A stretch of 64,000 nt of DNA from Narcine bancroftii (taxonomy: Eukaryota). The stretch spans positions 54,994,001-55,058,000 of the forward strand of contig NC_091475.1 in NCBI RefSeq assembly GCF_036971445.1. Reading direction: 5' to 3'. Position numbers and translations under genes: made by a program. The notes below the pieces were generated by a model that saw only the letters and a program-made list of their open reading frames with translations, was not told where the DNA came from and made no database searches. Shown here in pieces: positions 1 through 64,000 of the stretch (the first letter of the stretch is position 1; every line of letters starts with the position of its first letter).

Positions 1-269
1 GTTGTCTCGTTGATGCACTACAGGGGCCCAAGTACCCCTTCAATTCTGTGTAAGGAGCCCAACCGAGGGAATTATATTGGAGTTTCAAGACAACTCTGAC
101 AAAGTACCTGGACAAATTTTGGAGGAGGCAAAGTACTTTTGAGATGGACAATAAAGAACGTCATTTGTGTTTTAAAAAATCTACTTTGAATTGTATTATG
201 CAATTGAATTTCCAGGCAACCCTTTGCTCAAATGTTAGTCTTTTTACTCATTTATTTCCTTTCACTTCT

Positions 270-730
270 TATTTTCTATTTAAATATATTTTTTGGAAAT
301 TTTACAATAATAATAATACAAAAAGTAAATATCAAGATGCAATATGGAAAAGTACATTTACAAAGGCTTATTTAAGAAAATCTGTTATAGCAATCAAACA
401 ACTAAAAGGAAATAATCAAGTAATCTTCTAATCAGTTATAACATTGAAAACTATTCTTTTTTAAATTGATACTAAACTACAAATTCTACCCCCTTCCTAA
501 GTTATTTGGTAAATAGATACAATTTCACTACCATTAAAAAAGAAAATCACCAGACAAGATCTAAATGATCTTATAGATAATGGAAAAAAATGCAAGGATC
601 GCATAAACTTGAAGTTTAAATCTGTTATATTGGAGGAAGATCTGATTTTTTTCCCAAGTTAGACTTGCCATCATGTCATATAACCACTGAGGATGAGGAG
701 GAGGGACAGCGTCTTTTCCTATTTTCAATA
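270..730 (-). mobile_element. L1-clade LINE 3' fragment (ORF2 C-terminus + 3' UTR), degenerate
   Basis: Minus translation AVPPPHPQWLYDMMASLTWEK resembles the L1 ORF2 C-terminal W..M...EK motif also seen at 9610-9792; T-rich stretch at ~276-300 is consistent with an antisense A-tail. Confidence 0.5.
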
Positions 731-1458
731 AATTCCCCTCTTCAGAAGCTTGGATCAGCATCTATTAACTTTTAGAGATAGCACAAGAACATCAGAGAAC
801 TTTAACCTTGATGCAAATCTCTGAAGTAAACAGTGGGTGCCTTGAGTTAAGTGCGCCATGTTTTAGGTGTTGGACTGGAATGCCTCATTATTCTTTCTGC
901 CCCTGTGCTACAGCTAAAGACAAGTCATTGTATTGGAAAGCTCGATGACAATTGTTCTTCCCCTTGTAATGAGAAACCTCTTTTCCCAGACATATATCAA
1001 GCAAGAAAAAAAACATCCATCAAAGGAAATCATCTAATTTCAGGGATCGATGGTTCTACAAGCACAATTCAATGTTATGCTTAAAAACAGAAACAGAACA
1101 AGAAAGCTATAAAAACAAGGGGTGCTATATTTTTAAATGATCTTGACAATGTATTCAGTATGTTCTGAAAGCTGCAACCACTTGGATTATTATCTTGTTG
1201 GCACAGCTGCAGTTTGAATCTGTCATGGGTTATTATATTGTTATGGATGTTTAAACACTTAAAAATGCCTGCTGTAAATATAATAATTCAGAATCGTGCA
1301 ATTTAAACATATCTCCATCAACTCTGATCAAAACTAGAGTGTTCTTGTTTGCATTGCAGAATTATCAATTATCAGATGAGATTTGACATTTTTTGAAAAC
1401 GTCACAGTATTTATTTTTGTGCACTGGACTAATTTTTTTTAAAAATCATTTCATTTTC

Positions 1459-2035
1459 TGAGAGAGCGAGAGAGAGAGAAAAAAATGAGGGGAGAGAAAA
1501 AATCAGAAAGAGAGAGAGAAGAGAGGGACAGAGAATGAAGAGAAAGAGAGAAAAAGAGAGAAGAGAGGAGCAAGAGAGATAGGATGCGATTTTGGGTGGT
1601 TGGTGCTTGGATAAAATTGGATGCATGGAGGAAAGATCACTCTCCCTCCACTCACCAATTCCCCTTCACCACACAAACACCCTCCCAACCGGTCCTCTCT
1701 CCATCATCTCTTTTTCTTCCTCTTCCTACTCCAGCCATTCTCTCCCATTACCATCTCTTGGTCACTCTGATGCCCACTTTCTCCCTCCTTTCCTCTCTGC
1801 CAGCCCCTGCCACACCTGGCTTACCCCGCTACATGTTCTCTTCCCCCACACCATTTCTTCTTCACTGTCTACCTCGAGTGCACCGCCTTCTTCTGACCCT
1901 CCACCACCAAATTCTCCACCAAAATCTCCCACGCTCTGCATAATATCTTCTTCCTGTTCCCACTCTTCCCACTCTCTTTTGTCCCCATCCCCTTCCTCTC
2001 CCTGCATCCAACCCACCTTCATATCCTTTTATCCC
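1459..2035. repeat. Low-complexity tract: GA-rich block (1459-1580) followed by CT-rich block (~1640-2035)
   Basis: Directly visible composition bias; explains the Ser/Pro/Leu- and Glu/Gly-rich spurious ORFs. Confidence 0.75.
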
Positions 2036-2829
2036 TACAGAGGTCATCGACCTGAAAAATAACACTCCCAAAACTCAACAGCAAACTCAAAGTAAGAACA
2101 AACTCTGCATTGCAGCTGTTGCAAGGGCAAGAAATCCCACTTCCTATCTCTGGCAAAGCAACTGCTTGGTGCAAACATGCCTCTTTACTCTGGTATATAT
2201 TGAACCAAGGCATCAAATCTAGTTTTTGCACATTTTGTCCATTGTGAAATAACAAAGTTGATGAGCCAAGCAAGAGAAATCTTTGGGAATATGGAGATGC
2301 AGCCCACGATTCAGAAGACTTTTATGTCCACGTCTCACCACTGCATTATGTCATGATTAAAATTAACTTCAAACGAAAGCAAGCAACAACAGATAGCCAC
2401 TGACAAAGCTAGTCAGAGGAAATGAAGTTAACCTGAGATTTTATACTTTCATAAGCCATTCACCCATCGAAACAAAAAAAAAGACGTCGATGTCAATCTA
2501 GTTCATTCTCTCAATCATCCTGGGTGACACACACGGCAATAATATTGTTGACAATCCACAATTATCAATCTCCGTCAACTAACCTGCACTCAACCCAGGA
2601 GTGAAGCAAGAAATGACGCCCTGTTGGGAACTGGAATTCAAAAGCTAACTTTGCCACCAACGCATGGTTCACTGGTAAAAATGCTGTCTCAAATTTATCA
2701 TAGGCTACTATAAAATACCACTTTATGAAAGAATTGCATATATTTTCTGAATAAATCAACACTGCATGCTTCAATCAGCAATTTAGAGGTATTGTTGCTC
2801 TCATTGACCAACAGTTCAGCAAACTTACA

Positions 2830-3700
2830 GTTTTATTCATTCACAGTGCCTGGTCATTGCTGGTTGGGCCAGAAATTAATGCCAGTGGTGATTTGCCCAA
2901 AAGTAAGTATGAACAAACCTTCTTCTTGTAACTTTGCAGACTGCGTTGCTCCTTGCAGATGGGGAGTTTGAGGATTTTATGTCAAATGCAACAAAGGAGG
3001 GTCTATACATTCTCAAGGATATGTGTGACTTAGGAGGGAAATTCACAGGCTATCTTTTCAACTGATTTTTTAAAAATTAAGAATGGTGTCTCAACTAAAG
3101 TAGCTTTGGTGAGTTGCCAGAATGCAGGCCATGAATGGTAAAATGGCCAAATGTGCTGAGGGGTTTGAGCTACTTGACTGACTGCAAGTTAAGTGGACAG
3201 CTTCATCCTAGGCAATGCACTGGGATGGGGAGAAAGGAGAGTGTGGGGCTTCATCCTTCAGTGATAACTGAATGTCTCCATTGGCTACATGCTTCATGTT
3301 CATGTGTTGCTACAGAAGTGGTTGCATGTCCTTAATGATAAGCCTTGTTTCCATGGTTACATTCATGGAGGAAATGGCATATTCTCAACCCCACTGCTGT
3401 TCTTTGTAGATGGTGAAGAGGTGCTCTCCAAGCTTCGGGAAAATCCATGTAACCACGGTGATTATGTGAACATATCCCACAATTTGATGCATTGAGGCTG
3501 GCTGGACCACTTTACAACTAATTTCACTGCTGCAGGTTGATCATCACATGTACTGCCAGCCAACAGTTTGAGATTTCCTCCTTCAATGGGACTGGTCGAC
3601 TGTTTGGTTTCTTTATGCAGTCTTACAGTTTTAGTATCACTAGAACCAACTTCCAAATGGATTTCTCTTCAATGAATGCAAACGCTCAATGTCATTGGTT
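2830..3700 (-). mobile_element. Old CR1/L2-like LINE fragment
   Basis: Starts with ttttattcattcacagtg..cattgctggttgggccag..., similar to 47222-47290; no intact ORF. Confidence 0.4.
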
Positions 3701-3857
3701 TATTGTTTGGAGTTTGAGTTACCTGTCCAGTGAGGTAACAACTCTACGACTGTACCCTACTCCCATTTGAATTCCCCCTTTCTTCACCAGGTAGATAGAT
3801 AAAGTGGATGGCCAGCACCATTTTTTTTTAAACTCCAGGGCAGGAATAGAAAGCACC

Positions 3858-4090
3858 AGAGGACATCTGCACAAAGTGGAGGGAGGGAAGTTTAGGAGAG
3901 ACATCAGGGGTACCTTTTTTTAAAACACAGAGAGTCATGGGTACCAGGAGTGGTGGTGGAGGGGCATTTAAGAGACAGGCATGTAGATGGAGAAAAATGG
4001 AGTGTTACAGGACAGGGTATTTTAAGGAATATATGGGTCAGCACAACATGGAGGGCTGAAGAACCTGTACTGGGCTGTAGTGCTCTTTGT
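3858..4090 (+). mobile_element. CR1 LINE 3' fragment
   Basis: ggacatctgcacaaagtggagggagggaagtttaggagagac...cacagagagt...ggtcagcacaacatggagggctgaagaacctgtactgggctgta, a typical CR1 ORF2 end plus 3' UTR. Confidence 0.7.
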
Positions 4091-4139
4091 ACCATTTATA
4101 TTTGGAGCACAGAGAGGAGAGATCAGCATATAAATCTAG

Positions 4140-4545
4140 GTAATATAACCATGAAACAGGCCATCTCAGCCTCTCTAGTCCGCACCAATTTAAGTGAAAC
4201 TCCCATCTATGTGTTCCATGTCCATAATCTTCCAATCCCCTCAAATCCATGCATTCATCCACCCTTCTCTTAAATGTAAAGATTGACCCTGCCACAACCA
4301 TCTCGTCCAGAAGGTCATTCCGCTCAGCCACCACTCTCTGAGTGAAGAAGCTCCCTCTTATGTACTTCTAAAGTTTTGCCCCCTAACCCTTAACTTATGA
4401 CCCCTCATTCCAATCTTACCTACCCTCAAGGGGAAGACCCTATTCACATCTACTCTATCTATCCCCCTCATAATTTTATATACTTCTTTCAAATCCCCAC
4501 TCAACCTTCGACACTCCAATGAATAATGACCCAGTCGACTCAAAA
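4140..4545 (-). mobile_element. CR1 LINE 3' fragment
   Basis: ORF 4358-4543 LGHYSLECRRLSGDLKEVYKIMRGIDRVD...RGHKLRVRG is the CR1 ORF2 C-terminal signature. Confidence 0.85.
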
Positions 4546-6224
4546 AAGTCAGAAGAATTTCTCGAAGTGTGATCAGGATGTTCGGGCCTTATCTAATTAA
4601 AAGATCCAAGCACTTCAGTCAATCTATTAGTCTACTCAGTGGTCTGATGATTCATTTTGTTTCCTTGTTCAGACGACCTCCCACTCCACCAACCCCACCT
4701 TCCAGCTGTTTGGCAGGAGGAAGAGAACAAAATCAGAATTTTCTTTTAATGAGTTGCAATATGAAAATGTTCCAAATGTTAAAAGCTCCACAGAGTTTGA
4801 CTGAAGTTTATCACGCTTCTTGTGAAGCTTTGTGCACCAGCCAAATTGCCCGATTACCATGGTAGCCCAGGCCTGCCATTCTTCTGCAGAATCCCAGGCA
4901 CTATTGATCATATCTGGGAATGGAGAGCTGCCCAGCAACTCAACTTTCATTTTAAATGGATAGACAATTTCCAGGCCGAGTTCTAATTGTGGAAAACAGT
5001 CTGTGGGGCAAAAGCCAGTTACACTACAGTTAACCAGAGTGTATGAAAGTCGCAGCATTTTAAGTAGATGAAAGATGAACACACAAAATTAAATAATGTA
5101 CTAATACCCACCAAAGCTATTTACTTAAAAATTCCCTAACTCAAAGGGAGAAATAATAGATCTTTCCAAAAATTGTCCAAATAAATGAGTGGGAAATGAC
5201 AGAACACAGCAAAGTAATCATTTTTTTAAGAAACAAACCAGCACATATATGTACAAGTATAGTTTGACATCTTGCACACATTCATCAGCAAGCTATTAAC
5301 TGCCTTAGTCCTAGTGTTTCAAGGCCAATTCATCATTCAGTTGAACAATGATGGAACAAGGATGGCTCCAACTTAATTGCTCATTATGACACAAAAGGAG
5401 TCAACCAATTAGGTCCATACAAACCTTCTGCAGAACATCCCCATCAATTCCTTTCCCCTGCACCTTCTTTTCTTCTGTCCAAGTGATTCCTTCTCACTTT
5501 TATACTCTGAGGGGTGATGACCCAATGAACGCAGCAGCAATGTCCTTGGTGACCAAAGGTCAGGATCGAACCTTGATCCCTGGGGTGATGAGGTGACAGT
5601 ACGCTTTGGTAAGCTCCCATGCTGCCTTTCATCTGCATCGATTTTACTTGACTGAACAGATGCTTTCTTCCCACTATTTTCTACTTTCTCAAGAAAATGA
5701 AACATAGATCAGGATTTACAATCTCTTCCCAAATGCCAAACGTCGTCTGTAAACTTCTTCTAGTATCTTTGGGTGGGGATGGGGGGGCGGGGGGGAGGAG
5801 AGGGGATCACTTCTTCACTCATAATTGTGGCTTTACTTGTGTTGATCCCATCAGTTCACCAATGCTATTGTTGCAGAACAATGTTGATTTTCCATGCTAA
5901 ACTCTTCACATCAGGAATAATATCAGGAAAGTTCATTTCAATACCTTGGCAAAATTATTATCATGTTTTGCTTCATTCAGCAAAGGGGAGGACCCTAGTT
6001 TTGGAGAGAAATGCTGACATAGCAATCTTTCCCAAGTACTGCCATTCATAAACCAAATCCTGTTACATTTCTCCTCATCTCTCATTCAAAAGAATTGGCT
6101 TCAGCAGGCTCTCAGCCTGTTTGTTTAGGTGCTTCTGACCTGGAGGCACTTTTCAATTCTCCTCTCCTCCTTGGAGCCTTCATTCATTTTGCAGAAAGAC
6201 TTCACAGCAGCTGGACCAGTCCCT

Positions 6225-6790
6225 CGAGTTCAAGTTTATTATCATCTGACTGTACATATACCACTAGATGAAGCAGCGTTTCTCTTGACCACGATGCTCT
6301 AATAAACAAAACATCATAATCAACTTGATAGATAAAAAATAAGATAAAATAAATGTGTATAAATATTTTGGAATAATGTATTAAATTCATTTATAGGAGA
6401 CCCAAGGTTACAAGATACCATTCATCAATCTTACAGCAGGCAGGAAAAAGCTATTTCCCAGCCTGGCAATCCTGATTTTGATCCTCCAGACCCTCCTTCC
6501 TAATGGTAATGGGTCAAAAATACTATGAGATAGATGGTCGGCTTCCTAAATAATTCTTTGAGCTCTATTTAAACAACACTCCCAGGTAATGTCATCAATG
6601 GAAGAAAAGGAGACCCCAGTGATCTTCTCGGCCATTTTAATAATCCTCTGTATCGACGTCCAGCATGATGCCTTGCAGCCACCGTATTTCACAATGATGC
6701 AGCACGCTAGGACATTCTCAATTGCACTCCTGTAAAATGTGGTCAAGGTGGGGGCCAGTAGCCTTGCCCTCCTCAACCTCCAGAGGAAAT
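6225..6790 (-). mobile_element. Rex1/Babar-type LINE 3' fragment
   Basis: ORF 6546-6851 LRRLRR...LTTFYRSAIENVLACCIIVKYG...IQRIIKMAEKITG; 3' end aataaacttgaactcga on minus. Confidence 0.75.
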
Positions 6791-8148
6791 GCGGATGCAT
6801 GATGGAATGCTCCGTTGCTGCCATGGGTCCAAAAACTGGAACTTGCAGCATATCAACAGAAGAACATGGATGGCTGCAGATGCAGCCTCAAGCCACACTG
6901 GGAAAGCTGACAGTCTGCTGCGCGCAATTCACACTCAACTTTGCAAAGCTATGAGCATGGAATCACTTGCCATACTCTCAATATAACAAAAAAATAATAA
7001 TAATTGCAGCTCTGAGAATGGTAAATAAGGATATTATTTTTCCTGCTCCTTGTTAAAATTCCCCCTCCCCATTTAAAAATAGTTTTCATCGTCACCCCAT
7101 TTAATGCTAATTTCCACTATCCCTCTCTTCCCAATTTGTTCGCTAAGCACTGGGTAACACTGAACCTTGGCAACAAAATATGCATAGTTTTGTGACTGCT
7201 TAAGTAAGCATCAATCCCAAATTCTCAAAATTGTTCTGCAATTTACAAGAGAACTCCACAGGGAGAGAAAAAAAATCTACTCAGTGAGTCAATCCTGCTG
7301 TTTGTGAAAACGTAACAATGTTATAAATGATATTGAACCTAATGTAGATCATTCCTGGAGCCAGGTTGTGATTGACATTTTCTTGTAAAAGCATGCAGAT
7401 GCACTGAAAATGGTGTAAAATCGATTCAGACGGATGATGCCTGAACTGTGAGGTTGTAGCTACCCAGGACGAGATCAATAGGCTGAAGCTCATGACAATG
7501 TAGTAATCAGTTGAGCAGTGATTTAATAGGAAGTTTAAAAGTGGAAAAGACTTTGATGGATTAGAGTGTGACATTGTGTTTCCATGTGGGGAGAGCAAAA
7601 CACAAGCTGTGGAAGTGAGATAATCATCAAAAATATCAATGGATGACTTCAAAAGAAACTTGATTGAGTTTGAGAAGATGATCTCCTGACCATAGGCCAA
7701 ACAGGAGAGGTGCATTGAAGAGAAGGTGGAATAGGTATATGAAGAGAAGAGTGATGCTATGGAGCCAGGTTAAAAAAAAAATGGGGGAGGGCTTGAGTGG
7801 ACCCTAAATTCTGGCATGAGCAATTTGTCTGATTTTTCTGCCTCTCCACTTTCTAGTCGATGTCATTTCAACGAACTGCCTGCCAGAAAGGTGTCTGCAG
7901 CGATCTTCTGGAGTGGTGCAGATTTGAATTATAAAGACCCAGACTGTAAACAGGTGCTCCATTTCATTGAGCAGAAAGAAGGCTGCCCACGGAGATAACA
8001 GCACACCTCCCGGGGAGTATTCCTCATTTTGTGACTCCTGTTATGGACAGTTGAAAGTTGCCAAGGGTCCAACAACCATTGAAGGATAACCACAGAAAGC
8101 AAAGTGGAAAGAACTGCTTTTAAATAACTTTCAAGAATTGTTTATAAT

Positions 8149-9268
8149 TGTATTTCTCATAGTTCCGGAGCATAGCTTTTCCCATTTTTCATTTTTTATC
8201 TTTATGTTTAGATCTTGTTTGGGTTTACAGCTTATTTCATCATTTTCCTTCTCTTTCAGCTTGATGTACATGTTTGTTATAAATCTTTTAATTATCATTG
8301 TGTCTGTAATCATCACATATTCAAAGCTGCTTCCTTCTGGTAATCTCAGTCTGCTTCTCAGTTTGTCCTTTAAGTAGGTTTTCAGTTGGTGTTATGCAAA
8401 CATTGTACCGTGAGTTATTCCATATTTGTACTTCATTTGTTCAAATGATAATAAATTATTTCCCAAAAAACAATTTTCTATTCTTATAATACCTTTTCTC
8501 TTCCATTCTTGAAAGGAAAGGTTATCGATTGTGAAAGGGATTAGTTGATTTTGCGTCAATAATAATTTTGGTAGTTGGTTTTTTTTTTTCCTTTCTATGC
8601 GAATCTTCTTCCAAATGTTGAGCAGATGGTGAACTTCTATATTGCACCCGTTTTTCATCCCACTTCTAAAGTATAGGCTCTGGTACCTTCTCCCCTATTT
8701 TATCCAGCTCTATCATGGTCCAATCTAGTTTTTCCCTTGTTTGATAAAAATCTGATAGATATCTTAATTGTGTAATTCTTAAAATTTGGTAGCTGCAAAC
8801 CCCCTTGTTTGGACCATTCTGCTAATTTATCTAGCGCTATCCTTGGTTTCCCCCCTTTCCATAAGAATTTCCTAATTCTTTTCTTTAGCTCATTGAAGAA
8901 TTTCTCTGTTAAGGGAATTGGGAATTGGTAGCAATTGAAATAGGTATTGTATCCTTGGGATGATATTCATTTTAATGCAATTTACCCATCCTATATTTTT
9001 CCAATGTTCTAAGTCATCTTGTAATTTCTTCATTTATGGCTGATAATTTAATTTGTATAGGAGGCCTAGATTATTATCTAGTCTAATAACTAGGTATCGG
9101 ATTGCTTGTGTTTCCCATTTAAATGGTGATTCTTTTTTAAACTTTGTAAAATTCATTGGCATTCTTTCACTTTTATTTGCGTTGATCTTGTACCCCGATA
9201 TTTCACCATATTCCTTCAATTTCTTATGTAATTTTTTTATTGATAATTCTGGTTCTGTTAAGTATACT
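8149..9268 (-). mobile_element. L1 ORF2 segment (RT domain to C-terminal region), inverted 5' part of a twin-primed insertion
   Basis: Minus translations VYLTEPELSIKKLHKKLKEYGEISGYKINANKSE, HLLNIWKKI..., WEKLCSGTMRNTI; frameshifted. Confidence 0.9.
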
Positions 9269-10058
9269 ACAATAAACACAAGGTTACACATGATACAATA
9301 TAATTGGTTACGCCGGCTATATATCACACCCCAAAATTTAAATAAATGGGATCCAACATTATCAGACAGATGTGTTCGCTGTAAGAAGGAAATGGGAACA
9401 ACAGTACATGCAATTTGGGCATGTGAGAAAGTGAAAAAGTTTTGGGAAGATCTAAATCAGGTATTAAATAAAATCACAAAAAACAACATTCCAAAAAATC
9501 CAGAGACTTTCTTCTAAGTAATAGAAGAAGTAAAGAATTAGGCCTCAAACTGAATGAAGCACAAAAAAGATTTATTATAATAGCCTTAGCTGCAGCAAAA
9601 AAATGTATAATGTCAACCTGGAAATCAGAACAGAGCCTGAGTGTACAGCAATGGTACATGGAAATGAATAAATGTATTCCATTGGAAAAAATAACATATA
9701 ATTTAAAAAATAAAGTCACATTATTTGAACAAATTTGGGAACCATACATGGAACACAACAGAGAGGGCCTACCGTGGACCTCCACCCCTTAAAATGACAG
9801 AATGAGAAGACAAAATGAAATGACCCAGTGTGTAAAAGTAAATGACACAATTTTCTTGTTTATTTTCATTGTGTGATGACATTGTTTAATGGGTTTATTG
9901 TATTGTATATGTTGAACATTTAATGGGTTTGGGGGGGGGAGGGAAGGGAGGAAGGAAAAGGGGAGAAAATGACACTCTGTGTATTCAAGAGGGAAATGTT
10001 TGTGTGTATTTTGGTTAATATGGTTCATAGTGTGAAAAATTTTTTAAAATTAAAAAAA
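9268..10058 (+). mobile_element. L1 ORF2 3' end with Cys-rich motif, G-rich 3' UTR and A-tail
   Basis: TINTRLHMIQYNWLRRLYITP...DRCVRCKKEMGTTVHAIWACEKVKKFW (CCHC-type), QQWYMEMNKCIPLEKITY; A-rich tail 10035-10058; imperfect TSD aagaattgtttataat 8133-8148 / aagaatgatttataat 10057-10072. Confidence 0.9.
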
Positions 10059-10202
10059 GAATGATTTATAATCAAGCACCAAATAAACTTTGGAAGACAA
10101 GTGCATAATGAATCTGAAATATTTTTTAAAAAACGGAAGTCAATAAACTGGGCATTATATTTTGAAATATCTATGAGAGAAAATGGTAATATGCACAAAA
10201 TT

Positions 10203-10968
10203 AGTTTATCTATCTCGGCTGCACCATTTCATCGGATGCAAGGATCGACAACGAGATAGACAACAGACTCGCCAAGGCAAATAGCGCCTTTGGAAGACTA
10301 CACAAAAGAGTCTGGAAAAACAACCAACTGAAAAACCTCACAAAGATTACCGTATACGGCTCCGAATCATGGGTCCTCTACCGGCATCACCTACAGCTCC
10401 TAGAACGCTTCCACAGCATTGTCTCCGCTCCATCCTCAACATTCATTGGAGCGACTTCATCACCAACATTGAAGTACTCGAGATGGCAGAGGCCGACAGC
10501 ATCGAATCCACGCTGCTGAAGATCCAACTGCGCTGGGTAGGTCACATCTCCAGAATGGAGGTCCATCACCTTCCCAAGATCGTGTTATATGGTGAGCTCT
10601 CCACTGTCCACTGAGACAGAGGTGCACCAAAGAAGGGGTACAAGAACTGCCTAAAGAAATCTCTTGGTGCCTGCCACATTGACCACCGCCAGTGGGCTAA
10701 TATCTCCTCAAACCGTGCATCTTGGCGCCTCACAGTTTGGCGGGCAGCAACCTCCTTTGAAGAAGACCGCAGAGCCCACCTCACTGACAAAAGACAAAGG
10801 AGGAAAATCCCAGCACCCAACCCCAACCAACCAATTTTCCCTTGCAACCGCTGCAACCGTGTCTGCCTGTCCCACATCGGACTTGTCAGCCACAAACGAG
10901 CCTGCAGCTGACGTGGACATTACCCCTCCATAAATCTTCATCCGCAAAGCCAAGCCAAAGAAGAGAAA
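10203..10968 (+). mobile_element. RTE-clade LINE, 5'-truncated, disrupted
   Basis: Near-identical to 60130-60925; internal deletion near 10357; ends taaatcttcatccgcaaagccaagccaaagaaga. Confidence 0.95.
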
Positions 10969-11519
10969 GTTTGTTTTAAGGCCAGGATAGCTGAACAGCA
11001 ATTGCTTTCTCACCCATTCAAACAAAATGTTTTAAACAGCTAATTTCAGGAAAAGTCACAGCAAAACAAGTTAATTTCAGCGACTGTCATTGATCACATG
11101 GGGAATGGTCACAGCCACACAATTTGTGGAGAAGGTTTGGATCAATGACAGCAATTATGCAATTTCTGTGTGCCGTTATTTACACCTGGAAATCCCCAAG
11201 CTGCAATCAAAGTTATGGTGCAATGACAGCAAGTGCCAATCACTTATTGCCATTACCCCTGGAAGACCTTGGCCAACTGGCACATAAAATCTACCTCTTG
11301 GCCTACTATCTGTTCAAATATCATACCCTGTTCAATTGTTATCAGCATGTCATGCTGTTGACAACAAGTCGATGGGAAGTAACAACAGCAGTCAACCAAC
11401 CCTTATTTACTTCAAGCCACAACAACCACTGCAGGAACAGTAAAACATAATAAGCCTTGGTTCAACTAAGTCACCAGCTTATTCCAATTGCTCACCATCA
11501 CACCATTACTTTTTAGTGG

Positions 11520-12089
11520 GTTCACTGGTTGAGAGGACCATCAAATGGTACAAAGACAACAACAGGGATGAGACAAAGGAGGTGATTGTGGACTTCAGGA
11601 GGACGAAGGTCGATCATTCGCTGCGACATGTCAATGGCTGAGACGAGGAGAGCACAAAATTCCTTGGTCTGCAAACCTATCCTGGACTCACAACACCTCC
11701 TCATTCATCAGGAAGGCTGACACTTCTCTTGGAGCTGGTGGAGGGAATGGCCACCAGCCCCATCCAGACAACATTTTACAGAAGCACACGAGGGTGTCTG
11801 GTCTAGCAGCATCATTGTGTGGTATGGTAGGTACAAAGCAATGGACTGGCAGTCAATACAGAGGATCATAAACATGGCTGAGAAGATCACAGAGGTCTCC
11901 CTTTCCTTTATTGATGGCGATCGCCAGGAGTATTGCATAAATAGGTCTTAAACAATTATTGAAGGTCCCTTTCATCCATCTTTCACCTTCTACCACCAGG
12001 AAGGAGGCACCGGAGCATCAAAATCAGGACACCAGGCTGGGAAATAGCTTCTTCCCGTAGGCTGTGAGAGTGATGAACTGTATCCTGCA
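11520..12089 (+). mobile_element. Rex1/Babar-type LINE fragment (its 3' end resumes at 13370-13446 after the gap and RTE insertion)
   Basis: acaaaggaggtgattgtggacttcaggagg (TKEVIVDFRR), ttttacagaagcac, gcatcattgtgtggtatgg; tail aataaacttgaa at 13433-13444 like the 6225 copy. Confidence 0.7.
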
Positions 12090-12294
12090 NNNNNNNNNNN
12101 NNNNNNNNNNNNNNNNNNNNNNNNNNNNNNNNNNNNNNNNNNNNNNNNNNNNNNNNNNNNNNNNNNNNNNNNNNNNNNNNNNNNNNNNNNNNNNNNNNNN
12201 NNNNNNNNNNNNNNNNNNNNNNNNNNNNNNNNNNNNNNNNNNNNNNNNNNNNNNNNNNNNNNNNNNNNNNNNNNNNNNNNNNNNNNNNNNNNNN
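12090..12294. other. Assembly gap (205 N)
   Basis: Run of N. Confidence 1.
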
Positions 12295-13369
12295 CTCTTT
12301 TCTTCTTCTTTGGCTTGGCTTCGCGGACGAAGATTTATGGAGGGGGTAAAAAGTCCACGTCAGCTGCAGGCTCGTTTGTGGCTGACAAGTCCAATGCGGG
12401 GCAGGCAGACACGATTGCAGCGGTTGCAAGGGAAAATTGGTTGGTTGGGGTTGGGTGTTGGGTTTTTCCTCCTTTGCCTTTTGTTCGTGAGGTGGGCTCT
12501 GCGGTCTTCTTCAAAGGAGGTTGCTGCCCGCCAAACTGTGAGGCGCCAAGATGCACGGTTTGAGGCGTTATCAGCCCACTGGCGGTGGTCAATGTGGCAG
12601 GCACCAAGAGATTTCTTTAGGCAATCCTTGTACCTTTTCTTTGGTGCACCTCTGTCACGGTGGCCAGTGGAGAGCTCGCCATATAACACGATCTTGGGAA
12701 GGCGATGGTCCTCCATTCTGGAGACGTGACCCATCCAGCGCAGCTGGATCTTCAGCAGCGTGGACTCGATGCTGTCGACCTCTGCCATCTCGAGTACTTC
12801 GACGTTAGGGGTGTAAGCGCTCCAATGGATGTTGAGGATGGAGCGGAGACAATGCTGGTGGAAGCGTTCTAGGAGCCGTAGGTGGTGCCGGTAGATGACC
12901 CATGATTCGGAGCCGAACAGGAGTGTGGGTATGACAACGGCTCTGTATACGCTTATCTTTGTGAGGTTTTTCAGTTGGTTGTTTTTCCAGACTCTTTTGT
13001 GTAGTCTTCCAAAGGCGCTATTTGCCTTGGCGAGTCTGTTGTCTATCTCATTGTCGATCCTTGCATCTGATGAAATGGTGCAGCCGAGATAGGTAAACTG
13101 GTTGACCGTTTTGAGTTTTGTGTGCCCGATGGAGATGTGGGAGGGCTGGTAGTCATGGTGGGGAGCTGGCTGATGGAGGACCTCAGTTTTCTTCAGGCTG
13201 ACTTCCAGGCCAAACATTTTGGCAGTTTCCGCAAAGCAGGACGTCAAGCGCTGAAGAGCTGGCTCTGAATGGGCAACTAAAGCGGCATCATCTGCAAAGA
13301 GTAGTTCACGGACAAGTTTCTCTTGTGTCTTGGTGTGAGCTTGCAGGCGCCTCAGATTGAAGAGACTGC
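12295..13369 (-). mobile_element. RTE-clade LINE, 5'-truncated, open RT C-terminal ORF (12360-13369)
   Basis: SLFNLRRLQAHTKTQEKLVRELLFADDAALVAH (RT FADD motif)...FTYLG...C-terminal FPCNRCNRVCLPRIGLVSHKRAC; tail cttcgtccgcgaagccaagccaaagaagaaga. Confidence 0.97.
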
Positions 13370-14234
13370 GTGTATATACTATGGTCTGGAGAAACCATGT
13401 TTCCTCTGGTTGTGCATGTGCAGTCAGATTATAATAAACTTGAACCAAATCTTTACTGACATTGTTACTGAATATTTCAAGGATACATTTGGGATTTAAG
13501 ATGCATTCTTATCCAAGCAGAGTAACTCAGAAATAATTTTGGCAACATTAATCAAAACCTTCATCACTAATTTTGCTTGCAACAACCAAATATTCACAGC
13601 TCATAAACCATATAAATTAAAGGCTATATAACATTTCGGGCTTCAGCATTCAATTGGATTCACTCTACACAAAGAAAATGAAAATATTTGAACTGGTGGT
13701 TGCTGTGGTCATGGCATTACAGTCAAACCCACCAACAAAGGAATCAAGAAGCAGAAGGATTTAACATTTCTAAAATGCTGTAGTTCAACAACATGAGGTT
13801 ATTTTCTAAATTATTTGATGACTTGTGTAGTTACTAATGTCACTAAAGATTCTTTATTTTCATCTTTTGAGAGGAAAAAAAAGTGAAAAGATCAAGGGTT
13901 AAACTGTGCAACTTGCCAGGCCTCTTGCGTTCACCTTGACAACAAAGGATCTGGTGAACTGAGTCACCAGAGAAACAGTTTTGGGCTTCTTAGTTCTGTG
14001 ACCCAATGGCAGAAGCTGGAAGAAGGCGGAGGATGGGATGCTGTTAACTACAGAAGGCAGAAAAACCCACAATAAGTTAGGCCTGATTAATTGCTGGTTA
14101 ATCAGTTCGTTTAGCTCTAATCTGCATAAAGATAAACAGCTGCGTCTTTCCAATTTGCTTGTGGATAGAGCCAAGACCGGTTTTTATGACAAAAATAAGT
14201 ACCACCCTGGGGCAGAGAAGGATAAAACATGATG

Positions 14235-14975
14235 ATGGAGCTGAATGTGGACTTTTAGAAAGGAAAACAAGTGGTTTACAAGAAATTGATCATTGAGTGG
14301 AGAGGTTGAGCAACTTAAAATTCCTGGGAGTCACTAACTCAGAGAACCTTTCCCGGATGAAACCCACAAAGAAAGCAGGTCAACATCCTTACCTTCTCAG
14401 GCACTTGTGGAGATTTGGTATGACATTGGAAACCTTGGCAAACTTCTACAGAAGTGCAGTGGAAAGCGCGCTGACCATCTGCATGGCGTGACAGCACCAA
14501 TGCGGTGTCTCCAAGAGGAAAGGGCTGCAAAAAGTAATGGGCACAGCCCAGTGTATCACATGCAAAACTCTCCCCACCATTACGAAAATCTACATGGAAT
14601 GTTGCCGTTGGAGAGCAGTAGCAGTCATTAAGGATCCTCACCACCCAGGCCATTCTTGTTGCTGCCATCGGGAAAGAGTTATAGGTGCTACAAGCCTGGT
14701 ACCACCAGATTCAGAAGTAGTTGTTACCCCTCTACCATCAGGTTCCGAAGCAACAGACTCAATCAGAGACTCATTTAAGAACCTTATTTATAACTGAATA
14801 TTTGTTTTTATTCTTCCGTATTACACAAAGCTTGTTTATATTTCTTTCTTGTTTACATTTCTCTCTTTTGTTTACGTATCTTATAGTTTTTTTTTGCCAT
14901 ACCAATAAGTAGAAATTCCGTCTGGCCTGCAGGAAAAAAAGTATCTCATGTACTGTGACAATAAATCTGAACTTT
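14235..14975 (+). mobile_element. Rex1/Babar-type LINE 3' part
   Basis: ERLSNLKFLGV...LRHLWRFGMTLETLANFYRSAVES...AVIKDPHHPGH; 3' end tgacaataaatctgaactttga. Confidence 0.85.
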
Positions 14976-15104
14976 GAGCTGTTGATGGACTGCAGATGGA
15001 GAGCTCAGTCAAAAGACCAAGCGTACAAGTTCACCACTGAGACGGTCATTTGTAAACAGTGAATAAAATAAGACAGACAAGAAAAAAGAAGGTAACAGTA
15101 TTGC

Positions 15105-15265
15105 GTAAGTAAAACACAAAAGGCTGTAGACCCTGTGGTTGAAGTAAAAACATAATGCTGGAGAAACTCAGCATAGTCAATATTTCAGGCTTGAGGTATA
15201 GAAACATGTCGGGGCAGGCATCTGAACAAAAAGGAAAGGAGAAAGGGGTGGGAAGAGGAGCATAG
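15105..15265 (-). mobile_element. Penelope-like element terminal fragment
   Basis: aaaacacaaaaggctgtagac...aatgctggagaaactcagc matches the reverse complement of the termini at 17360-17430 and 62945-63015. Confidence 0.6.
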
Positions 15266-15268
15266 CGA

Positions 15269-15427
15269 TGCATGAGCTCCCCTGTGAATTACTTGTGTTT
15301 TCACCCACTGATCTAGTTTCCTCCCTCTCTCTAAAAGCATGCGGGGTTGGCAGATTAATGGCACAGGTTTCATGTGCCGGAAGGGACTTCCACCTGGCTG
15401 TATCATTAAAATTTTTAAAATACCATG
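15269..15427 (+). repeat. Inverted near-identical duplicate of the decayed SINE at 23856-24029
   Basis: Reverse complement matches 23856-24029 with 2 substitutions and one 15-bp indel. Confidence 0.95.
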
Positions 15428-15499
15428 TTTCATCAGAGTAAAAGATCAACCAATTTGAAGCCTCAGTGATACCATTCACACATCTTCAGTCAGACGGCC

Positions 15500-15640
15500 A
15501 TTCCTCGACACTTCAGCACAGAAATTAGTCTGCCATTCCACTGCAGTACTGAGGGAATCCTGGATGATGGCGGCTAACGAGGCCCTCAAGTGAAGTTCTC
15601 GCTGGCTGTTCAGATGAGGTTAAAGAGGTTTCTTGATCAG
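15500..15640 (+). mobile_element. Ancient Deu-domain-like SINE remnant
   Basis: ccactgcagtactgagggaat followed by aacgaggccc...cagatg resembles the DeuSINE (AmnSINE1/SacSINE1) core as recalled; highly diverged. Confidence 0.4.
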
Positions 15641-16615
15641 CATTTTTTTCACAATTGGTATCACTACAAGAATTCCGTTGGTTGTTATTCCACTGCTGCC
15701 TCTTCGTACCCCTGTCGTTAATAGCCGCTTTGCTTCTCAACATCAAAACAGAAGTTATACTAAATGGGCCAAAACTATCTTTGGGATTTACTTAAAAATA
15801 AACTGCAAGGTTTGGTTTCTCATTTAAATATCACTGAAAACACAAGCTGAGAAAATGGTACCTCAATTTCACAAGTTTAAATCCAGCAGCATCTGGTTAA
15901 GTTTATAACAAATAAATAACATGCAGTGGTGAATCTCTCCATGAAGTATTAGCTTTTTATAAAATTTTGCCATGCAAAGAGCAAAGGGACCTGAAATTTG
16001 ATGTAAACATAGCAGAGGCTGAAAGGTATGCTTCATTACTGAAGTGTAAATCAGCCAGGAAATTGTAAAGGCAATGAGTTTCACCATGAACTAAAAGTGC
16101 CGACAAGTCCCTGGATGATTTGAAATCTTTTGCTTTGAAAAGCACACCTTGGCTTTAACCTCCTGCTGAGTTGTGGCATATCCACGTTAATCACCCATTA
16201 AACTAGTGCAGAAAGTGAAGTTTAGCAATTAATAGTCCAAGTCGCAGTTAATGAAGAGATAATTATGAATAACTCCTAGAAAGTGAAGAGCTGAGAATGT
16301 GAAGCTTCACAGCTTGAGATAGTAAGGTCATTTTAGATATCAATCATGTTAAATGTGAAACCTTTCCAATTTTTCATTCCCCTTTGTTTTCCATCCTGTG
16401 CCCGGACAGGCAGTAATTGCTGAGAAAACTAACATTTCAGTTGAGTGTCTTCTGTAAAATTCAGCTGGAGGGCCATGCACTTGAAACATCAGCTGTGTAA
16501 CCTGCTGGTTAGCTCCCAAATCCCTGGATTTATTTTACATTAATCACATTTGCAGCATTTTATTCTCTAGTCTAATTTATTTTTGTTCATTGTCCTTTCT
16601 CAAACTTCAAATAAT

Positions 16616-16962
16616 AGCCCCTTTTACACTGGAATTAACTGGGAATTTGCTGGGACTGGGTCCATGGAAAAGAAACACTGTCTAAACACCACTGTCAAAT
16701 GACATTATTTCACACCGGGGATTAACCGCCTCTACCTCTACTCATATCCCCGGCGTTTATTGACGCTGGCATGCTGTTAAAACCAGTGGAAAAGGGATGG
16801 CATAAAGTCACCCATTTCCAGTTGAAGGTAGAGCAGTCCGATCCCTACGGATGAGTGTGTTCAGTGGTAAAGCAATTAGTGTCCCAGTGGAAATAAAACA
16901 ATGGGCTTCCTATCCCGGGACACTGCAGAGCCAATTAACTGACATGCCAGTGGAAAAGGGCC
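16616..16962. mobile_element. Non-autonomous DNA transposon (PIF/Harbinger-like MITE)
   Basis: Imperfect TIRs agccccttttacactgg ... ccagtggaaaagggcc; internal ccagtggaaa repeats; no ORF. Confidence 0.65.
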
Positions 16963-17284
16963 AACATTGACTGAAATGCTGGTTCCATCATTAACGAGTC
17001 TAGCGGTAGTCATGTTGCACAATTATCAATGGCTTATGTAGCAAGCTATTAAGGTGCGGGAACCAACTCAGTTAAATGGGCTGATTCCAGCAAAAATTGG
17101 GCTGTATTTTTTTTAATGCATGACTGTGTCTGATAATGTTATCACTGTTAATGTATGTTGAAAAGGTAGATCTTATTCTTTGACAAAATTTACAGCACAA
17201 TGGATTGAATCCAGACTGTTCACCATTCAAACTCATGTCCTTTAATTAATTGTTCACGAGAAGGGGAATGCAATGCTCATTTAG

Positions 17285-17432
17285 CTCATACCTTGATAAA
17301 GGGCTCAAGCCCAAAATGTTTGATATGTATCTTTATCTTTGCTATATAAAGTACACTATTTGACTTGCTGAGTTTCTCCAGCATTGAGTATTAACCTCAG
17401 TCACGGTGTCTGCAGAATTTTGTGTTTGACTC
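17285..17432 (+). mobile_element. Penelope-like terminal fragment with degenerate hammerhead-like motif
   Basis: ccttgataaagggctcaagcccaaaatgtt ... tgctgagtttctccagcatt, same module as 62880-62970. Confidence 0.65.
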
Positions 17433-17944
17433 AGGCTATGAGATAGAATATTTTTGTTTACATCCCTACTTAGAGACATTCACAAAGTGTTTATAGCATT
17501 GAAATAAAATCACTTCATAAAGATGACAATCAATTTTCACCTCAGATTTTAAAAAAACAGTACGATAATTATACCATCACAACTTGTTTTAGGACTGTCA
17601 ATTGATGGATTAATGTTATTCAGAACAGGAGCAGTAACTCCTTGAATACTTTCTTGAAGCAATGCCACCTGAGGTACCATATGGGTCTGAGGAACAGAGA
17701 GAGTTGTCAACATGAAATAACAGAGTGAGGCCCAACCAATTTATAGCCACATTGACCTCATGACAAATAATCCTGATTACATCAGCCCACTTTCACTATT
17801 ATTTTTCAACTCATTTTCTTCTCTCATCAATCTAATTCAATCACAAATGCCAACCACATTTGCGACTGCATCAATCTACGTTTTGGAAGTTCATTATTCA
17901 GATTCATACTTTTGTGCTGCCCTTCAGTTTAAAGTTTCCCACAC

Positions 17945-18480
17945 ATTTGCCCTGGCCCCTTCCTGCCCAAAAGTAAACAAGACACCATTCCCATTCCACC
18001 TACTTCCCTATGGCATCCAACATTTAATTCTCCACAATTTCAACCATATACAATGGGATCTCACTACCAGGCCCATCTTCACTTCCCCTCTCTATTTTCC
18101 ATTAGGACCACTCCCTCCATGAACCTTCATCTGTTCATCCTTCCCAGCAATCATTCCCTCGGTATCTACCCCTGTAACTGCAGAAAAGTGCTGCACTTGC
18201 ACTGACACCTCATCCTCTGCCGCCATTCGAACAGTCCTTTCCAAGTGAAGCCACACTCTACTTGTGAATCTGCAGGCATCGTTTATTGCATCCAGTGCTC
18301 CCAATGCAGCCTCCTCTACTGGATACGGAATGGGAGTTTGCTTCTTTGAGCACCTTAACTCTGTCTACTGCAATAGCAAGGTCCACCAGTGGCCAGCCAC
18401 TTCACTTCCTAACACCAACACCATACTGACATGTGTGCCAATGACCTCATGTACTGCCAATTTGAGACCACCCATAAATA
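17945..18480 (+). mobile_element. Penelope-like element, degenerate GIY-YIG endonuclease region
   Basis: acttgtgaatctgcaggcatcgtttattgcatccagtgctcccaatgcagcctcctctac (TCESAGIVYCIQCSQCSLLY), homologous to 62370-62640. Confidence 0.8.
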
Positions 18481-19268
18481 TGTCTTAAGTAAAGTAGTGG
18501 GTTTGGAACAGGGTTACATACACACCCATACAATACATTCACAAGTGACTTCATCTTTGGAGTTGTGATGTCTACAAGCCAGAGTTATGAAGATCGCATG
18601 ATTTCCAAGAAACTGCTGCTAACAGCTATTAAAGATACCAGTAAATATTCACATGATTTCAAAGAATTAGAACTGACCTATTGGATGATGTAAATGTCAC
18701 ATGATTTCGAGAAATAAACTGAATCAGAAGACTGCAGGAGTTGAGAAGTCAACACACCATGGCACTCAGCAGTAAAACAGTAATCTCTATAAAGAGAGAT
18801 TAGATGGAACACTGGTGTTAGACTCTTGTGAAGCAAAGGGTTGAATTTCAGTAATCATAATAGGTGTTGTTATGCAACTTCTAACAAAAGGAGACAACAG
18901 AAATAAGTGGATTTTGAAAGGGAGATCATTTCTCGTCTGTTCTTTTGAAAATAAAGGGTGCAGCCTCATCATGGAAAGAAACTCCAGAACTCTTAAGAAG
19001 GTAAGAGGGAGTTGAAGATCACCAGTATGAGAGTTTAAGAAGAAATTTCTTCCTGGGAAAATAGCTCAATAAGATTTGTGAATTTGAACAGTCGAAGGAC
19101 TGAATCAGTGTTAACAAAAACATTGTTACTGCTTTAAGCAACAATTTAAAAGAACTCAATGTTTCGTAATCACTTCTGAACTACAATTTAATGGACGTTC
19201 AATTTCAACATGACTTTAAAATACAGAGCCTTAAAACTAACTTTTCAGACTCAAGTTTAAACTGAAAT
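18481..19268 (+). mobile_element. Possible LTR-like element remnant, interrupted by RTE
   Basis: Begins TGTC; layout loosely resembles the LTRs at 20764/54037; repeated cacatgatttc motif; no TSD identified. Confidence 0.3.
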
Positions 19269-19570
19269 CTTTGGCTTGGCTTCGCAGACGAAGATTTATG
19301 GAGGGGTAAATGTCCACGTCAGCTGCAGGCTCGTTTGTGGCTGACAAGTCCGATGCGGGACAGACAGACACGGTTGCAGCGGTTGCAGGGGAAAATTGGT
19401 TGGTTGGGGTTGGGTGTTGGGTTTTTCCTCCTTTGTCTTTTGTCAGTGAGGTGGGCTCTGCGGTCTTCTTCAAAGGAGGTTGCTGCCCGCTGAACTGTGA
19501 GGCGCCAAGATGCACGGTTGGAGGCGATATCAGCCCACTGGCGGTGGTCAATGTGGCAGGCACCAAGAAA
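19269..19570 (-). mobile_element. RTE-clade LINE 3' fragment (~300 bp)
   Basis: LGACHIDHRQWADIASNRASWRLTV...IGLVSHKRACS plus conserved tail. Confidence 0.95.
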
Positions 19571-19596
19571 TAGTTTGGACATTAATACACACAATA

Positions 19597-19698
19597 CTCT
19601 CTCTCTCTCTCACTCTCTCACTCTCTCACTCTCTCACTCTCTCACTCTCCCTCTCTCCCTCTCTCCCTCTCTCCCTCTCTCCCTCTCTCCCTCTCTCT
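19597..19698. repeat. Compound microsatellite: (CT)n to (CTCTCTCA)n to (CTCTCTCC)n
   Basis: Directly visible. Confidence 0.95.
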
Positions 19699-19784
19699 AG
19701 TTGAAATCTGATGTAGATCGAGGGTTAGAGAGATGCCATGCAGAATAGCATTCATGTATTCCACTTGAAAAAATAACTTTTAAT

Positions 19785-20698
19785 TTGTTTGGCCTGGAAG
19801 TCAGCCTGAAGAAAACTGAGGTCCTCCATCAGCCAGCTCCCCACCATGACTACCAACCTCCCCACATCTCCATCGGACACACTGAACTCAAAACGATCAA
19901 CCAGTTTACCTACCTCGGCTGCACCATTTCATTTGATGCAAGGATCGACAAAGAGATAGACAACAGACTCACCAAGGCAAATAGCGCCTTTGGAAGACTA
20001 CACAAAAGAGTCTGGAAAAACAACCAACTGAAGAAACACACAAAGATCAGCATGTACAGAGCCGTTGTCATACCCACGCTCCTGTTCAGCTCCGAATCAT
20101 GTGTCCTCTACCGGCATCACCTACGGCTCCTAGAACGCTTCCGTCAGGGCTGTCTCCGCTCCATGCTCAACATTCATTGGAATGACTTCATCACCAACAT
20201 TGAAGTACTTGAGCTGGCAGAGTCCGCAAGTATCGATTCCATGCTGCTGAAGACCCAACTGCGCTAGGTGGGTCACGTCTCCAGAATGGAGGACCATCGC
20301 CTTCCCAAAATCGTGTTATATGGCAAGCTCTCCACTGGCCACCGAGACAGAGGTGCACCAAAGAAGAGGTACAAGGACTGCTTAAAGAAATCTCTTGGTG
20401 CCTGCCACATTGACCACTGCCAGTGGGCTGATATCGCCTCCAACCGTGCATCTTGGTGCCTCACATTTCAGCGGGCAGCAACCTCCTTTGAAGAAGACCG
20501 CAGAGCCCACCTCACTGACAAAAGACAAAGGAGGAAAAACCCAACACCTAACCCCAACCAACCAATTTTCCCTTGCAACCACTGCAACCGTGACTGCCTG
20601 TCCCGCATCGGACTAGTCAGTCACCAACGAGCCTGCAGCAGACGTGAACATACCCCTCCATAAATCTTCATCTGGGAAGCCAAGCCAAAGAAAGAAAG

Positions 20699-20701
<3 letters not shown>
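19785..20701 (+). mobile_element. RTE-clade LINE, 5'-truncated, one in-frame stop (20265-20267)
   Basis: ORFs 19785-20267 and 20268-20663 are contiguous RTE RT C-terminal sequence; tail gccaagccaaagaaagaaagaa. Confidence 0.95.
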
Positions 20702-20740
<39 letters not shown>

Positions 20741-20760
20741 TACACACACACATACACACA
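20702..20760. repeat. (TA)n/(CA)n microsatellite
   Basis: Directly visible. Confidence 0.9.
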
Positions 20761-20763
20761 TAT

Positions 20764-21786
20764 AGTAACAGATATCATATTTTATATTATATATACAAAT
20801 ATTTTTGGAGGAGTTACATTGAGGGTTTTAGTGTAGGTCACAAACACAAACAGATCTCATGTAAAATGCAAGAGCTCTGCTCAAACCAGCCACTCCAGGG
20901 CCAATGCCTTTGTAAAGACAATAGAAACTGCTTTGCTGAAGGACTTCACAATTAAGTATTAATTGGGCATGCTGAGGAGTAACAGATTATTGTTTTGAAA
21001 ACAATAGATGAATAGTTCTGCAATCAGTCTGGATGGAGTTTGCTGTTCGAAGAAGGTCATGTGGTTTTGCAAGCAAAGAGAGGAGACCAAACAGGCTTTC
21101 TCTAAGAGAGAGAGAGAGAGTCCAAACTGGTTTCTGCACCTTGGCAAGCTGGCCATTTGTATAAAACCCCTTTTTGAATAAGGGTTGTGAGTTCTGAGGT
21201 CAGCCTGTTGAAACAACCCAAGTGGTCCATACAAGAGGAAATGGCTGGCTAGAGAGTTTCACCTAAAATAAGGGAAACAAAAAGGAACTCTGTGGTGACC
21301 TTCAGAAGAAAAGGTTATCATTTGGAAAACCCTGATGGGGCAAGCTTCTTCGGCAAGACACTGAAGTGGCTGATTGGAAGGAATCAGTTTGTGTGTGTCC
21401 AACGAGCATCATATCTCTCTCTGAATTCAATGAGATCCTTTTTGAGTGGTAACCATTTACCTTTAAACACCAGAGCTTGGTGAAAATTTATAAATGTTAA
21501 ATTCTGTGTACAGTATAAGGATTGCCTGATACCGGTGAACTTGGAGGAGTGAGAAGTGAGATTGGACTGTGAATCAAATAATCTTTCTGATCTTATACAT
21601 ATTACATACATCTGCACTGAGAATTAGAAGGGGGTTAAGTTAGGTGAAGTTAAGGTAATAGTAATAAATTAAAGCTTGATTTTTTGATGTTTAAAGAAAA
21701 TTAAAAACTACTTTTGTTTAAGTAACCATTTGTCTTGGTTAATTTCTATTGCTGCTGGGTTTTTGGGGTCCTCTGGGCCCATAACA
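20764..21786 (+). mobile_element. Solo LTR (family A), probable 4-bp TSD ATAT
   Basis: Co-linear with 29317-30382; ends gggcccataaca; start agtaaca (TG mutated); atat at 20760-20763 and 21787-21790. Confidence 0.8.
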
Positions 21787-21789
21787 ATA

Positions 21790-21957
21790 TATATTCTTTT
21801 CTTGTCTATTCTTTATTTTTATTATAATTCTTTAGTAAGTGGGAGAGTTAGGGAGGGAGGGTTGAAAATATTCATGTAAAATTTGACATCAATATGCTTA
21901 TATATAGGTATTTTTTTCAATATGATTTAAAATTTTAAATAAACTATTAAAAAAAGT
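21790..21957 (+). mobile_element. L1 3' UTR/A-tail remnant
   Basis: T-rich stretch, gggagagttagggagggagggttg, then aaataaactattaaaaaaa; same layout as 9840-10058. Confidence 0.45.
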
Positions 21958-23855
21958 CATAAATAAAAAAGGAATGAGCCAGCAGGATCGCTTAATATAT
22001 ATATCCAATCAATTTCCAGTCAGAAAGGATTTTTGTTGTTGCCTCTTTTAAACCAAAGGCTGATTTTGGAATAATTTATATTGGAATGTAACACATATTT
22101 TCCTTGCCTGCTTGCAACTGGCATTCCAATGTGTGAGCTCACCAAAGACAGAAATTAATTTTTTCCACACATTGTCTTCTCATTTTAAGTTCAATTCCAA
22201 TCACCTGCTGAACAGGAACATAACAGAAAGTGTTTTGATTTGGAAATTTTACTCCACTCCTTGATTTTCACTTTTCTTTTTAAAAATTAAGATTCAGTTC
22301 TTGTAATTTTCATTGGCAAAATGAATATGCAAATTATACATTTTTTGTTTATTGTACTGGGAATTAAAGGAACAAGAGAACGATGTCTGGCAAGTGAGAT
22401 TGTTTCCGAAGCAAATGACCCACACCCACTGTCACCCCATATGTACAAACTGCAGGAAACAAACTGGGGCTTGGTTAAAACTACAGTCTTCACACATGTC
22501 AGTTCACCAACAGCTTTCTGCCACAAATAGCACAAGCTTCCATCAAACTGCACGAAGACAGACGGCCAGTGTCCATCAAGGTCACTACAATACTAAATAG
22601 CTGCCCTTCATTCCAGAATGCCAAGAGTGACAAGATACATCAGTGTAGCTACAGTTCACATATTCATCAGGGAGAAGACTGTTGCCATCTTTTATCGCAA
22701 CAAACAAGTGACACCATTTCTATGCACAACAGGGCTTTATAAAGAGTTGCATCCAGTACATAAGCCAGTATGTTCAAACTATGAGGCAGTAATTCAGCAA
22801 AGTCGAAGAAGGATGTGAATTTGCAAAGGGTCCAGAGGGGTGACTTGCTCTGACAGATAGCTGGCATTCCCTCGTGGAACAGACGGCTGCTGACTACAGT
22901 ATTCACAGATCTGCTTACCTCAGAGGTCTGAGCGTGCTCAGCCAAATGTGCAAGTCTGAGGGGCATTAGGGGCGGGGGAGGGGGAGGGGGAGCGGTCAGG
23001 AACACTACTTTATGTGCTTTACATTTGAGACTAAACAATAAAACCTGCAGATGCTTGGTTTGAGTGCAATACACAAAGTTGCTGAAGAAACTCAGCAGGT
23101 CATAGAGCATCCCCAGTAAGTAAAGGGCCTGGGCCTGGGCCCTTCGTGGGCTATCCTCTACTTCTATGGATGCTGTTTCCTGGGGATGGCTGGGTCTACA
23201 CAAGGCAACCCTGCAGAAGATACAATTTGCAATAATTTCAAAAATATTCTTCATTCTTAATCTATTTAAAAGGGTTCTTAGTGACTTTTGAAGATCATTT
23301 AGCTGTGCCCCCACAGCCAAAGTAGAATGCTGTGGGAGGCCCTCAGGGAATGATACCCAAAGCAAAGGCACTACTTGGAGTGCTCTTCCCACCTGTCAAA
23401 TCACAGCCTTTCATCAGAAACAGGACTTCTTCCATCAGACGGCAGCAGCTTCCTGGAAAATGCCTTCTCCTCATGATCCACACTTGCCCAGTCCAGGTAG
23501 GGTGTCAGTGTCCACCACCTGCTCACTCCACTGGAATTGGTTCTTAGAAAAAGGATTTCAATGACAATGACTCACTGGTAAATGAATGGAATGGAAGGGG
23601 CGTGGAGGCACTTAACTTGAGGAGGGATCTAGAGGTAAATAAAGTGAAATTGTGTGCAGTGGCATGGGGATTTGAGGTGATTGGTAAAACAGGTAGTGAG
23701 ATGCCAGGTGCGGACTGGTGTTCACACAGGGGTAGGAGATAAAGAATCACGAATGGCTTTCTGAAGGAGGTAGGAGAAATAATGGAAGGAGAAAGCAATG
23801 GGAAAGGCTAGGGAAAGAAGGACTGTTTGACTCAGAAAGACTTGATGGCCCCTTG

Positions 23856-24070
23856 CATGGTATTTTAAAAATTTTAATGATACAGCCAGGTGGAAGTCCC
23901 TTCCGGCACATGAAACCTGTGCCAGCCAATTACATGCAATTAATCTGCCAACCCCGCATGCTTTTAGAAAGAGGGAAGAAACTAGATCAGTGGGTGAAAA
24001 CACAAGTAATTCACAGGGGAGCTCATGCAAACAACGCCGAATTCAAATGCAGATCGCGGGCACTGTAACA
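23856..24070 (-). mobile_element. Decayed tRNA-derived SINE
   Basis: Same layout as 57885-58130; degenerate B-box region on minus at ~24035-24050. Confidence 0.65.
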
Positions 24071-24574
24071 GGGGATTACAGGATCATGATCTGAAAACAT
24101 ACTTGTTACATGCGGAATGGAAGCGTGTGATACATGTCTTTGAATAATGAGGTGGTACTTCTCAAGCTTAGCCCTTTGGTAAAGCAGTGTGGGAGACCAG
24201 AGTGGGAGGGATGCAGTGAGCTACACTTGCAGACTGATGTGTCCTCTCAGCGCTCGTTTCTTCAGGAAAGTGGAGACTGCAGCGCAAGCAGTAATCGGTG
24301 CACGATGCAGCTTCATCAAACTGGAGAAGCTCAATTTCAAGTTCAGCAAACCATTCAACAGCTTCAGGCAGGACATGGCGACGTGAGATGCAACCGGAAG
24401 AGGAATGTCAGAGCGTGGGATCTTGAATGTTGGGTTGCCGTTTTGGATGGGATGCAGTCACATTGTTACACCTGGTCAACCGGGAAATGGTCACTTTTCA
24501 CCAGTCTGCCCTGGAAATTGCAGGATGCTCAATTATGCTCAAGAAAACGGCTGCTTCACCTGTGATTAGCAAGG

Positions 24575-24841
24575 GATTGCTTAAGGTAGGAAGGGAAGGT
24601 TGAGAATTACTGCTCTGGACCCCATTGTTACTGAAATATTTGGCTTGAGAAAAATTGTCATTTCCTTTGGAGTCATGAAACCGTGCTCATATTGAGTCAA
24701 TGAAGTACGATTAAAACAATGGTTTTCAACCCTTTTCTTTCATACCACCTTAAGCAATCACTTACTGATCACAGAGCACCGATGGCATAGGGAATACTTA
24801 AAGTGGTATGTGGGTGGAAAGAAAAAGGCAGAGAACCACTG
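24575..24841. mobile_element. hAT(Charlie)-like non-autonomous element with palindromic modules
   Basis: caatggttttcaacccttttcttt ... gaaagaaaaaggcagagaaccactg (CAGTGGTTCTC-type termini, 24717-24841); 24575-24690 matches 56390-56510. Confidence 0.6.
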
Positions 24842-25424
24842 CAAAAGACTAGGTGAGGCAGATGGGATGTTAAACTTGGCATCTTTTCTGCATGGACTGA
24901 GGGGCTGAAGGGCCTGTCCCTCTGCTGTACTCTGCTCCAAAGCTACTGGTGCTTAAGACTGAAGACCTCTCCAATGTGTTCAGCTGTTCATTGTTTCAAA
25001 AATCTGAACTAACCACTGAATGGAACCATCAGCATTCATTAATTTATTTTTCATCTTACACTTTAATCAAGCAATAGGTGATATAATCAGATACTCAACC
25101 ACCTTAATCCAAACCATCTTGTTTGTGCCATGATCTCTGAAATTCACATGAGCTGCCACATTATTGATATTGACTATTCATCCTGCAAGGATTTAAATAA
25201 TTAAAGGTGTTGACAGCTGTGCGTTTTGTCACTGAGGGAATGACATTCAAGACTGCCAGGCTCTGGTAATCATCACTTAATTGGGAATCATGTTGCTGCA
25301 ACAGCATGTTCAGTGCTCAGTTCAGTGGAATGGTCCAAAGCAGCTCTTGGTACGGATGTCGTTCCTCCCCTGAGCAGGACACGCGGGACATTTCACCTTG
25401 GAAATGACTGCTGTGCTATTGACA

Positions 25425-25610
25425 TCTCATTACAGCGCCAGTGGCCCTGGTTCGAATCCGGTGCTATCTGTAAGAAGTTGGGAATGTAGTCCCCATGCCT
25501 TGAATTTGGTGCTCCTAAAACAGGTGCGATTAGACAGTTTATTAAGCCCAACTGGGCTTTGGTTTCAATGGCTGGAATTGGCTTCTACTGTGATGTAAAT
25601 AAATAAATCC
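25425..25610 (+). mobile_element. tRNA-derived SINE (internally deleted)
   Basis: ttacagcgccagtggccctggttcgaatccgg (B-box GGTTCGAATCC); tail gtaaataaataaa. Confidence 0.7.
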
Positions 25611-26754
25611 AATAAAAATAAAGTTTAACACCTTCACAGCACTCCCCTCTCAAATATTACAGTATTCTCAAACAACTTCTTTTACATTGTCTATCTCTTA
25701 AAATAAATTGTGTTGACAGAGGGGTGGAAAAGTGACCATGAGAACTTTAAAATGGTTTAAATTGGACCCAATGTCAGTGAAAAAAAATTGCTCGAATATT
25801 CTGTGCTCCTTCGATATCTCTAATTGATAATAATGTCTTCACATGGTTGCTTCTCTCTCTCTCTCATTGTTGGCTTCTATTCAACTGTTTGGGTTTTCAT
25901 CTCTATGCTAAATTCATGTCAATCCACAGTTGTTTGTTTGGTTTCCTTCTGTTTTTTCTTTTACTGAGTCAGCTACATTGCATCTCTAGAATCTTTTCTC
26001 CTGGTTGAACATATAGTTTAGGTTGTAATCTTGCCCTATTTAAACATCTGTCTCAGAGACCAAGAGCCAGTTGGAGGAACCCAACCCTTTGGTAACTGAA
26101 AAGATGACATCTCTTCATCGCAATGAAGTTCAGCCGTCATGTCATTAAATCATGAAATGCAAGAAAGGAGGCAAAACTGGGTGGGCGAAGGGAAGATGAG
26201 AAACAAGGGTTCGCATTAGACAACACTTCTCAATTAATGATGAGAAATGTGCTGTCTTGTTTCAATGAGATATCTTTAATGAGTTATAATTTCTCTTGCG
26301 TTTATTAGACATTGTTGACGCTGTCACCTTTAATTGCAAATAGAAAGTTGTGGATTCAATTGACAGTCTGTTAATATGGGCCAGTCAGTGAAATTCTGCA
26401 TTACGTGGCACAGCCACATTGTTGGAATGGGCACTTGTAGTGAGCATCTCCCTTCAATTAAATTGCATGAGGCAAAATATCCAATCAAAGTTTTGACTTA
26501 TGAGCCAGTTGAACTCAATCAGTAAAATTAAGTCAGGCATATAGGGAAAAAATGCAGTTACATAATTCAAAAATAAATTACAATAACATTTCAAATCTTT
26601 TTGAACATTATTATATTTGTTATGGAGAAAGATATCTGTGATAAATTCAAAGCATAAAACACACAGTCCGTTACGAAGGGCATAGAATGGGGTTTATACT
26701 TTGTCTGTACCTTGATTTTTTAAACATCTTAAATAAAGTTTAAAAAAACCAAAG

Positions 26755-27280
26755 TGCATAGATGATTACAGCCCTTCCACACTTGATGTAATGCCAACCT
26801 ATATAAACCTACTCCACAATCTAAACCTTCCCCACCTCAGACCCATTTCCCACTATTTTTCTTGCATCTAAGTGCTTGGCTAGGAGTCTTTTAAATGTTC
26901 CTACTGTGCACCCCCAATTCTCTGTGTAAAAGACTTACCCCCCTCCATGTCTCCACCTAAACTTTCCTCCCTTCCATAATACAGATGTCCTCTGATATTT
27001 TCTATGCTTGGCTTGGGTAAAATGGAGCTGGCTGTCTACCCTATCTCTGCCTCTCATAATCATGTAGACATTTATTAAGTCCCTTCTCACTCTTCTTCGC
27101 TGCAAAGAGAAAAACCCTGCCTTTGTTCCCCTTGCCTCCTAAGACATGTTCTCCAATACAGGAAACATCCTGGTAAATCTCCTCTGCGTCCTTTCCAAAG
27201 CTTCCATATTTTCCCATAATGAGGCAACACAATATTCCAAGTGTGGTCTAACCAGAGTTTTGTCAAGCTGTGGAATTACC
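26755..27280 (-). mobile_element. CR1 LINE 3' fragment, degenerate
   Basis: acatcctggtaaatctcctctgc, acacaatattccaagtgtggtctaaccagag, ctatctctgcctctcataat are antisense CR1 ORF2 motifs. Confidence 0.75.
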
Positions 27281-27419
27281 TACGCAGAGGAACTTTCGAT
27301 AATTTCTTCTCTTCATCTATTCCCAGCACCATCACAGGTGTAAGCTGATGAAAGGGGGAGAGAAAAAAAACTTCATAAAAAGATGGGCCAAGATGGAGGA
27401 TGAGTGGAGAGGGGAGATG

Positions 27420-27846
27420 TTTCCAAAATTGAAAACATCTATGGGGAATGCTGTCATCAAAGAGCAGCAGCAATCATCAAATGATTCACACCACCCAGCA
27501 CACACTCTGATCTCGCTTCTACCATTAAGAAAGAGGTAATGGTGCCACAAGACTCGCACCACCAGATTCAGCAGCTACCCTCCACCATCAGACTCTTCAA
27601 TGACAAACTCAATCGGAGACTCCTTTAAGGACTCTTACTTGTGCACTTCATTGGTTTTTTTCCCCCTCCTTTCTGTATTGCACAGTCAGGTATTTATATT
27701 TGTTTGTTGATTTACAACTGTTTATTGTGCACAGTTTTTTTTGGCATAACCAATTAGTGATAATTCTGCCTGGCCCACAGAGAAAGGAATCTCAGGGTTG
27801 TATGTGATGTCGTGTTTATATTCTGACAATAAATCTGAACTCTGAA
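27420..27846 (+). mobile_element. Rex1/Babar-type LINE 3' end
   Basis: gagcagcagcaatcatcaa..cacaccacccagcacac; tail gggttgtatgtgatgtc...tgacaataaatctgaactctga. Confidence 0.8.
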
Positions 27847-29316
27847 ATCAGGTAGGGGAAGGGGAGGAGCACCGGCTAACATGAAGAGGTAATAGGCGAA
27901 TACAGGTGGGAGGGTTATTTACCAAGATCACTCAGTTCTACATTTCAACAAACACATAGCAGCACCCTATTTACAAGTTTTAATTCTGCTTGTGTGTGCA
28001 TTTTTAAATATTACTGTTGTGAATTGACTTTGTAAATGGCATGTAAATGTTTCATGTGATTACTGCAAATGGAAAATGCGGATTAACTTCATTGGAAATT
28101 CATAGCAAGAAAGTGCCAACAGAGAACAGAAGCAATCAAATCAGAACAGATCACATATTGAGATATTCAAATGGTAAAAATGCAAAGGGAACGCAGCATG
28201 TAAAGATCAGTCAGGAAGAAACAAACCTGCCAGGTGTGAATGGAAGACCTGAAATCAGAGAAGCAAAATTTGGAGACGGAGCAAGGATTAGGCCAACCGA
28301 GCACACAGTGTTTTGCACTGATTTCCTTCCTCTTCATTGATGACTGTTCTCAGCAAGGAGGTGACAGGATTTGTTTTTTTTTGAGTTTTGGCTTCACATC
28401 CATTGTTACTGACCCCACTCAAGTCTGCAGAACAAATGCAGGTATTGCACATGTAAAACTGCACGAGGAACCACACCGATCACACAAATTAAATGTCAAA
28501 CACCTGCTCTAATTCAAAGTGGGAGCTGCAAATAATCACATTGTAATTCAGTGGCATGAACCACCAGGTCATTGAAGCCATCTCTGAAACTTGGAAACAC
28601 ATGATAAGGCAGGTAAGTTAGAGTCTTTTACAGCCATTCTTCGTGTTACATTATCTATGTGGTGTCTCCTTCTTCATTCTCATGACTCCAGCAATCTTTT
28701 CACTTCCCCACTCCCCCACCTAAAGTTAGTAATGCTTTACCTGCACTTTAGGGGCTTCACCTAAAATAGTCTTGCTTCCGCTCACCCCCTCCCAAGATGT
28801 GTGATTCCAGTGATAGATACAGATTCACGTTTAAAGCCTTTTTGCCCTCTGTTTTAACCAGCGTCTTGATTAAAGTCGACACAATGCTTTCAACATTCTT
28901 TGGAACAAACCTTTTTTTTTAATTTTAATTTTAATCAACAACGTGGCTTTCCCTGCTTAAGATCTTCTTTGCTAAGGGAAAGTCAGCACCCATCCCCTTC
29001 CCACTACACCTTCCTACATTTGGCAACTTTTATCCAGTTACTGCTGGTTTGATTAAAATGTAGTTGACATGCAGAAAGAATATCTTCATAATTTATGAAC
29101 AAAGGCAGCTCAATGGCCTCATATCTTCTGCAGTAAAAATCCACATTATCCTCAAGGAAACTCAAGTTTGGGCTTTATTTCATTACAAAATTACGACCAA
29201 TGACAAAATACAATATTTTGCCACTAAATTGGAAAGCAACTTACTTTGTAAAAACCTAAAATTAAACTTTCTGTCAATGTAAATTATGTGAGATTTCTCA
29301 GTTTGACAGAGAGGAG

Positions 29317-30382
29317 TGTTACGGGTTATGTTATATTTTATACTATATATATAAAGGTCTTTAAAAGAAATAGATTGTGTGGAGTTTAGTGTTGGTCACT
29401 TCACAAACTGACATTAACATCTCACAAAACACATCTCATTTGAAATGCAAGAACTATGCTTAAGTAGAGACTTCATGTCCACAGTGACTTCACAGAAACT
29501 TTGAAGAATACCTCTAGAGACTTCACAAGGAGGTGTTAATTGGATGGATGTTGGGGAATAAATGGATTATTGTCTTTAAAGCAACAGATGGCCAGGCTCA
29601 GAAACTGATTCCGGTGCCAGCAATCTGCCTGGCTGCAGTTTGCTGTTCTAGGAGGGGTCATGTGGTTTTGCAAACAGAGAGAGAAAAAAACGTGATTCTT
29701 TAGCGAGAGAGAGAGAGAAGTCAGTTCTATAGTTCCTCATTAGCTTTTGAGGGCTGCAACATGGCAAGCTGGCAGACTTGTTGAAAACCCCATTTTGAAG
29801 ACAGGTTGTGAGTTCTGAGTTCAGCCTTTTGAAAATCCTTGTGGTCCTTACAAGAGAAATGGCTGGCGAGAGTGTTTCACCTGAAATAATGGAAAAAAGG
29901 AACTCTGTGATGACCTGGAAGAAGAGATTATCATTTGGAAAAACCCTGATGGGGCAAGGTTCTTCTGCAAGACAATGAAGTGACTGATCGGAGGAAATCA
30001 GTTTGTGTGTGTGTCAAATGAGCAACAAATTTCTCTCTGAAACCAACTAGAACCTTCCTGAGTGGTAAATATTTACCTTTAAACACCAGAGCCTGGTGAA
30101 AATTCATAAATGTTAAATTCTGTGCACAGTATAAGAGCTACCTGATAACTTGGAGAAGTGAGAAGGGCGATTGGACTGTGAATCAAGTAACTTTCCTGAA
30201 CGTATACACATTACATACACATGTGCTTGAAATTAGAAGGGGGTTAAGTTAATAGCAATAAGTTGAAGATTGATCACGTTTTTATGTTTAAAGAAAATTA
30301 AAAGCAACTTTTTAAAAGTAACCGTTTGTCTTGGTGAATTTCTCTTGCTGCTGGTTTTTGGGGTCCTCTGGGCCCCATAACA
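29317..30382 (+). mobile_element. Solo LTR (family A), 1066 bp, 4-bp TSD GGAG
   Basis: Termini TGTTACGGG...CCCATAACA (TG..CA, 9-bp inverted repeat with 1 mismatch); GGAG at 29313-29316 and 30383-30386; no internal gag/pol. Confidence 0.9.
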
Positions 30383-31879
30383 GGAGAAAGAGTCCTGATT
30401 TTGCCAGTGACATGATTTCATAGGTCAGCACAACATCTGTGGGCTGAAGGGCCTGGAATGTTCGATGATTAACCTCTCCTCACCTGATCCAAACCAAAAG
30501 TACAAATTTGGTCATCTAATTTTGAGCTCTATCCAGGGATCAAACTGCTGATTCACCACAAGCCACCATATGTTCAACTGCAATCTGCCCAAACACTTCT
30601 TGATTTCACAGACGGCTGTGAGACAAGAGTGTTTATTAATCACCTGTCATTTAGGCACTTGGTGAAGTATTATACGAACCCATTGTTTACAGCTCACTTG
30701 CTCTGCTTTTACTGTGAAGCTTATCTTAGAGGCATGACTCCCTGTAATGTAAGTTTATAATGTTCTCACTATCAACATGTTCTGTGATTGTATATAAATG
30801 TCCCTTTTTGTAAGATTATGCATTGGAAATTATTCAATAATTAGTTAATACACTGGCTTGTACTTAATTGCACATATGACCTCAAAAAGTACTTGGACAG
30901 TGACAGAATTTCATGCAGTTTACCTTCACAGTGTCATATAATTTGTTGATTTTGATGGAAACTGCAATACATCATAAAATATAATCCTTCTCATCAATAA
31001 CATTTAATGAAAGACCAGATGAAATGGAATCAAAAGTAATTACAGTAAAATCTTAGAATCCACGGTGCCTCCTCTGACCAAAGAGGAATCTCCGATCACT
31101 CACAGCCAATGAGACAATCCTGGTATCACTGCTGTACTGTGTAGTGCCCACTGTTCAAGGAGCAAAATCATTGCCTGAAGGACAGGCATTAGTCAGGTGA
31201 CATCATCTTGTCCCCTGCTCAAGATCAGGGCATGACCACAATTTATCAAGCAGCAGGCCGGCCTATCTGCTCTTGCCTCTAAGACAGGTTTAAACACACG
31301 CTCAAGTGAGCAGCAAGTGCATTTTATTGAGCGAAGGGAACAAATTACTCCAGCATTCCAGGTAACGGCAAGGAGGATTTGTGCAGAGGAAGTCAATTAG
31401 TCGTAGTTTTCAATTTTCTTCAACAGTTTTGTCAATTAAAGGCTACTTTAAATAATTCTGTATCAATGGAATCTTCAGAAAGGTGGCAAAATATTCTTTG
31501 CTTGATTATGCCATTGCCTTTCTCTCGAGCAGTATTTCTATGGACCAGTGGTGGTCTGTGGGTTGGTTATAGGTGGTCTGCTGTGAAGGGGCAAAGCTAA
31601 GTACTAACATTTAAAGCTATGTAAAACCAGGTGGCCCAATAAGGCAGAGTCCTTCATGGTATGTTGTTGCTGCAAGAACATGGGGTTCTTTAACTTTACT
31701 GAAATAGGCTGTCATGAAATTCCAGTACAAACACAAACATTCAGGTTTAATCTACACAACTGTTTATGTTTTAATGAGAAATGACTGCAAGATCATTGTT
31801 TTGCTTGCTACATACATCAGAAATATTGATTAATGGATGTTAAATCTGCTGTAATCTTTTGGTTAAGAATATCTCCATA

Positions 31880-31926
31880 TTCTTTCTTTTCTTTTCTTTG
31901 GCTTGGCTTCGCGGACGAAGATTTAC
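31880..31926 (-). mobile_element. Extremely truncated RTE tail (~45 bp)
   Basis: tctttcttttcttttctttggcttggcttcgcggacgaagattta is the reverse complement of the RTE 3' terminus. Confidence 0.85.
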
Positions 31927-32120
31927 AGCGCCAGCAACATGGGTTCAAATCCAGTGCTGTCTGCAAGGAGTTTGCACATTCTCCCCGTGTCCCCTGTCAT
32001 CTTTTGGTGAACAATTTCTCAAAATATACCAGCAGTTAGCACACTATTGCAGTGCCAGTGACACGAGTTCTAATCAAGCGCTGTCTGCAAGTTTGTACGT
32101 CTGCCCTATGTCTGTGTGGG
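31923..32120 (+). mobile_element. Two tandem tRNA-SINE head fragments
   Basis: ttacagcgccagc..gggttcaaatcc..gctgtctgcaaggagtttg and ttgcagtgccagtgacacgagttctaatc..gctgtctgcaagtttgtacg. Confidence 0.6.
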
Positions 32121-32334
32121 ATGTATCTATCAATGGGAATCTTTTAAGTGTGAAATAATATGTATCCTTTGGTTCTGAGGAGATGCTACAAAGCTGAGAC
32201 AACGCATCACTCCCTCTTTGTTAAAGCAGCCTTTCCAAGCAGCTGTTTGTATTTGAGAACGCTGATGAACAAAGCTAAGTCAGATGAAAATGGTTTGATC
32301 TTTAAGTTGGCAGAGGAAAAGAGAGTTCGGATAT

Positions 32335-32578
32335 AAATTTTACATTTAGACCTATAACACGATAACAGACCCTTTCGTCCCACAAACCCGAGCTGCCCAA
32401 TTGGCCTACACCCCCAGTACATTTTTAACAGTGGGAGGAAACTGGATCCCCTGGGGAAAACCCACACAGATACGGGGAGAACATACAAACTCCTTACAGA
32501 CACTGCAGGATTCAAAGCTAGGTTCCCATCATTGGCACTGCAAAGGCGTTGCGCTAACGGCTAAGCTAACGATGCCAC
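32335..32578 (-). mobile_element. tRNA-derived SINE, near full length
   Basis: Minus: ggcatcgttagcttagccgttagcgcaacgcctttgcagtgcc (A-box-like)...ctgtaaggagtttgtatgttctccccg...gaaagggtctgttatcgtgttataggtctaaat. Confidence 0.8.
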
Positions 32579-32699
32579 CCCTATCTAAAGGGAAAAAGAA
32601 GGTTGAAATGGGTGTGAATGCAGCAGAGTTAAAGCGGAAGCAATGTAACAGAAACTTGTGCTGCAAATTTTTAAAGCAGCAATCTTCAATGTACTCAAC

Positions 32700-33260
32700 A
32701 AGTTCAATTTTATTGTCAGAGTACATACAAAGCATCACATACAACCCTGCGCTCTTTTTACTGTGATCTAGGCACCATTTCTGCCTATCGCTAACTGAAA
32801 ACTGTGGTCAAGAACAAAGATACACTTACAAAAAAGAGCAAAATGTAAACAGACTGACTGTGACACAGAAAAAACATTCAGTAATCAACAATGTGCAAAG
32901 TACGAGTCCCTAAATGAGTCTCTGATTGAGTTTGTCGTTGAGGAGTCTGATGGTGGAGGGGTAGCAGCTGTTCCTGAACCTGGTGGTACAAGTCTTGTGG
33001 CACCGATACCTCTTTCCTGATGGTAGCAGCAAGAACAGAGCATGTCCTGGGTGGTGAGGCTCCATTTTTATTTGAACATTTTATTTAAGAATTTTTAAAC
33101 CACATCCATGTATACCTATTCAATAAAACTAAAAAGAATCATCCCTCCCTTGCTTCCCAGCCCCCACCCTAGATTTTTGCTGCTCTCCGACAGCAGCAGT
33201 GCTCCATGTCGAATTTCTCAGTGGTAGGAAGACTCTTACCCATGATGTACTGGGGCACCT
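32700..33260 (-). mobile_element. Rex1/Babar-type LINE 3' end with a small L1-tail-like insertion (~33065-33172)
   Basis: tttattgtcagagtacatac...ctgattgagtttgtcgttgaggagtctgatggtggagg is the reverse complement of 36600-36915. Confidence 0.8.
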
Positions 33261-33282
33261 CCATTTTTTTGACATTTTAATA

Positions 33283-33560
33283 CCGTATATACATGTGCAA
33301 TAGTCAAATTTTGTGGACCAATATTCAGGGCATAATTTTGGGGGTCAACTATTACACACATACTACTTTTGACTGCGGTAAGTGCCTGCGTCGAGAACTC
33401 GGATGGGCCATGGGACCGTGTGGAAAGTCACGTTTGGGACTTCGGGAGCTCTGAGGGGCGGGCGGCCTGGGCCGAGACGAGGGGCGTCAGGATGTCAGCC
33501 ACCACTTTACCACTCTTTATCCTCTTTCCATCCGGTGGGCAGGAAGGGTGTGGTCGTTGG
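33283..33560. mobile_element. Possible Tc1/mariner (Tc2/pogo-like) DNA transposon left end with CpG-rich interior
   Basis: ta|ccgtatatacatgtgcaatagtc resembles CCGTATATAC-type TIRs; truncates the Rex1 copy; right TIR not found. Confidence 0.4.
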
Positions 33561-34404
33561 ATGGTGCACAACAAACCGCCAATTTCCATCTTTGGGTTCT
33601 ACAGCCATTACAAAGTCCCACAAGAATCCCTTCTTCCAATTTTAGTTTTCTCAATTTTTAAGTTAAAATTTCTGAGGTTTGTAGAAAAGATTTTTTTTCC
33701 ACAATTCAAAATTGCTCAAAGATTTTTTTCCTTTGTACTTATTTCTTCAACTCTAATCTTCCCATTTGTACTTATATTGTTGGAAATTATGGTGTCACTA
33801 TCCACACATTTCTACACTGGGAAAACTAATGAAAACTATGCATTCCCCATACAATGATCAACACAGATATAATCTTATATTCAACAGCCAATGTATTTAG
33901 TAGCTTCATATTCATATTTTTGGACCTTGTGAATATAAAGCTGAACATTTACTTTTGATAATTTTGTCTGAGGCATCAGCATGAATATTGACAAAGAATG
34001 GATAAAACCTTCCAATCCAATTTCCAGCTGTAGATAGAAATCAAACCGACCACTGTTAATTGGATTGCTGAACTCATTTCATTAAAGTCAGTCTTCTTTG
34101 ATTGAAGATTTTGTTTTCTCTCTGCCAGTGACTAGGTAATAACTTTCACTTCAGTGCTTTCTTTCTGCAAAATGGTTAATCATTTAAATATATTGATTTC
34201 CAACTATTGATGACCGGCCTTGAGCACCTTAAGGACAATGGTACACCAGTAGGTCCTGGCTTTCCAGAATAGTTGGACCAGAGGCCATTCTGCCAAGCCA
34301 GGTACTGGTCACATCACTACACAGTACAGATATTGCTACAAACTGTGAGCCCTTGAATCGGCTTTCTGTCCTGTTTTGCTTAACTTTGTTCCAGACACTG
34401 TAGT

Positions 34405-36085
34405 TGCAAGTAAAAATGCAACACTGGAAAAACTTAGCAGGTATGCACCTCAACAAAATGGGGTGGGAGGGTGACAGGGAGGAGGAGCAGAGTCCCGAAG
34501 ACATGAGGTAATAGGTGGATAAGGGAGTGAGGTTACAGCAAGAAGCTGGGGGGTGGAGGAATGGCTCTAAATGGAGAGGGAAGGAGGTGGAGAGCTGGAG
34601 GGAAGACAAAGGGAAAAGGAAAGGAGGGAGAATAAAGATTAGGCTAGCAGAAACTGGAGGACAATATTAATGACATCCAGTTGGAGAGGGTCCAGGTGGA
34701 AAACCAACAGTTGGGGGGACAGTACATGAGGACATGGACAGAGATGTCAGTAATGGGAGTGGGACACAGAATTGAAGTTATTGGTCACTGGGAGATCCCT
34801 GTCTCAGATGCGGACAGAGTGAAGATGCTCAGGGAAGTGATCTCCCAGTCTGTGCCCATTCTCTCCAATGTATAGAAGGCCACAAAGGGAGCACCAGATG
34901 CGGTACATAACACCCGTGGATGCGCTTCACTTTAAAGGTCTGTTTGGGGCCTGAATTGATAGTGAGGGAGGAGGTGTGGACACAAGTGTGACACTTCCTG
35001 CACCCGCAAGGGAAGGTGCCAAGGGGAAAATTGGTGGGAATGGATGAATGGACAAGAGAGTCATGGAGAGAATGGTCCCCACAGAAGGTGGAGAGGGAAG
35101 GAGAGAGGAAGATTATCTGGTGGTGGCCAAAATTATGGAGGATAACGTGTTGGATAATGAAACTCGAGGGGTGGTAGGTAAGGACAGGGGTATCCTGTGT
35201 TTGTTACGTCAGGGAGACCCAGAGGGCCAGGAAATGGGGGAGATATTGATAAGGGCTAAGTTTATGGTGGTCAATAGAGTAGTCACATTTGTGGAGGCAG
35301 GAGGCATTTCAGATGATCTGGACTGGAATACCTCATCCTTGGAACAGATATGGTGAAAACGGAGAAATTTCAAGAAGGGAGTAGAATCCTTCCAGTGGAG
35401 AGGAGGGTGTGAGGAAGTGTCGTCGAGATAGTTGTGGAAGTTAGTGGGTTTGTAAAATATGTCTGTGGAAAGCTTGTCTCCCGAGATGTAGACAGAGAGA
35501 TCAAGAGAGGGGAGTGTGTTGCCAGAGATGGACCAAGTGAATTTGGGATAGGCATGGAATTTGTTTTTTTTTAAATTTAGACATTCAGCAAGGTAACAGG
35601 CCATTTCAGCCCACAGGTACATGCCACCCAATTTACACCCAATTAGCCTTCACTCCCAGTACATTTCAATTAGTGGGAGGAAACCAGAACCCCTGGGAAA
35701 AACCCACGCAGACACAGGGAGAACGTACAAACTTCTGACAGACAGTGCGAGTTTCGAACCCTGGTCTCGATCGCTGGCACTGTAAAGGTGTTGCACTAAC
35801 TGCTACGCCAACTGTGTTGGCAGCAAAGTGACTAAAGGTGACGAGCTCATTGCAGGTGTATGAGGCAGCCCTTGACGTAGTTGTCAATATAGCGGAGGAA
35901 GAGTCGAGCGGCCTTGCCTGCCTAGGCTTGCAGCATGGATTGCTCCACAAACAGGAAGGCATAGTTCGGCTCCTTTCAGGTACCCATGACGACTCCTTTG
36001 ATTTGAAGAAAGTGGGATGAATCAAAGGAAAGGTTGTTATGAGTAATAACATGTTCTGCCTGATGGAGGAGGGTGGTGGTGAAGG
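34405..36085 (-). mobile_element. Penelope-like element (RT + GIY-YIG), degenerate, interrupted by a SINE
   Basis: Minus KFTWSISGNTLPSLDLSVYISGDKLSTDIFYKPTNFHNYLD (PLE RT FLD...YxKPT motif); terminal module at 34405-34445. Confidence 0.85.
35570..35817 (-). mobile_element. tRNA-derived SINE nested in the Penelope element
   Basis: Minus: acagttggcgtagcagttagtgcaacacctttacagtgccagcgatcgagaccaggggttcgaaactc (A/B boxes). Confidence 0.85.
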
Positions 36086-36109
36086 TCTTTTGTCAAGAAT
36101 TGGGTTGAT

Positions 36110-36915
36110 GAATCAACGGTTCATCAAAATGTCCCCAAAAATAAGGAACTGATTGTTGACTTCAGGAAGGGAAAGCCAGAGGCATACCTGGATCGTAGTG
36201 ATTATTTGAGGATCAGAGGTGGAGGGGGTGAAAAAATTTAAGTTCTTGGGAGTCAATATCTCAGAGATATTTCCTGGACCCAACATATTGATAGCATTGT
36301 GAAGAAAGCAAGTCAGCATCTCAACTTTCTCGGGGGTTTGTTATGACAATAGAAACCCTAGCAAATTTCTACAGAGGTGTAATGGAAAGTGTGCTGACTA
36401 GCTGCATCATGGTCTGGTACAGGGACACCAATACCCTTGACTGTAAAGCCCTCCAAAAGGTAGTAGACATAACCTAGGACAATACAGACAAAACACTCCT
36501 CTCTATCGAGAACCGTCAGAGAGCAGCAGCATTCATCAAGGATCCACACCACCCAGCACATGCTCTGTTCTCACTGTTGCAATCAGGAAATAAGTATAGG
36601 TGCCAAAAGACTTGCACCACCAGGTTCAGGAACAGCTAGTACCCCTCCACCATCAGACTCCTCAACAACCAACTCAATCAGGGACTCATTGAAGATCTCT
36701 TACTTTTGCACTTTAATGATTATTTTTATTCTCTCTGCATTGCAATAGTTAGTTTATCTTCATTATCTGTTTTCATTTCTTTATTTGCTTACATGTATAT
36801 GTTGTGTACAGCTTTTTTTGCATTACCAACAAGTGGAAATTCTGCCTCACCTGCAGAGAAAGGAATCTCGGGGTTGTTTGTGATGTCATGTATGTACTCT
36901 GACAATAAATCTGAA
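36110..36915 (+). mobile_element. Rex1/Babar-type LINE 3' part nested in the Penelope element
   Basis: aaggaactgattgttgacttcagg, tttaagttcttgggagtc, gcaaatttctacagaggtg; tail ctctgacaataaatctga. Confidence 0.85.
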
Positions 36916-36924
36916 AGAAGCAAA

Positions 36925-37300
36925 GAGCTTTGAAACCTTCTGTATGGGCGATGGACATGTTTAGACGTCCATAGTGAAAATGAGGCCATCAGGTCCAGGG
37001 AATTGGAAGTTATTGAAGAGATAGAGGCATTGTGAGGTATCGTGGATGTAGGTGGGGAGGGATTAGACCAGGGGAGAAAAGATGGAGTTAAGATGATACT
37101 AGCTTGGTTGGGCAAGAGTTAGCGTAAACAATGATTCTACTCAGATAACTGGGTTTGTATATTTTGGGTAAAATGTAGAAGCAGGTAATGCAGGGATGAG
37201 AAACAATGAGATTGGAGGCCATGGGAGGGAGGTGACCAGAGGTGATGAGGTTGGAGTTGATATTGAAGATGGTGACTTGATTAATGGTGATATGGACCAG
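36925..37300 (-). mobile_element. Penelope-like RT upstream fragment (continuation of 34405-36085)
   Basis: Minus ttctacattttacccaaaatacacaaacc (FYILPKIHKP-like) and ttttcactatggacgtc (FTMDV) are PLE RT motifs. Confidence 0.7.
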
Positions 37301-39544
37301 AATGTCTTTGTTCCAATTGGACCATAAAGTAACAGGTTATATAACAGGAATAGTAACTGGATCGGTTGTCTTATCCTATGAGACACATGCTCAAATTCAA
37401 TCAGTACATCTGCTGAATTTGATTTCAGACAATTATCTTTAAATTAAAATGCTCATTAATACTGATACTACAGATTATGGTCTAACTCATCTGGTTCATT
37501 CATGTCTTTGAGGAGAGGAAATGCATCCATAACCAAAACTTCAGAGCACTGTGGTTAACTGATGCAATACACAAATGTGCTGGAGAACCTCAGCTAGACA
37601 AACTGCAGCCATGGAAAGGAAAGGATAATCAACGGTTCATCAGTAAGGAAGCCAGGCAAGGGCCCCAGACCCAAAACATTGGCTCTCCTTTAATTCCTGT
37701 GGATGCTGCACAACCTGCTGGGTTTCTCCAGCACATCTGTGGATTATTCTTGACCCCAGCAGGATCAGTAGATTTCCTTGTTTAACTTTGTGGTTAACTG
37801 TTGTTCCCTTTAAAATGGTCAGGAAAGCTGGTCAGTCAACATTGAACCTGGACTGGGTAATTCAATGATCGAAATTTCAGGTGTCCTCCACGTTTCAGAT
37901 TTCATCAACAAAGGTTGCTGTAAAGTAAATTGGGGAACATATTCAAGTCTTATTGATGGGTGCCAAAAGCTGTACTCTGTTCATTATCTCTGGTTATTTC
38001 CCCAGGGAGCATTAATTGTTCACTATTCTGAGGGAAACTATGGCTACATCCCTGTGGACATTCCTCATTCCATTGATGGTGCTGGATAAAGACAAGGGTC
38101 ACAGAGATCACGGCAGATAGGAGCAAGACAACAGCTCCGAGGGATCAATAAGGACATGCTCACACCAACTGATGTGCGGTCAGGCTTAGGCATTTGCAGC
38201 TGGCCACATCAAGCAGATCCTAACTGAACAGACCAGGTTTCCCCAAAGGAATTAGTCCTGAACCTTGCATGTTTCTGCCTGCTAGTCCTGATAACTGCTC
38301 CAAAAGACCAGACATGGACAAAGCAAGATGCCTCTTTTGGGAACATTTTCTTCTTATTTAAGGTAGTTTACAAGCTCACTCAAGGTGCTCTGCCTATTTG
38401 CATCACTGAAGTCTCAAATGCCCTATTTTATGGTGTCATGAAAGAGCCTCAATCACTCACTGCCATCTTTCTCATGAACATAAAGGATTCTATTCCAACA
38501 CTGAGACCAACGCATTGAATTTTGTCCTTTACTGACTCCTTTCCAAAGGTTGCATGGTTCAGTTATTTGACCATGCTTCTGCACATGTTAAAAGCAGCAA
38601 ATAGTTGTAAAGACATCCAATTAGATGTAACTGGAATGCCTGAAAAAGGGCACTGTTAAAGGCATCGTGAGATGTCCCATGTGTAGTCCTGAGACAAGGT
38701 TGCTTGAGTGCTTGAGTCCATGAAGTTACCATCTAATGCCTGTAAATGGGCCCAATGTATAAAGCAAATACCCGATTGTGTCCAGGAAATTGAAGACTCT
38801 TCCTTTCTCTCTACGTGAAAACCAGAGACCACTGCCTGACAGCACTTACTTCACTCTGTTTTCAGCCAAAGAGGGCATCAATGACTGCTCCATCTTGTGC
38901 ACACGTTCCTCTCCTCATCATATCCACCCAGCCTCCTTCAGAGATCTCAAGGTCCATTGGTTGCAGAACATCAATACATATGGCCATTGGATTGCCTGCC
39001 AAAAGGGCCTATGGACTTTCTCAAGGTATGAACATTGATGGTGGGCTCAGGCCCAAAATACTGGGTACCGCTGGATGCTGCAAGACTAGTTGAGTGTCTC
39101 CATCATATGTGTGTGTTGCATTTGGTCTCAGTGTCCACACACTTTCATGTTTAACAACATTATTCCAGGTTACAAAGGAGGAGGAGTTGAGAGATTTTTC
39201 CAAAGCAATGAACTCTTTCCCTTATAAATTTGAAACCTGGGCAATTCATATCATGTAAATAATCATGATATAATAATTAGTTGGATGATGAGCAGTGAAT
39301 GACATCTTGTTTAGATGCAGTGCTATTCCGTGCATTCATTTCCCACTGTTGTTAAATACTTGGAGAAAAATATAATGACGTGATTATTCACTCTCTGAAA
39401 GTAATTAGCTAATGCAAGTCTGTTGTCAACAAGTTTGAACAAGGTCCAAAAGGCAATATTTTATGAGAAGCAGGACTGAGTCAACATAATTAGAAAATTT
39501 GGGAAACCTGCTTTCAAAAGGCATTGCACTCACTTCAACCAAAC

Positions 39545-40860
39545 CCAGCCAGGTGATGGGAGGATATTCTGAGTGCCTCACATTGATGTCCTCGATGGAT
39601 GGGAGATCAAAGCTTGTGATGGACGCTGCAATATTTACTTCCCTCTGCAGCTTTCTGAGCAGTTGTGTTCCGAAACCAGGCTGTGATGCAACCAGCATCC
39701 ACGCAGAGGTTTGATTTTAATATTTGACCACAAATCAAATCATCAGAAGTGGAGACAATGGTCAACATGACTGCCTCAATGTGCTGGCTCCAGCAAAGGT
39801 CACTGAGATATGGACTCCCAGGAACCTGAACGTGCTGAATCTGTCTCTCTCAATCCCATCAATGCAGAGAGGTGTGAGGTCTCTTGGCCTCCCTTTCCTA
39901 AAATTAACAATAAAGTCCCTGGTCTCACTGGCGTTGAGAGCAAGATTGTGTTCTGGCAACCACCATTGTTCTGATTCATCATTTCCAGTTGTTCAGCTAC
40001 AACAATAGCATTGAAGCTGAACTTAGCTACATAATCATGAATGTGCAGGGAATAAAGCAAGGAGCTGAGCATGCAGAATGGAGATGGCTGTGTTGATGGT
40101 CAGCGAGAAGGAGGTGGTGTTGCCAACCCACCCTGAAAGGGGTCTGCCAATGAAGAAGTCGATGATTAAGGGCAGAGACCCAGAACCATAATTTGATCAT
40201 ACGTTTTGCTGGAGTGATATTGTTGAACGCTGAGCTGTAGTCAATGAACAGCAGCCAAAGACAAGTGGTGCAGGTGATCTAACATGCAGTAGAGAGTCAA
40301 TGAGATGGCATCTGGTGTTGACCTGTTGTGATGATAGGTGCAGTGAAGTGAGTCCAGGTCTTTCCTGAGATTGTGATTGATCTGCCCCATAAGCAACCTC
40401 TTCAAACATTTGTGGGCAGAGGCTGAAATCATCTGTAAAAATTCCAGTCAGTTGGTCCAGGTAGGTTTTAAGGACGTGACCAGATACACCTTACAGACCA
40501 GATGCTTTCTGAGCATTCACCCTCCCGAAGGTTCTGTTCACGTCAAACTCAGACAATGGGTGTCCTGAGTTGCTGGGAGCTCTAGGCGCTTGCGAGATTA
40601 TTTCATTGATTTCCCTTCCTAAGTCAGTGTCGAAGGCATTGAGCTCGTCCAGTGAATGATACTTCTCTACCCCGCCTCGTAGAGCATGATGGCACGCGAG
40701 CCCTGCCACCGCTGCCAGGACTACCGGTTTCTGAGATTCCAGCTGGGTCTGGAATTATTCCTTTTTGCTGGTGTTGGCCTTCCATATGATTCTCAGCCAT
40801 TAACATTCTTTCCTCCCCTTCAGAGAAAATATTGACATGGGACTTCAAAATCATCGAGTC
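39545..40860 (-). mobile_element. Older Rex1/Babar-type LINE RT fragment
   Basis: LDELNAF...DVNRTFGRVNAQKASG; KCLKRL; RSTPDAISL; LSSLLYSLHIHDYVAK; HNLALNASETRDFIVNFRK...FRFLGVHIS. Confidence 0.8.
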
Positions 40861-41205
40861 AAAAGGAAGGTGATTTAATTTGAACTGAAATCAGAGAATC
40901 AGAGAATACCTATATTGAATTGAAGAATCCAACGGTTAGAGATTTCAATGGTTGTTCCCCTGTGGAGTCATTATCCAGAATAAACTTTGATAATGTTGCT
41001 TTGATTATCTCCTTTAAAAGGCTTGGATGAATTCCAAACTTGTATGTGAAGTCAGAAGTACAGCTACAGTCATCATTGATCAATCAAGTGCTTGAAGGAA
41101 AAAAATACCTCCTCTGCTCTGAATAGTCTACTTTTCTGGCTGATCAAGCTGAACAATGTCAGATTGGAAACCAGAAAGGTGCATCACCCCCAAACTCAAA
41201 GTCTC

Positions 41206-41562
41206 AGACAGAGGTGCACCAAAGAAGAGGTACAAGGACTGCCTAAATAAAGCTCTTGGTGCCTGCCACATTGACCACCGCTAGTGGGCTGATATCGCCT
41301 CAAACCGTGCATCTTGGCGCCTCACAGTTCGGCGGGCAGCAACCTCCTTTGAAGAAGACCGCAGAGCCCACCGCACTGACAAAAGAAAGGAGAAAAACCC
41401 AACACCCAACCCCAACCAACCAATTTTCCCCTGCAACCGCTGCAACCGTGTCTGTCTGTCCCGCATCGGACTTGTCAGCCACAAACGAGCCTGCAGCTGA
41501 CGTGGACATTACCCCTCCATAAATCTTCATCCGCGAAGCCAAACCAAAGAAGAAAAGAAAGA
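41206..41562 (+). mobile_element. RTE-clade LINE 3' fragment
   Basis: agacagaggtgcaccaaagaagagg ... cttcatccgcgaagccaaaccaaagaagaaaagaaa. Confidence 0.95.
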
Positions 41563-41959
41563 GAGATAAGTATAAATACTGGTTTTTGTTGTTGATAAAT
41601 GTGGAGCCAGGTTGAATGTTTCTTACTTTATTACTACAACTCCCCCCAGTTTTTATTGCCTCACTGCCATCTCAGGATGTTGAACCATGTCATTCAGAAA
41701 GGAATTTGACCTTTTGGTTGGTACAGGAGATCATAATATCAGCACCCATCATACAACACTGGTGAAATATGAGTGTTGGTCATGCTGGCAGGGGCAGTTC
41801 GTTAGCTGCCAGTGGAGATAGATAGGTGTCGGGCGGTGGGCAAGGTAGGGTGGACAGACTGGAAATGGGGAGGAGGGTTCAAAGGTGTAGCAGTTTCTGT
41901 CACATAACAGGTATGGATTCATTGTTGACACTGAGTGTGATAACTTTCAGGACTCTTAT

Positions 41960-42270
41960 TATAGCACTGAGCTCCAGCGAGCTGAGTTTCGATCCTGACC
42001 TCAGGCATGGCTGCGTGGGATTTGCATTATTTTCCCTCTGACCATGTGAGCTTCCTCTGAGTGCTCTGGTTTCCTGCCACAGCCCAAGAACTTGTGGACT
42101 GATAACCTAATGGCCACCATAAGTTGACCTTCATGTGCAGGTGACAGCAAAACCTGAGGGACGTAGATGTGCGGATGGAAGGGATTAGGACAGGATGACC
42201 GCAAGTACTTGTTTGATGGTCAGCACAAACCGAGCAGCCAAAGGGCCAAATTCCCGACAGTACGACTCTT
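41960..42270 (+). mobile_element. Old tRNA-derived SINE (second family)
   Basis: gagtttcgatcctgacctc (B-box-like), ggatttgcattattttccctctgacc, tgctctggtttcctgccaca; CR1-like tail gagcagccaaagggcc. Confidence 0.6.
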
Positions 42271-43892
42271 TAAACATGATTTAAAACTGGGGCGAGTTGC
42301 AACAATAAATAAGAAGTATTCGATTCTGGCTGCACGTTTAGCAGCAACAAAAACCCGTACTTGCACTTCAAGGAACATCTTTTGACAGAGCACCCATCAC
42401 AGATTCTGCACCACCTTGGACCACCTCTCTCACTCAAATGGTTGGTCTGCCATGTTAGACATCCAACCATTATCAATGGCAATCAGAAATAAAAGTTATC
42501 CTGTCTTCTGGAAGTTTTAACAATGAATTATTTGCTTTGCAATAAATTGAAATTAGTTGGTTAAAGTGTACCTTAACCTAATGGAATGGACAGTAAGTAC
42601 TCTGGTTTTCTCTGCATTCTACTATTTCTCCCACTGGCTTGAGATTGTGACCTATGAGATTGACTATCCAAATGTTGGTCCAATGTATCAACTTTGCACA
42701 CCTGCCACCCTTTACATTAGGTTGTAAAATCTCAAGTAGCAGTGGCCAGACGACTGTTGCAGTTTTCAACATGGCATTCAACAATCCTCGTCTGGCTTTG
42801 TAAAAGGAGAGGGAAAGGTGATGAGGAACAATCTACTCTCAATTTATTGCACTTAATACTAAAAGTAAACTTATGCAACACAATGTAAGTTTGCCTTTTA
42901 TAAAAAATATGTTGATTTAGAAGTGATAAAAGTTGTTAAACATGTTTTAAAACTGTATTCAGTTTTGGCTGCACATTTAGCATCATTTGGCAGGCTGGCC
43001 TCTCTCACCCCAGCACAAATTCTACACACTCACACCACCTCGGATGTATCAGACCATTTGCATTAAGCAAAACCTGATGTTGGTTTATCGGAGTGCATGA
43101 GCTGTGCAAATCTCTTCAGGTTCAGCATTACCCTCATGGTGATGTCTTCTGTGTCAGGTAACCCTAACTGGATGATGACCGATTCATCATGCCTAAGTAA
43201 TGCTAAATTTTTAAAAATAAATGTCCTTATATAAATGTCAAGATAACCAAGACGTGGTTTGGCAACAAACAACAACTGAAAAAACAAGCTGAATGAAGAC
43301 AGAGCTGATACAGTACTTGAATTCTGATGAAAGGTCTTCAGCTTGCCACATTATCTGCTTTTCTCTCCATAAATGCTGCTTGACCTACTGAACATTTTCC
43401 CTTTATTCTGGAACCCAGATAACATCATCGGAAGTGCATTAACTGAGGATAGAAATGGTTTAATGTTTACCATGCTTAATCAGCCTCCTTTCAAGATCCA
43501 AGGGACACTGGAGATGACTCGGTGTCCAAGAATCTTCAATATTTTCAGAAATGAAAGGAAGAGAAAACGTAAACGATTCACATGAAAGAACTGGGACGAA
43601 GATAATGATGCAACTTTGTTGAAAAGATAGCAACTGGTGCAAGGTGTGCACAGATCTGTAGTGGGATACAGCATTCATTTCAAAATCAGGGAGGTAGTGC
43701 TTGTCACGCTGACCTGGACTTTGAGACAGGAATAATGATGAAGTCTCCTCACTCACACAAATCAGAAATTGCAAGTATTTACCTTTGTGCATTATAACAC
43801 TGAAATCAGAGTGTTACCATTTGATCTGCTTCATGCTGTATGCACCTTACTGGAAAATAAGTAATTAATCAAATGAATGAAGGACATCATTC

Positions 43893-44548
43893 AAATTTTG
43901 GATTTATTGTCAGAATAAATACATGGGATCAAATGGAACCCTGAGATTCTTTTTTCCTGCGGGTGAGGCAGAATTCCCACTCATTGGTAGTTCAAAAAAC
44001 TGCACTCAAGGAGATATGTACATGTGCAAACAAATAAAGAAATGTAAACAAACTGACTGTGCAATATAGAGAGAGAAAAAAATAAGTTGCAAAAGTGAGA
44101 GTCCTTAAATGAGTCCCTGATTGAGTTTGTCGTTGAGGAGTCTGATGGTTTTGTCACCTGTACCTCTTTCTTGATGGCAGCAGTGAGAACAGAGCTTGTG
44201 CTGGATGCTGTGGATGTTGATGATTGCTGCTGCTCTCCGACGGTAACATTTCATGTCAGTGTTCTTGATGGTGGGATGGGTTTTGCCTCTCATATTCTGG
44301 GCTGTGCCCACTACTTTTTGGAGGGCTTTACGCTCAGGGGTAGCAGACCACGATGCAGCCAGTCAGCACACTTTCCACAATGCATCTGTAGAAATATGCC
44401 AGGGTTTTCAATGTCACATTAAACCTCCAAAACTCTTGAGGAAGTAGAGGTGCCGAAGTGCTTTCTTCATGATGCCATGAATCTGTTGGGTCCAGGAAAG
44501 ATCCTCTGAGATAGTGACTCTCTAAGAATTTTAATTTGCTCACCCTCA
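43893..44548 (-). mobile_element. Rex1/Babar-type LINE 3' part
   Basis: RVSKLKFL...RFNVTLKTLAYFYRCIVESVLTGCI; RRRAAAII; tail gatttattgtcaga on plus. Confidence 0.85.
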
Positions 44549-46129
44549 TATTACGTCACTGAACTTATCAGGAAAAGTTAAGGTTTATGCATGCAAATAT
44601 AACTTGAGATGCAACTGATCAGATTTAATTATGAAATTAACCACGTTTCAGAATGAATTAATCATATAGCAGATCTGCATTACATAAAGTAAATGTCATG
44701 ACTGAACACTGAGAACATGATTACAGTTTACAATTTGACATTGGCCTATCATTTTCTCCTGAACATCTCTCAAATTAAGCCAGCGTGAAACAATGCCATT
44801 TTCAATAAGTATGTAAATACGCTTTTAACAACAGATTTTCAAAATTATTTGAGTTGTCTCCAAGCCTTGATCAGCTATCCTTGCACTAAAAATCTCAACT
44901 ATTAACAGAGTTCAATTTTTAGATATCACCCATATTTTGTCATAAGTAAGTTTTCCATGGGATTTGGAATTTAAAATATTTCAGATTGTTGCTTATATTT
45001 CTGATTCTCTTTTTTTCTCTTATTTCCAAGCAATAAATGGCCAATCTTCAAATCATTTCAGTATATGCCAAAAATAAGTCACCTGCCTCTCGAGATGCAG
45101 TTTTAAAAACATTGATTGCTAAATGTTAGAAAGTCTCATTTCTATTCATTGGATTTTGATATATATTCAGACAAGAAAACATTTCACAAATAAAATTTAT
45201 ATCCTCATTGTGTGGTAAAGCAGTTGTCTGTTCGAAGTCAAGTGTACAGAATTCATTGATTTAATTTTGTCCAATCAGCTGTGGAAATGAGACAAATCTA
45301 ATGAAAGAGTTCAGTGATTGAAGTCTACCCAGATCCTTCGTATAAAGTATGCAATTTTATGTGTATTGAATTTTTGCAAAACTACTTAATAGACCCATAA
45401 ACTATTGGTTGACTCATTGTAGTTCAGATGCTACCTAACCCACAATGTTCTTCCACCATTTTGTGTGATGTTCCAGTTTTCCTGCATCTGCAAACCCTCT
45501 TCTTTCCTTCATTGTGATTTAATATTACTTCTACGAGGAATCAGATGCAATTAACCACAACTGTGATTATTTCTTAATCTATCTATTTCTATTCATCATC
45601 TATTTCATTGTTTCATTTGCACTGTGATCCATACAATATAACATTCTTTCCTTTTTCAATCTTTTTGTAGATTTTTGAACAAAAATCAGGTAAAGATGGA
45701 ATAGAATTACAAATAATAAACAACAGTAAATAAGATATGTACGATCCATGTTACTGACAAGAAAAAAAATCTATTGCTGATCCAATTTCTAACCCCAACC
45801 TGATGCCTGGCAAAGTCAGGCATCAACTTCAATGGTCAAGGCTGGGTATTCAATCTTCCTTGGACTTGTATATAGACCAAAGCGTTGCCTCTTTTCACCT
45901 GTTATCTGTCAAATTTAATCATCATTTCTTTTTTTTGCTTTAATTTAATACTCCCTTTACTGTTTCTTACGTACTTGTGTGGCTGAAGCAAGAAACAACT
46001 TTGATATGACTGTCATAGTACAATAAGCATTCATGTCTCATGTCATTTTTGGATTTTTTCTTTCATTGGGCGGCTGAACGGGCAAAAGCCAATGCTCAGG
46101 TTTTTATCAAGTTTATGTTATTGGATCTG

Positions 46130-46745
46130 AGAGTCGTAGAGTTTTACTGCATGGAAACAGGCCCTTCAGCTTCGTTCAGCCCATAACTCTTGAAAACTTT
46201 CTTATCATTTCCCTGTAGATTCTACTTGCTCTGGCAGCTCACTTCATGTAACCCACCACCCTTCATGTGAAGAACGTGCTCCTGAAATCCCTTCTAAATC
46301 TTACCCCTCTCACTTTAAATCTATGCCCTCTCGTTTAAAATTCCCCTCCTCTATGAAAAAACAATATCTATGCCCCTCTCACTTTAAATCTATGCCCTCT
46401 CGTTTAAAATTCCCCTCCTCTATGAAAAAACAATATCTATGCCCCTCATAATTTTATAAACTGGAAGTTCCCTTCTCAGTTTCCTGGGTATCAGGGAGGG
46501 GATATTTCCCAGCCTACGCTTACATTTCAAGCCTAGCAATCCTGAATAGTTTCCTGAATCTTTTCTGCACCCTTTCCAGATAAATGATATCTTTCTGAGA
46601 GCTGAATGCCCAAAACTGTGCAGAATACTCCAAGTATGGTCTCACCACTGTTTTGTACAGTTGGAGTATGATGTCCCTGCTTCACTACTCAATGCCCTGA
46701 CCAATAATGGCGAGTGAGCCAAATGCCTTCTTCACTACCCTGTGT
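46130..46745 (-). mobile_element. CR1 LINE 3' fragment carrying a 69-bp tandem duplication
   Basis: gcatggaaacaggcccttcagc; cctgaatcttttctgcaccctttcca; cagaatactccaagtatggtctcacc. Confidence 0.75.
46304..46447. repeat. Perfect 69-bp tandem duplication (2 units + 6 bp)
   Basis: Unit starting cccctctcactttaaatctatgccc at 46304 recurs at 46373. Confidence 0.95.
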
Positions 46746-46885
46746 AGCTGAGCCGCCACTTTCATGGAACAATGGATGGGGAGAAGGAGTGACACTGTAC
46801 ACCCCCAGAATCACCCATAAAGAAGTGGGTTTATGGATGGATGTGCACTATTTTGCCATAACACTTTCAAGCTGCCGTGTCCCAC

Positions 46886-47085
46886 TGATATGCTCTATCA
46901 ATGACTCTAAGAGCTGAGCGGGGAACAATAAGCTTTAATACACATTAGGTTTCAGCTGGCCCAACTCCATGTGCTCGAATGAATGGAAGGGAGCAGGGAG
47001 GTTGACCTTTATGACCTTTATGGCCGGGTCACGGGGGGACGGGTTACATGGGGTCGAGTCATCTGTGGGCGTACAACAACTTATC

Positions 47086-47120
<35 letters not shown>

Positions 47121-47128
47121 TCATCACA
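46886..47128 (-). mobile_element. Short solo LTR (family B, Gypsy-like), 243 bp, 5-bp TSD CCCAC
   Basis: TG...CA termini (tgatatg...catcaca); CCCAC at 46881-46885 and 47129-47133; ATTAAA and CATAAA boxes on minus; internal (TA)n. Confidence 0.8.
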
Positions 47129-47672
47129 CCCACCAAAACAAAAAGATTTTTTGCCCACGCTTCCACAAATGTGTACAAAATATATCAGCTCAGTCTTGAA
47201 CCCCAAGTATAACATGCATATTTAATTCATTCCTGTGGTGTAGGGATCACTCATATGGTTGCTATTCATTACATATCCCTAGCTTGCTTGATAAAGCAGT
47301 GATAGATTGCCTTTATGAAGCAATGAACACTATGTATGAAAAGTTTATGTCCAGTCTCCTTCAAGTGCTAGGAATTTAGTCCAGCAATGGAAGGAAGACT
47401 TAAACAGTATCTGGCTTTGAGTTAGTGTTCCACACAATTGTTGGGCTTCCATTTTGAGGTTCAAAATCTCAGATTTGAAAAATGTTGCCAAAAAATTTGT
47501 GGGCAGCTGCACCTGCCCTGCAGTGGTTGATGGGTTGCATATTTAAGCCAGTGGATGGGGTGAACAACATGTGGAATGCTTTTATTTTCCATTGAACTCA
47601 ACATGAAGTGCTTAAAGAAAATACCCTGCATTAAGTCTTTCTTGTTGTGGGGGGGGGGGGGGAGGGGGATGG

Positions 47673-47682
47673 CAAGATGGCG
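47673..47682 (+). promoter_or_regulatory. YY1-type motif CAAGATGGCG at the L1 5' end (internal promoter)
   Basis: Consensus YY1 site immediately after the initiating G-run, the same position as in mammalian L1 promoters. Confidence 0.6.
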
Positions 47683-48466
47683 TAGAAGAAAGACGTGTAT
47701 TCCACCTTTCCCCAGCTGGATCATTAAATACCCATTTTTTTTAAAGCATAAAAGTGGCTAAAAATAAGTTTTACAGTTATTTAAATAACAGTGCTTTATG
47801 ATGGCTATCTAATGTGAAAAAATTTAAACCTCAGCTTCAGAAAAAACTACCATATAAAAGTGCGGAAGAATTGAGGCCTACCTGCATAGCTGAATCCATG
47901 GAGTCATCGCTGGAAGTCTTCAAGCCATTTGAGTCTGACTCCAGCACCAATCCTGCATCCGCAAGATGGTGCCGACACATCGGTGAGCTCGGCCGTTGCC
48001 GACCCGCGTTCACGTGAAGCCGTGCACGCGGGTGGCATGGCCAATAAGGGGACACATGAACCCGCGACCTTGCTGGGTGGCCCAGTGGCATGCAGTGTAG
48101 AGTCAGAGGATGCTCCTGCGCATCCGACTCTTTGCCTGGCCTGCGTGGGGCATCGCGGGTCTGACAACTGCTGGAGAAAGTGTGGGCTGTGGGGGAGCCC
48201 GAATGCCAGCATCTCGAAGAGGTTGGGGTGCCGGCGTTGGGTGTCCAGACCCACAGCCATTCAGCCAAGGGACCTATGATGACTGAGGAAGAAGAGGAAC
48301 TTACTTTATTGGAATTCGTCCAGGAGGAGCTTGGAGTTAAAGAAGGTGGATCTCAAAAAGTGGAAGTGGAATCTGGACTGGATTCAGTGTTGTCAAATGC
48401 ATAATATGTCAAAACAAATATCAACTCAAGTGAATCAAGAATTTATGGAGATGAAAATAAAATACC

Positions 48467-49340
48467 TTGTGTGATGAAATGTCAACTGTGAAACAGGAAA
48501 TGACTGTAGTTAAAAGTGATATTAATAGATGTATAAAATCAGTTGATACTGTGCAAGATAATTTTAAGAAAATTGAAACAGCCTTCACTGAGTGTCAAAC
48601 TCAGGTAGAACGTAATAGAGAAAAAGTGGAAGGTTTTTTTGTAGACTGGGGGATTCAGAAAATAGATTTAATGAAGAAGATTGATTCATTGGAAAATCAA
48701 AGTCGAAGGAAAAATGTGAAAATAGTTGGTCTCCCAGAGGACATTGAAGGTGCTGACCCTATAAAGTTTTTTAAGCACTGGATCACAGAGGTGCTGGGTA
48801 AAGAGCTTTTCCCTGAAGGTCTGGAATTGGATAGGGCTCACAGAGCTCTGAGAAGAAAACCACTTCCAGGACAAACACCAAGAGCAGTCTTGATTCGTCG
48901 TTTAAAGTACCAAGATCGAGAAATGATTTTACGTATTGCAGTGCAGAACGCAAGGCAGAATCGATCTCCATTAATGGTTCAAAATAACAGTGTTTTTTTA
49001 TGCTGTTTCGAGTCAAGAGGTTATGAGAAGATGACGAGAATTTAACACAGCCAAAGTTTTGTGGCGAATAGGCTACAAGTTTGCTTTTCGTTTCCTGCAA
49101 TTTTGAAGGTTTTCTATGGAAATTTTCAATCTCAATTTTTTGAGAATGACCATAATGCTTTGGTTTTTGCTAATTCTTTGCCAGAATTGCGAAGAAATAG
49201 GTGTTCTCCTCCATTATCTCCAAAGAGGAGGGTAAATAGAAATGGAAATGGACATGGGAATGGAAAGAATGGAAAGAAAGAAGTGTTGACACAAAGTCTT
49301 CTTGATATTGAAGATCAGAGCAGTCGTTGGGCTTGGAATC
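48467..49340 (+). pseudogene. L1 ORF1p RNA-binding protein pseudogene (frameshifts near 49000-49090; N-terminal part from ~47800 also disrupted)
   Basis: ORFs 48467-49045 and 49061-49387 (FPAILKVFYGNFQSQFF) are consecutive ORF1p segments. Confidence 0.85.
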
Positions 49341-50571
49341 ATTGGGCTGAATATATGGACTATATTCTATTGTGTTTGATTAAATAATAAATATTTATCT
49401 GGCTGGGGGGGATGGATGACACTGAAAACTTTGATAGTCATCTGCCACTAGTGGGTTCACCACACCAAGATTTTTAGGGTATTACTACCTTTGGGTGTTT
49501 TTTTTGGTATTTTTCTGTTTTTTTTTGAGGGTTTTTTTTTCTTGGAAGAATTATAGAGGAGAGCAACAACTTTCTTTTTGTGATTTCATTCCACAAGCTC
49601 AAGGGAATAACAGGAAAATATAAAATCTGTCAAAGAGAAACATAAAATTTGAAAACTGATCAAATTCAATGACCTTCAAGTTCGTTGAAGCACGATGCAA
49701 CAATTATTCCAAAACTTTTAATTTATATAAATATTTGAATTGTGTCTGAATTATGAAATGCTTCAATGCCTTTATTATCATAAGATGAACTTTGTTCACT
49801 AAATAGGTCCCTTGCCTGCTATAAAATATGCAACCACACAACTCAGATCTATCTATTCAGATAGTATATAGCAAGTCCAAAGGTTATTGCAGCTTCACAT
49901 CCTGATAAATAGCAAACTAGAATGTTCGAATCACCCATCAGTCCTTTGGCCTGACAACAGAACTTAATTGATCCAATTAATTTATTGATCAACTTGGTAG
50001 TAAAACACACCTTGCTACTAAAATTAGCCTCAGCCACCTTGAATTATGGGAATAAAACGTGTCCAGTCAACCCTCACACAAAAAGAAATTTAGAAAATTA
50101 ATAGCGTACTGGTTGCAAATCCATGGTCCAAAAGAGAGCTGCACTTTGGAGTGATCATTCATTAATAAGTTGAATATATGTCAGAGGGGAATCAATTTAT
50201 GGCGAACATCTATCCAAAGTCTTCTGATTTAAACAAAGCACTGGCCAACATCCTGACCAAGATGGCAAGGAAACCAATAGGAAGAAACAAAAGCAAGCTC
50301 TTCCAATAGACATTCAGGCATAGCCGTGCTGGTTACGTTGGCCAGGCACGAGTAAGGCTCTCTTATCCCACTGATTATCGTCCTGCTCAAGCAAGCTGAC
50401 ATGGAAACCACTGCATCTTCCAGCTCAGGCCAAACACTGAACTGAAAGCTGTGCATCCACATTATCATTGGGACTTGATCAGTTTTTCAGTCAGAGACCT
50501 GATGAAAGAACAGTGAACTGAAAACATAGGACTGCTTTTTTCTCCACTGACTGGCTGAGCATTCACAGAAT

Positions 50572-50825
50572 GTGCGGCCTGGTCGGCATAGCTGCTAGCG
50601 CAATGCCTTTACAGCACCAGCGATCGGGACCAGCGGTTCAAATCCGGTGTTGTCTGCAAGGAGTTTGTACATTCTCTCTGTGTCTGCGTGGGTTTTTCTT
50701 GGGGGCTTTGATTTCCTCCCACCATGAGAAACGTACCGGGGGTATAGGTAAATTGGGCCACACATATTTGTGGGCTGAAATTGGCGTGTTACCGTGCTGT
50801 ATGTCTAAATATTAAAAAAAATAAA
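50572..50825 (+). mobile_element. tRNA-derived SINE
   Basis: ggtcggcatagctgctagcgcaatgcc (A-box-like), ggttcaaatccgg (B-box), tail ttaccgtgctgtatgtctaaatattaaaaaaa. Confidence 0.85.
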
Positions 50826-51089
50826 GAATTTACTGTCCTTACCTAAAGGCAACCATGCTTGGAGATTGCAGGTTAAAACTACAGTTTGAGAGATCAGGAT
50901 TGGGCACCAACTATATATCACAGAACTGTGATAAGGGGTGAAACTGACATTCTCCCCATTAACTTTTCAACTCGAAAACAAATCAAATGCCACACCAATA
51001 AAACAAAGTACAAAATGCAACTTTAAACAGGCAACAATATTTTTCAATGCAATTTGGACAATGGATAAAATTAAATTTGTTTTTATTTG

Positions 51090-51325
51090 GATTTACGCTG
51101 TTACAACGCCGGCGATCAGGACCTGGGTTTGAATCCTGCATTGTCTGTAAGAAGTTTGTACGCTCTCCCCATGCCTGTGTGGGTTTCCTCTTGGGGCTCT
51201 GGTTTCCTCCCACCTTTCAAAACATACGGAGGGATGTAGGTGAATTGGGTGTAATTGAGTGTCACAGGTTCGTGGGCGGAAGGGGCCTGTTACCGTGCTG
51301 TATGTCTAACTTTTTTTAATTAAAT
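51090..51325 (+). mobile_element. tRNA-derived SINE, 5'-clipped
   Basis: gggtttgaatcc B-box; tail gaaggggcctgttaccgtgctgtatgtctaa. Confidence 0.8.
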
Positions 51326-53151
51326 CCTTTTTCACATCGTCTAATTCAAAATCTGTTGAAACTACAAATATAGGAAAAGATTTAATATCCACATATATTA
51401 GTTGACATCAAGTAATGAAGCAAAATGTTATCTGCACCCAATTTTAGTACCAATTTAAATCAAATCTATTTTTGATTAAATCATGGAACGGAGTTGTCTG
51501 GAATCAGGAAAGATCGGATTTTGTGGGGACTCGAAGGACCAGAAATAAAAATAGAAAATGCTGGAAACACTCAGCTTTGGGGAAGAGAAACAGTTAACGT
51601 TTCAGCACTGGAGCCCTTTGTCTGAATTGAAAGCCCTTGGGCCTTGTGTTCCAATTGCTGCCAATCCAAAGGAAAACCCCTCATTCATAGACTGGCCAAT
51701 TTAGATGCATTGAACTGAATTTCCAGGCAGGAGCATCTATATTACTCAATAGTGCAAACTGAACTCTTCTGACTGAAGTTTATTCCACTGAAAACAATTT
51801 GAGAAGCAGAGTGCCATGCAATAGTTTCACCATCTGGCATTGATGCTGCTGACCTCAAATGCAATAGAATCTACCAAATTAATTTCCCAATTGCATGAGT
51901 TTTCCCTCAGAATTTCATCCTGAATGACTCAAAGGTTTAAATTGTTCACCTGCCGACATTTTTTTTGCTTAATTTTAGATCATCGCTACGATACAAAAAT
52001 ATGATACAAATGCAAAGAAAATACTCTTCATTGAGATACACTTATGCACATAGTCATACAAAAATAATCCGAGCTATGAAGATGGGTTTCTCATCATCAG
52101 AATCCTGCTCTTTTCTTGCTTGCATTGTGCTGTCGTTTGGAGGACACTCTGACTTTATCTTCCCCCTTCGAGTGTATGCCGTCTCTTCAAGAACTTACAT
52201 CAGTCCCATTCTATTTAGAGTAAAACCCCTGGTATCCGGTACCTTTGGGGATTGGTTTGTGTGTTATGGTTGGACGCGTGTTTTGCACTGTTCTGCAGTG
52301 TGGACCGAAGAACACTGTTTTGTCGGGTTGTATTGGTACAATCAGCTGACAAGTTGTAATGGAAGATTTAAACCATGTTTTTTACTTTTGCAGCCTTTGC
52401 TTCTACAAGGCTGAGAACCTGCTTGTTTTTTAGAATCAGCAGACATAAGCTAAATTCAACCGAGGGGCCAGAGATGCAGTTATCTGACGAGAGGACATCT
52501 GTGTACCAAGAACATTTAATCTTCCTGCTTGTTTTGGTCACAGACTGTCAGAGGCCGAGCCTTGCTGCAAAATAAACCATTGTATTCAAAGTGATAAGCT
52601 AAAAATTACATTATTCGATAGAAGCCTACCATGCTAGCTTGCTCGCTTATCTTTCTTACTGTGCTGGGAATAGGTGCTTGGGTAAGCAGTTTTTGGGTAA
52701 TATAAGCCATCGTCCCGCTGCTGAAGTTTGAGACTCTCCGAAAGGTGGCAACATCTCTCGGCAAGAAGAAGAACTTCTAGAGTCCAGCCAACGTCCCGGT
52801 CGGGGGAGGTGGAGAAGCTGCTACCGGCGCCCCGACAACCTACTACAAGTGTGCGGTCATTGCCTCGCTTCGGCAGTTGGGACCAGTCCAGGCATTGATA
52901 AGTATAGTTGGGAAGGGCTACCATATTGTAGTTTAAAATCAGCTTTTGAATTTGTAATAAACATTTGTATAAACTGAGTGTCTATTGTGTACATTGTGTC
53001 TATTTCCTTTCGATAGCTCAAAAACTGTGACCAATCTAAAACGAACAAAGTGAGAGGTACAAGTTTACCCAGGACACAAGTAAGCTTAAATTTGGTCTTG
53101 AATCCCCAACTTGTTTAAGTGGGAAGAAAACAACCTTCTCATTTAGAACTT

Positions 53152-53708
53152 CAGTACAAACTCTGATTATCCAAAATGGTTGGGTCTGGACCCATTTTGG
53201 TTAACTGAATTTTTCAGGTAACTGGTCATTTTATTAAAAAAACAGCCAGTAGCAACAACAAATCACTTGTATCAACAACAACAAACGACAAGGGAAGGCT
53301 TTTTAAGCATTAAAATAATGTTTAATTCTCACCAAAATGATGCTGGCTGCCGTTCATCCCAGACACATTCCCCACTGCTGCTGCCAATCCCTACAGAGGT
53401 TTCCCGGGCCAGTGGAACACTCACTGGTGAGTCAGCGGTCTCCCCATGGGCTCGTTCTGGCAGAGACTGCTCCGGCTTTGCATCCTGGCTCTCAATGTTG
53501 GAGCCCAACGCCGACCCAGTCTTTGCCTGCGCCCACTCCCCCTGCAAACTGCCGCTGGTGATCACCGACACCCGCCACCTGTCCTGGAGCCCGATGTCCC
53601 TGCCCCTGCCCGGGACGCCACTCTCTTTGACAAGGAGGCGAACGGACATCACTTCCATGTCTAAAAAAAATTTGGATAATCTGATTTTGGATAATCGGAG
53701 TTGCACTG
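53152..53708. mobile_element. Tigger/pogo-like MITE, 557 bp, GC-rich interior
   Basis: TIRs cagtacaaactctgattatccaaaat / attttggataatcggagttgcactg (~25 bp, imperfect); flanked by TT/TT. Confidence 0.8.
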
Positions 53709-54036
53709 TTCCTTTACAAACTAATAATTCTTCAACTGGTTTCATTCTTCGGAGGAATTTTTTGTACTGGTTATAACATTATGCTAATGTGGATATATTA
53801 ACTCACCATAAATTAATGTGTAATTGTTAAAAGCATCGGCTTTAAATCACAGACATATTTTATCTCCCTGCATGCCTAGTTTAAAGAGAACACCAACATC
53901 TGCTTCTTTTCCACTTGGCGATGACAAGTGCTAAGATTTTGTTTGCCATGGGCAAATAAAATATTTGAGTGCATTGGGCCTAGGAGTTGCTCCTGACTGT
54001 TTTCCTGTGGATTTCTGGAAGCATATGGGAAGATAC

Positions 54037-54877
54037 TGTGACAGAATATAGAAAGTGTTTGGGAGATACATTGGGAAAGATTTGTTGGAGCAGGTCACAC
54101 ACAAACACTTTAAAACACAGAATTTTTGCAGGAGTACTCAGAGTGCTCAGAGACTTCAAATGATGGACTGTTATTTTGCAAAAGTGGCAGTTTGTCTGGA
54201 AAACAGTTTGCTGTCTGGAAAACAGTTTGCGTTTGCTGTCTGGAAGAGCATGTGATCTTTGCAGGCAGTGGCAGAATAGCTTTGCTCTCAGAGTGGGAGG
54301 GAGTGAAAGAGAGGAGAGACAGAGACTTGTCCAGAGGGACAAGCTGGCAAGCTTTGGAAGACGGCCTGGTCAAAGGAAAGGACTGGCTGTCTAGTGTTTC
54401 CCTTGGAATAGGAAAAACAGAAAGGTGCTCTGTGATGACCTGAAAGAAAAAGGTTATCATCTGGAAAACCTTGAAAGAGGGCAGGTGTCGTCAGCAAGGC
54501 ACTAGACTGGCTGACCTGAAACGAGAAAACTCTCTCCCTGAAAACCAACAAGAACCCTCCTGAGTGGTAACCGTTTACTTGTTAAGCACCAAAGCCTGAT
54601 GAACTTTATATAATGCTAACTTCTGTGCACAGTACAAGAATTGTCTGCAACCAGTGAGATTGAACTGCGAACCAAAGAAAGAACTTTTCTAAACTTATAT
54701 ACACATTACACACACGTGCACTTAGAATTAGAGGGGGGTTAAGTAAGTCAATAGAGATAAGTTAAAGTTTGATTCTATTTTCATGTTCAAAGATAATTAA
54801 AAGCAACTTTTGTTTAACCCTTTGTCATGGTGGATATCTATTGCTGCTGGGTTTTGGGGTCCTCTTGGCTCGTAAAA
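54037..54877 (+). mobile_element. Solo LTR related to family A (divergent 5' half)
   Basis: Starts TGTGACAG; 54400-54875 is co-linear with 29880-30380; ends ggctcgtaaaa (CA mutated); TSD not evident. Confidence 0.75.
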
Positions 54878-54915
54878 TTTTGTTGTGAATGATTAGTGTT
54901 GCTTAGTACTCACTT

Positions 54916-55266
54916 CAGTTTTCTTCAGGCTGACTTCCAGGCCAAACATTTTGGCAGTTTCCGCAAAACAGGACGTCAAGCGCTGAAGAGCTGGCTCTGA
55001 ATGGGCAACTAAAGCGGCATCGTCTGCAAAGAGTAGTTCACGGACAAGTTTCTCTTGTGTCTTGGTGTGAGCTTGCAGGCGCCTCAGATTGAAGAGACTG
55101 CCATCCGTGCGGTACCGGATGTAAACAGCGTCTTCATTGTTGAGGTCTTTCATGGCTTGGTTCAGCATCAAGCTGAAGAAGATTGAAAAGAGGGTTGGTG
55201 CGAGAACACAGCCTTGCTTCACGCTGTTGTTAATGGAGAAGGGTTCAGAGAGCTCATTGCTGTATC
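54916..55266 (-). mobile_element. RTE RT core segment, inverted 5' part of a twin-primed insertion
   Basis: Minus VKQGCVLAPTLFSIFF...ELLFADDAAL...SLKKTE (RT QG and FADD motifs). Confidence 0.95.
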
Positions 55267-56135
55267 AGCCAGCTCCCCACCATAACTACCAGCCCCCCCA
55301 CATCTCCATCGGGCACACAAAACTCAAAACGGTCAACCAGTTTACCCATCTCGGTTGCACCATTTCATCAGATGCAAGGATCGACAACGAGATAGACAAC
55401 AGACTCGCCAAGGCAAATAGCGCCTTTGGAAGACTACACAAAAGAGTCTGGAAAAACAACCAACTGAAAAACCTCACAGAGATAAGCGTATACAGAGCCG
55501 TTGTCATACCCACACTCCTGTTCAGCTCCGAATCATGGGTCCTCTACCGGCATCACCTACGGCTCCTAGAACGCTTCTACCAGCGTTGTCTCCGCTCCAT
55601 CCTCAACATTCATTGGAGCGACTTCATCCCTAACACCGAAGTACTCGAGATGGCAGAGGCCGACAGCATCGAGTCCACGCTGCTGAAGATCTAGCTGCGC
55701 TGGGTGGGTCACGTCTCCAGAATGGAGGACCATCGCCTTCCCAAGATCGTGTTATATGGCGAGCTCTCCACTGGCCACCGTGACAGAGGTGCACCAAAGA
55801 AGAGGTACAAGGACTGCCTAAAGAAATCTCTTGGTGCCTGCCACATTGACCACCGCCAGTGGGCTGATATTGCCTCAAACCGTGCATCTTGGCGCCTCAC
55901 AGTTTGGCGGGCAGCAACCTCCTTTGAAGAAGACCGCAGAGCCCACCTCACTGACAAAAGGCAAAGGAGGAAAAACCCAACACCCAACCCCAACCAACCA
56001 ATTTTCCCTGCAACCGCTGCAACCGTGTCTGCCTGTCCCGCATCGGACTTTTCAGCCACAAACGAGCCTGCAGCTGACGTGGACATTTACCCCCTCCATA
56101 AATCTTTGTCCGCGAAGCCAAGCCAAAGAAAGAAG
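55264..56135 (+). mobile_element. RTE sense 3' part; whole insertion flanked by 11-bp TSD AGTACTCACTT
   Basis: QPAPHH...to tail gccaagccaaagaaagaag; TSD at 54905-54915 and 56136-56146. Confidence 0.95.
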
Positions 56136-56334
56136 AGTACTCACTTATCAGGATTTGATTGTGCTACATTATCTCTTCCGTAGCTCAAAGTCTAGCTTTC
56201 AAACATAAAAATAGAAGGCTAAATCAAGATCATGTGACCCATCAATGCCATGCTGGCTGACAAAGTGCTATGAAAGTTAAATCAGAAAGTCTACAGATGG
56301 AAATGGTAAGATGGAGTATGATGATGGGTGAAAT

Positions 56335-56510
56335 CCCAATCTTTTCCTTTCCACTCACATCCAAAAGTAATCCCTATACTATAAGTGGGATGTGAGTGGG
56401 AAGGCAAGGTTGAGAATTACTGCTCCAGGCCCAATTGTTTCAGAAATATTCTGCTTGAGAAAAATTGTTATTGGCCCATTTCTTTTGGAGTTATGAAACC
56501 GTGCACATAA
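56335..56510. mobile_element. hAT-like non-autonomous fragment, same family as 24575-24841
   Basis: ggttgagaattactgctc...tgagaaaaattgt...tttggagttatgaaaccgtgc shared with 24598-24686. Confidence 0.65.
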
Positions 56511-56511
56511 C

Positions 56512-56750
56512 TAGGGGCAAAGTTTACATTCAACATTAGGGGGAACTTCTTTACACAGAATGGTGGGAGTATGGAACAAGTTCCCAGCTGATTTGATAAA
56601 TGCATGCTCAATTTTGTCATTTAAGAAAAATTCAGACAGGTACATGGATAGGACAGGTATGGAGGGCTATAGATTGGGTGCAGGGCAGTGAGACCAGGTG
56701 GAATACTAATTTGGCATGGACTAGAAGGGCCAAAGGGCCTGCTTCAGCAC
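56512..56750 (+). mobile_element. CR1 LINE 3' fragment
   Basis: ggggaacttctttacacagaatggtgggagtatggaac...ggactagaagggccaaagggcctg. Confidence 0.7.
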
Positions 56751-57884
56751 TGGAGTCAAGTGCAATAAGCAAATGTGCTGGAGAACCAAAGCAGGTCATG
56801 CAGCATCAATGGGAAATAAAGGATAGCCAATGTGTCAGGCGTGTGGCCTTCATCAAGGATAAGTGGTATCAAACTTCATTGCCTTCCAGCTTGCACCTAG
56901 TACTCATTCAATTACTTCTTGAATGCCCTTAGGGTTTTCTACGACCACTTTCATGATCATTCCCAGAATCTGATCACTTACTGATTTGAAGAAAAATCTT
57001 AAGATCTTTCAGTTATTCTTGCTCCTGATTATGCCAAATGCAACCAATAAAAAAGTGACTGTCAGTAGGTCAAAAAGCATCTGTGAGCAGGGAAACAATT
57101 TCACGTCAATGTTTTCCGTCACCATTAAAATGTTCATTCATTTTCTCTCTTCTGAGATTTGCACAACCTGCTTTGTGCTTTCCAAAATTGGGGGCTTTAT
57201 CTTCCATTTCCAGCAAATGTATTCTGTCAATTTTGCACCATTTTTGTTCAGCTCTTCCATTTTGTCCCCTCCTCTCCATCTCATCATTTCAGGCACTTGA
57301 TATAAGCAGCAGGTATGTCAGCCACACAACAGATTGCTGTGGGAGGTTTGACAACATTCATTTCAAGATTAGAGTCACCATCTTGCTCTGCACATCACCG
57401 GCTCTGACAGGTCATTCCCCGCAATCTAGGTGGTATGGAAGGTGTCTTTTGTAGAGGTGGCATCACAACTGCAAACAGATGCCAATGCACAAGAGAGTCA
57501 ATCGACGGGAGTCAAGGGGTCAGCACCGATCTTTCATAATGTTGCTTGAATTTAAACATACCTGGCTTATATAATTTAACAGCAGAACTGGAGGGAAGAA
57601 GAAGCCATGCAACACAAACCAAGGGACAAGTTGGGAGTTCCTGTACATTTTGCTGGCAAAACAGAGATGTCAGGAGGGCTTCAGATGCATTTTTATTCAG
57701 TCATCCTGCTCCTCTGGAACAGATGTGACTAGTGTGCTTTTATCAACCAAAGCGTTGCTCTGGAGTTGGAAATTTTGCAGAGGATTAGATGAGCAATTAA
57801 ATCCTGAAATTAAGGGGCTCAAAATGTTGTGAAGGGAAATATATAAGTTTGTGTTGGAGAATAAACACATATTGAGTTAGATTT

Positions 57885-58130
57885 AAAAAAAAATTTAGAC
57901 ATACTGCACGGTAACAGGTCATTTCAGCCCACGAGTCCATGCCGCCCCATTAACCCACACTCCCAGTATGTTTTGAAGGGTGGGAGGAAACTGGATTCCC
58001 CGGGAGGAATATCCACACAGACACGGGGAGAAAGGTACAAACTCCTTACAGACAGCAAGGAATCGGAACCCCGGTCCTGATCACTGGTGCTGTAAAGATA
58101 TTGCGCTAACCGCTACCCTAACCGTGCCAC
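57885..58130 (-). mobile_element. tRNA-derived SINE, near full length
   Basis: Minus: ggcacggttagggtagcggttagcgcaat (A-box)...accggggttccgattcc (B-box). Confidence 0.85.
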
Positions 58131-58218
58131 GCACTATGCCAAACCTGCCACCACATGAATGTGTTTCATTCAAACCGCATTTAATGGAACTCACTGCTGC
58201 CAATTAAGAGGAATTCTT

Positions 58219-58402
58219 CTTTGGCTTGGCTTCGCGGACGAAGATTTATGGAGGGGGTAAATGTCCACGTCAGCTGCAGGCTCGATTGTGGCTGACAAGT
58301 CCGATGCGGGACAGGCAGACACGGATGCAGCGATTGCAGGGGAAAATTAGTTGGTTGGGGTTGGGTGTTGGGTTTTTCCTCCTTTGTCTTTTGTCAGTGA
58401 GG
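58219..58402 (-). mobile_element. RTE 3' fragment (~180 bp) with 11-bp TSD GAGGAATTCTT
   Basis: TSD at 58208-58218 and 58399-58409; LTDKRQRRKNPTPNPNQLIFPCNRC. Confidence 0.95.
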
Positions 58403-59072
58403 AATTCTTGCTCCCTAAAATATGCATCAAGTGTACAGATGGCAAAAACTTTCAACATGTTCCACATGGAAGGGAATTAAACTTGTACATTGTTAGCTGC
58501 CACTACACCTTTTTTATTCTTATCTCACTGTACAATTCAACTGCATCCTGGATTTATAGGCTTTGTATGTTAGAGGTTCCTGTGCACAGTTTAGCTTCCA
58601 TCAGTCACATATGATAGCTGCATTTTGTTAGTTCTAAAGTGCACTGGATAACCTTCAGAATGCCAAAAGGAGCCCATGTTTCTCAGAATCTGCCCAGCAT
58701 CACATGGAAACTGACAGAAAATACGGTATTTTAATGATATTCTATGGCATTAAAAAATTTGACGGTCAAATCAGAAAACTAATTTGCACTATTGGTTCTC
58801 ACTCTACTTTGTAGTTTCAAAGAAGCATTAATAGGAAGTTTGAGAATGGGCAAAATAAAAGCCAAACCAATAATTATAAAGTTAAAACATTTGCTCAGAA
58901 TCATTGATCATACAATATTGCACAATGGGCAATATCAAGTCTCAGAACCCAAATTCTGTAAGAAGCTCAAACCTTTAGATGCATGCCAGGAGGCTACCAA
59001 CACGCAGAACTATTTCTACCAAAAGTAAGATTATGTTGTTTAAATAGTCAACTAAAGATTTCCTCACTTAAA

Positions 59073-59478
59073 AACATAGAAACATAGAAGATAGGAGTAG
59101 GAGTAGGTCATTCGACCCTTCGAGCCTGCTCCGCCATTCAACGAGATCATGGCTGATCTTAAAGTTCAGTACCCCGTCCCCGCCTTCTCTCCGTAACCTT
59201 TAATACTCTTATACTGAAGAAATAGATCTAATTCCCTCTTAAATATATTTAATGAACCTGCCTATACTGCCCTCTGTGGCAATAAATTCCATAGATTCAC
59301 CACCCTCTGGGTCAAGAAATTCCTCCTCATCTCGGTCGTAAATGGTTTGCCTATTATCCTCAAACCATGGCCCCAGGTTCTGGATTTTCCCATCATTGGA
59401 AACATCCCATCTGCATCCATTCTGCCCAGTCCTGCCAGAATTTTATAGGTCTCTATGAGATCCCCTCTCAATCTTCTG
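59073..59478 (-). mobile_element. Relatively young CR1 LINE 3' end
   Basis: LRGDLIETYKILAGLGRMDA...GHGLRI...RRNFLTQRVVNLWNLLPQRAV; octamer tail (aaacatag)2; CpGs retained. Confidence 0.9.
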
Positions 59479-59964
59479 ACCAGCCACCTGCATTATTGGG
59501 AAGACGGACTCACTGCTCAACAAAGTTTCAGAGTTTCAAATATTATAACCATGGTTACAAATTAAATTTGATTGTTTAAAGCATTTAGCATTCAACTTCA
59601 GTGAATTTAATGTTCAAATTTTAAAATGATTCTATTCTGATTTGTGATTGTTTCCTTTGACACATTCAACTTTCCATCAACTCATTTACTCATATCCAAA
59701 GTTCCAGCAAATGGCTTGTTGCATCTCAGCTGTTATATTAGAGTCAGAGAAATAAAAATTACGTTGGAGGCTTACAAAGTCAACAACGGGTTCGGGGTTT
59801 AGAGGCCTTTTCCAGTGTCCCTGGTCCTATTACAGAGAGGCACAGAACAGTCCTGCTTTGGAACAGGCCACTGGTCCCATGATTTCTGCACCAAATTAAT
59901 CTAAATCGCTTCTGCCTGCACATGATCCAAATCCATCCATTCTCTGCATGCTTACATATCTGAA

Positions 59965-60937
59965 GAGCCAGCTCTTCAGCGCTTGACGTCCTGCTTTGCG
60001 GAAACTGCCAAAATGTTTGGCCTGGAAGTCAGCCTGAAGAAAACTGAGGTCCTCCATCAGCCAGCTCCCCACCATGACTACCAGTCCCCTCACATCTCCA
60101 TCGGGCACACAAAACTCAAAACGGTCAACCAGTTTACCTATCTCGGCTGCACCATTTCATCAGATGCAAGGATCGACAATGAGATAGACAACAGACTCGC
60201 CAAGGCAAATAGTGCCTTTGGAAGACTACACAAAAGAGTCTGGAAAAACAACCAACTGAAAAACCTCACAAAGATAAGCGTATACAGAGCCATTGTCATA
60301 CCCACACTCCTGTTCGGCTCCGAATCATGGGTCCTCTACCGGCACCACCTACGGCTCCTAGAACGCTTCCACCAGCGTTGTCTCCGCTCCATCCTCAACA
60401 TCTATTGGAGCGCTTACATCCCTAATGTCGAAGTACTCGAGATGGCAGAGGTCGACAGCATCGAGTCCACGCTGCTGAAGATCCAGCTGCGCTGGATGGG
60501 TCACGTCTCCAGAATGGAGGACCATCGCCTTCCCAAGATCGTGTTATATGGCGAGCTCTCCACTGGCCACCGTGACAGAGGTGCACCAAAGAAAAGGTAC
60601 AAGGACTGCCTAAAGAAATCTCTTGGTGCCTGCCACATTGACCACCGCCAGTGGGCTGATAACGCCTCAAACCGTGCATCTTGGCGCCTCACAGTTTGGC
60701 GGGCAGCAACCTCCTTTGAAGAAGACCGCAGAGCCCACCTCACTGACAAAAGGCAAAGGAGGAAAAACCCAACACCCAACCCCAACCCACCAATTTTCCC
60801 CTGCAACCGCTGCAATCGTGTCTGCCTGTCCCGCATCGGACTTGTCAGCCACAAACGAGCCTGCAGCTGACGTGGACTTTTTACCCCCTCCATAAATCTT
60901 CGTCCGCGAAGCCAAGCCAAAGTAAGAAAAAAAAAAG
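59965..60937 (+). mobile_element. RTE-clade LINE, 5'-truncated, uninterrupted ORF 59983-60870, 11-bp TSD ACATATCTGAA, inserted in an old CR1 fragment (~59835-61220, minus)
   Basis: TSD at 59954-59964 and 60938-60948; 295-aa open frame ending in the Cys/His motif. Confidence 0.97.
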
Positions 60938-62053
60938 ACATATCTGAAAGCTTCTTCAACGCCCCTACCGAATCTGCTTCCAGCAGCCTGTTCAAGGCAG
61001 CTACCACTGCCTGTAAAAAAAAATTGCCCCACATGTGCCCTCCCTCATCTTAAACACGCACCTTCCCAGATGTGACATTTTTACCCTGAGATGAAGATTC
61101 TCATGGTCTATCCCATCCATGCCTCTTATCATCTTGAAAACTGTCCTCGGGTTCTCTCTTAGCCACTAATGCTCTGAATAATTGAAAGATTTTAACAACC
61201 CAATTTCATCCAACCTCTCCCCATAACTCATTGCCCTCTGTCATTCTTTACAGGATCAGTCCCAATGGGCTTCTTGCATCCTTGGCAAGCTAAAGAGACC
61301 CTCCATCTGCCCACTATCAAGAGAAACACAATGACTCAAGATCCGCGCTCAGATCTCTCAGCAATGTGTTCTCACTGCTTCCTAAAATTCACAGTTTGCT
61401 CTACGATCATGACTTCAGCATGTGAAAAGTGATTAGTATCTCAGATGATAAACAATGTAGGAAATCAAATAAATAAAACCATATTAGTAATATTAATCAT
61501 TATCAATTTCTCATTTAATAATTGTGGCTTTAAAATTCTTAAATATAAAAAAAGCAATATTAATCATTATTATAAGCCTATCTTAACTTCCAGCTGTCAA
61601 AACAGTGAACATGCTTTATCTTAGCTAATGTAAAGAGAACTGAATACTTGAAGCACAAATATCATTAGCTTATTGCCATCGTGCATTATTTTGACACTGC
61701 ACCTTCAATCCCACAAGGTTGTGCTTTGCCTGCTTTTCCCAATATGCGACTGTTGATTGCAACCGAATGGAGTAGCTGGAACAATTGATCTATTCCAAAA
61801 ATGTTTGCGTGTGGTTTCAAACAATTAACATTGGTCCAGTGAAGCTGCTGAATAGAATAACGTGACTAGCTCTACCCTCGGATTAATATCACAAATCCTA
61901 CAGTTGTAATCTACTGATGCAATATGAGCCGTTTGGAGGCTCAATCCATGATGTGCAAACACATCAGTATCAAAAACTAGGTAACATAAATAATGCTCAT
62001 GTAGCCCTGCAAATAGGGTCAAAATAACAATCCATTTTGCACACACATTCTTG

Positions 62054-62106
62054 TATATATAGATATATATATATATATATATATATATATCTATATATAT
62101 GTATAT
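62054..62106. repeat. (TA)n microsatellite
   Basis: Directly visible. Confidence 0.9.
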
Positions 62107-62204
62107 AAGGGTCCACTTAGTTACTCAATATTTAAAACACTCTCCAGCATTTTCAAAACACTACATTCATGCCAGGAGTGATAATAGGTTCCATGCAGTT
62201 CAAG

Positions 62205-63020
62205 AGCAAAGAGTCATCTGTTCATTCCATCTCCTGATGAAAATGCAGACTGTGGCTGGGCAATGTATAAAGCAAGTCGAGATGATGGATAGTGTCTGAT
62301 TAATCCCACATTGAAGGGTGTTCCACCTCCTCCCTCAGCACGTTTAGAGGTCCCAAACAGTCCTCCCAAGTGAAGCAACATTTCACTTGTAAATCTGTAG
62401 GGGTCATCTTCTGCATTCAGGGCTCCTGTTGTGTTCTCTGCATCGGAGAGACTGGGCCCAGTCTGGGAGATCGCTTTGTTGTGCACGACGGCTCTGTCCG
62501 CTGCAGTAGTGTGGATCTCCCAGTGGCCACCCATTTCAATTCTCCATCCCATTCCCTTGCGGACATGACTGTTCATGGTCTCATGCACTTCCAGACTGAG
62601 ACCCTCCTGCAAATTGGACAAACAACATCTCATCTTTAGACTGGGCACCCTCCAACTGGATGGCATTAATATCGACTTATCTAGCTTTTGTTAAACACTT
62701 CCCCCTCACTTCTTCCCCTGTTACCTTCCCCAAGCTCTCCATTCCATCTCCTTTCACACAAGTATAATAAATTCTTACCTCATCCCTTATCATATCCAAT
62801 TTACACCTTTTGTTGGCCAGCACTGTCTGAATTCTGAGACTTCCTGAGATTTCCTGCTTCTGGCATATTCTGCTTGTTCCTTGAAGAAGGGCTAAGCCCT
62901 GAAACATCAGCAATATACCTTTCTCTCCTATGGAAACTGAAAGGACCGGCTAAGTTCCTCCAGCATTTCAGTGTGTTTTTACGACAATCACAGCACCTCC
63001 AGACTTCCCTGTTTCACCCA
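62205..63020 (+). mobile_element. Penelope-like element 3' part: GIY-YIG endonuclease and terminal module
   Basis: KQHFTCKSVGVIFCIQGSCCVLCIGETG...LGDRF..H...PVATHFNSPSHS; LIFRLGTLQLDGINID; terminal ttgaagaagggctaagccctgaaac. Confidence 0.9.
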
Positions 63021-63732
63021 GATCAATCCAGCCCATGATCAACATCCATTCAGCAAAATTCAAGGCAATCTGTGGAGGCCAAGGAGGTCATTGTCTGGCC
63101 TTAATGACTCCACATTGCACACTGAGAAAGAAATGGGGTTAGAAATTTAAAATGAGAACAGGAGGTGCTCAAGATATAGACCATGTCAAGGCTGCACCTG
63201 CAGGAAGAGAAAGTGTCAAAGTCTCAAGGTGAAGACTCTTCACCGGAGCTGGGGAAGAGATAAAATGAACCTGCGTGAAAGGTGGGGGATGGGGATATCC
63301 CTCAAAGGGGTAAACCGCCATTATCAGAAGGACTGAGCCTCAAGATCTGGGGGAGTAGAAATAGATGAGGTGGAATTGCTTCTCCTGGTGGGAGGTGAAT
63401 CTGTGGACGTCTCTTCCCAAGGAGACAGTGGAGGCTGTCTCATTAGACACATTCAAGACATGGATCAAATTTTTAATAACGGGTCATTATGTCTCACTGT
63501 TACCTTCCCAAGCAGGTGATTCCAATACAATGGCAGTGCAACCTGTGCAAAATCACACAATCACGTTTAAATGTTCACAGTCACGTCCACTTGGGTCCAG
63601 CTTGGAAATCTCTGTCTGTCTTTGCATAGATTCACAGATCTTGTTCCATTTTGATTCCAGCCCAGCAATAACCGAAAATATTTTTTGTTCCTCCCGTACA
63701 AACCAATTGGATCATTTGTTTCAGCACTACAT

Positions 63733-64000
63733 CCTGCACGAAAACCAACAAGGTCGGGTCAGATACAGCAATGAGCTCTCTGAACCCTTCTCCATTAACA
63801 ATGGCGTGAAGCAAGGCTGTGTTCTCGCACCAACCCTCTTTTCAATCTTCTTCAGCATGATGCTGAACCAAGCCATGAAAGACCCCAACAATGAAGACGC
63901 TGTTTACATCCGGTACCGCACGGATGGCAGTCTCTTCAATCTGAGGCGCCTGCAAGCTCACACCAAGACACAAGAGCAACTTGTCCGTGAACTACTCTTT
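63733..64000 (+). mobile_element. RTE-clade LINE RT region, runs off the window
   Basis: LHENQQGRVRYSNELSEPFSINNGVKQGCVLAPTLFSIFF...SLFNLRRLQAHTKTQEQLVRELLF. Confidence 0.95.

What the first reader, a model, noticed from the sequence alone, without database searches (positions are those of the whole stretch)
54905..56146. RTE-clade LINE inserted by twin priming: clean 5' inversion with perfect 11-bp TSD
Seen: the TSD AGTACTCACTT (54905-54915 / 56136-56146) encloses an inverted RT segment (54916-55266) and a sense 3' segment (55264-56135). The inverted part ends at ...aaaactga and the sense part begins at atcagccagc; these are adjacent in intact copies (60040-60066) with only ~7-8 nt lost. The internal junction has 3-bp microhomology (atc), and the TSD end (cactt|cag) mimics the element (gacct|cag), as expected for second-strand priming on the RNA. 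Established: twin priming is characterised mainly for mammalian L1. Inference: an RTE enzyme can do the same. Two such events from two LINE clades in 64 kb hint at a host-repair contribution in this lineage.
Basis: partly seen in the sequence, partly recalled or inferred. Interest (0 to 1): 0.7.

Follow-up and report, generated by a model that had tools for sequence, protein, structure and literature searches.

The report
RTE retrotransposon family routinely inserts front-flipped
A dead jumping-gene copy sits between two identical 11-base target repeats with its front third backwards, about one in ten sampled copies of its family in this genome is flipped the same way, and the likely cause is "twin priming", a copying route described almost only for mammalian L1 elements.

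Summary
Observation confirmed. One exact 11-bp TSD encloses a 351-bp inverted reverse-transcriptase piece and an 872-bp sense 3' piece of a single-ORF, RTE-type LINE. Eight bases are lost and 3 are shared at the inner junction.

The copy is ordinary for its family: 9 of 90 unselected copies are 5'-inverted. Genome-wide, one motif pair occurs head-to-head 730 times, against 2 tail-to-tail and 4 out-of-order controls. That excludes later inversion and nesting as general causes. Twin priming is the likely route; priming on RNA is inferred.

The host-lineage idea is not supported. Matched indices are RTE 3.0%, L1/Tx1-like 0.24%, CR1 0.06%; direct samples give 5/32, 1/40, 0/40. The claimed TSD mimicry is only 1 exact base. 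Read support for both inversion junctions was not obtained.

This scan has noted RTE inversions before, in this genome and others. New here are the controls and the cross-clade rates. Eight literature searches found no report for RTE.

The parts
54905..54915 (+). Left target-site duplication (11 bp); cut site T|A as in 90% of the family's sites
54915..54915 (+). 1-base microhomology between TSD end and element (family position 2801): inferred second priming site
54916..55266 (-). Inverted segment, family positions 2450-2800, encoding part of the reverse transcriptase including the FADD motif
55264..55266 (.). 3-bp microhomology (ATC) at the inner inversion junction; family positions 2802-2809 are lost
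55264..56127 (+). Sense 3' segment, family positions 2810-3675 (end of RT, C-terminal region, 3' UTR); dead, with a premature stop at 55692-55694
56128..56135 (+). Short GAA-type microsatellite tail, no poly(A)
56136..56146 (+). Right target-site duplication (11 bp, exact)

Best explanation
This is one dead, 5'-truncated insertion of a very abundant RTE-type LINE whose front 351 bases are inverted inside a single target duplication, likely because both cut DNA ends primed reverse transcription on the same RNA (twin priming). Shown: the anatomy, the T|A cut signature, and that about 10% of family copies have this layout. Inferred: the element's endonuclease nicked the bottom strand and the first cDNA ran 872 nt from the GAA tail; the top-strand nick 11 nt away left a 3' overhang whose last base paired with the RNA at position 2801, just ahead of the first cDNA; a second cDNA ran 351 nt; the two cDNA ends annealed at ATC/GAT and host repair filled in and ligated. 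The high rate is likely a property of this RTE protein or RNP rather than of the host, because co-resident L1/Tx1-like and CR1 families do it far less.
For: Local anatomy. Unselected rate: 9 of the first 90 genome hits of the exact 3'-end 37-mer (10%, 95% CI 5-18%); 3 of 31 copies in 424 kb of contiguous DNA, this copy included; 1 of 30 with a variant 3' motif. Whole-genome motif counts: head-to-head 730, tail-to-tail 2, out-of-order direct 4, colinear 23,871. All of the first 30 of the 730 are 5'-inverted copies. In 46 pooled inverted copies the two pieces are within 50 nt of contiguous in 40. 41 of 46 carry an exact TSD of 8-14 bp, against 54 of 154 non-inverted copies (P=5e-11). 36 of 37 clean 5' junctions have at least 1 base of microhomology, mean 2.1, against a shuffled mean of 0.32 (computed on 29 of them). 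Extra bases at the 5' junction: 4 of 41 inverted against 20 of 48 non-inverted (P=8e-4). L1 shows the same set of traits (PMC2912911, PMC4245944, PMC5668948; passages). Cross-clade index: 730/24,601, 18/7,383 and 1/1,545; direct samples 5/32, 1/40, 0/40.
Against: No sequence feature shows that the template was RNA. Wobble pairs are not in excess (3 against 5 at position -2), and truncated non-inverted copies have equal microhomology. This copy has only 1 exact base, whereas about 70% of inverted L1 have 2-5 (PMC2912911). 18 of 46 inner junctions carry extra or unmatched bases, which shows host end processing. The RTE versus L1-like difference is not significant in the direct sample (P=0.08), and the motif index misses long inverted pieces, such as the window's own 1.1-kb L1-like event. 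The CR1 and L1-like families are older and longer. The 90-copy sample comes from the first 5.7 Mb of one contig. The overhang-length model of PMC4245944 would predict more inversion for the L1-like family (TSD 13-19 bp), which is not seen.
Confidence: 0.8

Rival explanations
1. One long cDNA was made, then broken during integration, and host end-joining attached the distal piece backwards; there was no second priming on RNA.
For: 18 of 46 inner junctions have extra or unmatched bases. No wobble excess. Microhomology equals that of plain truncations.
Against: A broken antisense cDNA piece has the same polarity as the top-strand overhang and could not anneal to it, yet 36 of 37 clean junctions have microhomology (the polarity argument is inference). 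Inverted copies keep full TSDs far more often. Rates differ between families in one host.
Confidence: 0.13
2. A normal truncated insertion was inverted later by a small chromosomal rearrangement.
For: No empty allele or ortholog could be examined; 2 tail-to-tail motif pairs exist genome-wide.
Against: One break falls exactly on the TSD edge here and within a few bases of it in the other TSD-bearing cases. A later internal inversion makes tail-to-tail and head-to-head junctions alike, but the counts are 2 against 730.
Confidence: 0.03
3. Two independent insertions, nested or adjacent in opposite directions.
For: The family is dense (at least 65,657 copies), and such look-alikes exist (L054, L004, L027).
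Against: One TSD encloses both pieces, the inverted piece has no tail or TSD of its own, and the pieces are 8 nt from contiguous. Same-orientation nesting gives 4 hits against 730.
Confidence: 0.02
4. Assembly or chimeric-read artefact.
For: Short-read contigs crossing the 5' and inner junctions were not among the listed pieces.
Against: A fold-back chimera gives an inverted duplication, not complementary pieces inside an exact TSD. Hundreds of loci share the layout, with junction microhomology and the family's cut signature.
Confidence: 0.02

Closest known systems
5'-inverted (twin-primed) mammalian L1 insertions (model of Ostertag and Kazazian 2001, not held; read as described in passages of PMC2912911, PMC4245944, PMC5668948, PMC12350158)
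   Same: Inverted 5' piece plus sense 3' piece inside one TSD; small deletions or duplications at the inner junction; microhomology at both junctions; full-length TSDs kept; few extra bases at the 5' join.
   Different: The element is single-ORF with a GAA tail and 8-14-bp TSDs (mode 12), not two-ORF with poly(A) and about 15 bp. The rate is about 10% of copies (19%, 9 of 47, among those with at least 590 bp of sense sequence) against 30.9% of human- and chimp-specific L1 (PMC2912911). Microhomology is shorter (mostly 1-2 bases).
One 5'-inverted Nimb-2_DR (zebrafish non-L1 LINE) insert in chicken DT40 cells (PMC4245944, passages)
   Same: A non-L1 LINE with a TSD of about 12 bp giving a 5' inversion; shows the route is open to non-L1 enzymes.
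   Different: A single cell-culture event; that paper concludes inversion is nearly confined to L1 in human cells. Here it is a routine germline outcome, estimated at thousands of copies.
RTE-clade LINEs of animals (insertion signature in PMC6007223, passages)
   Same: Microsatellite 3' tail, TSD peak 10-12 bp, TSD starting with A, T-rich stretch about one helical turn upstream.
   Different: The T-stretch peaks at -14 to -12 here, against about -10 there. In that paper, inversion and twin priming occur only in a reference title. No named RTE family was available for a phylogenetic placement.

Membership tests
RTE-clade LINE | Single long ORF with AP endonuclease followed by reverse transcriptase, no separate ORF1 | tested here: met
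   L052 (3.7 kb) has one 1145-codon open frame with PF03372/PF14529 and PF00078; 5' of it lies a GC-rich tandem-repeat leader.
RTE-clade LINE | Short microsatellite 3' tail, not poly(A) | tested here: met
   GAA/GAAA-type tails in this copy and the others shown.
RTE-clade LINE | TSD peak 10-12 bp, starting with A, with an upstream T stretch (PMC6007223, PMC4245944) | tested here: met
   TSD mode 11-12; T at -1 90%, A at +1 90%, T 60-74% at -14 to -12 in 88 sites.
RTE-clade LINE | RT groups with named RTE elements in a phylogeny | not testable with these tools
   The best 120 homologues carry no clade names; no reference RTE sequences were on hand. The label RTE rests on anatomy, signature and recall.
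Twin-primed 5' inversion | Inverted 5' and sense 3' pieces enclosed by one TSD | tested here: met
   41 of 46 pooled inverted copies.
Twin-primed 5' inversion | Pieces near-contiguous on the element, with small deletion or duplication | tested here: met
   8 nt lost here; within 50 nt in 40 of 46.
Twin-primed 5' inversion | Microhomology between TSD 3' end and the internal priming site | tested here: met
   1 base here, which alone is chance-level; family 36 of 37 with at least 1, mean 2.1 against 0.32. Not specific to inverted copies.
Twin-primed 5' inversion | Microhomology at the inner junction | tested here: met
   3 bases here; at least 1 base in 24 of 46, none in 4, extra bases in 18.
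Twin-primed 5' inversion | Second strand is primed on the RNA by the element's RT | tested here: inconclusive
   Wobble-asymmetry test negative; needs biochemistry.
Twin-primed 5' inversion | Inversion arises at insertion (empty allele; no un-inverted allele) | tested here: inconclusive
   No empty-allele joint among the listed contig joints, and no ortholog cover; indirect support from 730 against 2.
L1 clade | Two ORFs, poly(A) tail, TSD 13-15 bp | tested here: not met
   Single ORF, GAA tail, TSD mode 11-12. The co-resident L1/Tx1-like family is a different element with two ORF regions and poly(A).

The most novel reading that the evidence does not exclude
Twin priming is not a speciality of mammalian L1 but an intrinsic, frequent outcome of RTE-clade retrotransposition. 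In this genome one RTE family has left thousands of 5'-inverted copies (about 10% of all copies, about 20% of long ones), about 12 to 46 times the index of co-resident L1-like and CR1 families. So the enzyme or RNP, not the host and not TSD length alone, sets the rate. A one-protein RTE would then be the simplest system in which to reconstitute second-strand nicking and twin priming.
Probability: 0.6. Interest if true: 0.62.

Novelty: new variant of a known kind. Interest (0 to 1): 0.5.

Why it matters
The copy itself is dead and one of thousands. The family-level result matters. A cell-culture study concluded that 5' inversion is nearly confined to L1 in human cells and tied it to host factors and overhang length (PMC4245944). 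A natural RTE family that inverts about one copy in ten, beside L1-like and CR1 families that rarely do, separates element from host within one genome. It supplies a very large set of junctions that date second-strand cleavage relative to first-strand synthesis, a poorly understood step of target-primed reverse transcription. It also means that repeat annotation will split and overcount such copies as two elements.

Tried and rejected
Reads: only short-read contigs were served, four runs of one sample that may be the assembly's own. One 304-letter contig per run lies without differences from 56111 into the right flank, but only 25 of its letters are on the element side, under the tool's 31-letter standard. 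No listed piece crosses 54915 or 55264; the tables were cut, and contigs drop rare paths in repeats, so this is no evidence either way. The 'skip' joints listed there have unknown sequence between their sides and were not counted as inversions. Runs of organisms B and C had no cover at 56182-56295, so there was no ortholog test.

A DNA search with the 3' end returned nothing because common words are skipped; patterns were used instead.

Wobble asymmetry as proof of RNA priming: negative. Tiny hidden inversions at the 5' ends of 78 non-inverted copies: none by a 13-mer test. A recalled L1 rule about 590 bp proved to concern the 5' end of L1, so that parallel was dropped.

Rows dropped as look-alikes: L004, L027, L054 (neighbouring or nested copies); one 71%-identity leader hit in the C1 block; L259, L264, L276 (palindromic TA tract); L290 (neighbour). 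L024 is doubtful but stayed among the 46. L191 and L192 duplicate L088 and L178 and were counted once. L129 ran off its locus and was not resolved (I fetched L130's flank by mistake).

The first microhomology count mis-scored 8 junctions (mostly inner SNPs) and was redone. The Atlas did not hold the protein. Two key papers were not held.

Full report
OBSERVATION. The 11-mer AGTACTCACTT occurs twice in the window, at 54905 and 56136. Between them lie a minus-strand piece (54916-55266) and a plus-strand piece (55264-56135) of one repeat family, which has ten 3'-ended copies in the window. The minus piece reads as an open RT fragment (RVT_1, E=2.8e-10). Against a real full-length copy (L052) the pieces are positions 2450-2800 and 2810-3675, at 97.7% and 96.4% identity. 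Intact copies show 8 bases between them; the inner junction shares ATC; the TSD's last base equals element position 2801. The copy is dead (stop at 55692-55694).

THE ELEMENT. L052 holds one 1145-codon open frame with endonuclease and RT domains, a GC-rich tandem leader and a GAA-type tail. In 88 TSD-bearing sites the cut is T|A (90% each), with T-rich positions -14 to -12; this is close to the RTE signature in PMC6007223 (passages). TSD lengths peak at 11-12, the RTE value cited in PMC4245944 (passages). Homologues bear no clade name, so 'RTE' rests on anatomy and recall, not on a tree. The exact 3' 37-mer occurs 65,657 times in the 3.33-Gb genome. That the host is a cartilaginous fish is my inference from recall and from earlier scan notes; I did not test it.

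HOW COMMON. I took the first 90 hits of that 37-mer in genome order, all fetched with upstream DNA. Nine are 5'-inverted: 10%, CI 5-18%. Three that ran off their locus proved un-inverted. All nine have a candidate TSD of 9-14 bp (the stricter finder missed L180). Seven are near-contiguous; two have deletions of 466 and 1309 bp. Scaled to 65,657 copies this gives roughly 6,600 (3,500-11,800), with the caveat that the sample spans 5.7 Mb of one contig. Three contiguous blocks (424 kb) gave 3 of 31, this copy included, and a variant motif 1 of 30. All nine inverted copies have at least 619 bp of sense sequence, while 43 of 81 plain copies are under 590 bp (P=0.003, threshold recalled beforehand; rank test P=0.08).

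GENOME-WIDE CONTROLS. Two 16-mers 303 bp apart occur in normal order 23,871 times. With the upstream one reversed and within 400 bp they occur 730 times. Tail-to-tail, which a later internal inversion must also create, they occur twice. Out of order in the same direction, as nesting would give, four times. All of the first 30 of the 730 are 5'-inverted copies with near-contiguous pieces. Later inversion and nesting therefore cannot explain the class.

JUNCTIONS. Among 46 pooled inverted copies (28 from the enriched set), 41 have an exact TSD of 8 bp or more, against 54 of 154 plain copies; among copies at least 97% identical to the reference, 34 of 38 against 35 of 84. Forty of 46 are within 50 nt of contiguous. 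At the 5' junction 36 of 37 clean cases have microhomology (mean 2.1), and 4 more have extra bases; a shuffle gives 0.32. At the inner junction 24 of 46 share bases, 4 are blunt and 18 have extra or unmatched bases. Against my reading: plain truncated copies have the same mean microhomology (2.0, n=28), wobble pairs are not enriched, and this copy has only one exact base. The sequence shows annealing of the top-strand overhang, not that the partner was RNA.

HOST OR ELEMENT. That family does invert: 18 head-to-head pairs genome-wide, of which 14 resolve as near-contiguous or deleted inversions and 9 have TSDs of 13-19 bp. But it has 7,365 colinear pairs, an index of 0.24% against 3.0% for RTE. 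A young CR1 family gives 1 against 1,544 (0.06%). Because the index misses long inverted pieces, I also sampled the first 40 colinear hits of each: L1-like 1 of 40, CR1 0 of 40, against 5 of 32 RTE copies with at least 950 bp of sense sequence (P=0.08 and 0.014; pooled 0.007). The rate follows the element. The low CR1 rate fits the overhang-length idea of PMC4245944 (no convincing TSD of 8 bp or more in 40 copies), but the L1-like family has longer TSDs and inverts less, so length alone does not explain it. Age and length differ between the families and remain confounders.

MECHANISM. Most likely twin priming (0.8): first nick and cDNA from the tail; second nick 11 nt away; the overhang primes on the RNA just ahead of the first cDNA; the two cDNAs meet at ATC; host repair finishes. 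The anatomy and frequencies are shown; the order of events and the RNA template are inferred from the L1 model as described in PMC2912911. The best rival is breakage and inverted re-joining of one cDNA (0.13).

READS. Inconclusive; see Tried and rejected.

LITERATURE. Eight searches found no report of 5' inversion in RTE elements. I saw passages of PMC2912911, PMC4245944, PMC5389967, PMC6007223, PMC11371274, PMC5668948 and PMC12350158; a term search of PMC13295347 (Bov-B signatures) gave no hit for inversion or twin. PMC4245944 reports one inverted non-L1 insert (Nimb-2). Ostertag and Kazazian 2001 and Kojima and Okada 2009 were not held; Ichiyanagi and Okada 2008 was seen only as cited. No supplements were opened. 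The library lacks most subscription papers, so absence from print is not established. The scan has earlier notes of RTE inversions in this genome and others; they are unchecked and not independent support.

VERDICT. Real, ordinary for its family, and a new variant of a known process. The value lies in the family-wide rate and the cross-clade contrast. Interest 0.5.

Noticed in passing
window 8147-10062: 5'-inverted L1/Tx1-like LINE (inverted 8147-9273, sense 9268-10062, poly(A), degenerate 16-bp TSD). A second such copy is at L076/L255 with an exact 16-bp TSD. So a non-mammalian L1-like family also inverts, at a lower rate.
   Followed up: yes
L052:3293-6598: The RTE protein is 70-79% identical to proteins of amphioxus, a sea urchin and a carp, which suggests horizontal transfer among aquatic animals; not tested by a tree.
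   Followed up: no
88 insertion sites across the loci: Strong target signature: T|A at the cut and a T-rich patch at -14 to -12, a little further upstream than the approximately -10 reported for other RTE elements.
   Followed up: partly
154 non-inverted RTE copies: Only 54 have an exact TSD of 8 bp or more, and many carry extra 5' bases; plain truncation and inversion seem to be resolved by different end-joining routes.
   Followed up: partly
window 54374-54875: LTR-like repeat ending 30 bp before the left TSD, with relatives at 21020-21786 and 29620-30382; the label is recalled. Observed only.
   Followed up: no
L054:3358-5210: One RTE copy inserted in the opposite direction inside another, with no TSD: a look-alike that is not twin priming.
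   Followed up: partly
C1 block, L180, L184, L030, L215: Inversions with large deletions (466-2143 bp) or duplications (144-184 bp) at the inner junction inside a candidate TSD.
   Followed up: partly
L245:1278-2468: The single CR1 head-to-head hit looks like a true inversion, with a 56-bp overlap.
   Followed up: partly
L247-L248 (C1:2.480-2.484 Mb): Two RTE copies in tandem about 430 bp apart; L246 is a full-length copy with several leader repeats.
   Followed up: no
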